From: a bacterium
GTDB lineage: Bacteria; Cyanobacteriota; Vampirovibrionia; Gastranaerophilales; Gastranaerophilaceae
DNA length: 64,000 nucleotides
NCBI GenBank assembly: GCA_017559905.1
Contig: JAFYQF010000023.1
Location: 1 to 64,000, forward strand
Direction: 5' to 3'
Positions within the stretch are counted from its first letter, which is position 1. Every line of letters begins with the position of its first letter. Of this stretch, positions 1 through 64,000 are shown piece by piece. The notes under the pieces were generated by a model that saw only the letters and a program-made list of their open reading frames with translations, did not search any database and was not told the origin of the DNA. The position numbers were made by a program, and so were the translations under genes.

Positions 1-411
1 CGTTTAATCACTACTAAACTCAACCCAAGCGAATTAACTCACTTCGTTCAAACAAAATTCGCTTTGCTGTTGTTTCGTTAAGTAGTGATTAAAATAATAA
101 AATATATAAAAAGTGGCGATAGTGAAGTGAGCAATAATTGTAGGCGAAACAAATAACAAAGGCTGATTTTGTTTGAGCGTTCTTTTTTTTTGCGATTCTT
201 CACATCGTTCAGAATGACACACCAGCGAGTTAATCAGCCTTAAGTTGAGCCGTACAAATTATTAGCGAACGAAACGTGCCACTGGTTTTGGATACTTTTG
301 CCACCAAAAGTATCCCCGTCTGGAAGACCCGCCGGAGGCTTTAATTTAAAAATGATTTTTAGTTAAATAACATATCTTATGTAAAATTATAGAAATAAAA
401 TTTACAAAAGG

Positions 412-419
412 TGTATAAT
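412..419 (+). promoter_or_regulatory. Extended -10 promoter element (TGTATAAT) upstream of the 459 membrane-protein gene
   Basis: TGnTATAAT motif sits ~40 nt upstream of the ATG at 459. No well-spaced -35 was found. Confidence 0.3.
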
Positions 420-458
420 ATCATATACTAACAAATGTAATTTAGAGGGGAATGAACT

Positions 459-1505
459 ATGAATTTCAGTGAAAAAGACCTTTTATTAGCTCAACAAAAA
501 GGTATCATTAACGCAGAAACATTTGAAGAATTAATTAAACTTTTTAACGAAAATAAAAACCAAGAAAATTTTCCTGAAACTACAAAATTAAAAAAGAAAT
601 TTACGCTAGAAAATTTCTTATATTATTTCGGCGCAATGTTAATTATATGCACAATGGGTTGGTACTTGGGAAACATTTGGGACTCATTTGGACACGGCGG
701 TCTACTGGTAATATGTATTTTATATTTCTTACTATTTACAGTAATCGGAAACTTTTTATGGCGCAAAAACAAAACAACACCTGGCGGACTTCTGTATACT
801 TGTGCAGTAAGCGTAGTTCCTTTAGCTGTTTGGGCTTTTCAATCACTCGTAGGTATTATGCCTAAAAGCATGGACGATTACAAAGATTTTCACACCTTTA
901 TAAGAGCCGGTTGGATATTTATGGAACTTGCAACAATTGCGGTTGGCATTTTGTTCTTAAAGTATAGAAAATTCCCATTCCTAACTCTTCCAATATGCTA
1001 TGCAACTTGGTATTTAGCAATGGATATCGTACCAATTTGTTTAGGACAACTACATAACGCACCAACTTGGGGAATGAGGAATTTTGCGACTTTTGTCTTT
1101 GCACTTATTCTACTAGGAACAGCAATCAAATTTGACAAAAATTTCAAAGAGGATTTTTCTGGTTGGTTATATATATTCGGCTCTACCATGTTATGGGGCG
1201 TAATACTTTCAATAATGGGACAATTCCGTTGGGATAATGAACCTGTTTACTTTTTATTCGCATTATTTTGTATAGCATATATGGTAACAAGTATACTTGT
1301 TCAACGAAAAGTATTTATGGTATGGGGTGCTATTGGAGTTATTGGTTATTTGGGACACCTTGCCTACGACATTTTTGAAGATTCACCAATATTTCCACTA
1401 GTCATTGTTGCAATTGGATTGGCAATAATTTTTTCAGGAATATACTATACTAAAAATTGTGACAAAATAGAAAAAACTTTAAGAAAAATTATTTTTGGTA
1501 AATAA
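459..1505 (+). CDS. Multi-pass integral membrane protein, function unknown
   Basis: 348-aa ORF with a GGGGAA RBS before the ATG. It has a soluble N-terminal ~60 aa followed by many hydrophobic helices. Confidence 0.6.
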   Translation: MNFSEKDLLLAQQKGIINAETFEELIKLFNENKNQENFPETTKLKKKFTLENFLYYFGAMLIICTMGWYLGNIWDSFGHGGLLVICILYFLLFTVIGNFLWRKNKTTPGGLLYTCAVSVVPLAVWAFQSLVGIMPKSMDDYKDFHTFIRAGWIFMELATIAVGILFLKYRKFPFLTLPICYATWYLAMDIVPICLGQLHNAPTWGMRNFATFVFALILLGTAIKFDKNFKEDFSGWLYIFGSTMLWGVILSIMGQFRWDNEPVYFLFALFCIAYMVTSILVQRKVFMVWGAIGVIGYLGHLAYDIFEDSPIFPLVIVAIGLAIIFSGIYYTKNCDKIEKTLRKIIFGK

Positions 1506-1531
1506 TAACAGACCTATAACAAGGAGAAAAA

Positions 1532-2047
1532 ATGGCAGATAAAATTATAATTTTTTCAGGCAAACAATTTTCAGGAAAAGACACTGCAGCAAAAATTTTA
1601 CTAGAAGCGATGCCTGAATATAGACGATGTGCAATGGGTGACATCATAAAATTAACCTACGGGAAAGAAAAAGGATTAACTTATGACGAAATAGAAAAAA
1701 ACAAACCTATTTATAGACAAGATTTAATCAATCTTGGAAACTGGGGCAGAGCACAAGACCCTGATTATTGGTTAAACAAAATCGTAGAACAAGATGGGAA
1801 TATTGTAGTAACAGACGTTAGAGTTGAACACGAATACGAAGTTTTCAAATCAGCAGGCGCTATCACAATTAGGGTAGAAGCATCAAGAGAAACCCGCTCT
1901 AAAAGAGGTGAGCTTGTAGGAGAAACTGATATCACAGAAGTTGGACTTGACCATATAAAAGATTGGGATTTCGTTATTGATAACAATTCTGATTACGAAA
2001 ATTTAACAGCACAAGTTAATAAAATAATAGAAAAAATCTCCCAGTAA
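1532..2047 (+). CDS. P-loop nucleotide kinase, T4 dNMP-kinase-like
   Basis: N-terminal 'IIFSGKQFSGKDT' matches the T4 gp1 dNMP kinase Walker-A signature (LSGVKRSGKDT). A GGAGAA RBS precedes the ATG. Confidence 0.5.
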   Translation: MADKIIIFSGKQFSGKDTAAKILLEAMPEYRRCAMGDIIKLTYGKEKGLTYDEIEKNKPIYRQDLINLGNWGRAQDPDYWLNKIVEQDGNIVVTDVRVEHEYEVFKSAGAITIRVEASRETRSKRGELVGETDITEVGLDHIKDWDFVIDNNSDYENLTAQVNKIIEKISQ

Positions 2048-2063
2048 TTTGGGAGATTTTTTA
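2036..2063. terminator. Bidirectional intrinsic terminator between convergent genes
   Basis: Hairpin atctccca/tgggagat followed by a TTTTTT run. Confidence 0.6.
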
Positions 2064-2088
2064 TAAGTAGATTAGAATATATTTAAAC

Positions 2089-2790
2089 TTATACCATACC
2101 TTCTTTAACTGCTTTTACTGCAGCCTGAACACGGTCATTAACGCACATTTTTTGTAGAATCGAACAAACGTGAGCTTTTGCAGTATGAACACTTACAATC
2201 AATTCTTTTGCAATTTCCGTATTACTTTTACCGGTAACAAGATGTTTTAGAACTTCAAATTCTCTTTCCGTTAGAGGAACTCGACCCTCAGCTTGAGTTT
2301 TACTTGGTAAAAAGCCAATATTTTCAACTTTAGGGAACGCATTAAGAGCCAATCGAGCAACCATTGGGTCAATCCAACAAACACCAGTTGAAACATCTCT
2401 GACAACATCAGCTAATTTTGTTGGATCAATATCTTTTAAGCAATATGCGCTGGCACCTGAACTTAATGCTGCAATAACTTCTTCTTCTCTATCGTGTGAT
2501 GTTAAAGCAATTGTTTTAATTTCAGGAGCAAATTCTCTAATTTTTAACATTGCTTCGATACCATTCATTCCTGGCAAACCCAAATCCATCAACACAACGT
2601 CAGGTATTAAGCTTTCAATCATTTTTAAACCATCAATCGCATTTTCAGATTCAGCAACAACTTCAATATCACTATTTTCATTTAACGCACAACGTAATCC
2701 TACTCTTGTTAATTTAAAATCTTCGACAATAATAACTTTAATCACTTTAGATGCACTTGTGGATTGTGTTTTAGAAATACTTTCTACCAT
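2089..2790 (-). CDS. Two-component response regulator, NarL/LuxR family (REC + HTH_LuxR)
   Basis: The receiver domain shows 'VIIVEDFKLTRVGL...DVVLMDLGLPGMNG'. The C-terminus carries the LuxR helix-turn-helix 'LTEREFEVLKHLVTGKSNTEIAKEL'. Confidence 0.8.
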   Translation of the reverse strand: MVESISKTQSTSASKVIKVIIVEDFKLTRVGLRCALNENSDIEVVAESENAIDGLKMIESLIPDVVLMDLGLPGMNGIEAMLKIREFAPEIKTIALTSHDREEEVIAALSSGASAYCLKDIDPTKLADVVRDVSTGVCWIDPMVARLALNAFPKVENIGFLPSKTQAEGRVPLTEREFEVLKHLVTGKSNTEIAKELIVSVHTAKAHVCSILQKMCVNDRVQAAVKAVKEGMV

Positions 2791-2985
2791 TTTTACCTCA
2801 ATCGATTCACGATTCTCACTTTTGATATTATCCTACCTTCATTTAACAATCTAGATTAAATAATAGTTAAGTTTATTAATCTATTAGCCACTAGAGTGAT
2901 ATAGTAAAAATAAACAAATATTTTTTTGCGCATTTTTTTGCTTGTGATATAATCCTGTGGTAAACAGATTTGAGGGAGTGTATTA

Positions 2986-5310
2986 ATGCTAGAATTTTTA
3001 TTCGGGAAAAAGAAGAAAAATCCTCCGAAAGTAATAAGAATAAACGACATTTACCATAAACTATCAGAGCATTTTAAAGTAGAAGAAATTTCTGAAGAAA
3101 GAAAAAAAGAATTAAGAACAATCATGTTAACACATGGTTATTTAAACTACCCATACGCAAAGGCATTAAACGAAATCACTGACGCTGAAGTCCTTTACTC
3201 TCTTCAATTTAAGTGGTTAGACAACCATATTTTCAACGAAGACAAATTCAGATTTGAAAACGATAAAATCAGCGCTCTTGCAAGAAACAAAATAAAAAAC
3301 TCTGACTGGATTAAAAAAGAGGGCCATGACATTAAACTTATCAACCTTGCAGGACTGAAAGACGGAAACAAGACAAAAGAAACTGGCAAGTTTATGGATT
3401 GGTTACGCCAATTACTTATATTGCCAACTGGAAACTTGGCAAATGATATATTTAACACAACAATATACTTAATTCCGTTCCACCCAAGAGAATTTGGTTG
3501 CGCTTATCTTCCAAAAAGTAGCGAAGTAAGTGAAAAACTTTTTGATAAAAATATTTTTGAAATAACAGGAATGGACGCAAAAGAACAAGTCCAAACATTT
3601 ATAACACTTGCACAACTTGCAGGTCACCCTGTAATTTATGACATACTGCCACAAACAGGAAGATTTTCTAAAGCGGTTTTGGCTACTCCAGAAATTGCTC
3701 GCTGGTATGATATAGAGGAATTAATAAAATTATTAAAATCACACACTGACAAAATCGCAAACAACCCAGAACAATTACTAGACAAACTAAAAGAAATGGG
3801 TATTGAAAACTGCGACAGCGATGATATCGAAGTTGTAAAAAACTTATATATCCAAACCTTAAACGGAAGTGCAGGAGAAATAACAGCACACTATCAAAAA
3901 ATTTACAACGCATTTGAAAAATTTCTTGCTGATTATAAAAAAGAAATTTCAGATAATATGCTAATGAAAGACAATCAAAAGAAATTACACAAAAGAGTGC
4001 GAGAAATTGTTGCCAAAATTCTTGAAGTTAAAAACGGCAAAAAGCTTAATGAAAACGATATTACAAAACAAATTGATATCATCAAAAAACTAATTGAAGA
4101 AGGGCTATGGCCTGCTCCCGGTGGAGCTTGGTGTTCTGCAGGAGTTCCTGTTTTTGACAAAATGAGTGATGGCAGAGATTATCCAATTTTCAAACACTTT
4201 AACTACAAGGGCGAAGACGTATCTTGCTTTGCAAACTTGGATTGTCAAACTCCATATTACTTCGCATATTTAGAAAATGGCACATATAATGAAGAAGTAA
4301 TTAAATACTTTGTAGATTATATGCAAACACTTCAGGAAGATTACAACTTTGACGGCTTTAGGGTAGACCACATTGACCACATTGTGGACACTGTTTCTGA
4401 AAAAGATGGAAAGCCAATCAGTTATAGAGCTCCTAGAGTAGTTTTGAACAGACTAAATACTGCAATGAAAAAGAAAATTCCATATTTTGGAACACTTGCA
4501 GAATACATGCTATGGGACGGATTTTTGAAAGAATACCATCAAGATATGAACTTTGACTTATTATGGGGTAATGACATTATCTCTCAAGCTTCAAAAACTC
4601 CTGAATGTATCGCAGATGATAATACAAACCTTTCAAACTACAACATCAACTACAAAAAAGGACAAAAACTTGCTATCCTAAAAACTTACAACAACCAAGA
4701 TGGTGAGTTCCGTGCTATTGACCAATACCCAGGACAATTAGGAGAACAGGGCGCTTTGTTCAAATGGTTCAAGTATAAGTTCCTACCTGGTGGCAAATTT
4801 GCACAACGCCCAATGCTATATGTTGATGGCGATGAAAGCTTTACAAAACACGGAATCGAAAGTGTTATTGGTGAAGAAGTTGCAATGGCTAGAGAAAACA
4901 ATTACGCTTTCTTCAAAAAATTTGATGCGATTGACAGATTTGTAAAATCTCATAACGTAATCACTGACGGAGAAGCTCAAGTTATATTGCAAGAAGATGA
5001 CGGATTTGCAGCATGGCTAATATCAAAAGAGCCTGTTAAATCTGCATTTTTAGTAATCGCAAACTTCAAATATCCAACAGAAAAAGTTACGAAAACAGAC
5101 GAAGACGGCAAATCATATTCTGAAGTAGAAGAAGGTGAACCTATTGAAAACAAAAAGCTTCAACTACCTGGAGAATTCAAAATCACGGCAGAATACGTTC
5201 TTGAAGAAAATGATTTTGTTAGAAAAAAAATAAAACGCAACGATAGCGAATTAACTATCCAAAAACTTGAACCGGGAGAATTTAAAGTGTTTGGTATAAG
5301 AAAAGGTTAA
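2986..5310 (+). CDS. Alpha-amylase-superfamily (GH13-like) glucan-active enzyme, tentative
   Basis: 774-aa ORF. 'FDGFRVDHIDHIVD' resembles GH13 conserved region II (GFRxDxxxH; compare GlgE 'DGFRVDNPH'). The rest of the protein is unassigned. Confidence 0.45.
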   Translation: MLEFLFGKKKKNPPKVIRINDIYHKLSEHFKVEEISEERKKELRTIMLTHGYLNYPYAKALNEITDAEVLYSLQFKWLDNHIFNEDKFRFENDKISALARNKIKNSDWIKKEGHDIKLINLAGLKDGNKTKETGKFMDWLRQLLILPTGNLANDIFNTTIYLIPFHPREFGCAYLPKSSEVSEKLFDKNIFEITGMDAKEQVQTFITLAQLAGHPVIYDILPQTGRFSKAVLATPEIARWYDIEELIKLLKSHTDKIANNPEQLLDKLKEMGIENCDSDDIEVVKNLYIQTLNGSAGEITAHYQKIYNAFEKFLADYKKEISDNMLMKDNQKKLHKRVREIVAKILEVKNGKKLNENDITKQIDIIKKLIEEGLWPAPGGAWCSAGVPVFDKMSDGRDYPIFKHFNYKGEDVSCFANLDCQTPYYFAYLENGTYNEEVIKYFVDYMQTLQEDYNFDGFRVDHIDHIVDTVSEKDGKPISYRAPRVVLNRLNTAMKKKIPYFGTLAEYMLWDGFLKEYHQDMNFDLLWGNDIISQASKTPECIADDNTNLSNYNINYKKGQKLAILKTYNNQDGEFRAIDQYPGQLGEQGALFKWFKYKFLPGGKFAQRPMLYVDGDESFTKHGIESVIGEEVAMARENNYAFFKKFDAIDRFVKSHNVITDGEAQVILQEDDGFAAWLISKEPVKSAFLVIANFKYPTEKVTKTDEDGKSYSEVEEGEPIENKKLQLPGEFKITAEYVLEENDFVRKKIKRNDSELTIQKLEPGEFKVFGIRKG

Positions 5311-5329
5311 TATTAAAATATTTTTTTAA

Positions 5330-5354
5330 GCGGAGATATCAATCTCCGTTTTTT
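5330..5354 (+). terminator. Intrinsic terminator
   Basis: Hairpin gcggagat-atca-atctccg followed by a T-run. Confidence 0.6.
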
Positions 5355-5408
5355 GTAAAAAATAGTTAAAAAATTGCGCTATCACAAGTCATGAGATAGA
5401 TTATTAGT

Positions 5409-7061
5409 ATGATAAAACAATTACGAATAAAAGATTATATTTTAATAGATGAATTAACCGCAAATTTTCACGAGGGCTTAAACGTAATAACTGGTGAGAC
5501 AGGTGCGGGCAAAAGTATAATGATTAGCGCAATAGACCTAGCATTTGCACAAAGAGTTTCAAAAGAAGTTATTAAAAACGGATGCGAAAAAGCAACTATT
5601 GAATTATCAATAGAAAACACAAAACACAATCTAAAACCATTATTTGAAGAAAATGGAATAGATGACTTTGGTACAGAAATTGTTTTATCAAAAGAAATCA
5701 CCCCTAATGCAGTCAGAACAAGAGTAAACGGCACTCTAGTTAATCAAGATTTCGTAAGAAATTTACGTTCATTATTTTTGGACATTCATTCGCAACATCA
5801 AACATACTCATTTCTTCAACCTAAATACCATATTACGCTTTTAGACACTTACGCCAAAGATGTTTATGGTACAAAGTTGGAAGATTACAAGAACTTGTTT
5901 AGCGAATACACAGCTCTAAAAACCAAACTTGAAAAAGCTAAAAATTCTGCAGACGCAACAGAATCTCAAATTGAATTTTTAAAATTTCAAGTAAACGAAA
6001 TTGAAACAGCAGAAATCAAATCAGAAACAGAAGATGAAGAACTAGAACAAGAATTGGAAGTTTTAGAAAACGCAGAAAAGCTTAAAGAGCTCACGGGTTC
6101 ATCATATTGGGCTATCAATGGTGATGACGGGTCAATATTAGAAGCTTTAGGCAAAATAAAACAAAACGTGTCAAAAGCAGCATCGTTTGATAACAAACTA
6201 GAAGATTTGGAACAAAGCTTAATCGAAAGTATTGAAAATTTAAGAGAATTATCAAGTGATTTAAGAAATTACAGCCAGAATTTAGACAATGATACAGAGC
6301 GCCTTAACGAGATTCAAGAAAGATTATTTTTATTAGACAAACTAAAAAGAAAATATGGTGGAACTCTAGCTTCTGTTCTTGAAACGTTTGAAAAACTTTC
6401 AAACGAACTTTCTAATATAGAATTTTCAACCAAAAACATTGAAGAACTAGAAGCCCAAATTCTAAATACTGAAAAAACATTAATCCAAAAGGCTTCAGAA
6501 ATAAGCGAACACAGAAAAAATTATGCAAATGTATTATCCGTATACATTGCTGAACGCCTAACTAAATTAGAATTACCAAAAGCAAGATTTGAAATATCGA
6601 TAAAAGAAAAAGATTTGTCAGCAGATGGGGCTGATGATGTTGAATTTTTGATATCAACAAACGTTTCGGAAGATTTGAAACCATTAGCAAAAGTAGCATC
6701 AGGCGGAGAAATTTCTAGAGTTATGCTGGCAATAAAATCAATTTTTGCTCAAACAGATGATATTGATACTGTCATATTTGACGAAATCGACACTGGTATT
6801 TCAGGGAAAGCATCCCAAAGCGTTGCAGAAGAAATACTTGAGCTTTCAAAATACCATCAAATTATTTTGATTACTCACCAAGCAATTATAGCCTCAAAAT
6901 CAAATAAACATTTTTATGTTAGAAAATCTCAAGCTGACGAAACAAAAGTTGATGTTTATGTATTAACTGGAGACAACAAAATTAAAGCTCTAGCTGAACT
7001 TGCTGGTGGAGAAATTAATGAACAATCAATAGAATTCGCAAAATCATTAATAGAAACTTAA
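5409..7061 (+). CDS. recN: DNA repair protein RecN (SMC-like ATPase)
   Basis: 550 aa. The N-terminus 'LRIKDYILIDELTANFHEGLNVITGETGAGKSIMISAIDLAF' is canonical for RecN, followed by a long coiled-coil and a C-terminal ABC signature. Confidence 0.85.
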   Translation: MIKQLRIKDYILIDELTANFHEGLNVITGETGAGKSIMISAIDLAFAQRVSKEVIKNGCEKATIELSIENTKHNLKPLFEENGIDDFGTEIVLSKEITPNAVRTRVNGTLVNQDFVRNLRSLFLDIHSQHQTYSFLQPKYHITLLDTYAKDVYGTKLEDYKNLFSEYTALKTKLEKAKNSADATESQIEFLKFQVNEIETAEIKSETEDEELEQELEVLENAEKLKELTGSSYWAINGDDGSILEALGKIKQNVSKAASFDNKLEDLEQSLIESIENLRELSSDLRNYSQNLDNDTERLNEIQERLFLLDKLKRKYGGTLASVLETFEKLSNELSNIEFSTKNIEELEAQILNTEKTLIQKASEISEHRKNYANVLSVYIAERLTKLELPKARFEISIKEKDLSADGADDVEFLISTNVSEDLKPLAKVASGGEISRVMLAIKSIFAQTDDIDTVIFDEIDTGISGKASQSVAEEILELSKYHQIILITHQAIIASKSNKHFYVRKSQADETKVDVYVLTGDNKIKALAELAGGEINEQSIEFAKSLIET

Positions 7062-7074
7062 ATAAGGAGGTTAT

Positions 7075-8361
7075 ATGAATTGTGTAAAATGTAATACAGA
7101 ATTAGAGATCTTAAAAATCAAGAGTGCAAATATTCCATATTGCAAATCTTGTAAAGGTATGTGGATTAAATTTCCATACCTACAAAAAATTGCAGAGCAA
7201 ATTGAATTAAAAACAGATATCGTAAACCCTGTTGATATGGAACCAATTAAACATAAAGAACCACCAAAAACTTGCCCTCAATGTGGACAAGCAATGGACA
7301 AAATTTACTTCAATGGTACCGTTGTCGATGTTTGTAAAACTTGTAATGGAATATGGTTTGATAATGGCGAACTTTCAAAATATTTCAGCCTATTTATGAA
7401 ACAATATCCACAAATAACAGATAATATAACTTTTTTGGACAAATATTGCGACCCTGACCTAAAAGAGAAACAAGCTATTATTAATCAAGAAATAGAAATC
7501 CAAAGCAAAGAAAGAGAAAGACGCGTAATTTCTTTTAACGGTTTTGTAGTTTTATTTTTGTTATTATTTTTTGGCTTAATAGGATTTGTTGCATCAGTAG
7601 CATTTTCACCAATACTAGTTATTTTAATACCAATATTTATATTATCACTTATGGGCTTTAAAGTAATAAAACCTCAAGAAGCAATGGTATTAACAGTTTT
7701 TGGCAAATACATCGGTACATTAAGAGGTGCTGGTTTTCATTGGGTTAACCCATTTGCGCAGAGTGTAACACCATTTATTCCCATATCATTGAAAGCAATG
7801 ACTCTAGACACAGGCAAACAAAAAATCAACGACGAACTAGGAAATCCTATAGAAGTAGGCATCATCGTAATTTGGGAAGTTCAAGATACTGCAAAAGCGA
7901 TATTTAATGTTGAAAATTACAAAACATTTATCGCAGCACAAAGTGATTCTGCCTTGAGAAACATCGTTAGAATGTACCCTTACGATGCGCCAGAAGACTC
8001 TGGAGTACAATCATTAAGAGGCGATAGCGCTGAAATTTCGCACAAACTTAAAACTGAAATTCAACGAAACGTAAGAGTTGCTGGTATTAACGTAGTTGAT
8101 GCAAAAATCACTCACCTTGCATACGCTCCAGAAATCGCAGTAGCAATGCTTCAAAGACAACAAGCCGCTGCGGTAATTGATGCTAAAAAAGCAATTGTTG
8201 ACGGTGCTGTTGGAATGGTTGAAATGGCGCTTAATCGTTTGAACGAAAACAATGTCGTTAAACTCGATGAAGTTGAAAAAGCTAAAATGGTGAACAACTT
8301 ACTCGTAACGCTTTGTAGCAACAAGGAAGCTCAACCAGTATTAAAAAACAATCTTAATTAA
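7075..8361 (+). CDS. SPFH/band-7 (stomatin/prohibitin-like) membrane protein with two N-terminal zinc-ribbon modules
   Basis: Two CxxC...CxxC pairs lie in the first 100 aa, followed by a TM segment and an SPFH-like region ('MVLTVFGKYIGTLRGAGFHWVNPF...'). An AGGAGG RBS precedes the ATG. Confidence 0.65.
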   Translation: MNCVKCNTELEILKIKSANIPYCKSCKGMWIKFPYLQKIAEQIELKTDIVNPVDMEPIKHKEPPKTCPQCGQAMDKIYFNGTVVDVCKTCNGIWFDNGELSKYFSLFMKQYPQITDNITFLDKYCDPDLKEKQAIINQEIEIQSKERERRVISFNGFVVLFLLLFFGLIGFVASVAFSPILVILIPIFILSLMGFKVIKPQEAMVLTVFGKYIGTLRGAGFHWVNPFAQSVTPFIPISLKAMTLDTGKQKINDELGNPIEVGIIVIWEVQDTAKAIFNVENYKTFIAAQSDSALRNIVRMYPYDAPEDSGVQSLRGDSAEISHKLKTEIQRNVRVAGINVVDAKITHLAYAPEIAVAMLQRQQAAAVIDAKKAIVDGAVGMVEMALNRLNENNVVKLDEVEKAKMVNNLLVTLCSNKEAQPVLKNNLN

Positions 8362-8373
8362 TACAACACACAA

Positions 8374-8402
8374 GAGCGGACAAAATGTCCGCTCTTTTTT
8401 AT
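8374..8402. terminator. Bidirectional intrinsic terminator
   Basis: Hairpin agagcggac-aaaat-gtccgctct followed by TTTTTT, between convergent genes. Confidence 0.7.
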
Positions 8403-8417
8403 CACCTCCCTGACCAA

Positions 8418-9425
8418 CTAATCCTCAATAAAATCTTTAAAATGCCTCAACTCCTCTTTTGCTCTAATTTTTGCTAATGCAATGTCCTCTAATTGCCTAA
8501 TTCTCTCTTTTGAATAGCCCAGTTCTTGCCCCAGTTTTTCTAACGTCATAGGAGTATAACCATTTATACCAAATCGACAATTTATAATCTTTTTCTCCCT
8601 TTCTGTCAATGTCGATAACAAATGATTAATAGAACCTCTCAAAGTTGAAGTTTTTATTTGTTCTTCTGGCAATTTGTACAACTTATCCTGCACATAATCG
8701 CCAACACTCAAATCATCCGTAACTGGAGTTTCCAAACTAATTGGTTCTTTTATAATTGATTTTTTAATAGCAACCAACTTTTTCAAAGGTATACCCATTT
8801 TCAAAGCTACTTCACTATCTGTAGGCTCTCTCCCCAGTTCAAAAGACAAAATCGTAAATATTTTTTTGTATTTGCGAATTTTATCAGCCATATGGACTGG
8901 TATCCGAATAGTCCTTGAATTATTAGAAATAGCTCGCATAATAGTCTGTTTTATCCACCAAGTTGCATAAGTTGAAAACTTAAAATTTTTAGAATAATCA
9001 AATTTTTCAGCAGCTTTAATTAATCCCAAAGAGCCTTCCTGCACCAAATCCATAAACAAAACACCTTGCCCAATATACTTTTTAGCAATACTTACAACAA
9101 GACGTAAATTTGCCTGCACAAGTTTTCGCTTTGCAATTTGAGCTTGCGTTGCTTTTCCTTCCTTAATTTGCTTGCCTAAAGATTTTTCTTCCTTTGAAGA
9201 TAACAAACTAATTTTCCCAATATCTTTTAAATACATTTGCAACAAATCATCTTCATTAGCAATCGCATTAAAAGTTTTAGGTTCTAACTCAATATTTTCA
9301 TCGTCACAATATACAATGTCTGATTGCAAATAATTAGTTTGCAAATCCTTGAACAAATCAACACTACTATTATTTAATTTCATACTTAAACCCATTAATA
9401 GCCCTCTCCTCAATAAACTATCCAA
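8418..9425 (-). CDS. RNA polymerase sigma factor, sigma-70 (RpoD/SigA-like) family
   Basis: The protein contains region 2 ('[54 protein letters not shown]'). Regions 3 and 4.2 HTH are also present. Confidence 0.85.
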
Positions 9426-9555
9426 TTTTAAAGACGCTAATACCTAAAAAAAGTTTCAAACTCTGAATATTATTAAGTTTTATTAAGCCAAATTAAAGAT
9501 TTAATCACAAAATACCGTAAAGGAAAAGTGAGGGAAACAACGAAAGGAATTTGTC

Positions 9556-11343
9556 ATGGGAATGGCAGCATCTCAAGCTAGATTTTTAGGTCTAACTGCG
9601 AGAAAAAATAACGTTGAATACGAGGGACAACAGATAAATCAGCAAAGAACTGCTTTATCAAACCAGTCTGCAAATTATTACAACGATATGCTAGGTATGA
9701 CAGTTCCAGTACCTCCATCTATCCAAGATTTTACAAAAATTGTTTATACATTTGAAGACGGAGCATTAACAAATACAATTACATCATTAATAGCACAAGC
9801 TGACGGTAGCTATATTGCTAGTTATTTAAGCAATTTTCAACAAGATTTTTCTATCGTATCAGCAGGCGAAGACCTTATAGTTAACTCTCAAAACAATGTT
9901 GGTGTAGGCGCAAACGGCAACATTTACAGAATTGGCGCAAACGAAATCAAAGCTATTGGCGAATTTGCACGTGATAACGTTGCAACAAACATTCAAGGAC
10001 AAAATTTTAGACTAGACAACGAAAACTCTTACATTAATGCTAATGGCGAAAAAATCACACTTATCCAACCTACCTATGATATTATTACATCAATCATAGG
10101 CAAAGAACCACAACGTGCAGATTACGACTTACAAGGAATGGCACTTAACTATGCCTCAACACAATGCTACGCAGGCGTTGATATAAATAACGCATACGGT
10201 ATGGGGCATATGGAACATAACTTGTGCCATTTAGTTTGGGGTAATAGCGAAAGAAGCATCACTTCATCTTCTGGTGTAACAATAACTAAAACTAGCCCTA
10301 CTACAGAAGCATCATTAACTGAGCCTGGTTGGGGTTCTGCCGCTAACGGAAGTGAAATATTATTATTCAAAGAAAAATTACAAGAAGTTTATCCAGACGT
10401 TTATCAAAAGATTGTAGACCTTTATGTTGATACAATCCTATATTTAAGCGATCACCAATACAACAACACTTCTTACGACCCACAAACAGAAAACTACACA
10501 ATTTCAACTACAAACTACGACCACAACCAAATTACTGAAGAAAATATGTTTCCACGTTGGGAAGCATTATGGGAAGAACTTAAATCATTAAGTCCAGACA
10601 GTCTATACAAAAGAGATCACGAAATTTGGCAAACACAATACGACGAATATAGAGACATTTGGCTTAATAGCAACGATTATAACGACATCTACACAGTAGA
10701 AGAAGCTCTATTCTATGACGGAAACGACCCATACCTAAAAAGCTTAAGTTCAGAAGAACTTGAAAAACAAAAAACAAGCGAAATCGAATGGGCAACTATG
10801 TTAGAAAACGAATACGGCATTCCAGAAAACGGTGGCTGGTATATTCGCTACATCCCAAACGCAACAGGCAACGGTTTTGACCCTGTATTTTATAACGGAA
10901 ATCATTTAGCAACAGGTGAAAAAACTGAAAACGGCAATATCTACACTTCAATCAAACGTTTCACTATTGGCAAAAAAGAAGTTAACCGTGAAGTTAAAAA
11001 CGTAAAATCAGTAATGGAAAGAGATACATCTGGACGTTATATAAGCATTACAACATTTGATATTTATGGAAATAGTACAACTTATGCACTAACAACAAAT
11101 ACCCTTACCGACAACGATGCATATAACGATGCAATGAACAAATACGAACACGAAAAATATTTGTACGAACAAGCTGTTCAAGAAATCAATTCAAAAATTG
11201 AAATTACACAAGTTCAAGACAAAAACTTGGAATTACGTTTGAAACAACTAGACACAGAACACAACGCTATTCAAACAGAAATAGATGCAGTTAAAAAAGT
11301 TATTGAAAAGAATACCGAATCTTCTTTTAAAACTTTCGGTTAA
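9556..11343 (+). CDS. Hypothetical protein with C-terminal coiled-coil
   Basis: 595-aa ORF whose N-terminus reads 'MGMAASQARFLGLTARKNN' and whose C-terminus is a heptad-rich coiled-coil. An 11-bp gap to the next gene suggests an operon. Confidence 0.55.
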   Translation: MGMAASQARFLGLTARKNNVEYEGQQINQQRTALSNQSANYYNDMLGMTVPVPPSIQDFTKIVYTFEDGALTNTITSLIAQADGSYIASYLSNFQQDFSIVSAGEDLIVNSQNNVGVGANGNIYRIGANEIKAIGEFARDNVATNIQGQNFRLDNENSYINANGEKITLIQPTYDIITSIIGKEPQRADYDLQGMALNYASTQCYAGVDINNAYGMGHMEHNLCHLVWGNSERSITSSSGVTITKTSPTTEASLTEPGWGSAANGSEILLFKEKLQEVYPDVYQKIVDLYVDTILYLSDHQYNNTSYDPQTENYTISTTNYDHNQITEENMFPRWEALWEELKSLSPDSLYKRDHEIWQTQYDEYRDIWLNSNDYNDIYTVEEALFYDGNDPYLKSLSSEELEKQKTSEIEWATMLENEYGIPENGGWYIRYIPNATGNGFDPVFYNGNHLATGEKTENGNIYTSIKRFTIGKKEVNREVKNVKSVMERDTSGRYISITTFDIYGNSTTYALTTNTLTDNDAYNDAMNKYEHEKYLYEQAVQEINSKIEITQVQDKNLELRLKQLDTEHNAIQTEIDAVKKVIEKNTESSFKTFG

Positions 11344-11354
11344 TGGAGTAGGAA

Positions 11355-12419
11355 ATGGGTATAAACAGACCAAATCAACCAAACAAAGCAGAAATAATCA
11401 ATAATATGCAAGCTCATTACCAAAATTTGCTAACAGAAAACTGTAGAGATTTCGGTAATGACGACATTTCCGCTAGCATTTTCAAAAAACTGGACAAAAA
11501 CGGTAATTTCAAACTAGATAGTTCTGAAATCCTTGATGCTAATAACACTCTTAAAGATGTCATTACATCAGTAGCCAAAAAGTTCTACAAAAGCGCATCA
11601 AAACTTTTTGGGGAAAATTATACTGAACAACTCAAAGATGCCGAAAAGAACAAAAACATTCAAAACAAACAATCAGAAACAAAATCTGACAATAAGCTAA
11701 ACAACAGCGAAAAAGTAATTTTGCAAAACGTAGAAGAAGCAAAAACTAAAATAATTGAATATGCAAAAAAACATCCTGAAGATAATAGAATTCAACAAAT
11801 AGCGCAGGAGATAGACAAACTTGTAAACAACACAACAACATCAAAAGATGGTGATTATGTTGCAGTAACATATCCAGACGAAAACAGAATAGTATTTAAT
11901 GCAAAAGAAACCGAAAACCTAGACCCAGATATTGCATTAAAAAATTTAATACACGAAGCTGCTCATTACATAAACGGAGATAATTTAAGTTCTCAAAGAG
12001 AAGAAGTTGATGTAGAAAGCTATGCAATTGAGGTTACCGAATCAATAACAGAGAAAACACTTTTTGAGGATAAAGAAGCTCATTTAGATGAATTTGGCAA
12101 ACGTTATGAAATAAACTCAAATACAGGAAAATCTTCACCAGGATATGACGGAATCCCGCTAAACGCAGGTTTTGTAATAAACGAAGACATAACAGGAACG
12201 ACACAAGACGGCAATAAAACAACAATTAGTTCAAACTTTATAGATTGGAAGCAAGAGCATCAAGTTGTAATGGGTACAGAAAAAGACCCGAACGGCAACC
12301 CATACCCAATAGAAGCAAGTCGAACAATAGAAACAGATGACGGCAGAATTTTAAAATGGGAATATAGCAACTATGACAAGGCCCGAAAAGTTTGGCAAGA
12401 AGAAAAATTCATAGAGTAA
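11355..12419 (+). CDS. Putative zinc metallopeptidase (HExxH) with EF-hand-like Ca-binding loop
   Basis: 'DKNGNFKLDSSE' fits the 12-residue EF-hand loop. 'HEAAHYINGD' contains an HExxH motif. Confidence 0.45.
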   Translation: MGINRPNQPNKAEIINNMQAHYQNLLTENCRDFGNDDISASIFKKLDKNGNFKLDSSEILDANNTLKDVITSVAKKFYKSASKLFGENYTEQLKDAEKNKNIQNKQSETKSDNKLNNSEKVILQNVEEAKTKIIEYAKKHPEDNRIQQIAQEIDKLVNNTTTSKDGDYVAVTYPDENRIVFNAKETENLDPDIALKNLIHEAAHYINGDNLSSQREEVDVESYAIEVTESITEKTLFEDKEAHLDEFGKRYEINSNTGKSSPGYDGIPLNAGFVINEDITGTTQDGNKTTISSNFIDWKQEHQVVMGTEKDPNGNPYPIEASRTIETDDGRILKWEYSNYDKARKVWQEEKFIE

Positions 12420-12866
12420 AATAATTTTGTAATAACTATGCTTTATCAATTTGTTTAATTGGGTTGCACCCAACCTACAAAACTAGCAACATACAAGCAG
12501 TATGACAGGTTGCAAAACGGGCAATTACGGCAACATTAATAAATTAATAAAAGGGTTTAAATATTTTTAAAATAGGGTATAATGTGTGTATGGCAATTAA
12601 TTATGAAACTATGAAATGGCTTTTTGATAGTCCATATTTTATAAATGAACCTTTTAATTGGCATTTATCTGATGATGCTCCCGAAGAATTAAAAAAACGC
12701 TTTGAAGAATACAAAAAATCTAAATCAAATGGTAGAGAGTAAGTAGGTTGAGTGAAACCCAACAACAATAAGTTATTCATAATTTAATGCATTTATATAG
12801 TATTTATATTTTTAATATAAATATAACACAACAAAAAAAGGAACGACTTTCGTCATTCCTTTTATT

Positions 12867-12939
12867 TGGGCGTTAGAAGACTCGAACTTCTGACCCTCTC
12901 CTTGTAAGGGAGACGCTCTACCAACTGAGCTAAACGCCC
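12867..12939 (-). tRNA. tRNA-Val (anticodon TAC)
   Basis: 73-nt cloverleaf with a 7-bp acceptor stem (GGGCGTT/AACGCCC), D-arm, anticodon loop CTTACAA and T-loop TTCGAGT. A called ORF (12812..13036) reads through it. Confidence 0.9.
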
Positions 12940-13050
12940 ACCTCTTCGGGGTTTGTTTCAAGGGGCTAACCCTTTCGACATTTATTATCGTATCAAAAAA
13001 ATTTTTTATGTCAACAACTTTTTTAAATTTATTCATGATAATATAAAATT

Positions 13051-14400
13051 ATGCACGAAAACGACATTATAACAGTAAATATAGAGAAATTTTCAAACCT
13101 CGGATATGGGATTGCAAAAGTTGACGGATATGTAATTTTTGTAGAAGGAGCATGTCCAGGGGATACGGTTAATGCCAAGATAACAAAGGCAAACAAAAAC
13201 TTTGCCAATGCAAAGACTATAGAAGTTATAACACCATCTACACATAGGGTTGAGCCATTTTGTGCAATGCAAAAAGTATGTGGAGCATGCCAGTTACAAT
13301 TCATAGATTACGAGTATCAATTAGAGCTTAAGCGTCAGATTGTAGAGGATGCTATCCGCACAATTGCTGGATTAGAAATTGAAATACCGAAACCAATATC
13401 AAGCCCAGACACAAAGAATTACAGACACAAAATTCAATATCCAATATCAGAAACAAAAGTTTCAAAACGAATTTTGGCAGGATATTACAAGCCTCAAACC
13501 CACGAGATAGTAAACATAAAGCACTGTCCAATCCAACCTGAAATCTGCGACAGAATCATTGATTTTATAAGAGAACATGCTAGCGACTACGGAATTTCTG
13601 GTTTTAATGAGAAGAAGCATTCAGGAGATTTAAGGCACGTCGTAATTCGTTCATCTGTAAAAAACGGCAAACAATTAGTCACGTTAGTTGTTAACGCAAC
13701 CAAAACGTTTGACAGATTAGACAAATTTGCAAAAGCTATACACGATGAATTCAAGGAAGTTGCGGGGGTTTGTGTAAACTTCAACTCTAAAAAAACAAAT
13801 GTCATTTTAGGCAAAAAAACAGAATGTATTATTGGACAAGAATATATTGAAGAAGATTTATTAAACAAAACTTTTAAGATTAGCGCTAACACATTTTTCC
13901 AAGTAAACCCCAAAAGTGCAGAAAATATTTTTAGATATGTAAAAGATTACATCAAAGCAAATTACGAAAAGCCTATTGTTTTAGACGCATACGCAGGTAT
14001 ATCTACCTTTGGAATCTGTGTCGCTGAAGTTTCTGAAAAAGTAGTTTCTGTAGAAGAAAATTACGATTCAACACAACGAGCAATTGAAACCGCAAAAATT
14101 AATAAAATTAAAAATCTAGAAATCCACAACCAAGACGCTGGAGAATTTTTCAAAAAAGAAAAGCGATTCTTTGATGTTTCTATAATTGACCCACCAAGAA
14201 AAGGTTGTACTAAAGAATCTATTGACGAAGTCTTTAGGCTAACAAAAGGCCATATTATTTACGTAAGCTGCAACCCTGCAACATTGGCAAGAGATTTAAA
14301 ACTCCTTACAGAAAAAGGAGCTAAAGTTGAATCAATACAACCTTTTGACATGTTTTGCCACACCTACCACATAGAAAACGTTGCAATAATCAAAGTTTAA
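13051..14400 (+). CDS. rlmD: 23S rRNA (uracil-C5)-methyltransferase RlmD/RumA family (TRAM + Fe-S + SAM MTase)
   Basis: An N-terminal TRAM domain is followed by a Cys cluster ('CAMQKVCGACQLQ'). The C-terminus is a class-I methyltransferase fold. Confidence 0.8.
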   Translation: MHENDIITVNIEKFSNLGYGIAKVDGYVIFVEGACPGDTVNAKITKANKNFANAKTIEVITPSTHRVEPFCAMQKVCGACQLQFIDYEYQLELKRQIVEDAIRTIAGLEIEIPKPISSPDTKNYRHKIQYPISETKVSKRILAGYYKPQTHEIVNIKHCPIQPEICDRIIDFIREHASDYGISGFNEKKHSGDLRHVVIRSSVKNGKQLVTLVVNATKTFDRLDKFAKAIHDEFKEVAGVCVNFNSKKTNVILGKKTECIIGQEYIEEDLLNKTFKISANTFFQVNPKSAENIFRYVKDYIKANYEKPIVLDAYAGISTFGICVAEVSEKVVSVEENYDSTQRAIETAKINKIKNLEIHNQDAGEFFKKEKRFFDVSIIDPPRKGCTKESIDEVFRLTKGHIIYVSCNPATLARDLKLLTEKGAKVESIQPFDMFCHTYHIENVAIIKV

Positions 14401-15641
14401 TCTTTTTCACCAAACTTTTCGATTGTTTCCATCAAACGTTTTTGAGCGTCTTTAACGATTTTCAAATCTTCATTGCGTTGTTTTTTCAAATTCTCGATTA
14501 GCTGTTCATTTGATTCTAAAACTTCAGATATGGACACTGTTTTATCAGTTTTTTCTGAAGATTTTTGCGCTGTAGAGAGAAGTTTTTCAACTTCTTCAAC
14601 AAGACTAGCATTCTTAAGCTTATCTAATTCAGCCTTATAATACAAAACAATTCGGCTTCTAATACCTTCCATCAACCCAGTTAAAGCTGATACTTGCGCT
14701 TTACTTAATCCGACAGGAAGAGTTGGTTCTTCCCCATAAAAATCTTGAGCTTTAGCATTGATATACAAGGGTTTTGAAATTGTATTATTTAACAAATCTC
14801 TTAAGATTTTGATATTATCTTGAATCCTTTTTTCATGAGAATGCATTTGTGGACTCTCTATTTGAGAAACACTCAATTTATCTTTCAAGTCCCTTGTGAT
14901 TTCATAAACATAATAATGCTCATCATTTTTTGCTTTTGAATAATTTTCACCAAAAAGAATAATCAATTCTTGAGGAATTCTATCTTTTGGCTTAAGAGTT
15001 GTATCAACAAATCGCATCTGAATATCTTCATATCCTGATTTTTGAGGTTTACTAATACATTTTTGGATTTCAGGAGGCAATTTAGCTATCATTTCAGGGG
15101 CAATATCTTTTAGTCTAAAATCTAAATCCAACATCCAATTTTTAACTCTTCTACCTGTACGTTCTTCTGGTACTAGCAACAACTTATATCCATTATCTTC
15201 CATTGCTGGCAAAAGTTTTGTTAATATCAAATTCAAATCATACAAATTTTTATTATACAAAGTCGAGCGTACAGAATCCATAGGCCTAGAACCACTACGA
15301 CGCCACTTATCAATGTAAGCTTCTTGACCTTTTACAGCCTTATCTTCGATTGCTTTAGGGAATTCAAACCCAAATTCTTTTAACTCTTCTGCCACTGATT
15401 TTAGAGCATTAACAAATCTACGCCCCATAATCTCTCTTTGCGGAAGAACTTCCTCATAATAATCTTTGAACAAATCTTCAAAAGTATTAGTTGCCTTACC
15501 AACGAGCTTGCCTTTATTTCCTGTAAAACTCACCGTATCAGCAGTCAAACATCTTTTATTCAAAGGAGAAGCCACGTTATTACTACATTTAGGCATACTA
15601 GTTTTATGAGTTTTAATATTTGGGGTAATTCCTAAAATCAT
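14397..15641 (-). CDS. Hypothetical protein
   Basis: 414-aa ORF with good coding periodicity and no motif that could be assigned. Confidence 0.55.
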   Translation of the reverse strand: MILGITPNIKTHKTSMPKCSNNVASPLNKRCLTADTVSFTGNKGKLVGKATNTFEDLFKDYYEEVLPQREIMGRRFVNALKSVAEELKEFGFEFPKAIEDKAVKGQEAYIDKWRRSGSRPMDSVRSTLYNKNLYDLNLILTKLLPAMEDNGYKLLLVPEERTGRRVKNWMLDLDFRLKDIAPEMIAKLPPEIQKCISKPQKSGYEDIQMRFVDTTLKPKDRIPQELIILFGENYSKAKNDEHYYVYEITRDLKDKLSVSQIESPQMHSHEKRIQDNIKILRDLLNNTISKPLYINAKAQDFYGEEPTLPVGLSKAQVSALTGLMEGIRSRIVLYYKAELDKLKNASLVEEVEKLLSTAQKSSEKTDKTVSISEVLESNEQLIENLKKQRNEDLKIVKDAQKRLMETIEKFGEKD

Positions 15642-15843
15642 GATTTAACAACCTATTTTTACTATCTAAACACTTAACTTTCGTGAATAAAAAAATTTTA
15701 CTCAAATTCGACAAAAGTAGCAGTAAACTTAACAATAATTTACATAGTAAACACCATAAAAAATGGGCTAAATATTATGTTTGTATTATCATGTAGGGGT
15801 AAATTACATTAAGTAATAGCATAAATAAGGAGGTTAGTTAATT

Positions 15844-18800
15844 ATGCCAGGAAAAACTATTACAGTTGATGGTAACTACGCTGCAGCTCACGTTGCTTAT
15901 GCATTAAGTGAAGTTTCAGCGATTTATCCTATCACTCCTTCATCAACAATGGGTGAATGGATTGATGAGTGGGCTTCTCAAGGTAAGAAAAATATCTGGG
16001 GAAAAGAAGTTAGAGTAGCAGAAATGCAATCAGAAGCAGGTGCAGCAGGTGCTGTACACGGTTCATTAGCAGCAGGTTCTTTAACTTCAACATATACAGC
16101 TTCACAAGGTTTATTACTAATGATTCCTGTAATGCACAAAGCAGCAGGGGAAATGCTCCCTCACGTAATTCACGTATCAGCTCGTGCATTGGCAGCTCAA
16201 TCATTGGCAATCTTCGGTGACCACACAGACGTTATGGGTTGCCGTAACACAGGTTACGCTATGTTAGCAGCTAACTCTGTTCAAGAAGAAATGGATATGG
16301 CTTTAGTTGCACACTTGGCAACATACAAAGCAAAAGTTCCATTCTTGCAATTCTTTGATGGTTTCAGAACTTCTCACGAAATTCACAAAATCGAAGAAAT
16401 TTCTTACGAAGATATTGCAAAATTAGTTGAACCAAAATACATCGAAGAATTCAGAGCAAGAGCATTACGTCCAGAAGCTCCTATTTGTAAAGTTGGTGCA
16501 CAAAACACTGACGTATACTTCCAAGGACGTGAAACAGTTAACAAATACTACGATGCAGTTCCAGATATCGTTCAAGAATACATGGACAAAGTTGCTAAAG
16601 TTACAGGCAGACAATATCATCCATTCGATTATGTTGGTGCTCCAGACGCAACTGACATAATAGTAGCTATCGGTTCAGGTTGTGAAACTATCGAAGAAAC
16701 AATCGAATACTTGAACGCTAAAAAAGGTACTAAATACGGTTTGGTTAAAGTTAGACTTTACAGACCATTCGACGTTAAGAGATTCAACGAAGCTCTTCCA
16801 AAATCAGTTAAGAGAATTGCAGTTCTTGATAGAACTAAAGAACCAGGTGCTATCGGCGATCCTCTATACTTGGATGTTGTTGCAGCTCTTGATAATAAAG
16901 AAATCAGAGTTATTGGCGGACGTTATGGTTTGTCTTCAAAAGAATTCACTCCATCAATGGTTTACGCAGTTTACAAACACTCTGAAAACAATGGTTTCCA
17001 CGACTTCACAGTTGGTATTGAAGATGACGTAACAAATCGTTCTCTAAAAGTTACAGAACACATCGTTACTGAACCAGAAGGTACTACAAACTGTATGTTC
17101 TGGGGCTTGGGTTCAGACGGTACTGTTGGTGCTAACAAAAACTCAATCAAAATCATTGGTCAATACACAAACAAAGATGCTCAAGCATACTTTGCTTATG
17201 ACTCTAAAAAATCATTTGGTGTTACAGTTTCTCACTTGAGATTCGGTGACAAGCAAATCAAATCTACATACCTAATCACAGCTCCTGACTTCGTATCTTG
17301 TTCAACACACGCATACGTAGGCAGATACGACTTGTTAAAAGGTATTAAAGAAGGCGGTACTTTCTTATTGAACTCTCCATACTCTAGAGAAGAAGCTTTT
17401 GCACACCTTACAAGAGATATGCAAAAAACTATTATCGATAAGAAAATCAAATTCTATAACATTGACGCTGAAAAACTTGTTAAAGAACAACCTGGCTTAA
17501 GAGGCAAAGGTGCAAACACAGTTATGATGGTTGCATACTTCAAAGTTTCAGGAATCATTCCATTCGAACAAGCTTACGAAGGAATGAAAGAAATGACAAT
17601 CAAAACATTCAAGAAAAAGGGCGACGATGTTGTTAACATGAACCTTGCCTTAATTGATGCAGCAGTTGACGCTTGTAAAGAAGTTACAGTTCCTGCAACA
17701 TTAGATGGCGTAGGATGTGTTGAAGAAGTAAAATTAATTGCTGATGATGCTTCAGATTTCGCTAAAAAAATCATTGAACCATCAATGAGACAAAAAGGTG
17801 ACGATATCCCTGTTTCAGCTATGTCTAACGACGGTGTAATTCCTACAGGCACAGCTTGTTTAGAAAAACGTGGTATCGCTCCAAGAGTTCCTCACTGGAA
17901 TTCAGAATACTGCTTACAATGTGGTATTTGTGCATCTGCTTGTCCTCATGCTGCAATCAGAACAAAACTTGCAACTCCTGATAGCTTGAAAGATGCTCCA
18001 GCATCATTCAACACAATCGATGCAAGACCTGGCGACGGCGAAAAATTCAAAGTTCAAGTTTACTGCAAAGATTGTACAGGTTGTGGCGTATGTTTAGACC
18101 AATGTCCTGCTAACAAAAACCCAGAAAAACAAGCTTTAACTTGGTCAACAATTGAAAAAGAAGAAGCTGCTGGTGAAGTTGTTAACGAAAAATTCTTCAA
18201 TGAATTACCAGACAACGTAATGGGCAAAAACACAACTAAAACAATTAAAGGTGCAATGTTGAGAACTCCATTATTCGAATTCTCTGGCGCTTGCGCAGGT
18301 TGTGGAGAAACTCCATACGTTAAATTAGTTTCTCAATTGTTCGGTGAAAATGCTATCGTTGCTAACGCAACAGGTTGTTCTTCAATCTACTCTGGTACAT
18401 TCCCAACAATTCCTTACACAACTAATAAAGACGGTAGAGGTCCAGCTTGGGCTAACTCTCTATTCGAAGACAACGCAGAATTTGGTTTCGGTATGAGATT
18501 AGCTGTAGATAACAACAGAAGCATCTTGAAATCTTATGTTGAAAAAGTTCTTGAATGCGAAAAAACACCTGCAGACTTGAAAGCAGCTTTAGAAGCAGCA
18601 ATGGCACACTTCGATAATTCTAAAACAGAAGAAGCAGTTGCAGCTCAAGAAGCAGCTAAAAAAGTTCTTGCTAAATACGCAGATGTTGATTGCGCAGACC
18701 TTGCAAAAGTTAGAGAACTTCAAGACTACTTCACAGATAAATCAATCTGGATTATCGGTGGTGACGGTTGGGCTAACGATATCGGTTACGGCGGTATTGA

Positions 18801-19374
18801 CCACGTTCTTGCTCAAAACAAAAACGTAAATATCCTTGTACTTGATACCGAAGTTTACTCTAACACAGGTGGTCAAGCTTCTAAATCAACACCTACTGGT
18901 GCAGTTGCTAAATTCGCTACTGGTGGTAAGAAAACTTACAAGAAAAACATGGGCTTGATGAGTATGTCTTATGGTTACGTATATGTAGCATCAGTTGCTT
19001 TAGGTGCAGACAGAGTTCAAACTCTTAAAGCATTCCAAGAAGCTGAAGCTTACGATGGACCATCAATCATCTTCGCTTATGCACCTTGTATCGCTCACGG
19101 TATCGACATGAGCAAAACTCAAACAGAACAAAAACGTGCTGTAGAAGCTGGTTACTTCCCACTTTACAGATACAACCCTGCTAACGAACAACCATTCACT
19201 TGGGATGCTAAAGATCCAAAAGGAAGCTTCCAAGAGTTCATTAAATCTGAAGGCAGATACAAATCATTGGCTAAAACTAACCCAGAAGCAGCTGAGGAAC
19301 TATACGCTCAAGCTGAAGAAGATGCAGCTAAACGTATGGCAGTATTCAAAGCAGTTGGCGAATTAATTAAATAA
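15844..19374 (+). CDS. nifJ: Pyruvate:ferredoxin (flavodoxin) oxidoreductase, single-chain PFOR/NifJ
   Basis: 1176 aa with an AAGGAGG RBS. Two 4Fe-4S ferredoxin motifs (CxxCxxCxxxCP, twice) and a C-terminal TPP-binding 'GGDGW' are present. Order and length are typical for PFOR. Confidence 0.95.
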   Translation: MPGKTITVDGNYAAAHVAYALSEVSAIYPITPSSTMGEWIDEWASQGKKNIWGKEVRVAEMQSEAGAAGAVHGSLAAGSLTSTYTASQGLLLMIPVMHKAAGEMLPHVIHVSARALAAQSLAIFGDHTDVMGCRNTGYAMLAANSVQEEMDMALVAHLATYKAKVPFLQFFDGFRTSHEIHKIEEISYEDIAKLVEPKYIEEFRARALRPEAPICKVGAQNTDVYFQGRETVNKYYDAVPDIVQEYMDKVAKVTGRQYHPFDYVGAPDATDIIVAIGSGCETIEETIEYLNAKKGTKYGLVKVRLYRPFDVKRFNEALPKSVKRIAVLDRTKEPGAIGDPLYLDVVAALDNKEIRVIGGRYGLSSKEFTPSMVYAVYKHSENNGFHDFTVGIEDDVTNRSLKVTEHIVTEPEGTTNCMFWGLGSDGTVGANKNSIKIIGQYTNKDAQAYFAYDSKKSFGVTVSHLRFGDKQIKSTYLITAPDFVSCSTHAYVGRYDLLKGIKEGGTFLLNSPYSREEAFAHLTRDMQKTIIDKKIKFYNIDAEKLVKEQPGLRGKGANTVMMVAYFKVSGIIPFEQAYEGMKEMTIKTFKKKGDDVVNMNLALIDAAVDACKEVTVPATLDGVGCVEEVKLIADDASDFAKKIIEPSMRQKGDDIPVSAMSNDGVIPTGTACLEKRGIAPRVPHWNSEYCLQCGICASACPHAAIRTKLATPDSLKDAPASFNTIDARPGDGEKFKVQVYCKDCTGCGVCLDQCPANKNPEKQALTWSTIEKEEAAGEVVNEKFFNELPDNVMGKNTTKTIKGAMLRTPLFEFSGACAGCGETPYVKLVSQLFGENAIVANATGCSSIYSGTFPTIPYTTNKDGRGPAWANSLFEDNAEFGFGMRLAVDNNRSILKSYVEKVLECEKTPADLKAALEAAMAHFDNSKTEEAVAAQEAAKKVLAKYADVDCADLAKVRELQDYFTDKSIWIIGGDGWANDIGYGGIDHVLAQNKNVNILVLDTEVYSNTGGQASKSTPTGAVAKFATGGKKTYKKNMGLMSMSYGYVYVASVALGADRVQTLKAFQEAEAYDGPSIIFAYAPCIAHGIDMSKTQTEQKRAVEAGYFPLYRYNPANEQPFTWDAKDPKGSFQEFIKSEGRYKSLAKTNPEAAEELYAQAEEDAAKRMAVFKAVGELIK

Positions 19375-19395
19375 GCCAGCCTTCTGAAAAAATAA

Positions 19396-19425
19396 AAACC
19401 CTCTGTTAATTCAGAGGGTTTTTTA
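19396..19425 (+). terminator. Intrinsic terminator after nifJ
   Basis: Hairpin ccctctg-ttaatt-cagaggg followed by TTTTTT. Confidence 0.75.
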
Positions 19426-19543
19426 TTTTTAAAATTTCAAAATACAAATATTAAACTTTTGTAAAACTTTCGTGAAAACTACGCACATATAGGGCATAAA
19501 AAAACTTGATATAAATATATATTATTACGAGGACAGTATTGCT

Positions 19544-20101
19544 ATGGGTAATGAAACATTAAAAATAGGAACAACAACATTTTATGCTAGTGATGTAAAA
19601 CATTATCAACCTTTAAGTGATGGTTATAAAACAAAATTTCATGTGACACTAAAAGATGGTACATCATTATTTTTAGATGAAAATGCCGGTGGTCAGATTA
19701 TGTTTGGTAGGAACACTGAAAACGGACACGGCGCAGTCCGAATGGAAGGCGTAAACGGTATGCACATCTTCCAACAAGGTGCAAACTTTGATTTAAGCGC
19801 CTGCAATAATTATACCTTGGAATTAGAAGATGGAAAAGCCGCAAATGTAAATATTCATAATCAAATTGGTTCACAAAAAACTGGAAAAATTCTATCAAAA
19901 GATTCAAATGATACAATTAAACGAGACAATGACGTATATACTATTTGGGAACATAATCCTAAAATAGGTAAAGTACAAAGTTTTGATAACAACAATAACT
20001 CTAATGATATAGGACTTGAGAGTCTATATATTTCTGAAGATAAATTTGAAAAAATGCTTAAAGAAGGGAAAATTGACCCTAATAATTTTGTAACAAACTA
20101 A
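19544..20101 (+). CDS. Hypothetical protein
   Basis: 185-aa ORF. It contains the heptapeptide KVQSFDN, which is also found in the next gene. Confidence 0.5.
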   Translation: MGNETLKIGTTTFYASDVKHYQPLSDGYKTKFHVTLKDGTSLFLDENAGGQIMFGRNTENGHGAVRMEGVNGMHIFQQGANFDLSACNNYTLELEDGKAANVNIHNQIGSQKTGKILSKDSNDTIKRDNDVYTIWEHNPKIGKVQSFDNNNNSNDIGLESLYISEDKFEKMLKEGKIDPNNFVTN

Positions 20102-20146
20102 AATGAACATTTTTTATATCGGATAAATCATATTAACCTTTAACTA

Positions 20147-20177
20147 AAAAAGCAGACCAGTAAAGATCTGCTTTTTT
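20147..20177. terminator. Bidirectional intrinsic terminator
   Basis: Hairpin agcaga...tctgct flanked by A-run and T-run. Confidence 0.55.
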
Positions 20178-20192
20178 ATATTTTAACACTTA

Positions 20193-21077
20193 CTACGCTT
20201 GATGAGCCTGAACTTTTGTATTCAATAAACCTTCACGCACAGTTAACTCTCTTATTCTAGCTTGAGCTAATTGAGATTGGAAATCCTTGATTTCAGAGTA
20301 ATTTTTAACAAATTCTCGTTCTTTAACATTGTTATGGTTGATAGAATGAAGAACTCCGCCCCATAACAATACTGATGGTGCCCAACTTAAAGCGGTCTTA
20401 GAGAAACCCTTAAGCGGATCAAACCATTTGCTATCAGCTATTTTGTTAGCATATTTAACTACCTTTTTAGTGAATTTAGCATTATTTAATTTATCTGCAC
20501 CTTTTGCAATTTTGTCAGCAGCTTTATTAATTGTTGATGGCTTAATATGTTTAGCTAAAGCTTCTGCAGCTTTTGGCAAATATTTACCACCTAAAGCAAC
20601 TGTTCCAATAAACGCTGCCATCTGACCTATAAATGTTGTAATTGGATTTTCTCTAGTGAATTTTCTTACTGAAGGAGATTTCTTTTCAGCATATTCTAAA
20701 GAGCCATTAACGGCACTAGCCAAGCCTAACAATACGCCCCAAGCAGCACCTGATTTTGCGCCATTAGTAAGTCTTGCAGCAACACCAGTAAGCTCTTTAC
20801 CTAACAAAGACGCTTTTGCAGGATTCAAAATAGCTGTAGCTAATCCAGCCACTGCCGGAATTGACCAAAACATTGCTTTTGTAATTTTGCGATGTTTATC
20901 ATCTTCTACTGTAGCCAATGTCTTTGCATAAGCAATTTGTTTTACTGCATTATCATCTAAAGAAATAATTGCATCAACATTCGCTCTGGGGTTTTTACGG
21001 GGATTATAAGCTCCGTAGTTTCTATCTTTACGGGCTTGAAAGCTTTGATTGTCAAATGACTGAACTTTCATATACAC
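20193..21077 (-). CDS. Hypothetical protein (Ala/Lys-rich, probable membrane-associated)
   Basis: 294-aa ORF beginning 'MYMKVQSFDN'. Confidence 0.5.
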   Translation of the reverse strand: MYMKVQSFDNQSFQARKDRNYGAYNPRKNPRANVDAIISLDDNAVKQIAYAKTLATVEDDKHRKITKAMFWSIPAVAGLATAILNPAKASLLGKELTGVAARLTNGAKSGAAWGVLLGLASAVNGSLEYAEKKSPSVRKFTRENPITTFIGQMAAFIGTVALGGKYLPKAAEALAKHIKPSTINKAADKIAKGADKLNNAKFTKKVVKYANKIADSKWFDPLKGFSKTALSWAPSVLLWGGVLHSINHNNVKEREFVKNYSEIKDFQSQLAQARIRELTVREGLLNTKVQAHQA

Positions 21078-21203
21078 ACACCTTTCACTTATTTTACAAT
21101 TTTATTATACAATTTTAAAACCCAAAAGTAAATTTTTTTGCTATAAAAGTAACATTTATTAAATTTTATTTACATTACATTTATTTTTTCATACTATAAA
21201 GAA

Positions 21204-22499
21204 ATGAAGAAATTTTACATTCACACAATGGGCTGTAAATCAAACCAATTTGAAAGCTCTATCATAAAAGAAAATCTTATAAAAAACGGACTTGAAGAAG
21301 TTAAAACACTTGATGACGCTGATATTTTTATACTTAACTCTTGCACAGTAACTCACAAAAGCGACAACGAAGCTTTTTATTTATTGAGAAATGCAAAACA
21401 CAAAAATAAAAATATCAAAACAATTTTAACAGGATGTATTGCGCAAGTTGAGAAAGAAAACTTGCTACAAAAAGATTTTATAGATATTGTAATCGGCAAC
21501 GATGAAAAGCTAAAGATGTTTGAGATATTAAACACACTTCAATCAGACAATCAACCTTGTATAGTTGCAGATATTATGACATTATCTCAATTCAACAAGC
21601 AAACCCTTGAAGACACAACCAAAACTAGAGCTAGCTTAAAAATCCAAGACGGATGCGATAATCGCTGTGCATACTGTATTATACCTTTCGCAAGAGGAAA
21701 AAGCAGAAGCGCAGATATCGATTTCATAATCGAACAAATAAACAATTTTTCAAAACACGGTTTCAAAGAGGTAGTCTTCACAGGAATCCACATCGGTCAA
21801 TGGGGCAAAGATTTAGGACTAGAACTTTTAGACTTATTAAAAGAAGTAGAATCAAAAACTACTATCGAACGATACAGATTAGGCTCACTGAATCCGCTAG
21901 AGATTTCAAAGGAAATGCTTGAATTTTTAAAACATTCAAAAAAATTCTGCCCGCATTTTCACTTGTCACTGCAATCAGCATGCAATAAAACACTACGTTC
22001 AATGAACAGATTTTACACTGTAGAATATTATCTTGAACAAATAAATGAAATAAATAAAACTTTCGACATGCCATTTTTAGGAAGCGATATAATTGTGGGT
22101 TTTGCAGGAGAATCAGAAAATGATTTTCAAATAACAAAAGAAAACCTTGAAAAATCAGGTTTAACCCAAATTCACACGTTCCCTTATTCAATCAGAGAAG
22201 GTACAGTTGGCGCAAATTCTACAGAACAAGTTGACGAAAAAACAAAAGAACAACGAGCTAACATAATAAAAGCGATTTCTCACAGGAAACACGAAGAATT
22301 CATTAGCAACAATATCGGACAAATTCGAGAAGTCCTAATTGAAAAACGCCTAGATAAAAAAACAGGTTTTCTAAAAGGTGTAACACGGAATTACTTAACT
22401 GTCATAATCAATTCAAAAGATGAAAAGCTTTTCAACACTTTGGCTAACGTTAAAATCACAAAATACGAACAAGGCAAAATCTACGGAGAATTGGTTTAA
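21204..22499 (+). CDS. mtaB: Radical-SAM methylthiotransferase, MiaB/RimO/MtaB family (MtaB-like by size)
   Basis: An N-terminal MTTase domain is followed by the radical-SAM 'CDNRCAYC' motif. The C-terminus is TRAM-like. Length is 431 aa. Confidence 0.7.
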   Translation: MKKFYIHTMGCKSNQFESSIIKENLIKNGLEEVKTLDDADIFILNSCTVTHKSDNEAFYLLRNAKHKNKNIKTILTGCIAQVEKENLLQKDFIDIVIGNDEKLKMFEILNTLQSDNQPCIVADIMTLSQFNKQTLEDTTKTRASLKIQDGCDNRCAYCIIPFARGKSRSADIDFIIEQINNFSKHGFKEVVFTGIHIGQWGKDLGLELLDLLKEVESKTTIERYRLGSLNPLEISKEMLEFLKHSKKFCPHFHLSLQSACNKTLRSMNRFYTVEYYLEQINEINKTFDMPFLGSDIIVGFAGESENDFQITKENLEKSGLTQIHTFPYSIREGTVGANSTEQVDEKTKEQRANIIKAISHRKHEEFISNNIGQIREVLIEKRLDKKTGFLKGVTRNYLTVIINSKDEKLFNTLANVKITKYEQGKIYGELV

Positions 22500-22523
22500 A
22501 TATTATAAGCAATAAAATAAAAA

Positions 22524-22560
22524 ATAACCCTTTGATAATTAGTTTCAAAGGGTTATTTTC
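22524..22560. terminator. Intrinsic terminator
   Basis: Hairpin aaccctttg...caaagggtt followed by a T-run. Confidence 0.65.
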
Positions 22561-22581
22561 AGTAATCACAAAAGCTTTTGA

Positions 22582-23406
22582 TTAATCTCTACTTGCAGCA
22601 ATTTTTGCTAACAGGTGAAGAATTTCTATATATAACCAAACAATAGTTACCATTAAGCCAAAAGCCCCGTACCACTCATATTCTTTTTCAAGCATGTATT
22701 CTTCGCCTTTTTGAATAAAATCAAAATCATTAATCAAATTCAACGATGCAATACCAACAACCAACAAGCTAAACCCGATACCGATAGGGCTAGCAGTAAA
22801 TATTTGCGGTATTGAACGCCCGAAGAAAACAGATGCAATAAATTGAATTAAGTAAATTGCACCAATAGAAAGTGTTGCAGTGAACAAAGTTGAGCGAAAT
22901 TTTTCCGTAGCACGAATTACGCCAGTACGGAAAAGGGCAAGCATGGTTAATATAGTAACAAAAGTAGCAATAACAGCTTGAGCGACAAGCCCAGCAATAG
23001 CAGATTCAAAGAATGCTGATATCCCGCCAATAAAACAACCTTCTGCGATGGCATATACAGGAGTTAAAAATTTATAGAAAGTTTTATTTTTAATAAAAAT
23101 AATAATCATGGCTAGCACAAAACCAACAATAGCACCACCAACGGTAAGCATTTGAGCTCGATCAACGAATCCAGCCATCAAATTACCCCAAGTAAAAGCG
23201 GCAGCCAAAAACAAACAAGAAAATAGGATTAAAGTTTTGTTAATAGCACCAACAACAGTCATCTGCCCAGAAGCAACAGTAACATCTTCATCGGAATATC
23301 TACTATTAAGTAGGGCTTCTTTATTAGCCTGCTCCTCTACTTTGACAGGAACAGGAGCAAGGACTTTATCTTTAGATAAAAATTTATTAAAAATAGGATT
23401 TGACAT
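22582..23406 (-). CDS. Integral membrane protein, function unknown
   Basis: 274 aa. A soluble N-terminal ~50 aa is followed by ~6-7 hydrophobic helices. Confidence 0.5.
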   Translation of the reverse strand: MSNPIFNKFLSKDKVLAPVPVKVEEQANKEALLNSRYSDEDVTVASGQMTVVGAINKTLILFSCLFLAAAFTWGNLMAGFVDRAQMLTVGGAIVGFVLAMIIIFIKNKTFYKFLTPVYAIAEGCFIGGISAFFESAIAGLVAQAVIATFVTILTMLALFRTGVIRATEKFRSTLFTATLSIGAIYLIQFIASVFFGRSIPQIFTASPIGIGFSLLVVGIASLNLINDFDFIQKGEEYMLEKEYEWYGAFGLMVTIVWLYIEILHLLAKIAASRD

Positions 23407-23667
23407 GATACACCCTCCTTCTACGTATATATAACGATAATATTATAGCATGTGTTCAAAAAATTATCTATATCTTTAAGGACAGCATGGATATATCATG
23501 CCAATATTTAGGATAACCAGTAAAGATTAAGCATCAATAGCAACGTGGAAATCAGCATTATAGTTGAATTTCAGAAAAAATACAAAAAAAGAAGAAAAAA
23601 GACTTTACAATATATTTTTTTTAGTATATACTCAAAGAGTGGTCAGCGAAAGTTGGTCAGGAGATAA

Positions 23668-23739
23668 TCCTCAGTAGCTCAATGGCGGAGCAACCGGCTG
23701 TTAACCGGTAGGTTGTTGGTTCGAGTCCAACCTGGGGAG
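23668..23739 (+). tRNA. tRNA-Asn (anticodon GTT)
   Basis: Cloverleaf with acceptor TCCTCAG/CTGGGGA, anticodon stem ACCGG/CCGGT, loop CTGTTAA and T-loop TTCGAGT. CCA is not encoded. Confidence 0.85.
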
Positions 23740-25295
23740 TTTTTTAATGCAAAGTTTGCATAAGTGGTTTCAACCCCAGGTAGGACAGTCGTTTTCACGT
23801 TTCGATATTTAGAGTTTTTTTTTACTAATTCGAGTTGATTTTTTACTAAATCTTGGAAAAACGGTCGTAATTTTATGTCAAAATGCTTGTCTTTGTAAAG
23901 AATTGCTTCGGCAATTATATTAATTATTTTCTTACGCTGATGCATTGTCCCACGGATAAATAAATCATGTATGTTATCCAAGAAACCAAGCATAATCCCT
24001 GTATCATCATAAAACTGTTTTTCCAAGTCGTTAATTGTCTGAAGCTGTATCAAAAATCTTTCTTTTTCATCTTGCCATTTTTTATTAAACCTTACCCAAT
24101 CCTCATGGCTTATATTCCCATCAAGTTTTAATTCAATCGAGTTCTCAATACGATTTTCTAACTGCTCGATCTGTCTTTTAAGCGTTGCTTTCACCTCTTT
24201 TGTGTAGCCAAGTTTCTTTAGATGTTCTTCCCTTAAATCATCTGCGATAGTATCTCGCATCTCTTTAGGGATTACAATCAATTTAAGCACCTCTGCAAAG
24301 GCTCTATCAACCTTTTCTTCATTAATATAGTCTTGCTTACAAGTACCACCTTTATAGCCCGTACAATGGTAATAAACGTACCTGTAATTACCTTGTCTGT
24401 CTCTTTTGTTTTCTGCTGTAATTTGACAACCGCAATGCCCACAGTGCATTAAACCTGTATAAGCAAATTCCAAGTTATGTTTCTTTGATTTATTAGGGTC
24501 TCGTAACCTATCCTGAACCCTGTAAAATAAAGCTTTACTAATGATGGCTTTATGCTTACCATTATCATAGATCTTATTCATATACTTATAAGATCCAGTG
24601 TAGAATATGTTTTTGAGCATATACTCCACAGTACTACAAGGTATTGCTTTGCCATTTTGGTTTTTAAACCCATCTTCTTGCAATTTTTTAGTTAAAGTGT
24701 TTAGCGAATAAAGCCCACTGTCGTACAATTCAAATGCGCGCCTTACATATATGGCTCTATTTTCATCAATAACAATCGCTTTTGAACCATTAGGGTTTGT
24801 AACGTTAAGGTAACCTATTGGAGCAAGACTTGGATAATCACCTTGCTCTGCTTTTTGTTTTAGTGCAGCAACTGTTCTTGCAGCAATTACTTTTCTCTCG
24901 TACTCTGCAAAATTTATCCCAATGTTTCGCATCAAATCACCCTCTAAGGTATCTACATTGGCCTCTGTTGCAATAAGAAGTTGAATATCATTTTTGACAA
25001 ACAACGGCTTTAATATCCCGTGATAATCTGTATTACTTCTTGAAATTCTATCTAAACGCCAAACAACTACGGCTTTAACGTTGTTTTGTTTTTTCTTGCA
25101 ATAAGCGATTAAATCTTGAATATCCGGTCTTTCAAGATTCTTACCGGATTTACCATCATCTACAAAAATCTTGCTAACGTGATAACCATTCTTGCTCGCA
25201 AATTCAATGCAATCTTTCTTTTGCTTGTCAATACTCACACCAAGTTTGTTTCTGTCCTCGGCAGAAACACGTGCGTACACAACGGCTTTGTTCAT
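23679..25295 (-). CDS. Large serine recombinase (resolvase-N + recombinase + zinc-ribbon domains)
   Basis: The N-terminus 'VVYARVSAEDR...' has the serine-recombinase catalytic domain. A Cys cluster 'CGHCGC...YYHCTGYKGGTC' follows. The 3' ~20 codons overlap tRNA-Asn. Confidence 0.85.
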   Translation of the reverse strand: MNKAVVYARVSAEDRNKLGVSIDKQKKDCIEFASKNGYHVSKIFVDDGKSGKNLERPDIQDLIAYCKKKQNNVKAVVVWRLDRISRSNTDYHGILKPLFVKNDIQLLIATEANVDTLEGDLMRNIGINFAEYERKVIAARTVAALKQKAEQGDYPSLAPIGYLNVTNPNGSKAIVIDENRAIYVRRAFELYDSGLYSLNTLTKKLQEDGFKNQNGKAIPCSTVEYMLKNIFYTGSYKYMNKIYDNGKHKAIISKALFYRVQDRLRDPNKSKKHNLEFAYTGLMHCGHCGCQITAENKRDRQGNYRYVYYHCTGYKGGTCKQDYINEEKVDRAFAEVLKLIVIPKEMRDTIADDLREEHLKKLGYTKEVKATLKRQIEQLENRIENSIELKLDGNISHEDWVRFNKKWQDEKERFLIQLQTINDLEKQFYDDTGIMLGFLDNIHDLFIRGTMHQRKKIINIIAEAILYKDKHFDIKLRPFFQDLVKNQLELVKKNSKYRNVKTTVLPGVETTYANFALKNSPGWTRTNNLPVNSRLLRH

Positions 25296-25318
25296 TTGTT
25301 GTCCCTTTCTCTTTCGAT

Positions 25319-25498
25319 TTATATACTGTCCTTACCATTAAAAATATCTTGAAATACGCTAACAAAATTAACCAACAATTCTGCATTATCGATATCAGTT
25401 GTTTCTGTATCGCTTTCATATATTTGAATTGTCATTCCATCTCTTGTGTGCAATTTGTCTCCAATTAAAATAAAGTTTTCAAAATTTTCTACTCCCAT
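25319..25498 (-). CDS. Small acidic hypothetical protein (59 aa) immediately upstream of the recombinase
   Basis: Strong RBS (AAAGGAGAAA plus 5 nt, then ATG). It is co-oriented with and 23 bp upstream of the recombinase. Below the ORF-track size cut-off. Confidence 0.35.
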   Translation of the reverse strand: MGVENFENFILIGDKLHTRDGMTIQIYESDTETTDIDNAELLVNFVSVFQDIFNGKDSI

Positions 25499-26051
25499 AA
25501 TTTCTCCTTTATTTTAATAAGAAAATTTAGGAGTACTTAAAAAAGTGACGTATTCTTTAAGAAATCGGCACTTTTGAAAAATTTTTACAAATATTCTGGC
25601 GTAATTAAAAGCATGCTACAAGCCTCAGACATAGATTTTTTACAGAACTTCATGGAAAACATTACGCCCTTATAATAGAAGTCGGGAAATACCATTACGA
25701 ATTGCTGCAAGATTTCTAAAACAAAATTTGACAACAACTTGCCTCTACGCCAGACTTTCGATACCGAACTAGTATTATCAAGCGAGGTATCACTTGAAAG
25801 GGAAACAAATGCAGTGTCAATTACGTGATGGGAAAGTCGAATGCAACGATAGTAAAAAACAAATAAGTAATGGCGAATACTCCAAAGCCCATAAACACTT
25901 GTACCGAAGAATTAATGCACAAATGCGTTTACTAGACTACCAAGCAAGAATGAAGTATAGTAAACGTGAATTACAATAATTAAAATCAATATGTCCAAAA
26001 ATGACGCAACTTATTATTATACTATTAGATATAGAATAATTATGAGGACAT

Positions 26052-26906
26052 ATGATTTATTTAAACACTTTTTCTTTCCCAACGCTTGAAGATGAAAACG
26101 ACTTCAGATTTTCACAGAATAGAACTTGTTATACAAGCATTTATCCATATGGGATTTTGTCAAAAAATACAATTGAAAAACTAGTTTTTGAACCAATTAC
26201 TATTTTATACGGTGGAAATGGTTGCGGCAAAAGCACGGCTTTAAATGTTATTGCTGAAAAATTAAAACTTGAAAGAGATAACCTATACAACAAAAGTAAT
26301 TTTTTTAATGATTACAAAAAACGTTGTAGATATGAAACAAATGGCATTCCCACTCATAGCAGAATAATAACTAGCGATGATGTTTTTGATTTTACGATGA
26401 ATTTGAGATATTTAAATGAAGGACTAGATAGACAAAGAGAAAATCTTTTAGACGAAGCTTACCGAAGAAAAACTTATCAATTCAAGATGAAAAGCTTAGA
26501 TGATTATGATGAATTTAAAAGAAACATGATTGCACAACAAAAATCTCAATCTGAATTTGTAAGACAATATATGCTACCAAATGTTAAAGAACAATCAAAT
26601 GGGGAAAGTGGATTCATGTATTTTACGAGTAAAATTCAAAATGATGCGCTCTACTTACTTGATGAACCTGAAAACAGTCTTTCTCCAGAAAAGCAAAAAG
26701 AATTGCTACAATTTATTTATGATAGTGCTAGATTTTACAATTGCCAATTTATTATAGCTACGCATTCTCCATTTTTGTTGTCGATAAAAGATGCAAAAAT
26801 TTACGACTTCGATGAAACACCCGTTAAAGTAAAGCCTTGGACAGAATTAAAAAATGTTAGAGAATATTATAACTTTTTCAAACTGCACGAAAAAGATTTT
26901 ATTTAA
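26052..26906 (+). CDS. Soluble ABC/AAA_21-like ATPase
   Basis: Walker A 'GGNGCGKST', signature-like 'SNGESG', Walker B 'LYLLDEPENSL' and H-loop 'IATHSP' are all present. No TM segments. Confidence 0.75.
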   Translation: MIYLNTFSFPTLEDENDFRFSQNRTCYTSIYPYGILSKNTIEKLVFEPITILYGGNGCGKSTALNVIAEKLKLERDNLYNKSNFFNDYKKRCRYETNGIPTHSRIITSDDVFDFTMNLRYLNEGLDRQRENLLDEAYRRKTYQFKMKSLDDYDEFKRNMIAQQKSQSEFVRQYMLPNVKEQSNGESGFMYFTSKIQNDALYLLDEPENSLSPEKQKELLQFIYDSARFYNCQFIIATHSPFLLSIKDAKIYDFDETPVKVKPWTELKNVREYYNFFKLHEKDFI

Positions 26907-26994
26907 TAATTAAGTAGAATAGTTGCAATTAACAACCTAAATAAAATTTCAATTTATACTATTATATATTTATTAGCAATAAGGAGTTATCGTT

Positions 26995-27861
26995 ATGACA
27001 AAAATAGAAATTCTAAATGGTGATATAACAAAGTTAAAAGTCGATGCGATAGTTAATGCTGCCAATAAAAGTTTATTAGGTGGCGGTGGTGTTGATGGAG
27101 CAATTCATCGTGCTGCTGGACATAAACTTTTAGAAGAGTGCCAAACTCTGAATGGATGTGAAACAGGACAATCTAAAATAACCAAAGGTTACAACTTACC
27201 TGCAAAATTCGTTATACACACAGTAGGACCTGTTTGGTACGGAGGGAATAAAAATGAACGAGAAATGCTTAAATCTTGTTATCATACAGCATTAACTCTT
27301 GCCAAAGAAAATGGAGTTAAAACAATTGCATTCCCTGCAATTTCTTGTGGCGTTTACCGTTTTCCATTAGAAGAAGCTTGTGCCATTGCAACTGAAACTG
27401 TAAAAGACTTCATTTCAAACGACGACAGCTTTGAGAAAATAATTTTTATAGATATTAACGAAGAAATTATTAATCTATATTTAGATTTAAGTGATATAAA
27501 TTCCAGATGTCAAAAATTACCAAAAATTAAACCACAAGATTTTAAATGGGGTGGAGGATTTAAAAACTCTAAAGAAGGTGAAACACCACAATTTCCTTAC
27601 GTAATTTATACTGAAAATGTTCTCGAATGGGTTCGATGTTATTATAAATTAGAGTTAATAATGCCAAATTACGTTGAATACGTAAACAATGCAGATTTTC
27701 GAAATAAAAAATTCAAAAATTATTCAAGAAATGATATTCTAAATTTGCTAACATACTATATTCGCCAAGATAGATTTTGCGAAGGTCTGTTGGCTGGCAA
27801 AATCAAATCCGGTGAAGTAACTGAACTCGTTGACAGATTGCACGAAATAACAAAGGGATAG
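26995..27861 (+). CDS. Macro-domain (ADP-ribose-binding/processing) protein with ~115-aa C-terminal extension of unknown function
   Basis: '[27 protein letters not shown]' is the canonical macro signature, preceded by an AAGGAG RBS. The C-terminal region is unassigned. Confidence 0.8.
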
Positions 27862-27874
27862 GTGAACTTATGTA

Positions 27875-28240
27875 GAGAATATTTCTTTTCGGAAGTATTT
27901 ATTGTATAATTGTTTATGGCAGAATCGATAAGAACGATGAGCTATAGTTTCTTTTCGGAAGTATTTATTGTATAATCTAAAATGGTGTAGTATTCCATAG
28001 AACCGTGCTATAGTTTCTTTTCGGAAGTATTTATTGTATAATTAAGGCTGAATAGTGCTGAAGTCCATTACAGCTATAGTTTCTTTTCGGAAGTATTTAT
28101 TGTATAATCGCAAGTGAATTCACCGGTGACGCAAAACGGCTATAGTTTCTTTTCGAAAGTATTTATTGTATAATTAGAATTACATTACTGTTAAGAAAGG
28201 AGGCGCTATAGTTTCTTTTCGAAAGTATTTATTGTATAAT
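27875..28240 (+). CRISPR. CRISPR array: 6 x 36-bp repeats (GCTATAGTTTCTTTTCGGAAGTATTTATTGTATAAT), 5 x 30-bp spacers
   Basis: Repeats lie at 27875 (5'-degenerate), 27941, 28007, 28073, 28139 and 28205. Spacers are exactly 30 bp. Repeats 5-6 carry a G18A variant, and each repeat ends in TGTATAAT. Confidence 0.95.
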
Positions 28241-28286
28241 ACCAATCTTCCAAACCCAAAAGGCACAAGGGGATTGGTATTTTTTA
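28241..28286 (+). terminator. Hairpin plus T-run after last repeat (possible pre-crRNA terminator)
   Basis: accaatc...gattggt stem followed by ATTTTTTATT. Confidence 0.35.
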
Positions 28287-28325
28287 TTCAAAAAAATTAA
28301 AACAAAAGAAGTTGTTCTGCTCCTA

Positions 28326-28490
28326 TTAATAATTAGAAATATGAATTTGTGGATTTTCTAAAATGATTGTTCCAATATCTTCCATTGGAATTGTAACTTC
28401 GTCATCAGAATCGAGAGCTTGGTGTACAAGCTGTCGATTCTTGATATGAAGTTTGCAAGGATTTGAAAATAGTAAAGTTTTATAACTCAT
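28326..28490 (-). pseudogene. cas1: cas1 remnant (N-terminal 54 codons only)
   Basis: The translation 'MSYKTLLFSNPCKLHIKNRQLVHQALDSDDEVTIPMEDIGTIILENPQIHISNY*' resembles type II Cas1 N-termini (SpCas1 '...SKLSYKNNHLIF...EIDILLLETTDIVLTT'). Its ATG overlaps the cas9 stop in ATGA. The remaining ~250 codons and cas2 are absent. Confidence 0.6.
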
Positions 28491-31400
28491 TTATTTTTAA
28501 CCTTTTTTGTGTTCTTAAATTTTATATCTTGTCGTTTTTCTTTTTTTACTTCATGATAATTTCCTAATACATCAATTTGGTATTTTTTGAATGAATAAAC
28601 ACTTTTTACTGCAATTCTAATTATTTCCTTTTTCTTTGCTCCATCTTGTTCTATTACTGTAATACGAGCAGAATCAATATCAGTACTTTTGTAGTAATAA
28701 TATTTTATACTTTCTTCTTTTTCATCCTTATTTATTGAAATTAAGGTGTCTTTAAACAATGAAAATTTAAATTTATAGCTTTCATCCATTTCTAACCAAC
28801 CATCTTTACCATTAGATATAGCTTTATTCGGCAAAATTCCTTTTGCAAAGTCTGAAACATAGATTGGCACAAGATAAAATTCTTCTTTACCTTTTTTATT
28901 CTTTTTAGAAAACACGTCTACCCTTGGCATTGAATCATTATTGGCAAATCCATTATGAACTAATATGCCTGAAGTACCTTTTGATTTTATTTTTATTGTT
29001 TTAATTTCGTGAGGTTTTATTCCCGCTTGTTTTTTTACTTCTGACAATGGCATATAAACAGGCTCAGCAAAAGCTTTTTCTGGTTTATTATCAAACTGCT
29101 CTAGCCTTTCTTTTAAGAGGTTGTATACTACAATGTTTCTTTCTTTTTCGTGCATATCTTCCAATTTTTTTAAATCAATTTTTTGTATTGGTGTCTTTAA
29201 TGTTGTAAATCCTTCATCAAGATGTTTAGGACTACGAATGGTAGCTTCGTGTATACCGCCTGGAATTTTGTTCCTTGGAGCTCTTGATACGAAGATTTCA
29301 CCAATAGAATTTTCTAAATCTTCACTAAATGTTCCCCAAGGTTTTTTAAAACGAGGTTTCATATGGTTTATAAAATCATAGTTTTCACGTTGAGCAGATA
29401 TTGTCGATAAGAATTTAACCATACCTTTTGTCGAACAAGCTACAATTGTCGCATCAACTGCGTGATGCCTGTCATTTTCTTCTCTATCTTTATTTATACC
29501 CCATTGGTTTCTTAAAAACGCGGTAAGTGAGCCGTTTCTTGTCTCTACTTTTATATCAAGATTCGCTTGGATATAGTCTTTAATAAACACCGTTATGTAC
29601 CTTGTATCATTCAGATTTCTTGAAGAAAAGCCGTCGCTATCATCTTTAGAATAAGATTTTCTAATCAAACGATTTATTTTTGGCGATTTCAGGTTTAATG
29701 TTTTTATCCAAGCACAGTATTCTGTCCAATCAACTTTTGAGCCAAAATATTCGTAAGGGATTTTATTACCTTTCATTCTATTTTGGTCAGCTAAGCATAA
29801 TACTTTGTTGTTTAAACTATCATCGTAACATCTTGAGTAAGGAATTATGTGGTCTATATCGGTATAATTCTCATCACTTAATCGTCTTATATCAATAGCT
29901 TTTCTTGAATATGGACAAAAGCCTCCCTGTTCTTCCCAAAGTCTAAATCGTAATAAGTTATTTTTCGAATCTGGATTTACACCATGTTTAAAGCATCTTT
30001 GGCGGGCAAACTCTTTTTCTTTTCTAAAGTCTTCTTGACCGGATTTTATCTTATTACGTTCTTCAGCTGATTTACCTAAATCTCTTGCTGTCTCTATAAT
30101 AATCTTGTCAAATTTACCATATTCTCTTATAAGTGCATTTACTACTTTTCTAGTTTGAGAAATTGCTCGGTTAACAACAGGGTTTGTTGTTAGTTCACTT
30201 TGATCCAAAACTGGTAAATATTCTTTATTTTTTGAAACAATTGCATTTTTAAAATCATACCCAGCTTCAGCACAAGCTTCGTTATATTTTAAACCTTGTA
30301 ACATATAAGGTGTAATTTTTTGCATAGCTTTAATTGATAAATGCATAACTTTGCTAGCAGATAAATCTTTTATGCAATCTATAATTTCTTGTGCAATATC
30401 TTTATCTAATAATCGCTTTGTAATTGCTTCATCAGATTTTTCATAGGTTAGTGCAGTTGCAATTTCATTAAATAAAAGTTCTTTATTATTAAGATTGTCA
30501 AAATACTCATTACCGAATACTTTTATAATAGCTTTTTTAATCTCGTGGTATTTTTTTAATTCAATTAATGTTGCATCTTCTGGATTAATTTCCACCAATT
30601 CTCCCGTTTTTTTATCTTTAGTTTTTTTACCATACTGTAGCGTCTTATAACATATACTCTCTACAAGTCCTAATTCTTTACGAGCTTGTTTATAAGTAAG
30701 TTTTGCTTTTTGATGTGCAATATTAATTAAATCTTGAATTTGCTTTGGTGCCAAATCGACGGAAGTCCCGTCTTCTAAAATCAATTTAGTATTAACAAGT
30801 TTTTGTGTCGCAACAAAAATTTCTGCAGTATATGATGCTTTTGGAGCTCTTTTTTCGTCTTTTTCAAATTGGCAATTCCCAACCATGTTTTCCATTGACT
30901 GCAAAGGTCTTTGATAAAATGAGATTTTCATATATTCTTCTTCAAAATCTTTATTCGCAAATTCAGAGCCGAAACTTCTTTGTTTTTCAAATATGGTTTT
31001 TATTTCTTGTTCTAATAAATCTCTTGGTATTGAATTTTTATAATCGTCTCTTTTGTTTCTTTTGGCACTATGTTCATATATAGTTGCAAACATTTCACCA
31101 ACAGTTTGAAAATTGCCACCTTCAAACTGTTGCTTATTTTCACTTATACATTTTAATAAATTACCCTCAGTCTTTGCTTCTTCACTCTTTCTAATTGATT
31201 TAAACCCTCTGCGTTTTGCAATTTGATGAAGTACTCTATAAAATTCTTCTATTGTTAATTCCCTTGATAAAGCCTCTTTTCTTAAAATCCAAGTATCAAT
31301 TCTTTTTGTATTGTTATGAAAAAGATTTGAAATATCATTCTCTGATAAATATTTATTAGCAATAAATAACTGTTTTATTGCTCTTAACCTATAAGCTCGT

Positions 31401-31594
31401 CTTGATAAACGGCGTCTAGCACCCCGAAAAATCCTACGTTCAGCATTTAAAGGAGCTTTAGTTTTAGCTACTTCGCAAGCTTCAAAAGTTCTAACACCAG
31501 TTTTTAAAATTTCACCATTAAAATTTTCGTCATCATAATTTATTACAGAAAAACCTATTGATGCAATACCAATATCAAGACCTAAAATTTTCAT
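28487..31594 (-). CDS. cas9: Cas9 (type II-C-sized, 1035 aa), nuclease-competent
   Basis: Present are RuvC-I 'ILGLDIGIASIGFSV', an Arg-rich bridge helix, RuvC-II 'IIIETARD', HNH 'DIDHIIPYS...NNKVLC...NRMKGNK' and RuvC-III 'HHAVDATIV'. Confidence 0.95.
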   Translation of the reverse strand: MKILGLDIGIASIGFSVINYDDENFNGEILKTGVRTFEACEVAKTKAPLNAERRIFRGARRRLSRRAYRLRAIKQLFIANKYLSENDISNLFHNNTKRIDTWILRKEALSRELTIEEFYRVLHQIAKRRGFKSIRKSEEAKTEGNLLKCISENKQQFEGGNFQTVGEMFATIYEHSAKRNKRDDYKNSIPRDLLEQEIKTIFEKQRSFGSEFANKDFEEEYMKISFYQRPLQSMENMVGNCQFEKDEKRAPKASYTAEIFVATQKLVNTKLILEDGTSVDLAPKQIQDLINIAHQKAKLTYKQARKELGLVESICYKTLQYGKKTKDKKTGELVEINPEDATLIELKKYHEIKKAIIKVFGNEYFDNLNNKELLFNEIATALTYEKSDEAITKRLLDKDIAQEIIDCIKDLSASKVMHLSIKAMQKITPYMLQGLKYNEACAEAGYDFKNAIVSKNKEYLPVLDQSELTTNPVVNRAISQTRKVVNALIREYGKFDKIIIETARDLGKSAEERNKIKSGQEDFRKEKEFARQRCFKHGVNPDSKNNLLRFRLWEEQGGFCPYSRKAIDIRRLSDENYTDIDHIIPYSRCYDDSLNNKVLCLADQNRMKGNKIPYEYFGSKVDWTEYCAWIKTLNLKSPKINRLIRKSYSKDDSDGFSSRNLNDTRYITVFIKDYIQANLDIKVETRNGSLTAFLRNQWGINKDREENDRHHAVDATIVACSTKGMVKFLSTISAQRENYDFINHMKPRFKKPWGTFSEDLENSIGEIFVSRAPRNKIPGGIHEATIRSPKHLDEGFTTLKTPIQKIDLKKLEDMHEKERNIVVYNLLKERLEQFDNKPEKAFAEPVYMPLSEVKKQAGIKPHEIKTIKIKSKGTSGILVHNGFANNDSMPRVDVFSKKNKKGKEEFYLVPIYVSDFAKGILPNKAISNGKDGWLEMDESYKFKFSLFKDTLISINKDEKEESIKYYYYKSTDIDSARITVIEQDGAKKKEIIRIAVKSVYSFKKYQIDVLGNYHEVKKEKRQDIKFKNTKKVKNK

Positions 31595-31619
31595 ATATCA
31601 CTCCTTAAATATTTTATTA

Positions 31620-31648
31620 TTGACAGTCTAAACTTTGTTTGTTATCAT
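31620..31648 (+). promoter_or_regulatory. Sigma-70 promoter of tracrRNA (TTGACA-17bp-TATCAT)
   Basis: The -35 is at 31620-31625 and the -10 at 31643-31648. The anti-repeat begins ~4-8 nt downstream. Confidence 0.55.
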
Positions 31649-31651
31649 ACG

Positions 31652-31745
31652 ATTGTACAATAAATACTTTCGAAACGTTACTATAGTAAGAAGTTTTCGA
31701 AAAGTTTCTAGCAGATACATTTTAATATGTATCTGCTATCTTTTA
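31652..31745 (+). ncRNA. tracrRNA
   Basis: The anti-repeat at 31652-31690 can pair with 33 of 36 repeat positions (including G-U pairs) with a 3-nt internal mismatch. A palindromic TTTTCGAAAA hairpin follows. The terminator is agcagataca-ttttaata-tgtatctgct followed by ATCTTTT. Confidence 0.75.
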
Positions 31746-31747
31746 GT

Positions 31748-32143
31748 TTATTTTTCATTATTTTCTTTTGCAAAATTTGCAGTATCTTGAATTAATTTTA
31801 TAGCCTTATTACTATCGTGCATTTCTTGCCCATACAAAACAATGTTATCTTCAAAATAATTCCCGTGCAGTTCAATTACATTTTTTGAACCTGCTTTTGT
31901 ATGTAAATTATCGACATTCATTGTAATAATTGGAATATCTAATTCTGCAAGGATTTTGTGTGCCTTTGTTGGTTCTCGGTCTTTAACGTTATTTATAAGC
32001 AAATCAATTGCGTCTTTAAACTCTTTTGGATATTGTTCTTTAAATTCAACGGACAATTTTTCTTTAATTCCAGGTATTTCCTCAAATGTTGGAATACCAG
32101 CTGATTTTGAAATTCCTGCACCTGTAAAAGCTATTATTTTCAT
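31748..32143 (-). CDS. Mini Sir2-like protein (131 aa)
   Basis: 'GAGISKSAGIPTF', 'ITMNVDNLHTKAG' and 'IELHGN' match the sirtuin NAD-binding and catalytic-His core. The Zn-ribbon module and C-terminal half are missing. An AGGAGG RBS is present. Confidence 0.65.
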   Translation of the reverse strand: MKIIAFTGAGISKSAGIPTFEEIPGIKEKLSVEFKEQYPKEFKDAIDLLINNVKDREPTKAHKILAELDIPIITMNVDNLHTKAGSKNVIELHGNYFEDNIVLYGQEMHDSNKAIKLIQDTANFAKENNEK

Positions 32144-32237
32144 AAACTACCTCCTAGATAAGTTAACTATAAACCACTTTTCGTAAGTTGGCATCCATGA
32201 AATTGTCTAGATAAAATTATGTATTTTTTTGAATTTG

Positions 32238-32400
32238 TGATATTATAGGTTCGTAAATAACCTATAAAGAGTGTACGAGGGACAAGCCCGTTGACTACAC
32301 AGCAACCCTTTAAGTTGGGTGCTAATGCTTGAATGATAGGTCAAAACTTTAAGTCGGAAACCTATCACTATGGGTTTCTTTTTTGTTGCTCTTATAGGTT
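32238..32400 (+). ncRNA. Candidate structured RNA / 5' leader with intrinsic terminator
   Basis: Hairpin ataggtt-cgtaaat-aacctat is present. Long-range complement aacctataaagag/ctcttataggtt and an internal gataggt/acctatc pair also occur. A terminator-like gaaacc-N10-ggtttc followed by TTTTTT sits 50 nt before the ATG at 32433. Confidence 0.25.
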
Positions 32401-32432
32401 GGTAGTACTTAATTAAAAAAGGAGAAAAACTT

Positions 32433-32750
32433 ATGGAACAACAAAAGAAGTATCAAGTTGATTTGTACATTGGATTATTAGCCCCCGATGATTTTATGCA
32501 ACATTTTACCGTTAAAAAAGCAGTTGACACAATAACAGAAGTCATTGGAGATTGCACAATTATACCTTGTATTGGTTCTTGTTCACATACGACAGGTATA
32601 AGAATAAATTTAAACACTTTAAAAATAACAAAATTTATTGATTATGCACCAGAACAATTGATAAACAAAGTCGAAAAACTAAAGAAAATCTTTAATCAAT
32701 ATGAAATTCTTATGAATACCATAAAATGTGATAATTTTAGAATTATTTAA
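32433..32750 (+). CDS. Hypothetical protein (105 aa)
   Basis: ORF with an AAAGGAG RBS and no recognisable motif. Confidence 0.45.
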   Translation: MEQQKKYQVDLYIGLLAPDDFMQHFTVKKAVDTITEVIGDCTIIPCIGSCSHTTGIRINLNTLKITKFIDYAPEQLINKVEKLKKIFNQYEILMNTIKCDNFRII

Positions 32751-32805
32751 TTTTCAGTTGATAAATAAAAGCCTAGACAATAAATCTAGGCTTTTATTAT
32801 CGTTT

Positions 32806-32952
32806 AAACAAATCCCAAAAACTTTTTATCTCGCGTTTCTGTTTTTTAGGTTGCTTTTTGCGTTGATGCTGAACATGTTTGTCGTCATCTTCAAACAAAC
32901 CAAACTGAATATCTGCTTCAATTAAATCTTCCAAGTCATCAAAATCAAACAT
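32806..32952 (-). CDS. Small acidic hypothetical protein (~49 aa)
   Basis: 'MFDFDDLEDLIEADIQFGLFEDDD...'. Its start overlaps the stop of the upstream small ORF (TAATG). Confidence 0.3.
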
Positions 32953-33167
32953 TATTCTTCCTCATCAGAGTATTCGTAGTTTGCCCATTTTTCACGTTGT
33001 AAGGCTTTCTTGTCATATTTAGTTTCTTCGGGTTCATCCCAAACTAACTCGTACATATTAGCCATTTCTTGCTCTTTGGCTTTACGATTTCTATCGTCAT
33101 CACTTCCAAACAATAAATCAAATAATCCCATTAGAGGTCCTTTCGTTATACTTAGATTATAAACCAA
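32952..33167 (-). CDS. Small acidic hypothetical protein (71 aa, or ~59 aa from the internal Met)
   Basis: '...MGLFDLLFGSDDDRNRKAKEQEMANMYELVWDEPEE...SDEEE'. Very D/E-rich. Confidence 0.4.
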   Translation of the reverse strand: MVYNLSITKGPLMGLFDLLFGSDDDRNRKAKEQEMANMYELVWDEPEETKYDKKALQREKWANYEYSDEEE

Positions 33168-33217
33168 ATATATGTCAAAAATGGACGCAGAGTTTTCTAA
33201 ATTAAAAATAACACCAA

Positions 33218-33832
33218 TTAGAATTTACTTGCTTTCGCACGTGCTTGCAATTCTGCTATTAATTCTTCGGTTGAAAATTCACTTAAACCAGGACTTGTAT
33301 TTTCAAACATATTGCATATAACTTCCGAATACACATCCGGACGCATATTGGCATACTGTTCTAAGATAGTTTCAACTTCCCAATGCCCAATATTTTGGCT
33401 TAGTGCTTTCAATTCTTTACCTGTATGAGCTTTTTCTAAGCCTTTACTTACCATGTAATGTCTAAACGAATGAGGATTATAATCCTTTATGCCAGCTTGC
33501 CTACACATCTTTTTGATGATCTCATTATATTTCGTATTGCTATAATTTTTGTTAACCAATTGAACACCAGATGCATAATTCTTTATCTGTGGGAATAAAA
33601 GGATTTTATTTCCCGAAATATTAGATTTAACATATTCGACCCATTCTTTCAGATACTGCAAATACATTTTATCCAAAACCATAAATCTTGTATAAATTAG
33701 TTTGTCTAATTTTGTGTGAGTATCTTCTAAAGGATCCTGTTTTACCATCAACTTTTGAAAGTCAATCAAATTTATTGTAATAGTCGCAACAGCATCAATT
33801 CTTGCAGCTGTTAACAACATATACGAAATCAA
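33218..33832 (-). pseudogene. Tyrosine recombinase/integrase, N-terminally truncated (catalytic domain only)
   Basis: Box I 'LLTAARIDAV', 'HSFRHYMVS' and 'GHWEVETILEQYANM' cover the R..HxxR..Y catalytic residues. The N-terminal core-binding domain is absent and the fragment abuts a Fic fragment on the opposite strand. Confidence 0.7.
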
Positions 33833-33839
33833 AGCACGA

Positions 33840-34454
33840 TTGCGTGAATCCTCAACTGTATTTGATGGTGAAAAAGTTGAGCATCTTGCACCACCTGCAA
33901 AAAGAGTTCCAGAACTTATGTTTGATTTGTTTGAATGGCTTAAAACAAGTGATGTACATCCATTAATAAAAAGTTGTGTTTTTCATTATGAATTTGAATT
34001 TATTCATCCTTTTCAAGATGGAAATGGCAGAATGGGACGTTTATGGCAAACAGCTATTTAAAAAGAGTGGAAAGAAGTTTTTGCCTGGCTTCCGGTCGAA
34101 ACATTAATCAAAGAAAATCAAAAAGAATATTACAAAGTTCTTGCAGTGAGTGATAGTGTTGCAAATAGTACAAAATTCATTGAATTTATGTTGTCTATCA
34201 TCCTAAACACAATCAATGAAATTATTGAAACTGAGAAAAAGGTTACTGCAAAGGTTACTCTAAAGGTTAGTGTAAATCAACAAAAAATTATCGACGCAAT
34301 CAAGAGTAACCCTAAAGTTACTCAAGAAGGACTTGCTGAAATTGTTGGAATCACAAGAAAAAGCGTCATCTCTAACATGAAAAAACTTCAAGAAAACGGA
34401 TTGATAAATCGTATCGGCGCAGATAAAAATGGGTATTGGAAAGTTGTAGAATAA
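33840..34454 (+). pseudogene. Fic/DOC family protein, 5'-truncated with single in-frame TAA (34059-34061)
   Basis: The Fic motif 'HPFQDGNGRMGR' is present. The same frame continues after the TAA ('KEWKEVFAWLPVETLIKENQKEYY...') into a C-terminal winged-HTH ('ITRKSVISNMKKLQENGLINR'). Confidence 0.7.
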
Positions 34455-34685
34455 CGTTGTAATGACGTAAATTCCTCAACCTATAGAGTATATTTTTTGT
34501 TTTGTATACTTTATATAATTCCTTATGCAAAATTATTCCTTCTTTACAGTATCCATCATTCATACATTCATCTATGTCCATATAACGTTCAAAATTTTTA
34601 CAAAATTCGAACAAAAATATATTGAACAAATTATGTCCGTATTTGACAGATATATAGGTTATTATTTTTCTAAAAGGAGAAATTT

Positions 34686-34940
34686 ATGTGTATGCGAGCA
34701 CCTCAATCTTATATTGAAGATTTACAAGATAAAACATTCAAAGATCTTTTAGAAATTCGTGATAAATTGTTAAATGAAATCATAGATTTTGAAAAAAATA
34801 TTGAAGAAATAATGTCCCCAAAAGTTTCTTTTGATCCTGCACCTGAAGTAGTTTATCAATGGAAATTATGGGTACTTAGCTTGCTTTTTGACTTATTACA
34901 AAATAAATTCAACGAAGAATACATCAATTTTGATAATTAA
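34686..34940 (+). CDS. Hypothetical protein (84 aa)
   Basis: ORF with an AAAGGAGAAA RBS. Confidence 0.4.
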   Translation: MCMRAPQSYIEDLQDKTFKDLLEIRDKLLNEIIDFEKNIEEIMSPKVSFDPAPEVVYQWKLWVLSLLFDLLQNKFNEEYINFDN

Positions 34941-35103
34941 CTTATTAAAGGCCAAATTTTGGCTGACTCAAGGTGCTTTTTATTATTAAAACAAAAGAAA
35001 TGCTTGTCAATAATTTTTCTTTGATTTAAATACCTTGTGATTTAATACAACGAGGTAAAACTATAAATAGGCAATTCAAATTGTGCAGACGGGTTATCCA
35101 AAC

Positions 35104-35781
35104 CTATCTCATAGTAAAAATATGGTCAAGATAAGCAATAAATTTTATATAAGTGGCAGGAAACCAATTGTATCCTCGAGATTTTATTTTTTGACCATTA
35201 GATAAAGTTGCTTTAAATTCATACCACTCACCATCACGAACATTGGGATTTACCCCAAAATCTTCATGGAAATACTTTATCATCCCCAAAGCATATTCAT
35301 CAAAATTTTCGTCTGTTATACTAATCTTTAATGGGGGTTTTAAACTAATAACCTCATCTTCTATTGAAATAGCTATTGACTCCATTCTTTCAAACTCTCT
35401 ATTATTATATTCTAATATTTTGCCGTGTTTTTTTGTAGATTTGTATTTATAGACATAAGGAACATACGGATATCCGCCACGAATAAACTCAAAAGATTTA
35501 ATTGTCAAATTTGGTTCAAGTTCAATCGGTTCATTTTCTAAAATACGTTCGTCTTCTCCTAATTCGCGCAATACCTCAAAACATTCATCATCATTAGTTA
35601 AACGAATTTCTCCAGTACTATCATTATACAAAATACTATGAGGCTTACCAATATAACGAGGTTCGCTATCCCAAAATATCGGATCATAGACTATATAATT
35701 ATTCCAACCCCCGGCGTAAAGAGCATAATCATAGCCACATAAATTTGCATATTTTATAATTTTTTCATCTGATTCATTCAT
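35104..35781 (-). CDS. Hypothetical protein (225 aa)
   Basis: ORF with good periodicity and no assignable motif. Confidence 0.5.
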   Translation of the reverse strand: MNESDEKIIKYANLCGYDYALYAGGWNNYIVYDPIFWDSEPRYIGKPHSILYNDSTGEIRLTNDDECFEVLRELGEDERILENEPIELEPNLTIKSFEFIRGGYPYVPYVYKYKSTKKHGKILEYNNREFERMESIAISIEDEVISLKPPLKISITDENFDEYALGMIKYFHEDFGVNPNVRDGEWYEFKATLSNGQKIKSRGYNWFPATYIKFIAYLDHIFTMR

Positions 35782-35874
35782 ATTAAAACCTCATTGTACA
35801 TTTTACATTATTAATATAAGCCACCCCTATGACAAATACGGACGCAACAAACAATACCTCAACCTATAAACATA

Positions 35875-36032
35875 AAAAATCATCTACTCGCTTAATCATC
35901 CATAGTATTTCTTGCATACTTGGTTCAAAAAATCTTTTGTATAAAGTTTCAATGAATGCTTCCCAACTCTCGCAGGATGGGGAGTTTTTTAATGTCAAAT
36001 TTAAAGCGAGGTTTGTCCTCGCTTTTTGTTAC
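35875..36032 (+). repeat. Direct repeat copy A (~160 bp, ~92% identical to copy B); contains att-like core and a terminator hairpin
   Basis: Aligns base-for-base with 38044-38200. It includes gcgagg...cctcgc followed by TTTTT. Confidence 0.8.
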
Positions 36033-36042
36033 TTATCAGTGA

Positions 36043-36837
36043 TTAAATTTTAGGTTTACTTCTGTAATATCCTTTGACTTCGGTTCCATCTGTACGTGTA
36101 TATGAATTTACATATACAACTCCACCACCTGTTTTCGCTTCGAGCTCTAAATCTTTGTTTGTTGGCATTGTTCCCTTAAAAACTCGAATTTGAGCATCTA
36201 TTTCTTTTTCATGTTTTGCAAATTCTTCTTTGCTCATAGAACCAACTTCCTCACGTGTATATATATGATTGCTCCCTGTTAATGGGTTCGCGTAACCATA
36301 TAAACTAGTTTGATCTTCTTGGCAATCATTTTTTATACCTGTAACGTTTGAAACATCATAACCCTCAAATTTTTTCATGTAATTTTCAACACTTGTACCA
36401 AAGGCATCTCTAGGAATATTTTTCCCATCACTTTGCAGATATTCTTTGACTGCTCCAGGTCCTTTGAGATGTGCAGCCGCAAGTAAACCTGATTGAGTTA
36501 CCTTTACCCCATTAATTTCTTTACCAATGTACTTATCGGCTCCAATGGCTTTTAGTTGTTCCCATTGAACCTGCTTGAATGCTTTTTGCGCATTTTCTTG
36601 TGCCTGTTTGTTTTTTAAAAAATCTTCAATGCTATATACACCATCTTTGCCTGTAAATTGACCTGTCCAATCATTATTATATCTGCCTGATGCCTTTTTA
36701 TAGTAGCCTGCATCTATCATTGCGGCTTCACCCATTTGATATTTACCGATGTAGCCGTATTTATTTATAGAGGAATAATTACCTCCAGATTCTCTTGCTC
36801 CTAAATCATTATAAAATTCATCTAAGGTTTTTGTCAT
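36043..36837 (-). CDS. Lytic transglycosylase (SLT)-like domain protein
   Basis: 'ARESGGNYSSINKYGYIGKYQMG' resembles the SLT catalytic-Glu motif (E-S...GLMQ). Confidence 0.5.
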   Translation of the reverse strand: MTKTLDEFYNDLGARESGGNYSSINKYGYIGKYQMGEAAMIDAGYYKKASGRYNNDWTGQFTGKDGVYSIEDFLKNKQAQENAQKAFKQVQWEQLKAIGADKYIGKEINGVKVTQSGLLAAAHLKGPGAVKEYLQSDGKNIPRDAFGTSVENYMKKFEGYDVSNVTGIKNDCQEDQTSLYGYANPLTGSNHIYTREEVGSMSKEEFAKHEKEIDAQIRVFKGTMPTNKDLELEAKTGGGVVYVNSYTRTDGTEVKGYYRSKPKI

Positions 36838-36912
36838 AAAATTGTCCTTTCATACTAAATCTAAAGTGTTATATGAATAACACTTTTCTGTTTTAACTTA
36901 TTACGAAAAATA

Positions 36913-37485
36913 TTATATATTTACTTTCATTTTTAAATAATTATATTTATAACTATTATTTTGAAAAAGCAAATATATGGTGCTTTCAACAAATTCACCT
37001 TTTAAACGATTATGGTTATTATAACATTTTGCTTTGATTTCTTTATAATTATTTATAATAATATTATTTATATATATTTTTTCATTTGGTAGAAAATGTA
37101 TGTCTGACAAATCTATATATTCAATATTATTTTGTTGTTCTAATATAAATAATTTAAAACCTTCTGTGCAAGAATAGTATGTTGAAAAAACAACACCTAT
37201 AACTTCTTTTTTACCATCTCCGTTTAAATCAGTTTCAAAAGCACTTATTGTTCTTGGGGTGATGTTTGCAAAATTTTGTGCTTCTTTTGGAGTTTTACCT
37301 AATTCTTTTAATACGAATTTATATAATATTCTACTTGCCTTTGCTTGTGACTGTTTGGAGAGATTATATTCGATAGTTCCGTCAGAATGAGAAATTGGCT
37401 TGTTATTTATTTTTGAGCAACTAAAGACAGGACAAGTAATAAACAAAAAAATTATAAATAAAATCCATATTTTTTTCATACACAT
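36913..37485 (-). CDS. Putative lipoprotein/secreted protein
   Basis: Signal peptide followed by a Cys ('LFITCPVFSCS'). Confidence 0.5.
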   Translation of the reverse strand: MCMKKIWILFIIFLFITCPVFSCSKINNKPISHSDGTIEYNLSKQSQAKASRILYKFVLKELGKTPKEAQNFANITPRTISAFETDLNGDGKKEVIGVVFSTYYSCTEGFKLFILEQQNNIEYIDLSDIHFLPNEKIYINNIIINNYKEIKAKCYNNHNRLKGEFVESTIYLLFQNNSYKYNYLKMKVNI

Positions 37486-37659
37486 ATTTTACTAAAAAAA
37501 CTCAACTTTTCAAATTATTAACATAATTTTTAACTCCTTTCTTTATGCTTATTGCCTATTGTCTATTATCAACAACTGTTGATAAATATCATATATCATT
37601 ATTTTGTGTATTTGTCAACAATAGTTGATTTTTTATTTTGTTTTGATTAGCATAAGAGT

Positions 37660-38046
37660 ATGAACAAGCAAGAACAACTTATAAAATTTGGAATAGCGTT
37701 AAAAAATAGACGTCAAGCGCTTAACTTGAGTCTTAGAGATGTTGAGAAAATATCTAATATTAGTGCTGCATTAATCACCAAACTTGAAAACGGTAAGATG
37801 GCAAATTTTCCTAAAGCATTAACTATTAAACAACTTAGCGATGCTTTAAAATTTGATAACGAATTATTTCTTCTTGCAGATATTTTAAATGAATCCCCAC
37901 AAGTTGCAAAATCCGAAAAAACTTTTGAAGAAGAATTTAGAGAATTTTTAGCAACAAAAACCACCCTAAATGCTGAAAATATTGAACAAACCTTATATTT
38001 TGTATCAGGATTAGAAAAATTACAACAAATAAAGAATATTAATTAA
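37660..38046 (+). CDS. XRE-family helix-turn-helix transcriptional regulator
   Basis: 'LKNRRQALNLSLRDVEKISNISAALITKLENGK' is a classic HTH_XRE. Confidence 0.7.
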   Translation: MNKQEQLIKFGIALKNRRQALNLSLRDVEKISNISAALITKLENGKMANFPKALTIKQLSDALKFDNELFLLADILNESPQVAKSEKTFEEEFREFLATKTTLNAENIEQTLYFVSGLEKLQQIKNIN

Positions 38047-38200
38047 AAATCATCTATACGCTTAATCATCCAAAGTATGTCTTGCATACTTGGTTCAAAA
38101 AATCTTTTGTACAAGGTTTCAATGAATGCTTCCCAACTCTCGCAGGAGATGGAGTTTTTTATTGTCAAAATTAAAGCGAGGTTTGTCCTCGCTTTTGTTT
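38044..38200 (+). repeat. Direct repeat copy B
   Basis: See copy A. The core here reads GATGGAGTTTTTTATTG (degenerate). Confidence 0.8.
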
Positions 38201-38257
38201 TGACTAAAAATTGCAAAAAGGATTTGAAGTTGTTTCAAATCCTTTTTTATATATTTA

Positions 38258-38740
38258 TTAATACATCAAAAATGCATCCATATTAACATCAACCCATGTC
38301 CCATTTTCGTATTTGTAATTTTTAACAGCTTTTATTCTTCGTTGATTAGTAGATACAGTTATGGAAGTAGATGCATCATTTTGAGCCTTTTCCATTTCAG
38401 AAACAAGAGATTGCCTATAATCATCTAACTGATTTCTTGTTAAATTATAAAGTGATGCAGTATCAGGAACCATATAACTTTTTAATTGTTGATCAGACAG
38501 AGAAGAAAAATCTACCCCTTTAGGTAGATTATAAGTATAGGACACCTCCTTTAACTGGCAGTAGCCGTTTTTCAATCCCAAAATCTCTGAATCCGTTCTA
38601 AGTCCAAACATAACATAAGTAGTCAATTTATATGGAGAACACGTTGCCAAGTTCTTTACATATGCATTATAGTTATCACTAGCTTTTACACTTGCATTAG
38701 CAAGCAATAACATAAGTAACAATAATAGATATTTTTTCAT
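38258..38740 (-). CDS. Secreted hypothetical protein (signal peptide)
   Basis: N-terminus 'MKKYLLLLLMLLLANASVKA'. Confidence 0.5.
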   Translation of the reverse strand: MKKYLLLLLMLLLANASVKASDNYNAYVKNLATCSPYKLTTYVMFGLRTDSEILGLKNGYCQLKEVSYTYNLPKGVDFSSLSDQQLKSYMVPDTASLYNLTRNQLDDYRQSLVSEMEKAQNDASTSITVSTNQRRIKAVKNYKYENGTWVDVNMDAFLMY

Positions 38741-39020
38741 AATTTCCTCCTATATTAAATCTTGCGATTTTTGCATTAAACCTCTTTTGTTTTGTATATA
38801 CGGCTTAATTTGGCAAAACTTCTATGAAATTATTATTCGTATAAAATCCTTTCATAAAGATACTTCCTTCTTATTTTTAACACGCTATATTAGCCTAGAA
38901 ATCATTTAAAAAGGTGAAAACAAGAAATAAATATAAATTCGTTATATTAAATCAATAATCCCAAAATCATTTATACCCTTAACACTTCGCTCAATATTGG
39001 TTTTGTTGTATAATTAACAC

Positions 39021-40298
39021 ATGCTAAATTTATTCAAACAGGGACATCCAAAAGGATTATTTTTATTATTCTGCGTAGAAATGTGGGAAAGATTCTCTTA
39101 TTACGGTATGAGAGCCCTTATTGTGCTTTACATGGTACAAGAACTTTTATATTCAGCTCAAAAAGCTGGCAATATTTATGGGCTTTATACAGGGTTAGTT
39201 TATCTTACACCACTTATTGGTGGCTATCTTGCGGACAGATATTTCGGGCAAAGAAAATGCATCTCAGTTGGCGCATTATTCATGATAATAGGTTTATTTC
39301 TTTTAGCATTTGGACCTAAAACATTATTTTTATTAGCGTTATTTTTCATGATTGTTGCTAACGGGTTTTTCAAATCTAACATCAGCTCTGTACTTGGACT
39401 TTTGTACGAAAATGATACTGACAAAAAAGATTCTGGATACACTATTTTTTATATGGGTATAAATTTAGGGGCATTTTTTTCCCCTCTAATTTGTGGAACA
39501 CTTGCTGTCAAATACGGCTATGAATACGGTTTTGCTGCGGCTGGTATAGGAATGCTTGTAGGATTTATTTTATATAAATGTTTAGAAAACAAATTGCTTG
39601 GCGATTATGGAACGTTTCCTGCAATCAATAAAACTTCTGACTCCAGTCAAACAGTAGATGAATCAAATAATAATCAACAATTATTTGCCCTTGTTGTTTT
39701 AATGCTATTTACAATTCCATTTTGGGTATGTTTTGAACAGGCAGGTTCATCGTTAACATTTTTTGCAGAATACCAAACAAATAGAAATTTCTTCGGATTA
39801 GAAATTCCAACAGGATATTTTCAATCACTGAACCCATTATTTATAATCACGCTTGCACCTTTAGTGTCAGCATTTTGGGGCATTTTAAGAAGCAAACAGA
39901 AAGAGCCAACTTCAGTTGAAAAATTCACAATTTCATTATTTTTAATCTCAATATCTTTTGTTATTTTAGCATTTGCAGGATTTTTAGCAGGTACAGGTAA
40001 AGTTTCACCGCTTTGGCTTGTTGCCGGATACTTCATTATGACAATAGCTGAACTTTGTCTTTCTCCAATAGGACTGTCGCTTGTTTCAAAACTTGCACCT
40101 AGGAAATTTTTATCACTTTTGATGGGATGTTGGTTTTTAACCAATTTTGCTGGCAACCTAATTGCTGGGATATGGGGCGGTAGTTACGAAACAATATCGA
40201 CAACAAAACTATTCGGCGGACTTGCTGTTTTATCATTTTCGGCGTGTTTATTGTTACTTTGTTTTATATCAAAGCTTAACAACGCCCTAAAAAGATAA
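39021..40298 (+). CDS. Proton-dependent oligopeptide transporter (POT/PTR2, DtpT-like)
   Basis: 'GLFLLFCVEMWERFSYYGMRALIVLYM' is the POT family signature. ~12 TM segments. Confidence 0.85.
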   Translation: MLNLFKQGHPKGLFLLFCVEMWERFSYYGMRALIVLYMVQELLYSAQKAGNIYGLYTGLVYLTPLIGGYLADRYFGQRKCISVGALFMIIGLFLLAFGPKTLFLLALFFMIVANGFFKSNISSVLGLLYENDTDKKDSGYTIFYMGINLGAFFSPLICGTLAVKYGYEYGFAAAGIGMLVGFILYKCLENKLLGDYGTFPAINKTSDSSQTVDESNNNQQLFALVVLMLFTIPFWVCFEQAGSSLTFFAEYQTNRNFFGLEIPTGYFQSLNPLFIITLAPLVSAFWGILRSKQKEPTSVEKFTISLFLISISFVILAFAGFLAGTGKVSPLWLVAGYFIMTIAELCLSPIGLSLVSKLAPRKFLSLLMGCWFLTNFAGNLIAGIWGGSYETISTTKLFGGLAVLSFSACLLLLCFISKLNNALKR

Positions 40299-40352
40299 TC
40301 TGTAGTAGCAAAAAATTTTAATCACAAGCCTTATAAATTTAGGATTAAAAAT

Positions 40353-41483
40353 ATGCGCACAACAAACACAACTTCAGCATCTCATAATACACCAAACTTT
40401 ACCGCAAAGATTAGACTTTGTGACAAAGGTCTGCTTGATTTGAACCACAACCAAAAATTGTTAACTCAACAATCTCCAATGGACTTTTTCTATGATGTGT
40501 CTAGCACAAAGACAAATCTTGACCTATTTATCAGAAAGCTTAAAAGCACAATTAGAAAATATCAAAACAACGAAAACAATTCAGAATTCAAAAAAAAGCT
40601 CCTAAAAAAAAGTTTCATTGTAGTTAACGATTTGAGCACCTTAATAAACAAATGCGCAATACTAAAAAACATTCCTGAAGTATACAAATCAAACAAATTG
40701 TTAAAGAAAACTTCACCAGAAAAAGCAAACTACATTGATACTTGGGCGATTTTTGGGAATTCCACCCCAAACAAAACTATAAACATAAACATTGAAGACA
40801 AAAGAATTGAAGATATAGCAAACTTAAAAGACTCTACAATCTTCATAATGAACCACGACAATGTTGTTCGAGACAGATTCATTTATCCTATACTTAATTC
40901 TTTTTTGAATTATGCATACGCAACTTTAAACAGACAAGCGGACTGTCCAAGACCTTACATTGTAGTCAGCAAGAACGTAGTTAAGAATGCTGGCAACAAA
41001 ACTATGCAAAATATCTTCAGAAAAGTAGGGTTGGTATCGGTCGACGCTCATTTAACCGAAAGAAAGCACTCCGAAAACATAAAACCTGTAAAAGCAATGA
41101 TTGAAAATTTCATTGATGATAAAGCGAATATTTTTATTTTCCCAGAAGGCAATAATTCAATATTCAAAGACAAAAGTTTAAAAGAAAAATTCCAGCTCGG
41201 TTTTATTAAAATCCTTAAAATGATCTCAGAGAAAAAAGAATCCATCAACATAATTCCAATTGGAATTACATACCCTGCAGATAAAAAAAGTATGGGAAAT
41301 ATATTCATAGGTGAAGTTTTGAAATTGAATAGAGAAGAAAAGATTTGGAGCTTAACCACACCTTCAGGAACTGAACCAATCGGCAAAGTTACCGACAAAG
41401 ACACCTTAAAGCATTTGTCAGACACTTTAGCAAACCAGCTTGAAAAATGCGTAACTGCTAGCAAAGCGCTTGAAATTGATTAA
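40353..41483 (+). CDS. Putative lysophospholipid acyltransferase-like protein
   Basis: 'IMNHDNVVRD' is H(X)nD-like and 'IFPEGNNS' resembles the FPEGTR motif. Support is weak. Confidence 0.35.
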   Translation: MRTTNTTSASHNTPNFTAKIRLCDKGLLDLNHNQKLLTQQSPMDFFYDVSSTKTNLDLFIRKLKSTIRKYQNNENNSEFKKKLLKKSFIVVNDLSTLINKCAILKNIPEVYKSNKLLKKTSPEKANYIDTWAIFGNSTPNKTININIEDKRIEDIANLKDSTIFIMNHDNVVRDRFIYPILNSFLNYAYATLNRQADCPRPYIVVSKNVVKNAGNKTMQNIFRKVGLVSVDAHLTERKHSENIKPVKAMIENFIDDKANIFIFPEGNNSIFKDKSLKEKFQLGFIKILKMISEKKESINIIPIGITYPADKKSMGNIFIGEVLKLNREEKIWSLTTPSGTEPIGKVTDKDTLKHLSDTLANQLEKCVTASKALEID

Positions 41484-41489
41484 CATTAA

Positions 41490-42986
41490 CTATTCTTCAA
41501 TAGTTAAACAATCAATACCACCACCATCACTTAACTTGTCAGTTGATGATACAAAATAAACTTTATCAACCCCCGCAGCAGCAAAGTATTTTTCAACGTA
41601 TTCATCAAGTTCTGGGTATTCAGATTTGTTTGTTATGAAAAATGTTTGCCCAGTTTTTTCAGACGTACCACCAACGCCATTTATATAATTTGTTTTTTCA
41701 TAGGGACCTGTAGAGAAATAAGGAATTCTGACTAATTTATATCCTGCACGAGCTAAATAATCATTAGCTTCAGCACGAATTCCCATAGTAGCTTTCATGT
41801 ATCCTCTCAACTCATTGATTTTCTGTCTAAGTGCCATTGCTTTTATTTCTAGGTACTGTAAATCTATTTCTTTTTTACGTCTACTATCTTGTCGGTTTTT
41901 AATTTTGTTTAATTTTTCAACTTCAGATTTTGGGAGAGCCTCACCACTAGGCTCAAATAATTCTAATTTTTTAGCATTAATTTCTTCACCTAGTTTATTC
42001 AGCATTTCAGTCAAGATTTTTGCACCTTCCTTATAATCCGGAATGGCTATTTCACCATTTTTCATAGGATGATAAGTTACGTCAACATGAAATTCATGTT
42101 GCGGAATAAAAGTAACTTTATTAAGCTCTAGCCCTAAATCTTCTGCAATGATAGCTTTTACCTTTTTAATATTTTCAGGAGTATGTTCTAACTTCATCAA
42201 ATCCAAAGTTAATCCAACTGAAGCATCACCCACGATTGCACCAGCAGAACCATCAGATAGGTTTGTATTCAAAACATTACCACCCTCGAGATAGCTTGTA
42301 CCATAATATTTCCGCTCATTATCTATATTTATATTAAAAGCATTACCTTCAAATATAACTCTACCATGCAAATTATTACTTACATTTCCTCTCGAACTCA
42401 CATAATCGTGTTTTATCAATTTTTCTTGCAATTGATGGTAAGAAAGATAAGTTTTACCGTCTTGACGTTTTATTTGTGAATCTTCAATCCAAGGATCTCC
42501 ACCACTTTCTATCTCTTGGATTTCAAAACCTTGTTCATCAGCAATAGCCTTTAATTCTTCTAGAACTTTTGGCTCATACATACTTTTAGATACATTTATC
42601 TTCGTAATCTTTCTATCTAAACCTTCAGATATAGACTGTTTTTGCTCTGTAAATTCCATCTTAAATATATCTTTCAAATCTATAGAACCATCTTTTAACT
42701 TTTTAGAAAACTCTTCCAACTCTACAACGTCAACTACTCCGTCATTATTGGCAGAGTCAAGCTTTTTGTCGACATACATAGTGATTTTATTCAACATGTT
42801 CATTTCATTAGCTTGGATTTGATTATCGGGACTACCATTTTCATCAACAGCCTTAAACACAGAATTTAAAGCAGAATGATTAGCACCCAAAACACTGTAC
42901 AATTGTCCTAAAAACCCTTTTACATCTGTGACTTTTCCAGTTTGGTCTCTAAATTTAAAAAGATTAAATTGACGAATTTCAGACAT
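41490..42986 (-). CDS. Guanidino-group-modifying enzyme superfamily (arginine/agmatine deiminase/amidinotransferase-like) protein with N-terminal EF-hand-like loop
   Basis: The C-terminus '...DGGGIDCLTIEE' matches the family's catalytic-Cys motif GGGxxC[LM]T. An 'FHVD' His motif is present. The N-terminal 'DSANNDGVVDVVELEEF' is an EF-hand loop. Confidence 0.45.
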   Translation of the reverse strand: MSEIRQFNLFKFRDQTGKVTDVKGFLGQLYSVLGANHSALNSVFKAVDENGSPDNQIQANEMNMLNKITMYVDKKLDSANNDGVVDVVELEEFSKKLKDGSIDLKDIFKMEFTEQKQSISEGLDRKITKINVSKSMYEPKVLEELKAIADEQGFEIQEIESGGDPWIEDSQIKRQDGKTYLSYHQLQEKLIKHDYVSSRGNVSNNLHGRVIFEGNAFNINIDNERKYYGTSYLEGGNVLNTNLSDGSAGAIVGDASVGLTLDLMKLEHTPENIKKVKAIIAEDLGLELNKVTFIPQHEFHVDVTYHPMKNGEIAIPDYKEGAKILTEMLNKLGEEINAKKLELFEPSGEALPKSEVEKLNKIKNRQDSRRKKEIDLQYLEIKAMALRQKINELRGYMKATMGIRAEANDYLARAGYKLVRIPYFSTGPYEKTNYINGVGGTSEKTGQTFFITNKSEYPELDEYVEKYFAAAGVDKVYFVSSTDKLSDGGGIDCLTIEE

Positions 42987-43098
42987 TCAGCAGCCTCCAT
43001 TACACTTTTATTCACATATTTACGAAGAATTTAACATAAAACTTTAAACATTTTAAAGTTTTATTAAGTATAAAATTTCATGTGCTAAAATATAAGTT

Positions 43099-43452
43099 AT
43101 GATTAAACTGATTAAAAAAATTTTTCAACATGAAAAACATATAGAGGGAATCTGCAATTCAAAGAAGTGCAAAGCTTGTTGTTGCTATACTGTTCCTCTT
43201 CCTCAAAAAACTATTGATGAAAACAAAGACAAAATAATTAATCCTATTATCTCAATTGAACCAATAGGAGAATCTGACGAATATAACGGCTACAATGTCC
43301 TAGCAATGACAGACAAAAGCCCTGCAAAAAGCAAATGTCCATTTTTGAGAGCTGATTATTTATGCAATATCTATGATGTTCGCCCAAACCTTTGCCGACT
43401 ATTCGGCACAATTCAAGAAGAAGGCGACCAGTACTGCAGGTTTATGAAATAG
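43099..43452 (+). CDS. YkgJ-family Cys-cluster (CxxCxxCC) protein
   Basis: 'CNSKKCKACCCY' is present, followed by 'CPFL...CNIYDVRPNLCRLFG'. Confidence 0.6.
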   Translation: MIKLIKKIFQHEKHIEGICNSKKCKACCCYTVPLPQKTIDENKDKIINPIISIEPIGESDEYNGYNVLAMTDKSPAKSKCPFLRADYLCNIYDVRPNLCRLFGTIQEEGDQYCRFMK

Positions 43453-43453
43453 C

Positions 43454-44155
43454 TTATTTCGCAAGTTTTTCAAGTAAAATTTTTGCATTTTCATAAACTG
43501 GACCAACACCATATTTTTCGTATATAGCCATTGATTCAGTCAATTCTTGTCTTGCCAAACTTGGATCTTTTTCAGCTAAAAACTTACCAATATCATATTT
43601 TACAGAAGCTAATTTAACCTCATAAACACCAACCGGTTTCATTTTTCTGGCAACTGTATTGTGACGTTTCTGAACATTATTATAATTTTTCACAATATCA
43701 TTTAATGCTCGTTTTTCAGTGTACAAAACATTCAAATACTTATCGCTTGCTGGTGCTGTTACTTTATAAATTTCTTTTAAATCATTTGCTCTAGCCATAA
43801 TATGCACAGGGTCGTGCTGACGTTTTGCAATAGCAAGAGCACTTGTTGCGAAATCTTCTACTAGCTTCGCATTACCTTCGTTAAATTTGATAAGAAAACT
43901 GTAAATAATTCCCGCTAAATTATTATCACCTAGCGACACAACTTTTTCAGCTAGCATTTTGCAAGCATTGTTTAATACGCCTTTTTTATCTTTCTTTTCA
44001 AAGTTAATCCCCAACACAGTTAATTCTTCTGAAAACTCTGCAGGTTTGATTTCGGCTTTTTTAGATACAGCTTTAATGGTTTTTTCAGAAAATATATTCA
44101 ATGACTTATTCAAATCTTTATTATTAATATTAGCTTTAGAGAAAGAAACTTTCAT
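43454..44155 (-). CDS. Hypothetical protein
   Basis: 233-aa ORF. Confidence 0.45.
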   Translation of the reverse strand: MKVSFSKANINNKDLNKSLNIFSEKTIKAVSKKAEIKPAEFSEELTVLGINFEKKDKKGVLNNACKMLAEKVVSLGDNNLAGIIYSFLIKFNEGNAKLVEDFATSALAIAKRQHDPVHIMARANDLKEIYKVTAPASDKYLNVLYTEKRALNDIVKNYNNVQKRHNTVARKMKPVGVYEVKLASVKYDIGKFLAEKDPSLARQELTESMAIYEKYGVGPVYENAKILLEKLAK

Positions 44156-44156
44156 A

Positions 44157-44462
44157 TTATACTCCTTTGTTATTAATTTTATTAATCTTATAATGTCTTA
44201 AACGCAACACTCTTTTGAGTATTTCAATCATTTCAGGACGATATTGTTCTGCAAGATAAGAAAATTGTTTTCTTCGCTTTAAGAAAAAACAAGTTCCAAT
44301 ACCGAAGAATACAGAAGGCACAGCTTCATGAGAAACAGCCGCATTTGCAGCTATACCAAAATTAAGAGCCGCCATACCTGTAACTATTGATTTTGATTTT
44401 ACTATATTTTTAAATTGTCTATTTATTGCATTTCCTTTTTGGAAAGCGGGTATCCGTAACAT
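44157..44462 (-). CDS. Small membrane protein, hypothetical
   Basis: 101-aa ORF abutting the upstream gene; hydrophobic. Confidence 0.4.
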   Translation of the reverse strand: MLRIPAFQKGNAINRQFKNIVKSKSIVTGMAALNFGIAANAAVSHEAVPSVFFGIGTCFFLKRRKQFSYLAEQYRPEMIEILKRVLRLRHYKINKINNKGV

Positions 44463-44489
44463 GTGTAAATCCTTTTTGTTATTTGTTTA

Positions 44490-45140
44490 TTAAAAGAAAT
44501 CTGGTAAATATTTTTCTAAAATTTCATTTATTTTTGCGGTTTCTTCTTTTGAAAGCTGTTCATCTTCAATAGTTGAGCCATCCTTATTTTTTATTAATTT
44601 AGTAATTTTACCTTCCTGATAATTAAAGCCCCAATGGTTCGCATTTTTTGTATTAACTCTAAATGACATAAGCCCATTAGTTTTATTTTTTTGAATTCGT
44701 TTAAACTCAAGATGTTCATCCTTTTCTAACAATTTAATCTTTGAAGGAACTTTTTCATCAACAATATATTCTTTCAATCTAAAAAGAACACAATCACCCC
44801 AATCATTTTTGTGATAAGTGAGTTGAGTTCCATCAGGCAAATAAAGGTTATAACGACGGCCAACTGTTTTGAGCAGATTAGGTAAAAGCCACTTACCATC
44901 ACCTTTAAATCCAATTACAGGAGATTCTTCATTTAGTTTTTGCAGCATTTTCAATACTTTTTCAGAAACAAAGCCATCTTTAGAGGTGAAACTTACCAAA
45001 TCTGATACACTCGGTTTTAGTTTAACATTTTCTCTATTATTAATATGCGAAAAATCATTCACATAACTCGTTTTTATATTGTTGACTGGTAATAACATTT
45101 CAAAAGTTTCTCCATTAATACTAATAGTTAAACATAACAT
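44490..45140 (-). CDS. Hypothetical protein
   Basis: 216-aa ORF. Confidence 0.45.
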   Translation of the reverse strand: MLCLTISINGETFEMLLPVNNIKTSYVNDFSHINNRENVKLKPSVSDLVSFTSKDGFVSEKVLKMLQKLNEESPVIGFKGDGKWLLPNLLKTVGRRYNLYLPDGTQLTYHKNDWGDCVLFRLKEYIVDEKVPSKIKLLEKDEHLEFKRIQKNKTNGLMSFRVNTKNANHWGFNYQEGKITKLIKNKDGSTIEDEQLSKEETAKINEILEKYLPDFF

Positions 45141-45251
45141 TTTTTGCTAGTAAATATTAAAAAATTTGTAAACATTTATAACAAATATAAATTTTTAAGT
45201 AAATTATTAAAATGTTTCTACTTAAAATACCTATAAGAAAAAAGGATTACT

Positions 45252-45584
45252 ATGAAAATAAACTCAATTAACACTTTCAACACGCAACCAAAAACAAACA
45301 AAATCAAGCAACAACCGCCCCAAAAAGCTCCATCATTTGGTAGCACGTATGAAATCAACGGCGATACAATATTAACAAGACAACAAGTTTTCACTATGGG
45401 AATGTTGATGAACAATTTTTGGATGCACAATGCCCGTAATACATTTATGGACATCAAATACAAACACGTATATGGCAGATTTACAATCCAAGTTAACGAT
45501 GCAAGAGATCATATTGTTGAAAAAATTTTAGAAAACAACAGGATTGAGTTTAAAAAACTTGATAACATAGAAGGAAATACTTGA
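45252..45584 (+). CDS. Hypothetical protein
   Basis: 110-aa ORF with an AAAAGGA RBS. Confidence 0.4.
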   Translation: MKINSINTFNTQPKTNKIKQQPPQKAPSFGSTYEINGDTILTRQQVFTMGMLMNNFWMHNARNTFMDIKYKHVYGRFTIQVNDARDHIVEKILENNRIEFKKLDNIEGNT

Positions 45585-45732
45585 TAAAAAACTTGTAATA
45601 AGCAAATCAAAAAAGAGGAAGAAAAATAGAAAATATAACACAGTAATACAATTAACTATTCAGACACAATTCCATTACCAAAATTTTCTAACCCCGAATT
45701 AGTCTAAAGTACCAAACTGGTTTTTATTACAA

Positions 45733-46086
45733 TTGATATTATCACTTACATTTTTTATTATCTCATATTCTATATTAAAGAGAATCTACAATAACAAAAT
45801 ATTTTTAACCTATAAAATTGGCAAGAACACTCTAAACATTATGGAGAATCACGTATTTATAATATTCTTAATATCAACACTTTTCAGCACAGTAGATGGA
45901 AAGCCAATAATTGAAACATCCCATATAACTAGCAGTTATTACAAAATGAACATATTCAAGTTCTTTTACACATTTAGCTCTATAGCTATATGTGTATATT
46001 TAGGTGATTTATACAAAACTTTAAAATCTAAATTAAAACCAAAGCTTAATACATACTTTGTAAAAAAATGTAATATTCAAATATAA
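45733..46086 (+). CDS. Hypothetical membrane protein
   Basis: 117 aa with two hydrophobic helices. Confidence 0.35.
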   Translation: MILSLTFFIISYSILKRIYNNKIFLTYKIGKNTLNIMENHVFIIFLISTLFSTVDGKPIIETSHITSSYYKMNIFKFFYTFSSIAICVYLGDLYKTLKSKLKPKLNTYFVKKCNIQI

Positions 46087-46155
46087 AATTAGGCAATAAT
46101 ATTAATATAAAACACTTTACTTAATTATGTAGAAAAAGTATGTAAAGGTGGTTTT

Positions 46156-47232
46156 ATGGTTGATTATTTTGAAATTGGTAAGTGTTTAATGAAAAATATA
46201 CCTTTAGCGGAAGGTTGTTCTGCGTCATTTCGTGTAAATCAAAAAGGTATTCAAAATATTACAGAAAAAAATCCTGAATTAGGTAAAGCTCTCTCCGAAT
46301 TAACAGAAGGTTTCGAAAACCCAACAGTTGAAATTGCACAAAAAGCTCAAGGTAACTATGGGGTAGCTAGTTTCAAAATAAAAAGCGAAAACAATATAGT
46401 AACAAAAGGAGCTTATTCCTCCTCTGAAGGCACTCTTGGAAGCTGTGAAAAAGTACATATTGAAGAAAATGGAGTCATTACAAACTTAACAAAAGAAAAT
46501 GGTACGACTACAAAAACAGTTCGAGACATTAGCTCAATAAAAGGACTTGAAAAAGCTAATGACTACACAACTAAAACTAAAATCGTAAAACCGCATACAG
46601 AAATTGTCGAAGATTTCATAACAGAATATGCAAATACAATAAAAGGAATGGATACAAGAAATTTCTGGGTACGTGAAGATTTGCTAAAGTTGACAAAAGA
46701 AGAAATGGCTGAACTAAAAAAACTAGCTGATATTGCTCGCCAAAAAGGTATCAAAATACCATACGACAAAGATAAAGAGTTTATTGAAATACCACTTGCA
46801 ATGCCAGATGGAAAACTTCACAAATGTAAAATTTTTGCAAGATATTATGACCATAAAATTGGAATGAGAATGTTTTTAGATAACGACATCCCTAGCGACA
46901 AATTTAATACAACCCAAGATATCGCTGTAACAGGTAATGGTAAAATTTTCGGAGGTACAAGCTTTCAAATAGAACGTCCAACTTTCGATGCAAAGACTCT
47001 CGCATTTGATTACAACAAGCAACGAGAATCAAAAAATATTATAGAACGATTAAAAGCAGAACTAAATATGGCTGAAGCAATTCAAAAGTGTTGGACAAAA
47101 GAAACAGCGGAAAGGTTTACTTACGAATACAGCCTAGATTGCGAACATTTTCTACGCAGACACGGAAAAGTCCATTCTGTTCTTGAACCAAACTTTACCG
47201 AAGAAACTTGGCATAAATACCGTAGATTTTAA
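46156..47232 (+). CDS. Hypothetical protein
   Basis: 358-aa ORF with an AAAGGTGG RBS. Confidence 0.5.
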   Translation: MVDYFEIGKCLMKNIPLAEGCSASFRVNQKGIQNITEKNPELGKALSELTEGFENPTVEIAQKAQGNYGVASFKIKSENNIVTKGAYSSSEGTLGSCEKVHIEENGVITNLTKENGTTTKTVRDISSIKGLEKANDYTTKTKIVKPHTEIVEDFITEYANTIKGMDTRNFWVREDLLKLTKEEMAELKKLADIARQKGIKIPYDKDKEFIEIPLAMPDGKLHKCKIFARYYDHKIGMRMFLDNDIPSDKFNTTQDIAVTGNGKIFGGTSFQIERPTFDAKTLAFDYNKQRESKNIIERLKAELNMAEAIQKCWTKETAERFTYEYSLDCEHFLRRHGKVHSVLEPNFTEETWHKYRRF

Positions 47233-47239
47233 AAAGGAA

Positions 47240-49138
47240 TTAACCCAACGTCTTTTTAGCTATTTCGTGGCGCTCAAGAAGAACCATCAAAATTGAAATA
47301 TCAGCAGGCTTAACCCCTCCAATCCTAGAAGCCTGTGCCAAATCTTTCGGTCTAATTTTCTTTAATTTATCTTTTGTTTCTGATGAGATTTGCTCAATTT
47401 TATCGTAATCAATATCTTCAGGGATTTTAAACTTATCTAATTTTGAAGCTTGTTCGATTTGAATTTCTTGACGTTTCAAATAGCCTTCATACTTAATCAA
47501 GATTTCAACTTGTTCATAAACATCTCTTGGAACGTTTAACTCCGCAGTTTCAGCATCTAATTCTTTTATAATTGAGTAATTTAGATTTGGACGTTTAATT
47601 AGCTCTGCAGCTTTCATACCTCGTTCAATATTTTCACCATATTTAGCCAAAATAGAGTTAACTTCTTCTGTTGGCGAAATTTTATGTTCAAGTAATCTTG
47701 CATATTCTTTTTCGATATTCTGTTGTTTTTCTTCAAAAACTTTGAACTGAACATCATCAACAAGCCCAATTTTATGTCCAATAGGAGTTAACCTTACATC
47801 AGCATTATCTTGTCTTAACAACAAACGATACTCTGAACGAGATGTAAGCATCCTATAAGGGTCTTGAATATCTTTCGTAACCAAATCATCAATCAAAGTT
47901 CCTATATAAGAAGAACTTCTTGACAACTCAAGCATTTCAGAATTTTTCATATAATTTACAGCATTAATACCAGCAATCAAACCTTGTGCTGCGGCTTCTT
48001 CGTACCCACTTGTTCCATTAATTTGTCCAGCAAAGAACAAACCTTTAACATCCTTTGACATTAACGAATGCAATGTCTGAACAGCAGGTACATAATCATA
48101 TTCAACAGCGTACGCAGGTTTTATAACATGAGCATTCTCTAACCCAGGCAAGGTATGCAACATTTTAACCTGAACATCCGCAGGCAAGCTACTAGAGAAC
48201 CCCTGAATATACATTTCATAAGTTCCCAACCCCTCTGGCTCAATAAAAATATGATGCGAAGGATTTTGACTAAACCTAACGATTTTATCCTCAATTGAAG
48301 GGCAATATCTTGGACCTACACCCTCAATCAGCCCTTGATACATAGGTGACTTATCAAGATTTTCACGAATTATTCTATGAGTTTCTTCATTTGTTCGTGT
48401 TAAATAGCAAGGATATTGAGGTCTTACAGGACGATTAGGTTTGAATGAATAAAAATTCAACTCATCATCACCTGGTTGAAGTTGCATTTTTGAATAATCA
48501 ATCGTACGCTTGTCAACTCTTGGCGGAGTGCCGGTTTTTAACTTTTTGATATTTATACCAAGTTTTTTAAGAGAATCTGACAAGCCAATAGCTGCCATTT
48601 CTCCTAATCTACCAGCACTATAAGATTTTAAACCTACAAAAATTCTTCCTGATAAAGATGTTCCTGTTGTTAAAATAACAGTACGAGCTTTATATTCAAT
48701 ACCAAACTCATCAATAGCACCAACAATAGTACCATTTTCGGCAATTAAATCTGTAATACAAGCTTGGCGAAGATAAATATTATCATTATTTTCGATAATA
48801 TTACGCATATAATCCATATACTGTCTTTTATCTGATTGTGCTCTTAATGCACGAACAGCAGGACCTTTTGAAGAATTAAGCATTTTCATTTGAAGATACG
48901 TCGCATCGGCAACTTCACCCATCACACCACCTAGCGCATCAATTTCTCGCACAAGAGTAGATTTTGCAGGTCCGCCTATTGCTGGATTACAAGGCATTAA
49001 CGCAATATTATCAACATTTAAGGTACATAACAAGACTTTTGCACCTAATCTTGCAACAGAAATTGCCGCCTCACAACCTGCGTGACCAGCACCTACCACT
49101 ATACAATCGTATTCATTCTTCAAATAATTCATATCCAT
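47240..49138 (-). CDS. mnmG: tRNA uridine-5-carboxymethylaminomethyl modification enzyme MnmG (GidA)
   Basis: 'YDCIVVGAGHAGCEAA' is the FAD-binding motif. Length (632 aa) and overall conservation are typical. Confidence 0.95.
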   Translation of the reverse strand: MDMNYLKNEYDCIVVGAGHAGCEAAISVARLGAKVLLCTLNVDNIALMPCNPAIGGPAKSTLVREIDALGGVMGEVADATYLQMKMLNSSKGPAVRALRAQSDKRQYMDYMRNIIENNDNIYLRQACITDLIAENGTIVGAIDEFGIEYKARTVILTTGTSLSGRIFVGLKSYSAGRLGEMAAIGLSDSLKKLGINIKKLKTGTPPRVDKRTIDYSKMQLQPGDDELNFYSFKPNRPVRPQYPCYLTRTNEETHRIIRENLDKSPMYQGLIEGVGPRYCPSIEDKIVRFSQNPSHHIFIEPEGLGTYEMYIQGFSSSLPADVQVKMLHTLPGLENAHVIKPAYAVEYDYVPAVQTLHSLMSKDVKGLFFAGQINGTSGYEEAAAQGLIAGINAVNYMKNSEMLELSRSSSYIGTLIDDLVTKDIQDPYRMLTSRSEYRLLLRQDNADVRLTPIGHKIGLVDDVQFKVFEEKQQNIEKEYARLLEHKISPTEEVNSILAKYGENIERGMKAAELIKRPNLNYSIIKELDAETAELNVPRDVYEQVEILIKYEGYLKRQEIQIEQASKLDKFKIPEDIDYDKIEQISSETKDKLKKIRPKDLAQASRIGGVKPADISILMVLLERHEIAKKTLG

Positions 49139-49295
49139 ATTATATTACAAAGGTTTTTGAGCACAAGTTAAGTTTTAATTAAAAAAATATCCAACTTTAG
49201 TATAACTTATCCATTCATCTAGTATATTTATACGATTTTTAAATCTATTGATAAAGTTTAATATAATAAAGACGATATAGTTTTTATACATCTTA

Positions 49296-50975
49296 TTGGA
49301 GCTCAAAATGTCAGAACAGATCTTAACACAGCCTGTATTTACAACAAATTCAGAAAACACAACAAAAGCGAGAACATCTCTTGAAAAAGCGAGAATTGCT
49401 CACGAAAGATATTTGATTCGTCAAAACAATCACGACCTAAACGAAGCAATTGAGCATTATATAGATGCGGTTAAATTAGACCCCTCTATTCCTGAATCTT
49501 ATTATAGACTAGCAAGTTTGATGTTTGAACAAGGTCAAATTAGTGTTGACACTGCAATTGAACAGTGCAAAACCGCATGTTCATTAGCTCCAAAAAACAT
49601 GAATGCCCACATGTACACTGGATTTTTTATGAAAATGGCTGAAGATTTTAAAGCTGCAGAAGAAGAATTCAAGTCGGCAATTAAAATGGGTAAATTAAAG
49701 TCTGCAAGACCAAGACTAATTCTTTCACAAGCCATATTGCAAAGAATCAATTCACAAAACGGCAACGCTAGTGATTACATGAGCTTTTTATATTACTTCT
49801 TGTCAGGTAGCTTGATGCTAGCTTGGGATAGACCAACTATGAAAATGCTCTATAAAAATATGTCTGACGATTTTTCAGTATTCACATATAATACAGTTGG
49901 GAAATTTTTAGAAAAATTCAAAATGTACCCTGCTGCAGAAAATGTTTACAAACAAGCAGTTACTAACACTAGCCACAGTGACATTTTCTACGACAAAATG
50001 GGTGATTTAGCTCTTAAAAACAAGGAACTTGATATGACAGTTGATTGTTATAGAAAAGTCCTTGAATCAAACCCGTTAAACCAAGAAGTTTTAGTAAAAT
50101 TGGCAACAGTTTTACAAACTTATTTCCCAGAAAACACAGACGAAACAATTGATTGCTACGAAAGATTGCTATCATTTGATAATGATAAAGCTCAAATTTA
50201 TTATGAACTTGGGCACTTATATTTAAGAAAGGAAGACAAAATTAACTCAATTAGTGCATTCAAACTTGCACTAAATGAAACGCCTGATAACCCATTTTAT
50301 AACAATTCGCTAGCTTACGCATATTCAAAAGCTGAATTGTACGAAGATGCAATCGAACATTATCAAAAAGCAATCGAATTAAACCCCGACAACGAATGGA
50401 CATCTATCGTTTGCCACGCTCTAGGTTCAATTTATGCTGAAAATCTTGATAATATGGAAGCTGCAGTAGCGACTTTCCACGCTGGCATAATACTAGACCC
50501 TAAAAATTATGACTTATACATTGCATTAGGTGATTTACATATGGCTGAATATGATTTAGACAAAGCCATCAAAGCTTACTGCGATGCTATAACAATCAAT
50601 CCTGACGACTACAGAGGATATTCAAAATGCGGTATTGCTCTTTGGGAAAAAGATTTCTTGGAAGAAGCTTTAGTGTCTTATCACAAAGCAATTGAATTGA
50701 ATCCTGAAAACGAATTTGCTCACAACAATTTAGGCATACTATATCTTGATGGGTTAATGGACGCTGAAGAAGCTTTGGAATACTTTGAAACAGCTATTGA
50801 ATTAAATCCAAATTACACACTTGCATACTTCAACGCTGGACGTGCAAGCCAAGCTATGGATTTCACAAATGATGCTGCAAATTATTATCAAATGGCAATT
50901 GATTTGAATAAAATTACTCATGAACTAGATGAGTATGATATCCAAACTCGTTTGCGCAGTTTATTTGAGGTTTAA
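49296..50975 (+). CDS. TPR-repeat protein
   Basis: Multiple 34-aa TPR units ('AIEHYQKAIELNPDNE...', 'YHKAIELNPENEFAHNNLG...'). Confidence 0.8.
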   Translation: MELKMSEQILTQPVFTTNSENTTKARTSLEKARIAHERYLIRQNNHDLNEAIEHYIDAVKLDPSIPESYYRLASLMFEQGQISVDTAIEQCKTACSLAPKNMNAHMYTGFFMKMAEDFKAAEEEFKSAIKMGKLKSARPRLILSQAILQRINSQNGNASDYMSFLYYFLSGSLMLAWDRPTMKMLYKNMSDDFSVFTYNTVGKFLEKFKMYPAAENVYKQAVTNTSHSDIFYDKMGDLALKNKELDMTVDCYRKVLESNPLNQEVLVKLATVLQTYFPENTDETIDCYERLLSFDNDKAQIYYELGHLYLRKEDKINSISAFKLALNETPDNPFYNNSLAYAYSKAELYEDAIEHYQKAIELNPDNEWTSIVCHALGSIYAENLDNMEAAVATFHAGIILDPKNYDLYIALGDLHMAEYDLDKAIKAYCDAITINPDDYRGYSKCGIALWEKDFLEEALVSYHKAIELNPENEFAHNNLGILYLDGLMDAEEALEYFETAIELNPNYTLAYFNAGRASQAMDFTNDAANYYQMAIDLNKITHELDEYDIQTRLRSLFEV

Positions 50976-50976
50976 A

Positions 50977-51739
50977 ATGGCAAAGGCCAAAGCTTTTACG
51001 TTAGCAGAAACTCTTATTACAATTGGATTAATTGGAGTTGTTGCAGCAATGACATTACCAACTGTAATTAGTACATTCCAAGATAAAATTGCGGTTGCAA
51101 GACTAAAGAAAGCTTACTCGGTACTTGAAAATAATTACCAAAATTATATAACGCTAGAAAGGAGATCCTACATCATGGTATTTGGGAGATGTTTCGAACT
51201 ATGGGACATCCGAAGATTATGAAAATTCCAAAGGTTTAGCGGAAGTATTAACGAAAAGACTGCAAACTGTGAGAGTTTGTGGAGATAAAAAAGGTTGTTT
51301 CACAAAAGGTTATTACAAATTTACCAACGGAAGTCAATGGAATGATAGTCTTGATAATGGGAAACATCGTTACAAATTAATAACCATAGACGGTATGTCC
51401 ATGGCTTTTCACTGGTATTCGAGAGATTGCAACAGATTAGACAAAAACCTAGAAATTTGTGGAATTGTTTTTGTAGATATAGATGGTCCACGTGGGGGAA
51501 CTGCAACTTGGGGTAAAGATCTCTACAGATTTATGCTAACTAAAGATAGAATTATTCCTGATGGTGACCCTAGACACGCTGGAGATTCTTTCAATAAGAG
51601 CGAATGTCCTAAACAAGGAACTCAATGCGCCGCTTGGGTTATATACAATGAAAATCGGGATTACCTAAAATGTAAAGATTTAGAGTGGGATAAAAAAAGT
51701 AGATGTAAAGAAGAAAAATTTAACAATTTGCCTAAATAA
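50977..51739 (+). pseudogene. Type IV pilin-like (prepilin N-terminal methylation domain) gene with apparent frameshift near 51155-51165
   Basis: 'MAKAKAFTLAETLITIGLIGVVAAMTLP' is the prepilin leader plus hydrophobic helix with E5. The reading frame shifts at 'ctagaaagga' and the downstream frame, a TTG-start ORF (51182..51739), continues sensibly. Confidence 0.45.
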
Positions 51740-51762
51740 AAAAATAATGCTAAAACTATCTT

Positions 51763-53730
51763 ATGAAAAAGACAGTTATTGCTTACGTCCATACTCATTG
51801 GGACAGAGAATGGTATAGAGAATTCGAAGTATTCAGACTTCGATTATTGAAAGTATTTGACAATGTTCTAGATATGCTTTCAGAAAATAAAATTCCATCA
51901 TTTTATTTTGATGGACAAGTTTCTGCACTACTTGATTATTTAGAGATTCGTCCAGAAAAAGAATCTTTAATCAGACAACTTATAAAAGAAAAAAAGTTAT
52001 ACATTGGACCTTTTTACTGCCTAATTGATGAATTCTTAACAGACAAAATTTGTTTTGAGAAAAATTTAGAAATAGGGCTTAAAATAGCAAAAGATTTTGG
52101 GTGTGAAGATTTTATCGGATATTTTGCAGATACCTTCGGACATAGCAAGAACATCCCACCAATACTTAAAAATTATGGAATTGATAAAATAATGGTATGG
52201 CGAGGAGTTCCAGACTTACCATCAGAATTCATATTTAATGGAGTAAACACTGTAAATATGATTCGTGGCTATTTTATGGACATATTTTCTGCGTCAATGA
52301 CTATTGAAGAAAAAGCAAATTGGCTAAAAGGAAATTTAGACAAAATTGCAGAAAAATCAGGCAACACTTTACTTCTTCCAATTGGTGCAGACCACTTGGG
52401 AGTTGAAACAGACATTCAAGAACAAATAAACAAAGTTAATCAAATATTTGAATCAAACGATATTGAATATGAAATAAAACTATCAAATCCATTTGAATAT
52501 TTTGAAAAAGTTAAGGACAACTTCACAACAGAATGGTCTGAAGAACTCCGAGACAACTCAAAAACTTTTATCCTAACAGGTTGCTATTCTGCAAGAATGC
52601 GCTTAAAACAATACCGAACAGAAGCTTCCTACAGACTAGAGCAAGCGGATAAATTACAAAAATATTTTGGAAATAATTACGCTAATATTGTTGAACATGC
52701 GTATAAGTTATTACTGCAAAACCAAGCACACGACAGCATTTGCGGATGTTCAACAGATGCAGTACATCTTGAGTGCTATACAAGATACGAAAAAATTCTT
52801 CAAATTGCTGACACTATAATTGAAGAAATAAAAATTAGCAACCCAAAAGCCCTTGAACTAATCAAAAACAGTGGGTATGAGTTTAAGTCTTTACAACCAG
52901 AAGAAGGGTTTAATATCATTGCAAAAAATAACGGATTCAGCAACGACATTCTATATAACACCCAACGGATACCTATTACTGAAGATTACACATCTATTTA
53001 TACATTAAAGAAATATACTCCGTCAGATAACACAATTGAGCTTGAAATTGGCGAAAATGAATTTAAAATCAACAACATTGGCGTTCAATTCACAAGATTC
53101 AAGGACGAAGGTGACACCTATAACTTTGGTGCTGTTGAAAATGACAACGGAGAAACCGCAAAAATTTTAGACGTACTACACAACAAAGCCATTGATAGTT
53201 TTTGCGTAAGAACAAGCTTTTTTGACGTTTTTCTATTTAAACAATGTAATCTTATCAATTTTAAAATAGAATGGAACAACGAGCTTCCTAACCACCTCTG
53301 GCAGGTTAAATTCAATCTCCCAAACAAAATCCTAAAAACTTATTCTGAAGACTTGAATACAATTATTGAACGTGAATTTGATGCGGATTACGAAATGCGT
53401 AATCACCTACCAAAAGAACGTGGTATTGAAGCAAAAACAAACTTCGCCCCCCTCCAAAGATACGTCGGAGTTGATGACTTTGGAATTATAACAAAAGGCT
53501 TAACTGAATACGAAGTAAAAGGAAATTCTCTACTCATAACCCTACTCCGTAGTACAGGCGTTATTTCTAACCCTAAAAACCCTGCCCGCACAACACCTGC
53601 AGGTCCACCTATAGAAGTTCCTGGCGCTCAACAACTAGGATATAATAACGCAGAGTTCTCTGCGGGGTTCTTTACACCTCAAGATTATTTAAAACACATC
53701 GAAACCATCTACCCACAAATAGTTAAATAA
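51763..53730 (+). CDS. Glycoside hydrolase family 38 (alpha-mannosidase / mannosylglycerate-hydrolase MngB-like)
   Basis: 'AYVHTHWDREWYREFE' matches MngB 'HITPHMHWDREWYF'. 'LYIGPFYCLIDEF' resembles 'LIIGPWYTQTD'. Confidence 0.7.
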   Translation: MKKTVIAYVHTHWDREWYREFEVFRLRLLKVFDNVLDMLSENKIPSFYFDGQVSALLDYLEIRPEKESLIRQLIKEKKLYIGPFYCLIDEFLTDKICFEKNLEIGLKIAKDFGCEDFIGYFADTFGHSKNIPPILKNYGIDKIMVWRGVPDLPSEFIFNGVNTVNMIRGYFMDIFSASMTIEEKANWLKGNLDKIAEKSGNTLLLPIGADHLGVETDIQEQINKVNQIFESNDIEYEIKLSNPFEYFEKVKDNFTTEWSEELRDNSKTFILTGCYSARMRLKQYRTEASYRLEQADKLQKYFGNNYANIVEHAYKLLLQNQAHDSICGCSTDAVHLECYTRYEKILQIADTIIEEIKISNPKALELIKNSGYEFKSLQPEEGFNIIAKNNGFSNDILYNTQRIPITEDYTSIYTLKKYTPSDNTIELEIGENEFKINNIGVQFTRFKDEGDTYNFGAVENDNGETAKILDVLHNKAIDSFCVRTSFFDVFLFKQCNLINFKIEWNNELPNHLWQVKFNLPNKILKTYSEDLNTIIEREFDADYEMRNHLPKERGIEAKTNFAPLQRYVGVDDFGIITKGLTEYEVKGNSLLITLLRSTGVISNPKNPARTTPAGPPIEVPGAQQLGYNNAEFSAGFFTPQDYLKHIETIYPQIVK

Positions 53731-54170
53731 TTTTGCATAAAAAAAAACCCTATCTTGTGGATAGAGTTTGGAATTCTTTTTAGTAATTCCTCGTGTGTAG
53801 AAGGTTAGTGTGTAGTAGGTAGTGTAAATAGTAAGTGTGTGTTTTTATATATCTCGTGTTTATTTAATTCGTTATTGCTTACATATTAATAAAGTATTTT
53901 TAAAGTATATAATTGCTATATCCTTTCCATTTTGTTACATATCTTTACAATAACTCACAAGATACGTGAAACACGTTAACCCCGTTTTATATATTCGTCA
54001 AATTCCTCCGCATTTTATATCCTATAGATATATAATACCCATTTCTTAAGAAACAATCACGTTTTTGCACAAATAAATAACAGCAATTTAAGATAATCTT
54101 TATATTAAGAGTATTGACCTTTTTGAAAAAAAGTATTCTAATAGAAGAATAATTATAAAGCGGAGGGAAT

Positions 54171-55535
54171 ATGAAAGAATTCAAATACACACGTTTAGAT
54201 AACAGACAATTTACGCCTGAAGACATAAAGGGATACATTGCTGAATACAACATCAAATTTATTAAATTACAATTTGTTGACATTAACGGACAAGTAAAAA
54301 ATCTTTCAATTCCGTCAGACCACATTGATAAAATCCTAGCAAACGAAATTATGCTAGACGGTTCATCAATAAAAGGATTTAGAAGCATTGAAACATCTGA
54401 TATGTTCTTCTTCCCAGACATTAACTCTTTCCAAATATTGCCTTGGAGAGGAAAAGATGGAATTAATTCTGCGAGATTGATTTGTGATATATACAACGCA
54501 GATGGGACACCATTTGAGGGTTGTCCAAGATGCAACCTAAAGCGTCTTATGAAAGAAGCTGAAAAGCTTGGATTTTCAATGAATATAGGACCTGAAGCTG
54601 AATTCTTCTTATTTGCAAAAGACAAAGACGGCAAAGTGACAACTACAACACAAGACACTGCGGGATATTACGATGTAGGGCCAGAAGATTTAGGCGAAGA
54701 TGTTCGCTCTGATATCGTGTTAACACTTCAAGAAATGGGATTTGATATTGAAGCAAGCCACCACGAAGGCGCTGACGGTCAACACGAAGTTGATTTTAGA
54801 TATGCAGATATCCTTACTGCTGCCGACAATGTTGCGACTTTTAAAATTGCAGTAAAAGCAATTGCAGCAAGACATAATCTTCACGCAACATTTATGCCAA
54901 AACCAATCTATGGAATTAACGGTTCTGGTATGCACTGTAATATTTCATTATTCAAAGATGGCAAAAATGCGTTCTATGACGAAAGCGCAGAATACCAACT
55001 TTCAGACGTGGCAAAATACTCTATCGGCGGGCTTTTAAAACACGTAAAAGGTATCACTGCAACACTTAACCCTACAGTGAACAGCTTCAAAAGACTTGTT
55101 CCTGGATATGAAGCTCCTGTTTATTTGGCGTGGTCTTTAGCTAATAGAAGTGCTCTTTTAAGAGTTCCTGCAAAACGTGGCAATGCAACAAGAGTAGAAC
55201 TTCGTTCTCCAGACCCTGCTTGCAACCCATATTTAGCGTTTGCAGCAATTCTCCAAGCTTGTATTGATGGTATTAAAAATAAAATAGACCCACCAGCACC
55301 TGTTGAAAGCAATATTTACAAACTAACAACTAGAGAACGTAAAAAACAAAGAATTGATGCTCTTCCTGGAAGTTTAGCTGAAGCTCTTGAACATATGGAC
55401 AAATCTCTTGTAGCTAAAGCAGCTTTAGGAGAGCATATCTTCAACGAATTTTTAAATTCAAAACAAAAAGAGTGGGAAGACTTCAGAACATACGTTTCTC
55501 AATGGGAAATTGAAAAATATTTAGAAAGATACTAA
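54171..55535 (+). CDS. glnA: Glutamine synthetase type I
   Basis: 454 aa with an AGCGGAGGGAA RBS. N-terminal beta-grasp and C-terminal catalytic domains show the usual GS-I conservation. Confidence 0.9.
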   Translation: MKEFKYTRLDNRQFTPEDIKGYIAEYNIKFIKLQFVDINGQVKNLSIPSDHIDKILANEIMLDGSSIKGFRSIETSDMFFFPDINSFQILPWRGKDGINSARLICDIYNADGTPFEGCPRCNLKRLMKEAEKLGFSMNIGPEAEFFLFAKDKDGKVTTTTQDTAGYYDVGPEDLGEDVRSDIVLTLQEMGFDIEASHHEGADGQHEVDFRYADILTAADNVATFKIAVKAIAARHNLHATFMPKPIYGINGSGMHCNISLFKDGKNAFYDESAEYQLSDVAKYSIGGLLKHVKGITATLNPTVNSFKRLVPGYEAPVYLAWSLANRSALLRVPAKRGNATRVELRSPDPACNPYLAFAAILQACIDGIKNKIDPPAPVESNIYKLTTRERKKQRIDALPGSLAEALEHMDKSLVAKAALGEHIFNEFLNSKQKEWEDFRTYVSQWEIEKYLERY

Positions 55536-55540
55536 ACAAA

Positions 55541-55575
55541 AAATCCCTGATTTTAAAAATCAGGGATTTTTATTA
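55541..55575. terminator. Bidirectional intrinsic terminator
   Basis: Hairpin aaatccctgattt-taaaa-aatcagggattt with flanking A and T runs. Confidence 0.75.
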
Positions 55576-55587
55576 TTAATTAAGTAA

Positions 55588-56214
55588 TTACCAATTGTCA
55601 CCACTTAAGTTTTGAGCTTGTTTTAACGCAGCAGTTGCTGAAGGTTGAACTGTTATGTATTCTTTCTTTTTAGGATTAATTATACAAATTTTCTTATCAC
55701 AAACATCACACAAGAAAGCTTGAGCTTCTGAGGCTCCACAGCGTTGTTTTTTATCTGCTTGTGTGTATAATAGAGATTCAACAATATACTCGTTATTCAA
55801 GCCATACTCTTTACGACCTTTAGTTAAATCATCGAGCATTTGTTTTGATCTATCAGAATCAGGTTGCACAAGATAAATTACACGGAATCTTGTACGCATA
55901 AATCCAAAAACAGGATCCGTATTATCAATAGACTTATTAATATTTACAGGTATAGTTTTTGAGCCTTTTATAGAGCCATCATAACTAACATCTGGATCGA
56001 TATCAGGATCTTCTTCAACTTCTTCTTCTGGGATGTTCGCAATTTCAGTTTCTTCAACTTTTTGAACACCACCTTTTTTCCAATCCTCAATTAATTTGCC
56101 TTGTTGCCAATATTCAGGATTAGCTTTGTAAGCAAGGAACCCTATTATCAAAAGAACCAACATTGGCAAAATATTAGGTCCGCTTTTTCTTGCCTTTTTA
56201 GCTTTTTTAGCCAT
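55588..56214 (-). CDS. Membrane-anchored hypothetical protein with 4-Cys cluster
   Basis: N-terminal TM helix, an acidic linker and 'CGASEAQAFLCDVCDKKIC'. Confidence 0.5.
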   Translation of the reverse strand: MAKKAKKARKSGPNILPMLVLLIIGFLAYKANPEYWQQGKLIEDWKKGGVQKVEETEIANIPEEEVEEDPDIDPDVSYDGSIKGSKTIPVNINKSIDNTDPVFGFMRTRFRVIYLVQPDSDRSKQMLDDLTKGRKEYGLNNEYIVESLLYTQADKKQRCGASEAQAFLCDVCDKKICIINPKKKEYITVQPSATAALKQAQNLSGDNW

Positions 56215-56271
56215 AAAACCTCCATAATTCTATGCTTTCAAACAAGCATCAACCTTATTATTACAATATAA

Positions 56272-57552
56272 CTAAATTTTCGCTATTTTGTCAATAAACT
56301 CTTTAATTGAATAGTTATTGCTCAAAATAATAAACTTTTTCTTTGTTTCAGACTTCACATAATCTAAATTTTTTCCATCCAAAAAATCTTCACTGTAAGG
56401 TCTTAACATTACTGACGGAATAACAACCGTATCCGCATCAATATTTTTTACCGCAGAAATCAAATCATCTGAAGTTATCAAACCTGCAACTGTTATATTT
56501 TTTCCCCAGTAGTTAGATTTTACGGGCGCTAATATAACTTCTAAATTTTCAACTTTTGCATTCAAGTCATTCACAATCTCCTCAATTGCAGACTTTGCAG
56601 CATAAGATGTTGCAAAAATAAATTTTGAAGGTTTAGAAATAGATTTTGGCAAACTAATACTTTTATAATTATCTAATAACAATCTTAAAGCTCCAACACC
56701 ATCTTCTAGTTGAGAGAAATTACCATAATATGAAGTTTGCGGAATTGGTTCACCTGCGAGCAAAAAGAACTCATCTGACAAACAAACTTTTTTATACTTT
56801 GAAGCTATTTCTATTGTCTTTTTAGCAACGACTTCGTCAACTTGTCTTAATTCTTCAGCTCTAAATTGCGTAACTCCAACAGGAACTACAGCTACTGATA
56901 AAACAGTATTTTTCAACGATGCTAAATCAGCTAACGTTCTTTCTAATTCATCACCATCATTAAATCCTGGACACAATACTATTTGAGCGTGGAAAGGAAT
57001 TTTGTTTTTTCTAAACCACTGTAAATTATCCATTATTTTACCAGCATTAGGGTTTCGAAGCATCTTAACCCTTAATTCAGGATTTGTTGTGTGAACAGAA
57101 ACATAAAAAGGACCTAACTGCATTCTCTTAATACGTTCTTTATCTTTTTCTGTTAGATTAGTTAAAGTAATATAAGTACCCTGCAAAAAAGATAATCTAT
57201 AATCATCGTCTTTTATGTAAAGTGTATTTCTCAAACCTTTTGGCTGTTGGTCTACAAAACAAAAAATACATTTATTCAAACACGGTTTAACTTTGTCAAA
57301 AACAGCACTTTCAAATACAATACCCAAATCTTCATCAAAGTCTTTTTCGATTTCAATAACTTCAATTTCCCCATTTAATTTTTTAACTTCCAAAGTCAAA
57401 ATTTCAGATTTTGTCATAAAGTTATAATCAATCATATCCTGCATTGTAGCATCATCAATTGAAACAATCTCATCACCTGTTTCAATCTCCAATTCTTCAG
57501 CTATTGAACCACTTAAAACTTTATTTACGATTGCCGGCATTGTCTTTTTCAA
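56272..57552 (-). CDS. PDZ-domain-containing radical SAM protein (DUF512-like)
   Basis: An N-terminal PDZ-like domain is followed by the radical-SAM Cys motif 'CLNKCIFCF'. Confidence 0.6.
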   Translation of the reverse strand: MKKTMPAIVNKVLSGSIAEELEIETGDEIVSIDDATMQDMIDYNFMTKSEILTLEVKKLNGEIEVIEIEKDFDEDLGIVFESAVFDKVKPCLNKCIFCFVDQQPKGLRNTLYIKDDDYRLSFLQGTYITLTNLTEKDKERIKRMQLGPFYVSVHTTNPELRVKMLRNPNAGKIMDNLQWFRKNKIPFHAQIVLCPGFNDGDELERTLADLASLKNTVLSVAVVPVGVTQFRAEELRQVDEVVAKKTIEIASKYKKVCLSDEFFLLAGEPIPQTSYYGNFSQLEDGVGALRLLLDNYKSISLPKSISKPSKFIFATSYAAKSAIEEIVNDLNAKVENLEVILAPVKSNYWGKNITVAGLITSDDLISAVKNIDADTVVIPSVMLRPYSEDFLDGKNLDYVKSETKKKFIILSNNYSIKEFIDKIAKI

Positions 57553-58054
57553 ACCCTTCTATTACTGTAATTAAGTTAGCATACTCGCAAACGGTATTAT
57601 CTAACACTATTTTTTGATAGAAAGAAAGCTTTGTATATTCATCATTCAAAATAGCTTCTGCGCCAGACTTAAACTTTAGCGCTAGCATTTTTAATCCAAA
57701 GAACAATTCTTCTTTTTCTCCCGAATCAAGAATATCAGCACAAGATAATTTCACTCTTGCATTAGATAAAAATTGTAATGGATTAGAACTTAATTCTTCG
57801 AGCATCAACCTTTTTAGAGCTAACAAGCCATCTTTAGTAATCGAATAAAAAACAGAGAGTTTTCCACCATCTGACATTAATTTCCTAGTCGTTAAACACC
57901 CTTGAGCCTCTAATCGACGTAAGGCAGGCTTTAATGCGCCAAAACTTGGAGAAGTATACGGTGCAAATTCAGCTTCTATGCCCTTATTGATGGCATACAT
58001 AGTGAACTCTCGTTTTGACAAAATATATAAAACTAATAATTCTATCATAGCCAA
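57521..58054 (-). CDS. PadR-like winged-helix transcriptional regulator (putative)
   Basis: 'IELLVLYILSKREFTMYAI...LKPALRRLEAQGCL' fits the PadR-type wHTH pattern. Confidence 0.45.
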   Translation of the reverse strand: MAMIELLVLYILSKREFTMYAINKGIEAEFAPYTSPSFGALKPALRRLEAQGCLTTRKLMSDGGKLSVFYSITKDGLLALKRLMLEELSSNPLQFLSNARVKLSCADILDSGEKEELFFGLKMLALKFKSGAEAILNDEYTKLSFYQKIVLDNTVCEYANLITVIEGFEKDNAGNRK

Positions 58055-58130
58055 ATTTTAGCACAGAATGCAATAAAATAAAAGTTTTTAATAAATTGCA
58101 CCAAATTTTTATTTTAGCTATAATAAACGT

Positions 58131-58940
58131 ATGGGAGCTTTACAGAAATATTACAAACAGTCGGCGACTTATAAAATATTTGTTGGGATTTTAAGTGAAC
58201 TCACGGAGTTTCTTGACACTGTAGGCAAAATAACTATCAAATGCTTTCAACTATTCAAAGCCTTTTTTACATCAAAAATTGATAAAAAAGAACTGATGGA
58301 ACAATGCCACAGATTTGGAGTAACATCACTTCCAATCACGTTATCAATTGTTGGAATGACCTCTATTATTGTTTCTTCTCAAGTTGCAGAGGAAATGGTT
58401 AAACAAGGTGGTGGACATTTAGTCGGATTGCTAATAACTATGCTTATTATCAGAGAAGTTGGGGCAATTATGTCAGGATTTGCGATTACCTCAATGATAG
58501 GATCATCAATGGCATCTGAACTAGCCACAATGAGAGTAACAGAACAAATTGATGCAATGGAAGTATTAAAAGTTAACCCTGTTGAATATCTATTTGTACC
58601 TAGAGTTCTTGCAGGAATTCTTATGATGCCTGTTATAGTAATTTTAGTATCAGTTGTCGGGGTTCTTGCGGGCGCTATCACATCAGCATTGACAACCGAC
58701 TTAACTTTCATAGCCTACTTCGATTCTGCTTGGTTGGGTGTTTATATGAAAGATTTAAGTGTGTGCTTGCTAAAAGCTGTAGCTTTCGGCGGAACAATTG
58801 CTTTAATCAGTTGCACTTGTGGATTTCACGCATCAGGAGGCGCAAAAGGCGTTGGTTTAGCTACAACTAAAGCCGTTGTTTGGTCTTTCGTATCAATAGT
58901 TATATGGGACATGCTATTTGCCATAGCATTTTTCTTCTAA
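58131..58940 (+). CDS. mlaE: MlaE/YrbE-family ABC permease
   Basis: 269-aa polytopic permease immediately followed by an ABC ATPase. Confidence 0.75.
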   Translation: MGALQKYYKQSATYKIFVGILSELTEFLDTVGKITIKCFQLFKAFFTSKIDKKELMEQCHRFGVTSLPITLSIVGMTSIIVSSQVAEEMVKQGGGHLVGLLITMLIIREVGAIMSGFAITSMIGSSMASELATMRVTEQIDAMEVLKVNPVEYLFVPRVLAGILMMPVIVILVSVVGVLAGAITSALTTDLTFIAYFDSAWLGVYMKDLSVCLLKAVAFGGTIALISCTCGFHASGGAKGVGLATTKAVVWSFVSIVIWDMLFAIAFFF

Positions 58941-58960
58941 ACATTATAAGGACAAAATTT

Positions 58961-59680
58961 ATGAGTATTGAAGTTAAAAATTTAATAAAAACATTTGATG
59001 ACAAAAGAGTAATTGACGAAGTTTCCTTCAAAGTAAACGATAGTGAAACCTTGGCAGTGGTTGGCTTCAGTGGTTCTGGGAAAAGTACCATTTTAAAACT
59101 TATTTGTGGACTTCTTAAGCCTGATAGCGGAGAAATTATGACAACAGAAGGCGATATTGCTATGGTTTTTCAATACTCTGCACTTTTTGACTCCTTGAAT
59201 GTTGCTGACAATATTTCTTTTGCTCTGCGAGAAAGAAAAGATTTAAGGAAAAAATATAACGAAGACGAATTAAAAGAAATTGTCCGCCAAAAACTTGAAC
59301 TAGTTGGCTTAAAGGGAATAGAAAACAAATTTCCATCAGAACTTTCAGGTGGTATGCAAAAACGTGTAAGCTTTGCTCGTGCAATCGTAACAGAGCCAAA
59401 TACCATTCTCTATGACGAGCCGACAGCTGGATTAGACCCAATATCTTCAACGCTAATAGAAGATTACATTGTAAGACTGAAAGAAGAAACAAAAGCCGCA
59501 TCTATAGTAGTAACACACCAAATGTCAACAATAACAAGAACTGCAGATAGAGTAATAATGTTATACGATGGCAAAATAGTATTTGAAGGAACTCCAGAAG
59601 AAATGTTACGCCAAGAAAATGAATACACAAAACAATTTGTAACAGCTTCTTTAGAAGGTCCTATGAAAATGATTGCTTGA
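58961..59680 (+). CDS. mlaF: MlaF-like ABC transporter ATP-binding protein
   Basis: Walker A 'GFSGSGKST', signature 'LSGGMQKRV' and Walker B 'ILYDEPTAGLD' are present. The start was moved to the ATG at 58961 (AAGGAC RBS); the ORF track's 58880 start overlaps mlaE. Confidence 0.8.
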   Translation: MSIEVKNLIKTFDDKRVIDEVSFKVNDSETLAVVGFSGSGKSTILKLICGLLKPDSGEIMTTEGDIAMVFQYSALFDSLNVADNISFALRERKDLRKKYNEDELKEIVRQKLELVGLKGIENKFPSELSGGMQKRVSFARAIVTEPNTILYDEPTAGLDPISSTLIEDYIVRLKEETKAASIVVTHQMSTITRTADRVIMLYDGKIVFEGTPEEMLRQENEYTKQFVTASLEGPMKMIA

Positions 59681-59756
59681 TAAAATAATTTGTGATATAT
59701 TGAATTGGCGGTAAAAATACCGCACCCCATACGTAACTAAATTAAGAGGATATGTA

Positions 59757-61013
59757 ATGAGTACACTGGAAGAAAAACTGTTTAATGAACACGTAATGAC
59801 ATTAGACACTTACATTATGTTCAAAATTAAAGAAAAACAAACAAAACTTACACCGGAATTAACTGCTAAAAACAGAGCTCCAATATCACTATCAATGGGT
59901 GCTCCTACAGCAGCTCCACCAAAATTTGTAACTGATAAATTAAGAGAAGTTTTATCAGAAGACGGTATTCACACGTACTCAATCCCAAAAGGAGAACAAT
60001 ACTTTAGAGATGCAATTGCACAAAGAATGAAAACAAGATTTGGTGTGACACTCGATGCTAGCACTGAAATTTGCACTCTTATAGGTTCTAAAGAAGGGCT
60101 AGCAAATACAATGAGAGCTCTTATCAACCCTAAACACGACAAAAAAGATCAAGATATAATTATGGTACCAGACCCTGGATACGCTTCTTATTCTCAATTT
60201 ATACAAGCATCTGGCGGTCACGCATACCCAATTCCACTTTTAAAAGAAAATAACTATATGCCTGATATGGATAAAGTTATGAATCAACTAAAGGCAGAAG
60301 GGTTTGATGCAAACAAAGTTAAAGCCCTAGTTGTAAACTATCCAAACAACCCACTAGGCATTTCTGCAACAAGAGAATACTTACAATCAGTAGTTGATTT
60401 CTGTAAAAAACACGAAATTTTATTGATGTCAGATGCTGCTTATTGTGATTTATATTTTTCTGAAGATGAAAAGCCTTTCAGTATTCTTGAACTTGACGGC
60501 GCTAAAGATATTGCAATAGAATTCTTTAGCCTTTCAAAACCTTATGCACTAACTGGCTGGAGATTAGGCTGGGTTTGCGGGAATGCATCAATCGTTCAAC
60601 GCATAGCAAAAGTTAAATCAACAATAGACAACGGCCCATTTAAAGCTATGCAAAAAGCTTGCGCAGCCGTTATGAATTCAAATGAAGGCGATGAATATAT
60701 TGAAAGAATGAATTTAGGTTTCCAAAAGAAACAAGAAATTATGCTTAAAGGTTTAAAAGAACTAGGATGGGACATTGATGAAGATAAAGTTCCGCATACA
60801 ACATTCTATCTTTGGTTGCCAATCCCTGCAAGATTTTCTAACGCATTTGAATTTTGTGAAGCTTTATTAGAAAAATCTGGTATCGTAGTCGTTCCTGGCA
60901 ACGCTTTTGGAAAATACGGAGAAGGTTATTTCAGAATATCTTACGTATGCAGTGATGATAAACTTCAAGAAGTTATAGACCGTATGAAAGCTGACGGATT
61001 TAGATTCAACTAA
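59757..61013 (+). CDS. PLP-dependent class-I aminotransferase (LL-diaminopimelate aminotransferase-like)
   Basis: PLP-Lys region 'FFSLSKPYALTGWRLGW'. 418 aa. Confidence 0.6.
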   Translation: MSTLEEKLFNEHVMTLDTYIMFKIKEKQTKLTPELTAKNRAPISLSMGAPTAAPPKFVTDKLREVLSEDGIHTYSIPKGEQYFRDAIAQRMKTRFGVTLDASTEICTLIGSKEGLANTMRALINPKHDKKDQDIIMVPDPGYASYSQFIQASGGHAYPIPLLKENNYMPDMDKVMNQLKAEGFDANKVKALVVNYPNNPLGISATREYLQSVVDFCKKHEILLMSDAAYCDLYFSEDEKPFSILELDGAKDIAIEFFSLSKPYALTGWRLGWVCGNASIVQRIAKVKSTIDNGPFKAMQKACAAVMNSNEGDEYIERMNLGFQKKQEIMLKGLKELGWDIDEDKVPHTTFYLWLPIPARFSNAFEFCEALLEKSGIVVVPGNAFGKYGEGYFRISYVCSDDKLQEVIDRMKADGFRFN

Positions 61014-61030
61014 AAAACATTTTTAAACTA

Positions 61031-61062
61031 AAAAAGAGCCTTTTAATAAGGCTCTTTTAAAT
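61031..61062. terminator. Bidirectional intrinsic terminator
   Basis: Hairpin aaagagcctt-ttaata-aggctcttt. Confidence 0.7.
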
Positions 61063-61103
61063 TATATATAAAATCGGCAAATTTATTTTATTACTCTGTT
61101 GTC

Positions 61104-61475
61104 CTATGAAAGTGCCATTAATGCTTTAATAGAACGAGCGTTATCTCTCACTTCTTCATCAGAATGATTTTCTACTGTATCTTCAAGAATTCTGATTGCT
61201 TCAGCTTTGTCTTCAAGTGATAACAACTCATTGATTGTACACATTGCAACACCTGTAGACATATCGTTAATACCTTTACCTTTGTTTGTAATAACTACTC
61301 TCAAAGATTCTGGCATATTTTTTTGAACAAGCGCTTTAGCTGTCATTTCACGAATTTCATCAACTTTAGAGTTTGTTCCGATATCTTCTAACACACTAAC
61401 AGATTCCGGGTTTTGATGCATAGCCAACCCATCAATAATATTTTTTACGTTTTTTACAATTTTTTTATCTACCAT
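61104..61475 (-). CDS. HEAT-like repeat protein (PBS-lyase HEAT-like)
   Basis: Repeated 'E.VR..A..AL' helical units. Confidence 0.4.
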   Translation of the reverse strand: MVDKKIVKNVKNIIDGLAMHQNPESVSVLEDIGTNSKVDEIREMTAKALVQKNMPESLRVVITNKGKGINDMSTGVAMCTINELLSLEDKAEAIRILEDTVENHSDEEVRDNARSIKALMALS

Positions 61476-61487
61476 TAGTCAACCCTC

Positions 61488-62081
61488 CTATGATGCCAAA
61501 CTTGCTTCCCAAGCTTGTACATTATCCATCAACAATTGTCTAGGAATAGAAATATCTTCCATTTTAGAAATTTGTTTTGCTGAAATACCATTATCAAAGA
61601 TAGTGTGTAAAGCTTCGCCAACTTTAGCGCCTACATCCATTTTAAGAACTTCGCCAGCTTTAGCACCTACAACACTTGCGTCCATCTTGAGGGCTTCACC
61701 AAATTTTTCACCAGCTTTTGACATAGCTTTAATAGCAGGTTCAAAAGTTACTTCTGTTTCAGACAATTTGTTCCAGAAATTAATTGGGTATTCTGCAATT
61801 CTTTTTGCAAAATTAACTGCTGATTCGATACCAGCTTTAATTTTGTTACCAAAATCAGAGATTGAACCAACCAAAGCACTTGCTTTTAATTTACCGGTAA
61901 AATTAATTGCATTAGCTTGTTTTTCTTTTGCGTTTTCGCTAACAAATACGTCTGCTGTCAAAACATTGCCCTTGAATGATGTTTGAGCAAATGGATTTGA
62001 TGTTCTGGCAACAGTTTTTTCGTGTTTCGTAGGATTAAAAATACGTTCACGAATGCTTGAGATAGATAATAAATCTGCCAT
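61488..62081 (-). CDS. Hypothetical protein with short internal repeats
   Basis: 'GEALKMDASVVGAKAGEVLKMDVGAKVGEAL'. Confidence 0.45.
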   Translation of the reverse strand: MADLLSISSIRERIFNPTKHEKTVARTSNPFAQTSFKGNVLTADVFVSENAKEKQANAINFTGKLKASALVGSISDFGNKIKAGIESAVNFAKRIAEYPINFWNKLSETEVTFEPAIKAMSKAGEKFGEALKMDASVVGAKAGEVLKMDVGAKVGEALHTIFDNGISAKQISKMEDISIPRQLLMDNVQAWEASLAS

Positions 62082-62241
62082 GTGTGTAATCCTTTCTTTT
62101 GTAAACTTCTCTACTCTATTAGAATACCATACGATTTTATATTTTTATCAACCTTTTGGTGTATTCTTGAGGCAAAAAACCTATACAAAAGTTGGAGATT
62201 TTTTTTACACTTTAAGCAAATATTTGTGATACGATTATAAT

Positions 62242-63021
62242 ATGGGATATTTAAACAAACTTGTAGATTTAATAGCAGTCTTACGATCAGAAAACGGATG
62301 CCCTTGGGATAGGGAGCAAACACACATGACACTTCGACCTAACATGGTTGAAGAAGCTTACGAAGCAATTGATGCGATTAATGCAAACGACATGGAACAT
62401 TTAAAAGAAGAATTGGGTGATGTTTTATTACAAGTAATACTACACTCGCAAATTGCCTCTGAAGAAAAGGTTTTTGACATAGAAGACGTTGCAAAAGGAT
62501 TACATGACAAGATTATCCACAGACACCCGCACGTATTTGGAAATCAAAAAGTAAATACACCTGAAGAAGCGCTAAAAAGCTGGGATGCAATAAAAAAAGA
62601 AGAGAAAAAGCACAGAAAATCAGCTATGGATGGTGTTTCTAAAGCTCAATCTGCACTAATGAGCGCGCAAAAGATTAGCAAAAAAGCCGTTAAATGCGGG
62701 TTTGAATGGCCCAACAAGCAATCTCTTATTGATTGTATTCAATCTGAATTTAAAGAGTTTGAAGAAGCTGTAATAGAAAACGACAAAACCCACATGGAAG
62801 ATGAAATGGGTGACATTCTTTTTGCAGTAGTAAATCTAGCTCGTTGGCACAAAATCGACGCAGAACAGGCGCTAATCAACGCTAATAACAAATTTATGCA
62901 ACGTTTTAGAAAAATGGAAGAACTTGCAACAAAACCCCTTGAAGAATATACATTTGAAGAATACGACAGACTTTGGAAGTCCGCAAAGAAAGAAATATCG
63001 AACCTTTCCGACAAATATTAA
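62242..63021 (+). CDS. mazG: Nucleoside triphosphate pyrophosphohydrolase MazG
   Basis: Tandem MazG domains ('EEAYEAIDAI...ELGDVLLQV', 'EFEEAVIENDKTHMEDEMGDILFAVVNLAR'). Confidence 0.85.
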   Translation: MGYLNKLVDLIAVLRSENGCPWDREQTHMTLRPNMVEEAYEAIDAINANDMEHLKEELGDVLLQVILHSQIASEEKVFDIEDVAKGLHDKIIHRHPHVFGNQKVNTPEEALKSWDAIKKEEKKHRKSAMDGVSKAQSALMSAQKISKKAVKCGFEWPNKQSLIDCIQSEFKEFEEAVIENDKTHMEDEMGDILFAVVNLARWHKIDAEQALINANNKFMQRFRKMEELATKPLEEYTFEEYDRLWKSAKKEISNLSDKY

Positions 63022-63100
63022 CAATTGTAAACTAGCCACACTCCAAAAAGGCAATTATGAGAGCTAGAAATTGTTTATATAAATATACAGGAAAGAGGTT

Positions 63101-63310
63101 TTGATTATGAACGAAAAAGAACTAAACACAATGATGTCAGTTGTTTCTGACCCAATCAAAAACGTATATAAAATTGAATCTAGAAAAGATTTAGAAGAAA
63201 TCCAAAGAATTATTAGAATCTTCAATATTGCAGAAGAACAACATAACAAACACACAATGTTGTCTATCAAGAATTTAGCAACATTCAGACTTGTTTTAAG
63301 CAATAACTAA
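63101..63310 (+). CDS. Small hypothetical protein (69 aa)
   Basis: ORF with a GGAAAGAGG RBS. Confidence 0.3.
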   Translation: MIMNEKELNTMMSVVSDPIKNVYKIESRKDLEEIQRIIRIFNIAEEQHNKHTMLSIKNLATFRLVLSNN

Positions 63311-63372
63311 AATTTTGACAAAATCTCTTTTCGTTTCAAGCGGGCACCCAACAAGGTGTCCGTTATTTGTTG

Positions 63373-63747
63373 TTATATCATTGCGTATATGACAGAACCA
63401 AACATTATCAACCCAATTGAAATCGCAATAAACGTTGCAAACATTACAGCCCCAGCAGAGATATCCTTTGCCATACCAACAAGTTTAGAATACTTGTTGT
63501 GAAACATAGCATCAAGCGTGAACTCAATTGCAGAATTAAGCATTTCCGCAACTACAACCAAACCAATCGCCAACAAGAGGATACAAAGCTTAGCCACACT
63601 CAAATCAAGCACTAATCCCAAAACAATAACAAACAATGCAATAAAAAAATGCACACGCATATTGTTTTCAGTTTTCAAACAAATACGAATCCCCTTACCT
63701 GCATTTTTGAAAGTGTTATTGATACCTTGAGATTTAAATCTAGTCAT
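63373..63747 (-). CDS. dgkA: Diacylglycerol kinase / undecaprenol kinase DgkA family
   Basis: 124-aa, 3-TM protein with 'VAEMLNSAIEFTLD'. Confidence 0.8.
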   Translation of the reverse strand: MTRFKSQGINNTFKNAGKGIRICLKTENNMRVHFFIALFVIVLGLVLDLSVAKLCILLLAIGLVVVAEMLNSAIEFTLDAMFHNKYSKLVGMAKDISAGAVMFATFIAISIGLIMFGSVIYAMI

Positions 63748-64000
63748 ATTTTATCCCTATAGCTTCTAACGCTTCGTTTTGAAGATTAACAACAAAATTA
63801 TACTCATCTTCAGTCTGATGGTCAAACCCTAACAAATGCAAAATACCATGACTTATTAAAAAAGACAATTCCTGTTCATCTGTTTTTCCTTTTTTTAAAG
63901 CTTCCTCTTTAACCTTATCTAGAGCAATAATAACCTCTCCCAGATTAATTTCACCATCAAAAATAAACTTTTCTTCACTGTCGGCAAATATAGCAAACGT
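63740..64000 (-). CDS. ybeY: rRNA maturation endoribonuclease YbeY (3' part; 5' end beyond window)
   Basis: 'HGILHLLGFDHQTEDE' is the YbeY H3xH5xH metal motif. Its stop overlaps the dgkA start by 8 nt. Confidence 0.8.
   Translation of the reverse strand, partial: TFAIFADSEEKFIFDGEINLGEVIIALDKVKEEALKKGKTDEQELSFLISHGILHLLGFDHQTEDEYNFVVNLQNEALEAIGIKYD

What the first reader, a model, noticed from the sequence alone, without database searches (positions are those of the whole stretch)
31620..31745. tracrRNA with its own TTGACA-17-TATCAT promoter; repeat variant G18A in repeats 5-6 converts a G-U into an A-U pair with the anti-repeat
The anti-repeat (31652-31690) pairs with 33 of 36 repeat positions, leaving a 3-nt internal mismatch in the lower stem. 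A palindromic TTTTCGAAAA hairpin follows. A 10-bp perfect-stem terminator comes next and is shared with the convergent mini-Sir2 gene.

The two cas9-proximal repeats carry cgAaagt instead of cgGaagt. At that position the tracrRNA base is U, so the variant strengthens pairing.
Basis: seen in the sequence. Interest (0 to 1): 0.55.

Follow-up and report, generated by a model that had tools for sequence, protein, structure and literature searches.

The report
Type II-C Cas9 tracrRNA gene

Summary
Window 31620-31745 (+) carries TTGACA-17-TGnTATCAT, then a 36-nt anti-repeat (31652-31687). The anti-repeat pairs with 33/36 positions of the repeats at 27875-28240 (-38 kcal/mol, z = -13). A 12-bp terminator hairpin follows.

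Thirteen related loci (Cas9 56-99% identical; the named one is a Gastranaerophilales MAG) have the same unit at the same place. The -35 is invariant. Seven repeat:anti-repeat pairs and seven of ten terminator pairs show compensatory changes. A model built from relatives alone finds only this site (91 bits, E 5e-14).

The duplex geometry (G1·U, 7 pairs, mismatches at 9-10, C11:G) matches published NmeCas9 and GeoCas9 guides. It is a new member of the known type II-C tracrRNA kind.

Corrections:
- A18 is the commonest state across the family's loci, and the tracr U is invariant. G·U to A-U is worth about 0.5 kcal/mol.
- The TTTTCGAAAA "hairpin" has no thermodynamic or covariation support.
- The "mini-Sir2" is a truncated fragment.
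- The hairpin is terminator-like only on the tracr strand.

Side findings: cas1-cas2 are deleted here and, with different breakpoints, in a 98%-identical relative. The cas9 promoter must overlap the tracr gene.

The parts
31620..31625 (+). tracrRNA promoter -35 (TTGACA)
   Evidence: TTGAC is invariant in all 14 loci aligned.
31640..31648 (+). tracrRNA extended -10 (TGtTATCAT)
   Evidence: The -10 is TATAAT or TATTAT in most relatives, at the same distance from the anti-repeat.
31655..31655 (+). Predicted transcription start (a purine 7 nt after the -10)
   Evidence: Inference. A purine stands immediately before TACAAUA in all 14 loci. Repeat complementarity fades upstream of it in most relatives. 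The model match starts here.
31652..31687 (+). Anti-repeat. The transcribed part is probably 31655-31687.
   Evidence: It pairs 33/36 with the repeat, z = -13. Seven pairs are compensatory across loci, with 0/500 shuffles reaching this.
31687..31709 (+). Conserved linker UAAG-AAGUUUUCGAAAAGUUUCU (nexus-like; contains the TTTTCGAAAA palindrome)
   Evidence: Sequence is conserved in 14 loci. There is no covariation and it is not in the consensus fold. UAAG also follows the anti-repeat in Nme and Geo guides.
31709..31745 (+). Rho-independent terminator of the tracrRNA (12-bp stem, 6-nt loop, UCUUUU tail)
   Evidence: Seven of 10 pairs show compensatory changes across relatives. Fold z = -5.4.
27875..28240 (+). 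CRISPR array: six 36-nt repeats and five 30-nt spacers. Repeat 1 is degenerate in its 5' 8 nt. Repeats 5-6 carry A18.
28241..28289 (+). Hairpin plus U-tract directly after the last repeat (terminator in crRNA sense)
   Evidence: A hairpin followed by a T-run stands at this position in 12 of the 13 loci folded (the stem arms are not fully complementary in L083), with different stem sequences. This supports + strand transcription of the array.
28487..31594 (-). cas9 (1035 aa, type II-C)
   Evidence: Pfam HNH_4, RuvC_III and Cas9_RuvC. Best solved relatives are Nme1Cas9 6jdq (E 2e-186) and GeoCas9. Catalytic residues are invariant in the clade.
28326..28490 (-). cas1 remnant (codons 1-54 plus stop)
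   Evidence: The translation aligns with the N-terminus of Cas1 from L001 and L084.
28297..28326 (-). Last ~10 codons of cas2 (remnant)
   Evidence: Matches ...IGAEQLLLF* of relatives. About 1 kb is deleted between the cas1 and cas2 remnants.
31748..32143 (-). Truncated Sir2-family ORF (a neighbour, not part of the system)
   Evidence: Pfam SIR2 profile positions 1-115 of 180. It aligns to residues 17-122 of the 246-aa Sir2Tm. The ORF stops at the homology border with L002.

Best explanation
Window 31620-31745 (+) is the tracrRNA gene of a type II-C CRISPR-Cas9 locus of the Nme/Geo Cas9 clade. The host is probably a Gastranaerophilales (Melainabacteria) gut bacterium.

Proposed mechanism, with shown and inferred steps marked:
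- A sigma-70-type promoter starts a roughly 90-nt RNA near G31655 (inferred).
- Its 5' 33 nt pair with the 5' part of each CRISPR repeat transcribed from the + strand, that is, convergently with cas9 as in N. meningitidis and C. jejuni. Pairing and covariation are shown. Transcription is inferred.
- The duplex has the II-C signature: G1·U, seven Watson-Crick pairs, an internal loop at repeat positions 9-10/12, then a long upper stem. Cas9 would recognise this together with the conserved UAAG...UUCGAAAAGUUCU linker and the 3' terminator hairpin (inferred by homology with solved Nme and Geo complexes).
- crRNAs probably start inside the spacers from the invariant TATAAT at each repeat's 3' end, or are cut from a longer transcript by RNase III (inferred).

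The G18/A18 repeat polymorphism sits opposite an invariant U in the upper stem and is functionally near-neutral.
For: - Pairing is 33/36, -38 kcal/mol, z = -13, and the site is unique in the window.
- It lies directly upstream of, and divergent from, an intact II-C cas9.
- The same unit stands at the same position in 13 relatives with Cas9 56-99% identical. The -35 TTGAC is invariant and the -10 is conserved.
- Repeat and anti-repeat co-vary: 94.9% of cells paired against 35-48% when slid, 7 pairs compensatory, 0/500 shuffles.
- The terminator hairpin keeps its structure with at least six different stem sequences; 7/10 pairs are compensatory.
- A covariance model built without the window or its near-twin finds 31655-31747 (+) at 91.1 bits, E 4.6e-14, and nothing else except the repeats themselves at E >= 0.5.
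- Strand assignment is supported by a terminator-like hairpin after the last repeat on the + strand, seen in 12 of 13 loci.
- Strand assignment is also supported by the identical duplex geometry and shared CGUUrCUAyrrUAAG block in validated Nme and Geo guides.
Against: - There are no expression data of any kind.
- The promoter match by itself is no better than chance in this AT-rich window.
- No Rfam family matches even at E <= 10.
- The locus has lost cas1-cas2.
- None of the five spacers matches a known phage, plasmid, viral contig or the window itself, so current activity of the system is unproven.
- The repeat's TATAAT lacks the canonical TGn spacing of the Nme and Cje extended -10.
Confidence: 0.9

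Rival explanations
1. The repeat-like segment is mainly the 5' leader of the cas9 mRNA, read on the - strand. The complement of the anti-repeat keeps the repeat-embedded -10 (TACAAT, 31657-31652 on the - strand) and drives cas9. The + strand RNA would then be secondary, or the two overlapping promoters would compete. This could coexist with a real tracrRNA.
For: - The cas9 RBS (31602-31607) lies only 12 nt from the tracr -35, so the cas9 promoter must lie inside or beyond the tracr gene.
- The A four nt upstream of TACAAU (31652) is conserved in 13/14 loci. It lies upstream of the predicted tracr start and its neighbours vary freely, which fits T6 of a - strand TAnnnT.
- The repeats carry an invariant TATAAT at the homologous place.
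Against: - No -35 element and no canonical TGn.
- AT-rich DNA gives many -10-like hexamers.
- Nine of 13 relatives carry another conserved promoter-like motif farther upstream, also pointing at cas9.
- This reading does not remove the need for a + strand tracrRNA, which Cas9 requires.
Confidence: 0.3
2. The A18 variant in the two cas9-proximal repeats is an adaptive change that improves tracrRNA pairing or RNase III processing of the newest guides.
For: - G·U becomes A-U opposite U31670.
- The variant sits in the two repeats next to the leader-like end, where new repeats are templated. This is inferred from the degenerate repeat at the other end.
Against: - The free-energy difference is about -0.5 kcal/mol in a -38 kcal/mol duplex.
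- A18 is simply the commonest state across the family's loci. G18 paired with the same U is the only state seen in L087 (11/11) and occurs in 2 of the 21 full repeats of L001.
- With cas1-cas2 deleted, the array can no longer propagate the variant.
Confidence: 0.07
3. The segment is a decaying solo repeat, or a relic of a dead locus, and is no longer expressed or used.
For: - cas1-cas2 are deleted.
- The array is short and its spacers have no known targets.
- In the window the conserved motif upstream of the tracr terminator (cas9 sense) is cut by the Sir2 fragment.
Against: - cas9 is intact with all catalytic residues, here and in the 98%-identical L002.
- The tracr promoter, anti-repeat, linker and terminator are all intact and score 91 bits against the family model.
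- Differences from L002 within the tracr keep function: the -10 TATCAT against TATTAT, and a G·U where L002 has A-U.
Confidence: 0.08

Closest known systems
Neisseria meningitidis type II-C tracrRNA / NmeCas9 guide
   Same: - Cas9 is the closest solved relative (6jdq, E 2e-186).
- Same duplex geometry: G1·U, 7 pairs, mismatches at 9-10, C11:G, another mismatch, then a long upper stem.
- Shared CGUUrCUAyrAUAAG block.
- The array is read opposite to the cas operon, with a -10 hexamer at the repeat's 3' end (PMC3737331, PMC5965381).
   Different: - The tail here is much shorter and AU-rich: about 57 nt after the anti-repeat, with one clear hairpin.
- The gene lies divergently, immediately upstream of cas9, with its -35 only 25 nt from the cas9 start codon.
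- The repeat -10 is TTG-TATAAT, not TGn-TACAAT.
- cas1-cas2 are deleted here.
Geobacillus stearothermophilus GeoCas9 tracrRNA / sgRNA
   Same: The repeat start (GUCAUAGUU against GCUAUAGUU) and the tracr block GUUACUAUGAUAAG against GUUACUAUAGUAAG are nearly identical. The first-pair wobble and the 9-10 mismatch are the same.
   Different: The Geo tail is long and GC-rich with several hairpins. Upper-stem sequences are unrelated.
Campylobacter coli clade 3 cas9-only type II-C loci
   Same: A type II-C cas9 with an array but without cas1 and cas2, and so presumably unable to acquire spacers (PMC4607530).
   Different: Here remnants of cas1 and cas2 remain. Two near-identical strains carry different deletions, so the loss is recent and recurrent.
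Streptococcus pyogenes tracrRNA (type II-A)
   Same: Same role and the same position upstream of cas9 on the opposite strand (PMC5965381).
   Different: No sequence similarity and no Rfam hit. The bulge geometry differs. The II-A array is read in the same direction as cas9 from a leader promoter.

Membership tests
tracrRNA (type II CRISPR trans-activating RNA) | An anti-repeat complementary to the repeats of the associated array | tested here: met
   33/36 pairs, -38 kcal/mol, z = -13, and unique in the window.
tracrRNA (type II CRISPR trans-activating RNA) | Encoded within a cas9 locus | tested here: met
   It starts 26 nt upstream of the cas9 start codon, on the opposite strand.
tracrRNA (type II CRISPR trans-activating RNA) | Its own transcription unit (promoter and intrinsic terminator) on the strand complementary to the crRNA | tested here: met
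   for the sites. The -35 is invariant and the -10 conserved in 14 loci. The terminator helix covaries. The array-end terminator-like hairpin fixes the crRNA strand. All of this is in silico.
tracrRNA (type II CRISPR trans-activating RNA) | Anti-repeat co-evolves with the repeat in related loci | tested here: met
   Seven pairs have changes on both sides, 94.9% of cells are paired, and 0/500 shuffles reach this.
tracrRNA (type II CRISPR trans-activating RNA) | Expressed, bound by Cas9, and required for crRNA maturation and DNA cleavage | not testable with these tools
   No transcriptome or biochemistry is available.
tracrRNA (type II CRISPR trans-activating RNA) | Match to a curated Rfam RNA family | tested here: not met
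   No relevant hit at gathering score or at E <= 10. tracrRNAs are known to lack sequence conservation between clades (PMC3737331), so this carries little weight.
Type II-C CRISPR-Cas9 (Nme/Geo clade) | A compact II-C Cas9 | tested here: met
   1035 aa. The best PDB matches are Nme1/Nme2 and GeoCas9.
Type II-C CRISPR-Cas9 (Nme/Geo clade) | A cas9-cas1-cas2 operon without csn2 or cas4 | tested here: not met
   Relatives have cas9-cas1-cas2. The window keeps only cas1 codons 1-54 and about 10 codons of cas2. It is a degraded II-C locus.
Type II-C CRISPR-Cas9 (Nme/Geo clade) | Repeat:anti-repeat duplex geometry of Nme/Geo guides | tested here: met
   The pairing strings are identical over positions 1-11 in the window, Nme and Geo (using the sequences).
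Type II-C CRISPR-Cas9 (Nme/Geo clade) | Array transcribed opposite to cas9 | tested here: met
   The anti-repeat strand, a + strand terminator-like hairpin after the last repeat in 12 of 13 loci, and the degenerate repeat at the crRNA-sense 5' end, as reported for Nme and Cje. In silico only.
Type II-C CRISPR-Cas9 (Nme/Geo clade) | Promoter embedded in each repeat (extended -10) | tested here: inconclusive
   A perfect TATAAT ends every repeat. It is invariant in 12 loci even where the tracrRNA does not pair with it. However, the TG abuts the hexamer rather than following the TGn pattern, and no 5' ends are known.

The most novel reading that the evidence does not exclude
The tracrRNA gene doubles as the control region of cas9. 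In this reading the complement of the anti-repeat keeps the repeat-embedded -10 (TAnnnT, 31657-31652 on the - strand, conserved in 13/14 loci). From there, or from the conserved TTGACr-N11-TAnAAT motif beyond the terminator in relatives, it launches the cas9 mRNA. The tracrRNA and cas9 promoters would then overlap head-on and exclude each other, and in relatives the cas9 5'UTR would be antisense to the whole tracrRNA. This would couple Cas9 and tracrRNA dosage. It could also help explain why the cas9-tracr-array core persists after recurrent loss of cas1-cas2.
Probability: 0.2. Interest if true: 0.5.

Novelty: new member of a known kind. Interest (0 to 1): 0.2.

Why it matters
It gives a well-supported guide-RNA scaffold for a compact, uncharacterised Cas9 lineage. 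The tracrRNA is about 90 nt, and its boundaries and essential duplex geometry are defined by 14 loci. The lineage is 1035 aa, comes from gut Melainabacteria, and its repeat and tracr sequences appear in no paper that could be searched. That is practically useful for sgRNA design.

Biologically it adds little. The architecture is that of N. meningitidis-type II-C systems, and the repeat polymorphism is near-neutral.

Two points are mildly interesting. cas1-cas2 have been lost independently in two 98%-identical strains that both keep cas9, the tracrRNA gene and at least the leader-proximal repeat intact. Also, the layout is so tight that the cas9 promoter is forced to overlap the tracr gene.

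Tried and rejected
- Rfam, at gathering score on the whole window and at E <= 10 on 31500-31850: no tracrRNA-like family.
- The TTTTCGAAAA hairpin: not in the minimum-energy fold of the tail and not in the RNAalifold consensus.
- An extended AGAA:UUCU stem: natural variants GCUCU, GUGCU and GUACU are uncompensated.
- Intramolecular pairing of the anti-repeat UUUCGAAA with the downstream UUUCGAAA: 94% compatible but 0/7 compensatory pairs, so it is unproven.
- Promoter significance from the consensus match alone: rejected, 5 observed against 4.8 expected.
- Spacer targets: BLAST of the array against phage and plasmid records found nothing better than a 27/30 match at E 0.9. Five exact 24-mer scans of viral contigs found nothing. 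There are no matches with up to 6 mismatches in the window or the 90 loci held. No PAM could therefore be inferred.
- Literature: no paper holds this repeat or tracr sequence, and none deals with a Melainabacteria Cas9.
- The idea that the cas9 module inserted into a Sir2 gene: rejected. The window and L002 share both flanks (31751-28464 and 33863-32254) and differ only in a cassette between them.
- The genome-contig scan gave only one relative. Most relatives came from the protein search and contig look-ups.

Full report
**What is at the coordinates**

Window 31620-31750 (+) reads TTGACA-gtctaaactttgtttgt-TATCAT-acg-ATTGTACAATAAATACTTTCGAAACGTTACTATAGT-AAGAAGTTTTCGAAAAGTTTC-TAGCAGATACAT-TTTAAT-ATGTATCTGCTA-TCTTTTAG.

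The consensus scan ranks TTGACA-17-TATCAT, with TG before the -10, as the best promoter-like site in 27.5-32.5 kb (11/12). It also reports a 12-bp stem, 6-nt loop and T-rich tail at 31709-31738 on the + strand only.

The CRISPR array is at 27875-28240 and has six 36-nt repeats with 30-nt spacers. Repeat 1 is degenerate in its first 8 nt. Repeats 5 and 6 have A where repeats 1-4 have G at position 18.

cas9 (1035 aa) lies at 28487-31594 on the - strand. It has HNH and RuvC domains, and its closest solved relatives are Nme1/Nme2Cas9 and GeoCas9 at E about 1e-186 to 1e-180.

**Is the pairing real?**

- The 36 nt at 31652-31687 pair with the + strand repeat at 33 of 36 positions. That is 30 Watson-Crick pairs plus 3 G·U for G18 repeats, and 31 plus 2 for A18 repeats.
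- The mismatches are at repeat positions 9, 10 and 12.
- Duplex energy is -38.1 or -38.6 kcal/mol, against -8.0 +/- 2.3 for 1000 dinucleotide shuffles (z about -13).
- The next-best partner outside the array anywhere in the window pairs at 29/36.

The G18-to-A18 gain is about 0.5 kcal/mol.

**Is the promoter real?**

The match alone is not evidence. 11/12 matches occur 5 times in the window, against 4.8 +/- 2.3 in composition-preserving shuffles. The evidence is conservation across related loci, described next.

**Related loci**

- The genome scan found one relative, a Candidatus Gastranaerophilales MAG (L001, Cas9 71% identical).
- The protein search found a clade of about 46 clusters at 49-99% identity.
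- Contig look-ups and the metagenome scan supplied the others. In total 13 loci carry a recognisable homologue of the segment at the same place, divergent from and immediately upstream of cas9.

In the 14-sequence alignment, TTGAC of the -35 is invariant and the -10 is TATAAT-like at a fixed distance. TACAATA, GTTACTA.A.TAAG and the ATCT after the terminator are invariant or nearly so.

A purine stands 7 nt after the -10 in most loci, directly before TACAAUA. Complementarity to the repeat is lost upstream of it in most loci. The RNA therefore probably starts at G31655 and is about 90 nt long.

**Covariation**

I joined each locus's consensus repeat to its own anti-repeat.
- 94.9% of cells pair, against 35-48% when the partner is slid by 1-3 columns.
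- Seven pairs change on both sides: positions 2, 4, 13, 17, 21, 22 and 24.
- None of 500 shuffles reaches any of the five measures.

The terminator hairpin keeps its structure with at least six unrelated stem sequences, and 7 of 10 pairs are compensatory.

A covariance model was built from 12 relatives only, excluding the window and its near-twin L002. It hits window 31655-31747 (+) at 91.1 bits, E 4.6e-14. The next hits are the antisense of the CRISPR repeats at E >= 0.5.

**Strand**

Complementarity alone cannot tell the strand. Four things do.
1. The conserved promoter and terminator lie on the + strand.
2. In 12 of the 13 loci folded, a hairpin plus T-run follows the last repeat directly on the crRNA-sense strand, with different stem sequences from locus to locus. 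In the remaining locus, L083, the corresponding arms are not fully complementary.
3. The + strand repeat (GCUAUAGUUUCC...) is homologous to the Nme (GUUGUAGCUCCC...) and Geo (GUCAUAGUUCCCC...) repeats.
4. The degenerate repeat lies at the crRNA-sense 5' end. This is exactly the anomaly reported for N. meningitidis and C. jejuni, whose arrays are transcribed opposite to the cas operon (PMC3737331).

**Comparison with validated guides**

I used the NmeCas9 sgRNA printed in PMC9674691 and the GeoCas9 sgRNA in PMC12514136. The pairing strings are:
- `:|||||||xx|xx|||...` for Nme
- `:|||||||xx|x||||...` for the window
- `:|||||||xx||||||` for Geo

All three show the G1·U wobble, seven Watson-Crick pairs, two mismatches at positions 9-10 and C11:G. 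The tracr block CGUU(A/G)CUA..(A/G)UAAG is shared.

The "3-nt mismatch" is therefore the conserved internal loop of this guide family. It is present in all 12 loci whose repeats are known.

**The G18/A18 polymorphism**

The tracr base opposite position 18 is U in every locus. The repeat base is distributed as follows.
- A is the predominant or only base in 10 of the 12 loci with known repeats.
- G is the only base seen in L087 (11 of 11 repeats).
- G is also found in 2 of the 21 full repeats of L001 and in 4 of 6 repeats in the window.

In L001 the two G18 repeats also carry T22, as in the window. There they make two wobbles with a tracrRNA that complements the A18/C22 majority exactly.

Within the window's own array the change was probably G to A. 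The A18 repeats lie at the cas-proximal, leader-like end and the degenerate repeat at the other end. At the family level, however, A is the commonest state across loci. Both states are evidently tolerated, and the energy difference is trivial. I read it as a near-neutral polymorphism.

**The linker**

TTTTCGAAAA exists at 31694-31703.
- As a hairpin it could form only 3 A-U pairs.
- It is absent from the minimum-energy fold of the tail and from the alignment consensus.
- An extended version (GAAGUUUU/AAAGUUUC) folds in some members. Natural variation on its 3' side (GCUCU, GUGCU, GUACU) is not compensated.
- In the free RNA the anti-repeat's UUUCGAAA can pair with the identical palindrome downstream. 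Across loci this helix is compatible but has 0 of 7 compensatory pairs.

The element is conserved as sequence. It most likely serves as a Cas9 contact equivalent to the nexus or stem-loop 1 region, but that is inference.

**The neighbours**

The 131-aa ORF at 31748-32143 (-) matches only the first 115 of 180 positions of Pfam SIR2 and residues 17-122 of the 246-aa Sir2Tm.

The window and L002 (Cas9 99% identical) are 98.3% identical over 31751-28464 and 98.2% identical over 33863-32254. Between these blocks the window has the Sir2 fragment, while L002 has a resolvase and a ParB_N gene. The Sir2 stop codon (31748-31750) lies in the last bases of the shared block.

The ORF is therefore a truncated remnant at a recombination boundary. 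The hairpin belongs to the tracr unit and not to Sir2. On the - strand it does not meet the terminator criteria.

**Loss of adaptation genes**

All 11 relatives whose contig extends past the 3' end of cas9, other than L002, have cas1 and cas2 directly downstream.

Mapped on the intact L084:
- The window lacks about 7270-8300. It keeps cas1 codons 1-54 and the last ~10 codons of cas2.
- L002 lacks about 7130-8134. It keeps cas1 codons 1-8 and cas2 from about codon 49.

Each keeps sequence that the other has lost, so these are two independent deletions in 98%-identical lineages. Both retain an intact cas9, the tracr gene and at least the leader-proximal repeat. Cas9-only II-C loci are known in C. 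coli (PMC4607530).

The five spacers have no match in phage or plasmid records, in viral contigs or in the window itself.

**Where is the cas9 promoter?**

The cas9 RBS (31602-31607) lies 12 nt from the tracr -35, so the promoter must overlap the tracr gene or lie beyond it. There are two candidates.

(a) The complement of the anti-repeat start is TACAAT (31657-31652). This is homologous to the TATAAT that ends every repeat. The A at 31652 is conserved in 13 of 14 loci, although it lies upstream of the predicted tracr start and its neighbours vary.

(b) In 9 of 13 relatives a conserved motif...CCGTATTTGACr-N11-TAnAAT, sits just beyond the tracr terminator and points at cas9. The window loses its upstream half at the 31751 boundary. 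The same motif occurs three times elsewhere in the window, with 0 expected by chance.

Neither candidate could be tested here.

**Verdict**

The finding is a real tracrRNA gene, supported about as well as sequence analysis allows. It is a new member of the known type II-C, Nme/Geo-like kind. Neither the repeat nor the tracr sequence occurs in any searchable paper. Interest is low to moderate.

Noticed in passing
window 28297-28490 (-); L002 11105-11290: cas1-cas2 are deleted in the window and, with different breakpoints, in the 98%-identical L002. Each retains sequence the other has lost, so the loss of the adaptation module is independent and recurrent, while cas9, the tracr gene and at least the leader-proximal repeat stay intact.
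   Followed up: yes
window 28241-28289 (+); the same position in 12 relatives: A hairpin plus T-run stands directly after the cas-proximal repeat, in crRNA sense, in 12 of 13 loci, with stem sequences that differ between loci (the arms are not fully complementary in L083). It would stop transcripts from the last repeat running antisense into cas2, cas1 and cas9.
   Followed up: partly
window repeats, positions 31-36 of each (e.g. 27971-27976): Every repeat ends in a perfect TATAAT. The last 13 nt (TTTATTGTATAAT) are invariant in all 12 related arrays even where the tracrRNA does not pair with them. This fits repeat-embedded promoters as in N. meningitidis and C. jejuni, although the TG abuts the hexamer instead of following the TGn pattern.
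   Followed up: partly
L001, L004, L083-L086, L088, L090 and L002, just beyond the tracr terminator; window 33156-33184 (-), 34637-34665 (+), 35813-35841 (-): A conserved motif ~CCGTATTTGACr-N11-TAnAAT with a fixed 11-nt spacing, too short for a -35/-10 pair. In relatives it points at cas9 through the antisense of the tracr gene. At the cas9 locus the window has lost its upstream half, but three copies lie in the integrase-rich region (0 expected by chance).
   Followed up: partly
window 31652 and 31652-31657 (-): The A four nt upstream of TACAAU is conserved in 13/14 loci although it precedes the predicted tracr start. On the cas9 strand it would be T6 of a TAnnnT -10 homologous to the repeat's TATAAT.
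   Followed up: partly
window 31668-31675 and 31695-31702 (+): The anti-repeat and the downstream linker both contain the palindrome UUUCGAAA and can pair with each other in the free tracrRNA. The linker mimics positions 13-20 of the A18 repeat. The pairing is compatible across loci but shows no compensatory change.
   Followed up: partly
window 32259-32342 (+), terminator-like hairpin 32356-32379, ORF 32433-32750: A SAM (S-box) riboswitch (Rfam 54.6 bits), followed by a terminator-like hairpin and a 105-aa ORF with no Pfam match. The block is shared at 98% with L002 and at 85% with L084.
   Followed up: no
window 31748-32143 (-): A Sir2-family ORF truncated to the N-terminal half of the domain. 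It also appears to lack the zinc module between ELHG and VLYGQ. It ends at the boundary of homology with L002.
   Followed up: partly
window 26052-27861 (+): An AAA_21/AAA_15 ATPase (284 aa) and a Macro-DUF6508 protein (288 aa) lie directly upstream of the array on the crRNA strand. The Macro gene stops 13 nt before the degenerate first repeat, so read-through into the array is possible. These look like defence-island genes.
   Followed up: no
window 23668-25295 and 33218-33832: The 3' end of a large serine recombinase (538 aa) overlaps a tRNA gene (23668-23739). An integrase fragment lies at 33218-33832. L002 has a full 365-aa integrase in the homologous block. These suggest mobile-element borders around the CRISPR region.
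   Followed up: no
window 35872-36026 and 38042-38196: A 155-nt direct repeat, 92% identical, with copies 2170 nt apart.
   Followed up: no
L001 9294-9395: Two internal repeats of the L001 array carry G18/T22, identical in their last 24 nt to the window's main repeat, within an otherwise A18/C22 array. This hints at exchange of repeat-spacer units between arrays.
   Followed up: no

What the first reader, a model, noticed from the sequence alone, without database searches (positions are those of the whole stretch)
31748..32143. 131-aa mini-Sir2 directly abutting the tracrRNA: catalytic core present, Zn-ribbon and C-terminal Rossmann half absent
The ORF retains three sirtuin hallmarks (GAGISKSAGIPTF, TMNVDNLHTKAG, IELHGN) and even a 'VLYGE' motif. 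It lacks the Cys4 zinc module and the GTS-containing C-terminal half. It has a strong RBS and shares a bidirectional terminator with the tracrRNA.

Two readings are possible. It may be a truncated remnant of a defence-type SIR2 NADase such as Thoeris ThsA, DSR or SIR2-HerA. Alternatively it is a minimal NAD-binding module that works with a partner.

It sits next to Cas9 and, two genes away on the other side of the array, a macro domain that binds ADP-ribose. That juxtaposition suggests an NAD/ADPR-based defence or signalling cassette travelling with the Cas9.
Basis: partly seen in the sequence, partly recalled or inferred. Interest (0 to 1): 0.65.

Follow-up and report, generated by a model that had tools for sequence, protein, structure and literature searches.

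The report
Deletion-truncated remnant of a short sirtuin gene
The 131-residue "mini-Sir2" is the front two-thirds of a 180-residue zinc-free sirtuin gene, cut off by a roughly 1.9 kb deletion that joined it to the Cas9 locus, so it is most likely a dead gene remnant and not a new NAD-signalling partner of Cas9.

Summary
The ORF (31748..32143, minus strand) and its sirtuin motifs are real: Pfam SIR2 E=3.8e-15, matching only the first 115 of 180 profile positions.

It is not a minimal module. More than 100 close relatives, up to 95% identical, are about 180 aa. They continue past the window's last residue with AVLLVIGTSMQT…NADEEV, which is the second half of the Rossmann fold.

DNA homology to intact loci stops exactly after codon 131. 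The next bases, which supply the TAA stop, belong to the sequence just 3' of the tracrRNA terminator. Two related contigs overlap and rebuild the likely ancestor: sirtuin(180)–resolvase–ParB–tracrRNA–cas9. The window is that arrangement minus about 1.9 kb.

The missing zinc ribbon is a genuine trait of the parent family. That family groups with canonical CobB/Sir2Tm enzymes, not with defence SIR2 proteins (ThsA, DSR). It occurs mainly in Gastranaerophilales-like gut bacteria, and no NCBIfam model names it.

There is no conserved linkage to cas9 or to the macro-domain gene. The closest cas9 locus (99% identical) has no sirtuin. Eighty-five loci with sirtuin relatives have no macro gene and no cas9.

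Verdict: an ordinary gene remnant in a decaying mobile-element island. The zinc-free 180-aa parent family is a modest curiosity.

The parts
31748..32143 (-). Truncated sirtuin ORF: codons 1-131 of a gene that is 180 codons in relatives, plus a TAA stop
   Evidence: It is 95% identical to the 180-aa proteins P0002-P0004 over all 131 residues and ends at ...KENNEK, where they continue AVLLVIGTSMQT...
31748..31751 (-). Deletion junction. The last base of codon 131 (31751) is the last position homologous to intact sirtuin loci. The TAA stop (31750-31748) comes from the sequence 3' of the tracrRNA terminator
   Evidence: BLAST end points; alignments A1 and A3; 1 nt of microhomology
32144..32243 (-). 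Retained 5' region of the sirtuin gene: RBS AGGAGG at 32150-32155 and a promoter-like site at 32166-32194
   Evidence: Conserved at about 96% with the intact loci L001 and L093; promoter scan (9 of 12 matches, weak evidence)
31620..31747 (+). tracrRNA unit convergent with the ORF: promoter 31620-31648, anti-repeat 31652-31686, terminator hairpin 31709-31738 with a T-rich tail
   Evidence: The same sequence follows ParB_N in L089
28487..31594 (-). cas9 (1035 aa), now the neighbour of the remnant because of the deletion
   Evidence: TIGR01865 E=1e-239; Pfam HNH_4 and RuvC_III

Best explanation
The ORF is the 5' remnant of a chromosomal gene for a roughly 180-aa, zinc-ribbon-less sirtuin of the canonical CobB/Sir2Tm type. 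In the ancestor the gene was followed by a resolvase gene, a ParB_N gene, and then the tracrRNA-cas9 locus. A deletion of about 1.9 kb removed sirtuin codons 132-180, the resolvase gene and the ParB gene. It fused codon 131 to the sequence just 3' of the tracrRNA terminator, which immediately supplies a TAA stop. (Shown: the break point, the lengths of the homologs, and the overlapping relatives. Inferred: that the event was a single deletion.)

The promoter-like site and strong RBS survive, so a 131-aa polypeptide may still be made. It keeps the GAGIS loop, the nicotinamide pocket (N76, D78) and the catalytic His93. It has lost two of the five Rossmann strands and the GTS and N-A-D motifs. 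In sirtuins those motifs hold the pyrophosphate and adenosine ribose of NAD+ (established sirtuin structural knowledge). It is therefore most likely unable to fold stably or bind NAD+, which makes it a recent pseudogene (inferred).

Its position beside Cas9 is an accident of the deletion, in an island full of other remnants.
For: Homolog lengths:
- Of the 120 best homologs, essentially all are 178-200 aa. The few shorter ones are on contigs of 2 kb or less.
- The 31-sequence alignment shows nearly invariant L-x-I-G-T-S-M-Q-T and A-D after the window's last residue.

Break point and ancestor:
- Homology to the intact loci L001 and L093 (96%) ends at window 31751, which is the end of codon 131.
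- L093 carries sirtuin(180)-resolvase-ParB_N.
- L093 positions 701-2407 match L089 positions 6107-7814 at 97%.
- L089 positions 7844-11132 match window 31751-28464 at 98%.

Other support:
- No trace of the missing 49 residues exists anywhere in the 64-kb window.
- The same junction is 100% identical on 6 contigs from several samples and assemblers, so it is not an assembly artefact.
- The AF2 model of the 180-aa protein (pLDDT 93) has five strands, at residues 2-7, 72-74, 89-91, 132-137 and 159-163. The 131-aa model keeps only three.
- The neighbourhood is decayed. cas1 is cut to 54 codons and cas2 is absent, where L090 and L092 have both complete. The integrase is cut to 204 of 365 aa.
Against: - No internal stop, frameshift or damaging substitution has accumulated. 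dN/dS against the intact L001 copy is 0.21 (8 synonymous, 7 conservative non-synonymous changes). Decay of the retained part is therefore not demonstrated, and the event is recent.
- Expression signals are intact.
- AF2 still models the fragment confidently (pLDDT 93.7), though that reflects the alignment and not stability.
- No single contig with the full predicted ancestor (sirtuin-resolvase-ParB-tracrRNA-cas9) was found. The ancestor is assembled from two overlapping relatives.
- No experiment has tested activity.
Confidence: 0.88

Rival explanations
1. The 131-aa protein is a functional minimal NAD-binding or NAD-cleaving module that works with a partner such as Cas9, the macro protein or another subunit.
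For: The GAGIS loop, N76, D78 and His93 are retained. The RBS and a promoter-like site are intact. There is no decay in the retained part. The form is found on 6 contigs.
Against: All 6 contigs are one lineage with a DNA-identical junction. Every other relative is about 180 aa. The end of the ORF is a deletion break point, not an evolved terminus. Two core strands and the GTS and NAD motifs are lost. No partner is conserved.
Confidence: 0.05
2. It is a remnant of a defence-type SIR2 NADase (Thoeris ThsA, DSR1/2, SIR2-HerA) from a defence island.
For: There are weak PADLOC hits to ThsA (E=0.002) and Dsr1 (E=0.009). It lacks a zinc module, as defence SIR2_2 proteins do (PMC12700824). It sits in an island with defence-like genes.
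Against: The Pfam hit is PF02146 and not PF13289. The intact relatives are stand-alone 180-aa proteins with no SLOG, HerA or other effector or sensor partner. Foldseek ranks Sir2Tm, Sir2Af and CobB first (E about 1e-12, TM 0.8). SPARSA and FAM118B score E of 1e-5 or worse and TM 0.4-0.56. Sister proteins of about 200 aa still have a CxxC...CxxC ribbon, so the zinc loss is secondary within the canonical clade.
Confidence: 0.03
3. The truncation arose because a mobile cas9-carrying element inserted into the sirtuin gene, rather than by deletion. The 3' part of the gene would then lie at the far end of the element.
For: A large serine recombinase (23679..25295) and integrase remnants flank the region. 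The island is modular: L093 has an integrase after ParB where L089 has cas9.
Against: No sirtuin 3' remnant exists within 32 kb on either side. The L093 and L089 overlap explains the window by simple loss of an internal 1.9 kb. No repeats flanking the junction were examined beyond 1 nt of microhomology.
Confidence: 0.07
4. The sirtuin, Cas9 and the macro-domain protein form an NAD/ADP-ribose signalling or defence cassette that travels together.
For: The macro protein is a MacroD-type O-acetyl-ADP-ribose deacetylase (NF001664, 220.5 bits against a cut-off of 200). Its substrate is the product of sirtuin deacylation (established biochemistry).
Against: The macro gene is on the opposite strand, 3.9 kb away, beyond cas9, the cas1 remnant and the array. 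No macro homolog lies near any of 85 sirtuin-relative loci or near 4 related cas9 loci. The 99%-identical cas9 locus lacks the sirtuin. The sirtuin copy here is broken.
Confidence: 0.02

Closest known systems
Canonical bacterial and archaeal sirtuins (CobB, Sir2Tm, Sir2Af; Pfam PF02146)
   Same: Best sequence and fold matches. It shares the GAGIS loop, the N-x-D nicotinamide pocket, the catalytic HG and an FGE-like LYG[QE] loop. In intact relatives it also shares the GTS and N-A-D motifs.
   Different: The parent family is only about 180 aa. The roughly 32-column Cys4 zinc ribbon is excised (alignment A5). The Arg of GIPDFR is Glu (PTFEE) and the Gln of TQNID is Met (TMNVD), both conserved family-wide. 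No NCBIfam CobB model comes near its cut-off (94.5 against 320 bits). The window copy additionally lacks the last 49 residues.
Short-ribbon sister sirtuins of about 200 aa (Clostridiales, Sumerlaeota and Bacillota MAGs; loci L012, L013, L017, L018)
   Same: 33-37% identical, with the same PTF[QEA][DE] and TMNID motifs and the same compact helical module.
   Different: They retain a compact CxxC...CxxC zinc ribbon. The Gastranaerophilales family, and separately the roughly 185-aa Erysipelotrichales and Acholeplasmatales proteins (Faecalibacillus, Stoquefichus), do not.
Defence SIR2 NADases (ThsA, DSR2, SPARSA; Pfam SIR2_2) and FAM118
   Same: They have a Sir2 Rossmann core with no zinc module (PMC12700824).
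   Different: They are a different clade with a seven-stranded sheet and are fused or paired with sensor or effector domains. Sequence matches are sub-threshold and fold matches poor.
Class M macrodomain-linked sirtuins (SirTM; PMC4518038)
   Same: A sirtuin and a macro-domain gene lie in the same neighbourhood.
   Different: SirTMs have QG instead of the catalytic HG, keep a zinc domain, and sit in an operon with the macro, GcvH-L and LplA2 genes. Here HG is retained, there is no zinc domain, the macro gene is not adjacent or co-oriented, and the linkage is not conserved.

Membership tests
Sirtuin / SIR2 (Pfam PF02146) | Match to the family HMM above the gathering score | tested here: met
   56.7 bits against 24, E=3.8e-15, but only profile positions 1-115 of 180 are covered
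Sirtuin / SIR2 (Pfam PF02146) | Catalytic HG histidine and N-x-D nicotinamide pocket | tested here: met
   ELHGN (H93) and TMNVD (N76, D78), invariant in the 31-sequence alignment
Sirtuin / SIR2 (Pfam PF02146) | Complete Rossmann fold including the GTS strand and the N..D adenosine-ribose motif | tested here: not met
   The window ORF stops before AVLLVIGTS...NADEEV, which is present in all close relatives. The model keeps 3 of 5 strands
Sirtuin / SIR2 (Pfam PF02146) | Cys4 zinc-binding ribbon between HG and FGE | tested here: not met
   There are no Cys pairs. The ribbon columns are absent in the window copy and in the whole 180-aa family, but present in the roughly 200-aa sisters and in a 237-aa Aquifex CobB-like protein
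Sirtuin / SIR2 (Pfam PF02146) | Conserved Arg of GIPDFR and Gln of TQNID | tested here: not met
   GIPTFEE and TMNVD. E21 is nearly invariant and M75 invariant in the family
Sirtuin / SIR2 (Pfam PF02146) | NAD+-dependent deacylase activity | not testable with these tools
   Needs an enzyme assay on both the 131-aa and the 180-aa proteins
Defence SIR2 (ThsA / DSR / SIR2-HerA; Pfam SIR2_2, PADLOC models) | Significant match to SIR2_2 or PADLOC defence models | tested here: not met
   No PF13289 hit at E up to 1. ThsA 14.8 bits (E=0.002) and Dsr1 11.7 bits
Defence SIR2 (ThsA / DSR / SIR2-HerA; Pfam SIR2_2, PADLOC models) | Fusion to, or operon with, a sensor or effector partner (SLOG, HerA, pAgo, large DSR C-terminal region) | tested here: not met
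   Intact relatives are stand-alone 180-aa proteins in varied, mostly housekeeping or island-edge contexts
Class M sirtuins (SirTM) | QG replaces the catalytic HG; adjacent macro-domain gene, GcvH-L and LplA2 (PMC4518038) | tested here: not met
   HG is retained. The macro gene is 3.9 kb away on the other strand. No macro gene lies near 85 relatives
Pseudogene / gene remnant | Shorter than all close orthologs, with a definable DNA break point and the missing part absent | tested here: met
   131 against about 180 aa. Break point at 31751|31750. No remnant in the window
Pseudogene / gene remnant | Relaxed selection or loss of expression | tested here: inconclusive
   dN/dS is 0.21 against the intact copy, but only 15 differing codons, so most divergence probably predates the deletion. 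Expression could not be tested

The most novel reading that the evidence does not exclude
The remnant itself is dead, but it points to an undescribed clade of roughly 180-aa stand-alone sirtuins. They occur in Gastranaerophilales (Melainabacteria-like gut bacteria), with parallel forms in Erysipelotrichales and Acholeplasmatales. They belong to the canonical CobB/Sir2Tm lineage yet have secondarily lost the whole zinc module, and they carry invariant Arg-to-Glu and Gln-to-Met changes in the NAD pocket. Canonical sirtuins are reported to need the zinc module for deacetylation (PMC12700824). These proteins could therefore be the smallest natural sirtuin cores, with a different activity (NADase or ADP-ribosyltransferase) or a different mode of substrate binding. 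The alternative novel reading, that the 131-aa fragment is functional, is given about 5%.
Probability: 0.3. Interest if true: 0.5.

Novelty: new member of a known kind. Interest (0 to 1): 0.18.

Why it matters
For the window, the result matters mainly as a correction. The apparent Cas9-sirtuin-macrodomain "NAD cassette" is an artefact of a deletion in a decaying mobile-element island, so it should not be pursued as a new defence or signalling system. NCBI currently labels the ORF 'hypothetical protein'; it is better annotated as a truncated sirtuin gene.

The useful by-product is the parent family, a widespread, un-named, zinc-free 180-aa sirtuin of the canonical clade. It could serve as a minimal scaffold for studying what the zinc module contributes to sirtuin chemistry.

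Tried and rejected
- tblastn of the missing C-terminal 49 residues against the whole window gave only chance hits, best E=0.097. A split or relocated 3' half within 64 kb is therefore rejected.
- A scan of JGI metagenome contigs with Cas9 confirmed no relative. I used the protein database plus contig look-ups instead.
- dN/dS of the remnant against the intact copy was 0.21. It rests on too few differences, most probably older than the deletion, to show relaxed selection.
- AF2 of the 131-aa fragment gave a confident partial fold. This reflects co-evolution in the alignment and says nothing about stability, so I used it only to count the surviving strands.
- A Metallophos gene is a neighbour of the sirtuin in only two contexts (L005 and L006/L007) and is absent from the window. 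It gives no functional lead.
- The weak Pfam DUF386/YhcH hit (22 bits against a cut-off of 26.5) was judged spurious.
- Literature searches for zinc-less canonical sirtuins or Melainabacteria sirtuins found descriptions of zinc-less SIR2_2 and FAM118 proteins only. Nothing on this family turned up, and absence from this library is not proof that it is undescribed.
- An assembly chimera is rejected, because the junction is identical in several independent assemblies.

Full report
**1. The observation**

The ORF at 31748..32143 on the minus strand encodes 131 aa, exactly as reported. It contains GAGISKSAGIPTF, TMNVDNLHTKAG and IELHGN. The match to sirtuins is far beyond chance:
- Pfam SIR2 (PF02146) E=3.8e-15, covering only profile positions 1-115 of 180.
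- The best solved relatives are Thermotoga Sir2Tm, Archaeoglobus Sir2Af, CobB and SIRT5.
- An AGGAGG RBS lies 6 nt upstream of the ATG.

The tracrRNA next door is also real. On the + strand there is a promoter TTGACA-17-TATCAT at 31620-31648 and a hairpin terminator at 31709-31738. An anti-repeat at 31652-31686 is complementary to the six 36-nt CRISPR repeats at 27882-28240. The ORF's stop codon lies 10 nt from that hairpin.

**2. Homologs are consistently longer**

A search of 5.8 billion proteins gave 1007 hits. The 120 best are 55-100% identical and essentially all 178-200 aa. The only identical sequence is this ORF itself, which NCBI labels 'hypothetical protein'. The three closest relatives (95% identical) are 180 aa. 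They continue past the window's last residue (…KENNEK) with AVLLVIGTSMQTAFANILVLIARANGMNDLYIDNNADEEVEQFFRLIKV. In a 31-sequence alignment, L-x-I-G-T-S-M-Q-T and A-D in that tail are nearly invariant. The window copy is therefore the odd one out, missing 49 residues.

**3. The end of the ORF is a DNA break point**

- Locus L001 carries an intact 95%-identical gene and is collinear with the window on the 5' side. Homology stops exactly after codon 131, at window 31751.
- In the pairwise alignment the window reads …GAA AAA | TAA ACT AAA AGA TAG CAG ATA C…. The intact gene reads …GAA AAA | GCG GTG TTG CTA GTT ATC GGA ACT TCT.
- The bases after the bar in the window are the sequence immediately 3' of the tracrRNA terminator.
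- The same bases follow a ParB_N gene in locus L089, whose cas9 is 99% identical.
- Locus L093 carries sirtuin(180)–resolvase(–)–ParB_N.
- L093 1-532 matches window 32282-31751 at 96%. L093 701-2407 matches L089 6107-7814 at 97%. L089 7844-11132 matches window 31751-28464 at 98%.

Put together, the window equals sirtuin–resolvase–ParB–tracrRNA–cas9 minus about 1.9 kb. The lost stretch is sirtuin codons 132-180, the resolvase gene and the ParB gene. There is 1 nt of microhomology at the junction.

No trace of the missing C-terminus exists anywhere in the 64-kb window. The junction is 100% identical on six contigs from several samples and assemblers, so it is not a chimera.

**4. What was lost**

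AlphaFold2 on the 180-aa P0002 gave pLDDT 93 and pTM 0.88. The model is a compact Rossmann fold with strands at residues 2-7, 72-74, 89-91, 132-137 and 159-163, plus a helical module. Foldseek against the PDB puts Sir2Tm, Sir2Af and CobB on top, with E about 1e-12 and query TM 0.79-0.84.

The 131-aa model keeps only the first three strands. The lost segment contains the GTS and N-A-D motifs. In solved sirtuins these bind the pyrophosphate and adenosine ribose of NAD+ (established structural knowledge; compare the description of the equivalent loops in SpySirTM).

I infer that the fragment cannot fold stably or bind NAD+. This step is inference and has not been shown.

The retained part shows no decay. 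It differs from L001 at 8 synonymous and 7 conservative non-synonymous codons, giving dN/dS of 0.21. The deletion is therefore recent, and the promoter-like site and RBS may still drive synthesis of a truncated peptide.

**5. The missing zinc ribbon is a family trait**

The whole 180-aa family lacks the Cys4 ribbon. In an alignment with a 237-aa Aquifex CobB-type protein and with sister proteins of about 200 aa, 32 ribbon columns are simply absent. Those sisters come from Clostridiales, Sumerlaeota and Bacillota MAGs. They share the unusual PTF[QEA][DE] and TMNID motifs but still have a short CxxC…CxxC ribbon. The loss is therefore secondary within the canonical clade.

Zinc-less forms of about 185 aa also occur in Faecalibacillus intestinalis, Candidatus Stoquefichus and Acholeplasmatales. 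The nearest named genome is a Candidatus Gastranaerophilales MAG at 59% identity.

A scan of 1.84 billion cluster representatives found many single-stretch relatives of 165-210 aa, down to about 35% identity. No NCBIfam model reaches its cut-off; the best is CobB at 94.5 against 320 bits. I found no paper describing the family.

It is not a defence SIR2. There is no SIR2_2 hit, PADLOC hits are only sub-threshold, fold matches to SPARSA and FAM118B are poor, and there are no partner domains.

It is not a class M sirtuin either. Those have QG in place of HG, keep a zinc domain and sit in an operon with a macro gene (PMC4518038).

**6. No cassette with Cas9 or the macro domain**

- Intact family members sit in varied contexts. 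Neighbours include OEP/MIP/MntP, WCX and Metallophos genes, a type III-like restriction-modification system, and DarT–NADAR.
- The gene often lies at the edge of variable islands.
- tblastn with the window's macro protein, AAA_21 ATPase and Cas9 against 85 sirtuin-relative loci (0.92 Mb) found none of them. The related cas9 loci contain no macro gene and no sirtuin.
- Cas9 relatives at 78% identity have GerE or WYL genes upstream and complete cas1-cas2.
- The macro protein is a MacroD-type O-acetyl-ADP-ribose deacetylase (NF001664 above its cut-off) with a DUF6508 tail. This is a generic biochemical link to sirtuins, but there is no genomic link here.

**7. Context**

The region is a graveyard of remnants:
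- cas1 is cut to 54 codons and cas2 is gone (about 1.06 kb missing relative to L090).
- The tyrosine integrase is cut to 204 of 365 aa.
- A Fic-motif fragment lies nearby.

The truncated sirtuin is one more casualty.

**8. Verdict**

The proposals of a defence-type origin, a minimal functional module and a Cas9-linked NAD/ADPR cassette are not supported. Interest is low. The parent zinc-free 180-aa sirtuin family is a modest lead in its own right.

Noticed in passing
window 32259-32342 (+), terminator 32356-32379, ORF 32433-32750 (+): A SAM-I riboswitch (RF00162, 54.6 bits against a gathering score of 44.4, with the P4 stem missing) and a terminator-like expression platform precede a 105-aa ORF that has no Pfam, NCBIfam or PADLOC family. 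This 630-bp block (32244-32875) is present in L089 but absent from L001. In L092 a similar leader (85% identical) precedes a 189-aa ORF.
   Followed up: partly
window 28326-28490 (-) and 27882-28240: The CRISPR-Cas9 locus has lost its adaptation genes. cas1 is reduced to a 54-codon N-terminal stub that abuts the six-repeat array, and cas2 is absent. Related loci (L090, L092, 78% cas9 identity) have full cas1 (294 aa) and cas2 (110 aa). cas9 itself is intact.
   Followed up: partly
window 27882-28240 (+): Each 36-nt repeat ends in TTGTATAAT, a -10-like box. Repeat and anti-repeat polarity indicate that crRNAs are read from the + strand, opposite to cas9. This resembles the repeat-internal promoters of type II-C systems (from memory, not tested).
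   Followed up: no
window 33218-33832 (-) and 33840-34061 (+): A tyrosine integrase is truncated to 204 aa (365 aa in L001 and L089; homology starts at window 33863). Directly beside it is a short ORF with a Fic-type HPFQDGNGRMGR motif. These are further gene fragments in the same island.
   Followed up: partly
window 26052-26906 (+) and 26995-27861 (+); 23679-25295 (-): A co-oriented pair lies next to a 538-aa large serine recombinase. One gene is an AAA_21/AAA_15 ATPase with partial PtuA/AriA-like PADLOC hits. The other is a MacroD-type macro domain fused to DUF6508, with no PADLOC hit. This may be a two-gene accessory or defence module. Its conservation elsewhere was not examined.
   Followed up: partly
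window 35872-36026 and 38042-38196: Two 155-bp direct repeats, 92% identical, flank a roughly 2.2-kb segment encoding a 264-aa protein, a 190-aa protein and an HTH protein. Their meaning is unknown.
   Followed up: no
L001 1424-3198: In the relative with the intact sirtuin, a DarT (DNA ADP-ribosyltransferase) and NADAR toxin-antitoxin pair sits between the integrase and the sirtuin. The window lacks it. This is another NAD-using module in the same hotspot, but the linkage is not conserved.
   Followed up: no
L095 1681-9144; L005 3090-3179 and 8867-9967: In other genomes the intact sirtuin gene borders variable islands. Examples are an SNF2/ResIII helicase with DUF4391, an N6_N4 methyltransferase and a restriction endonuclease, and an AbiH fragment with a Fic gene. 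This suggests the gene's 3' side is a recurrent integration hotspot.
   Followed up: no
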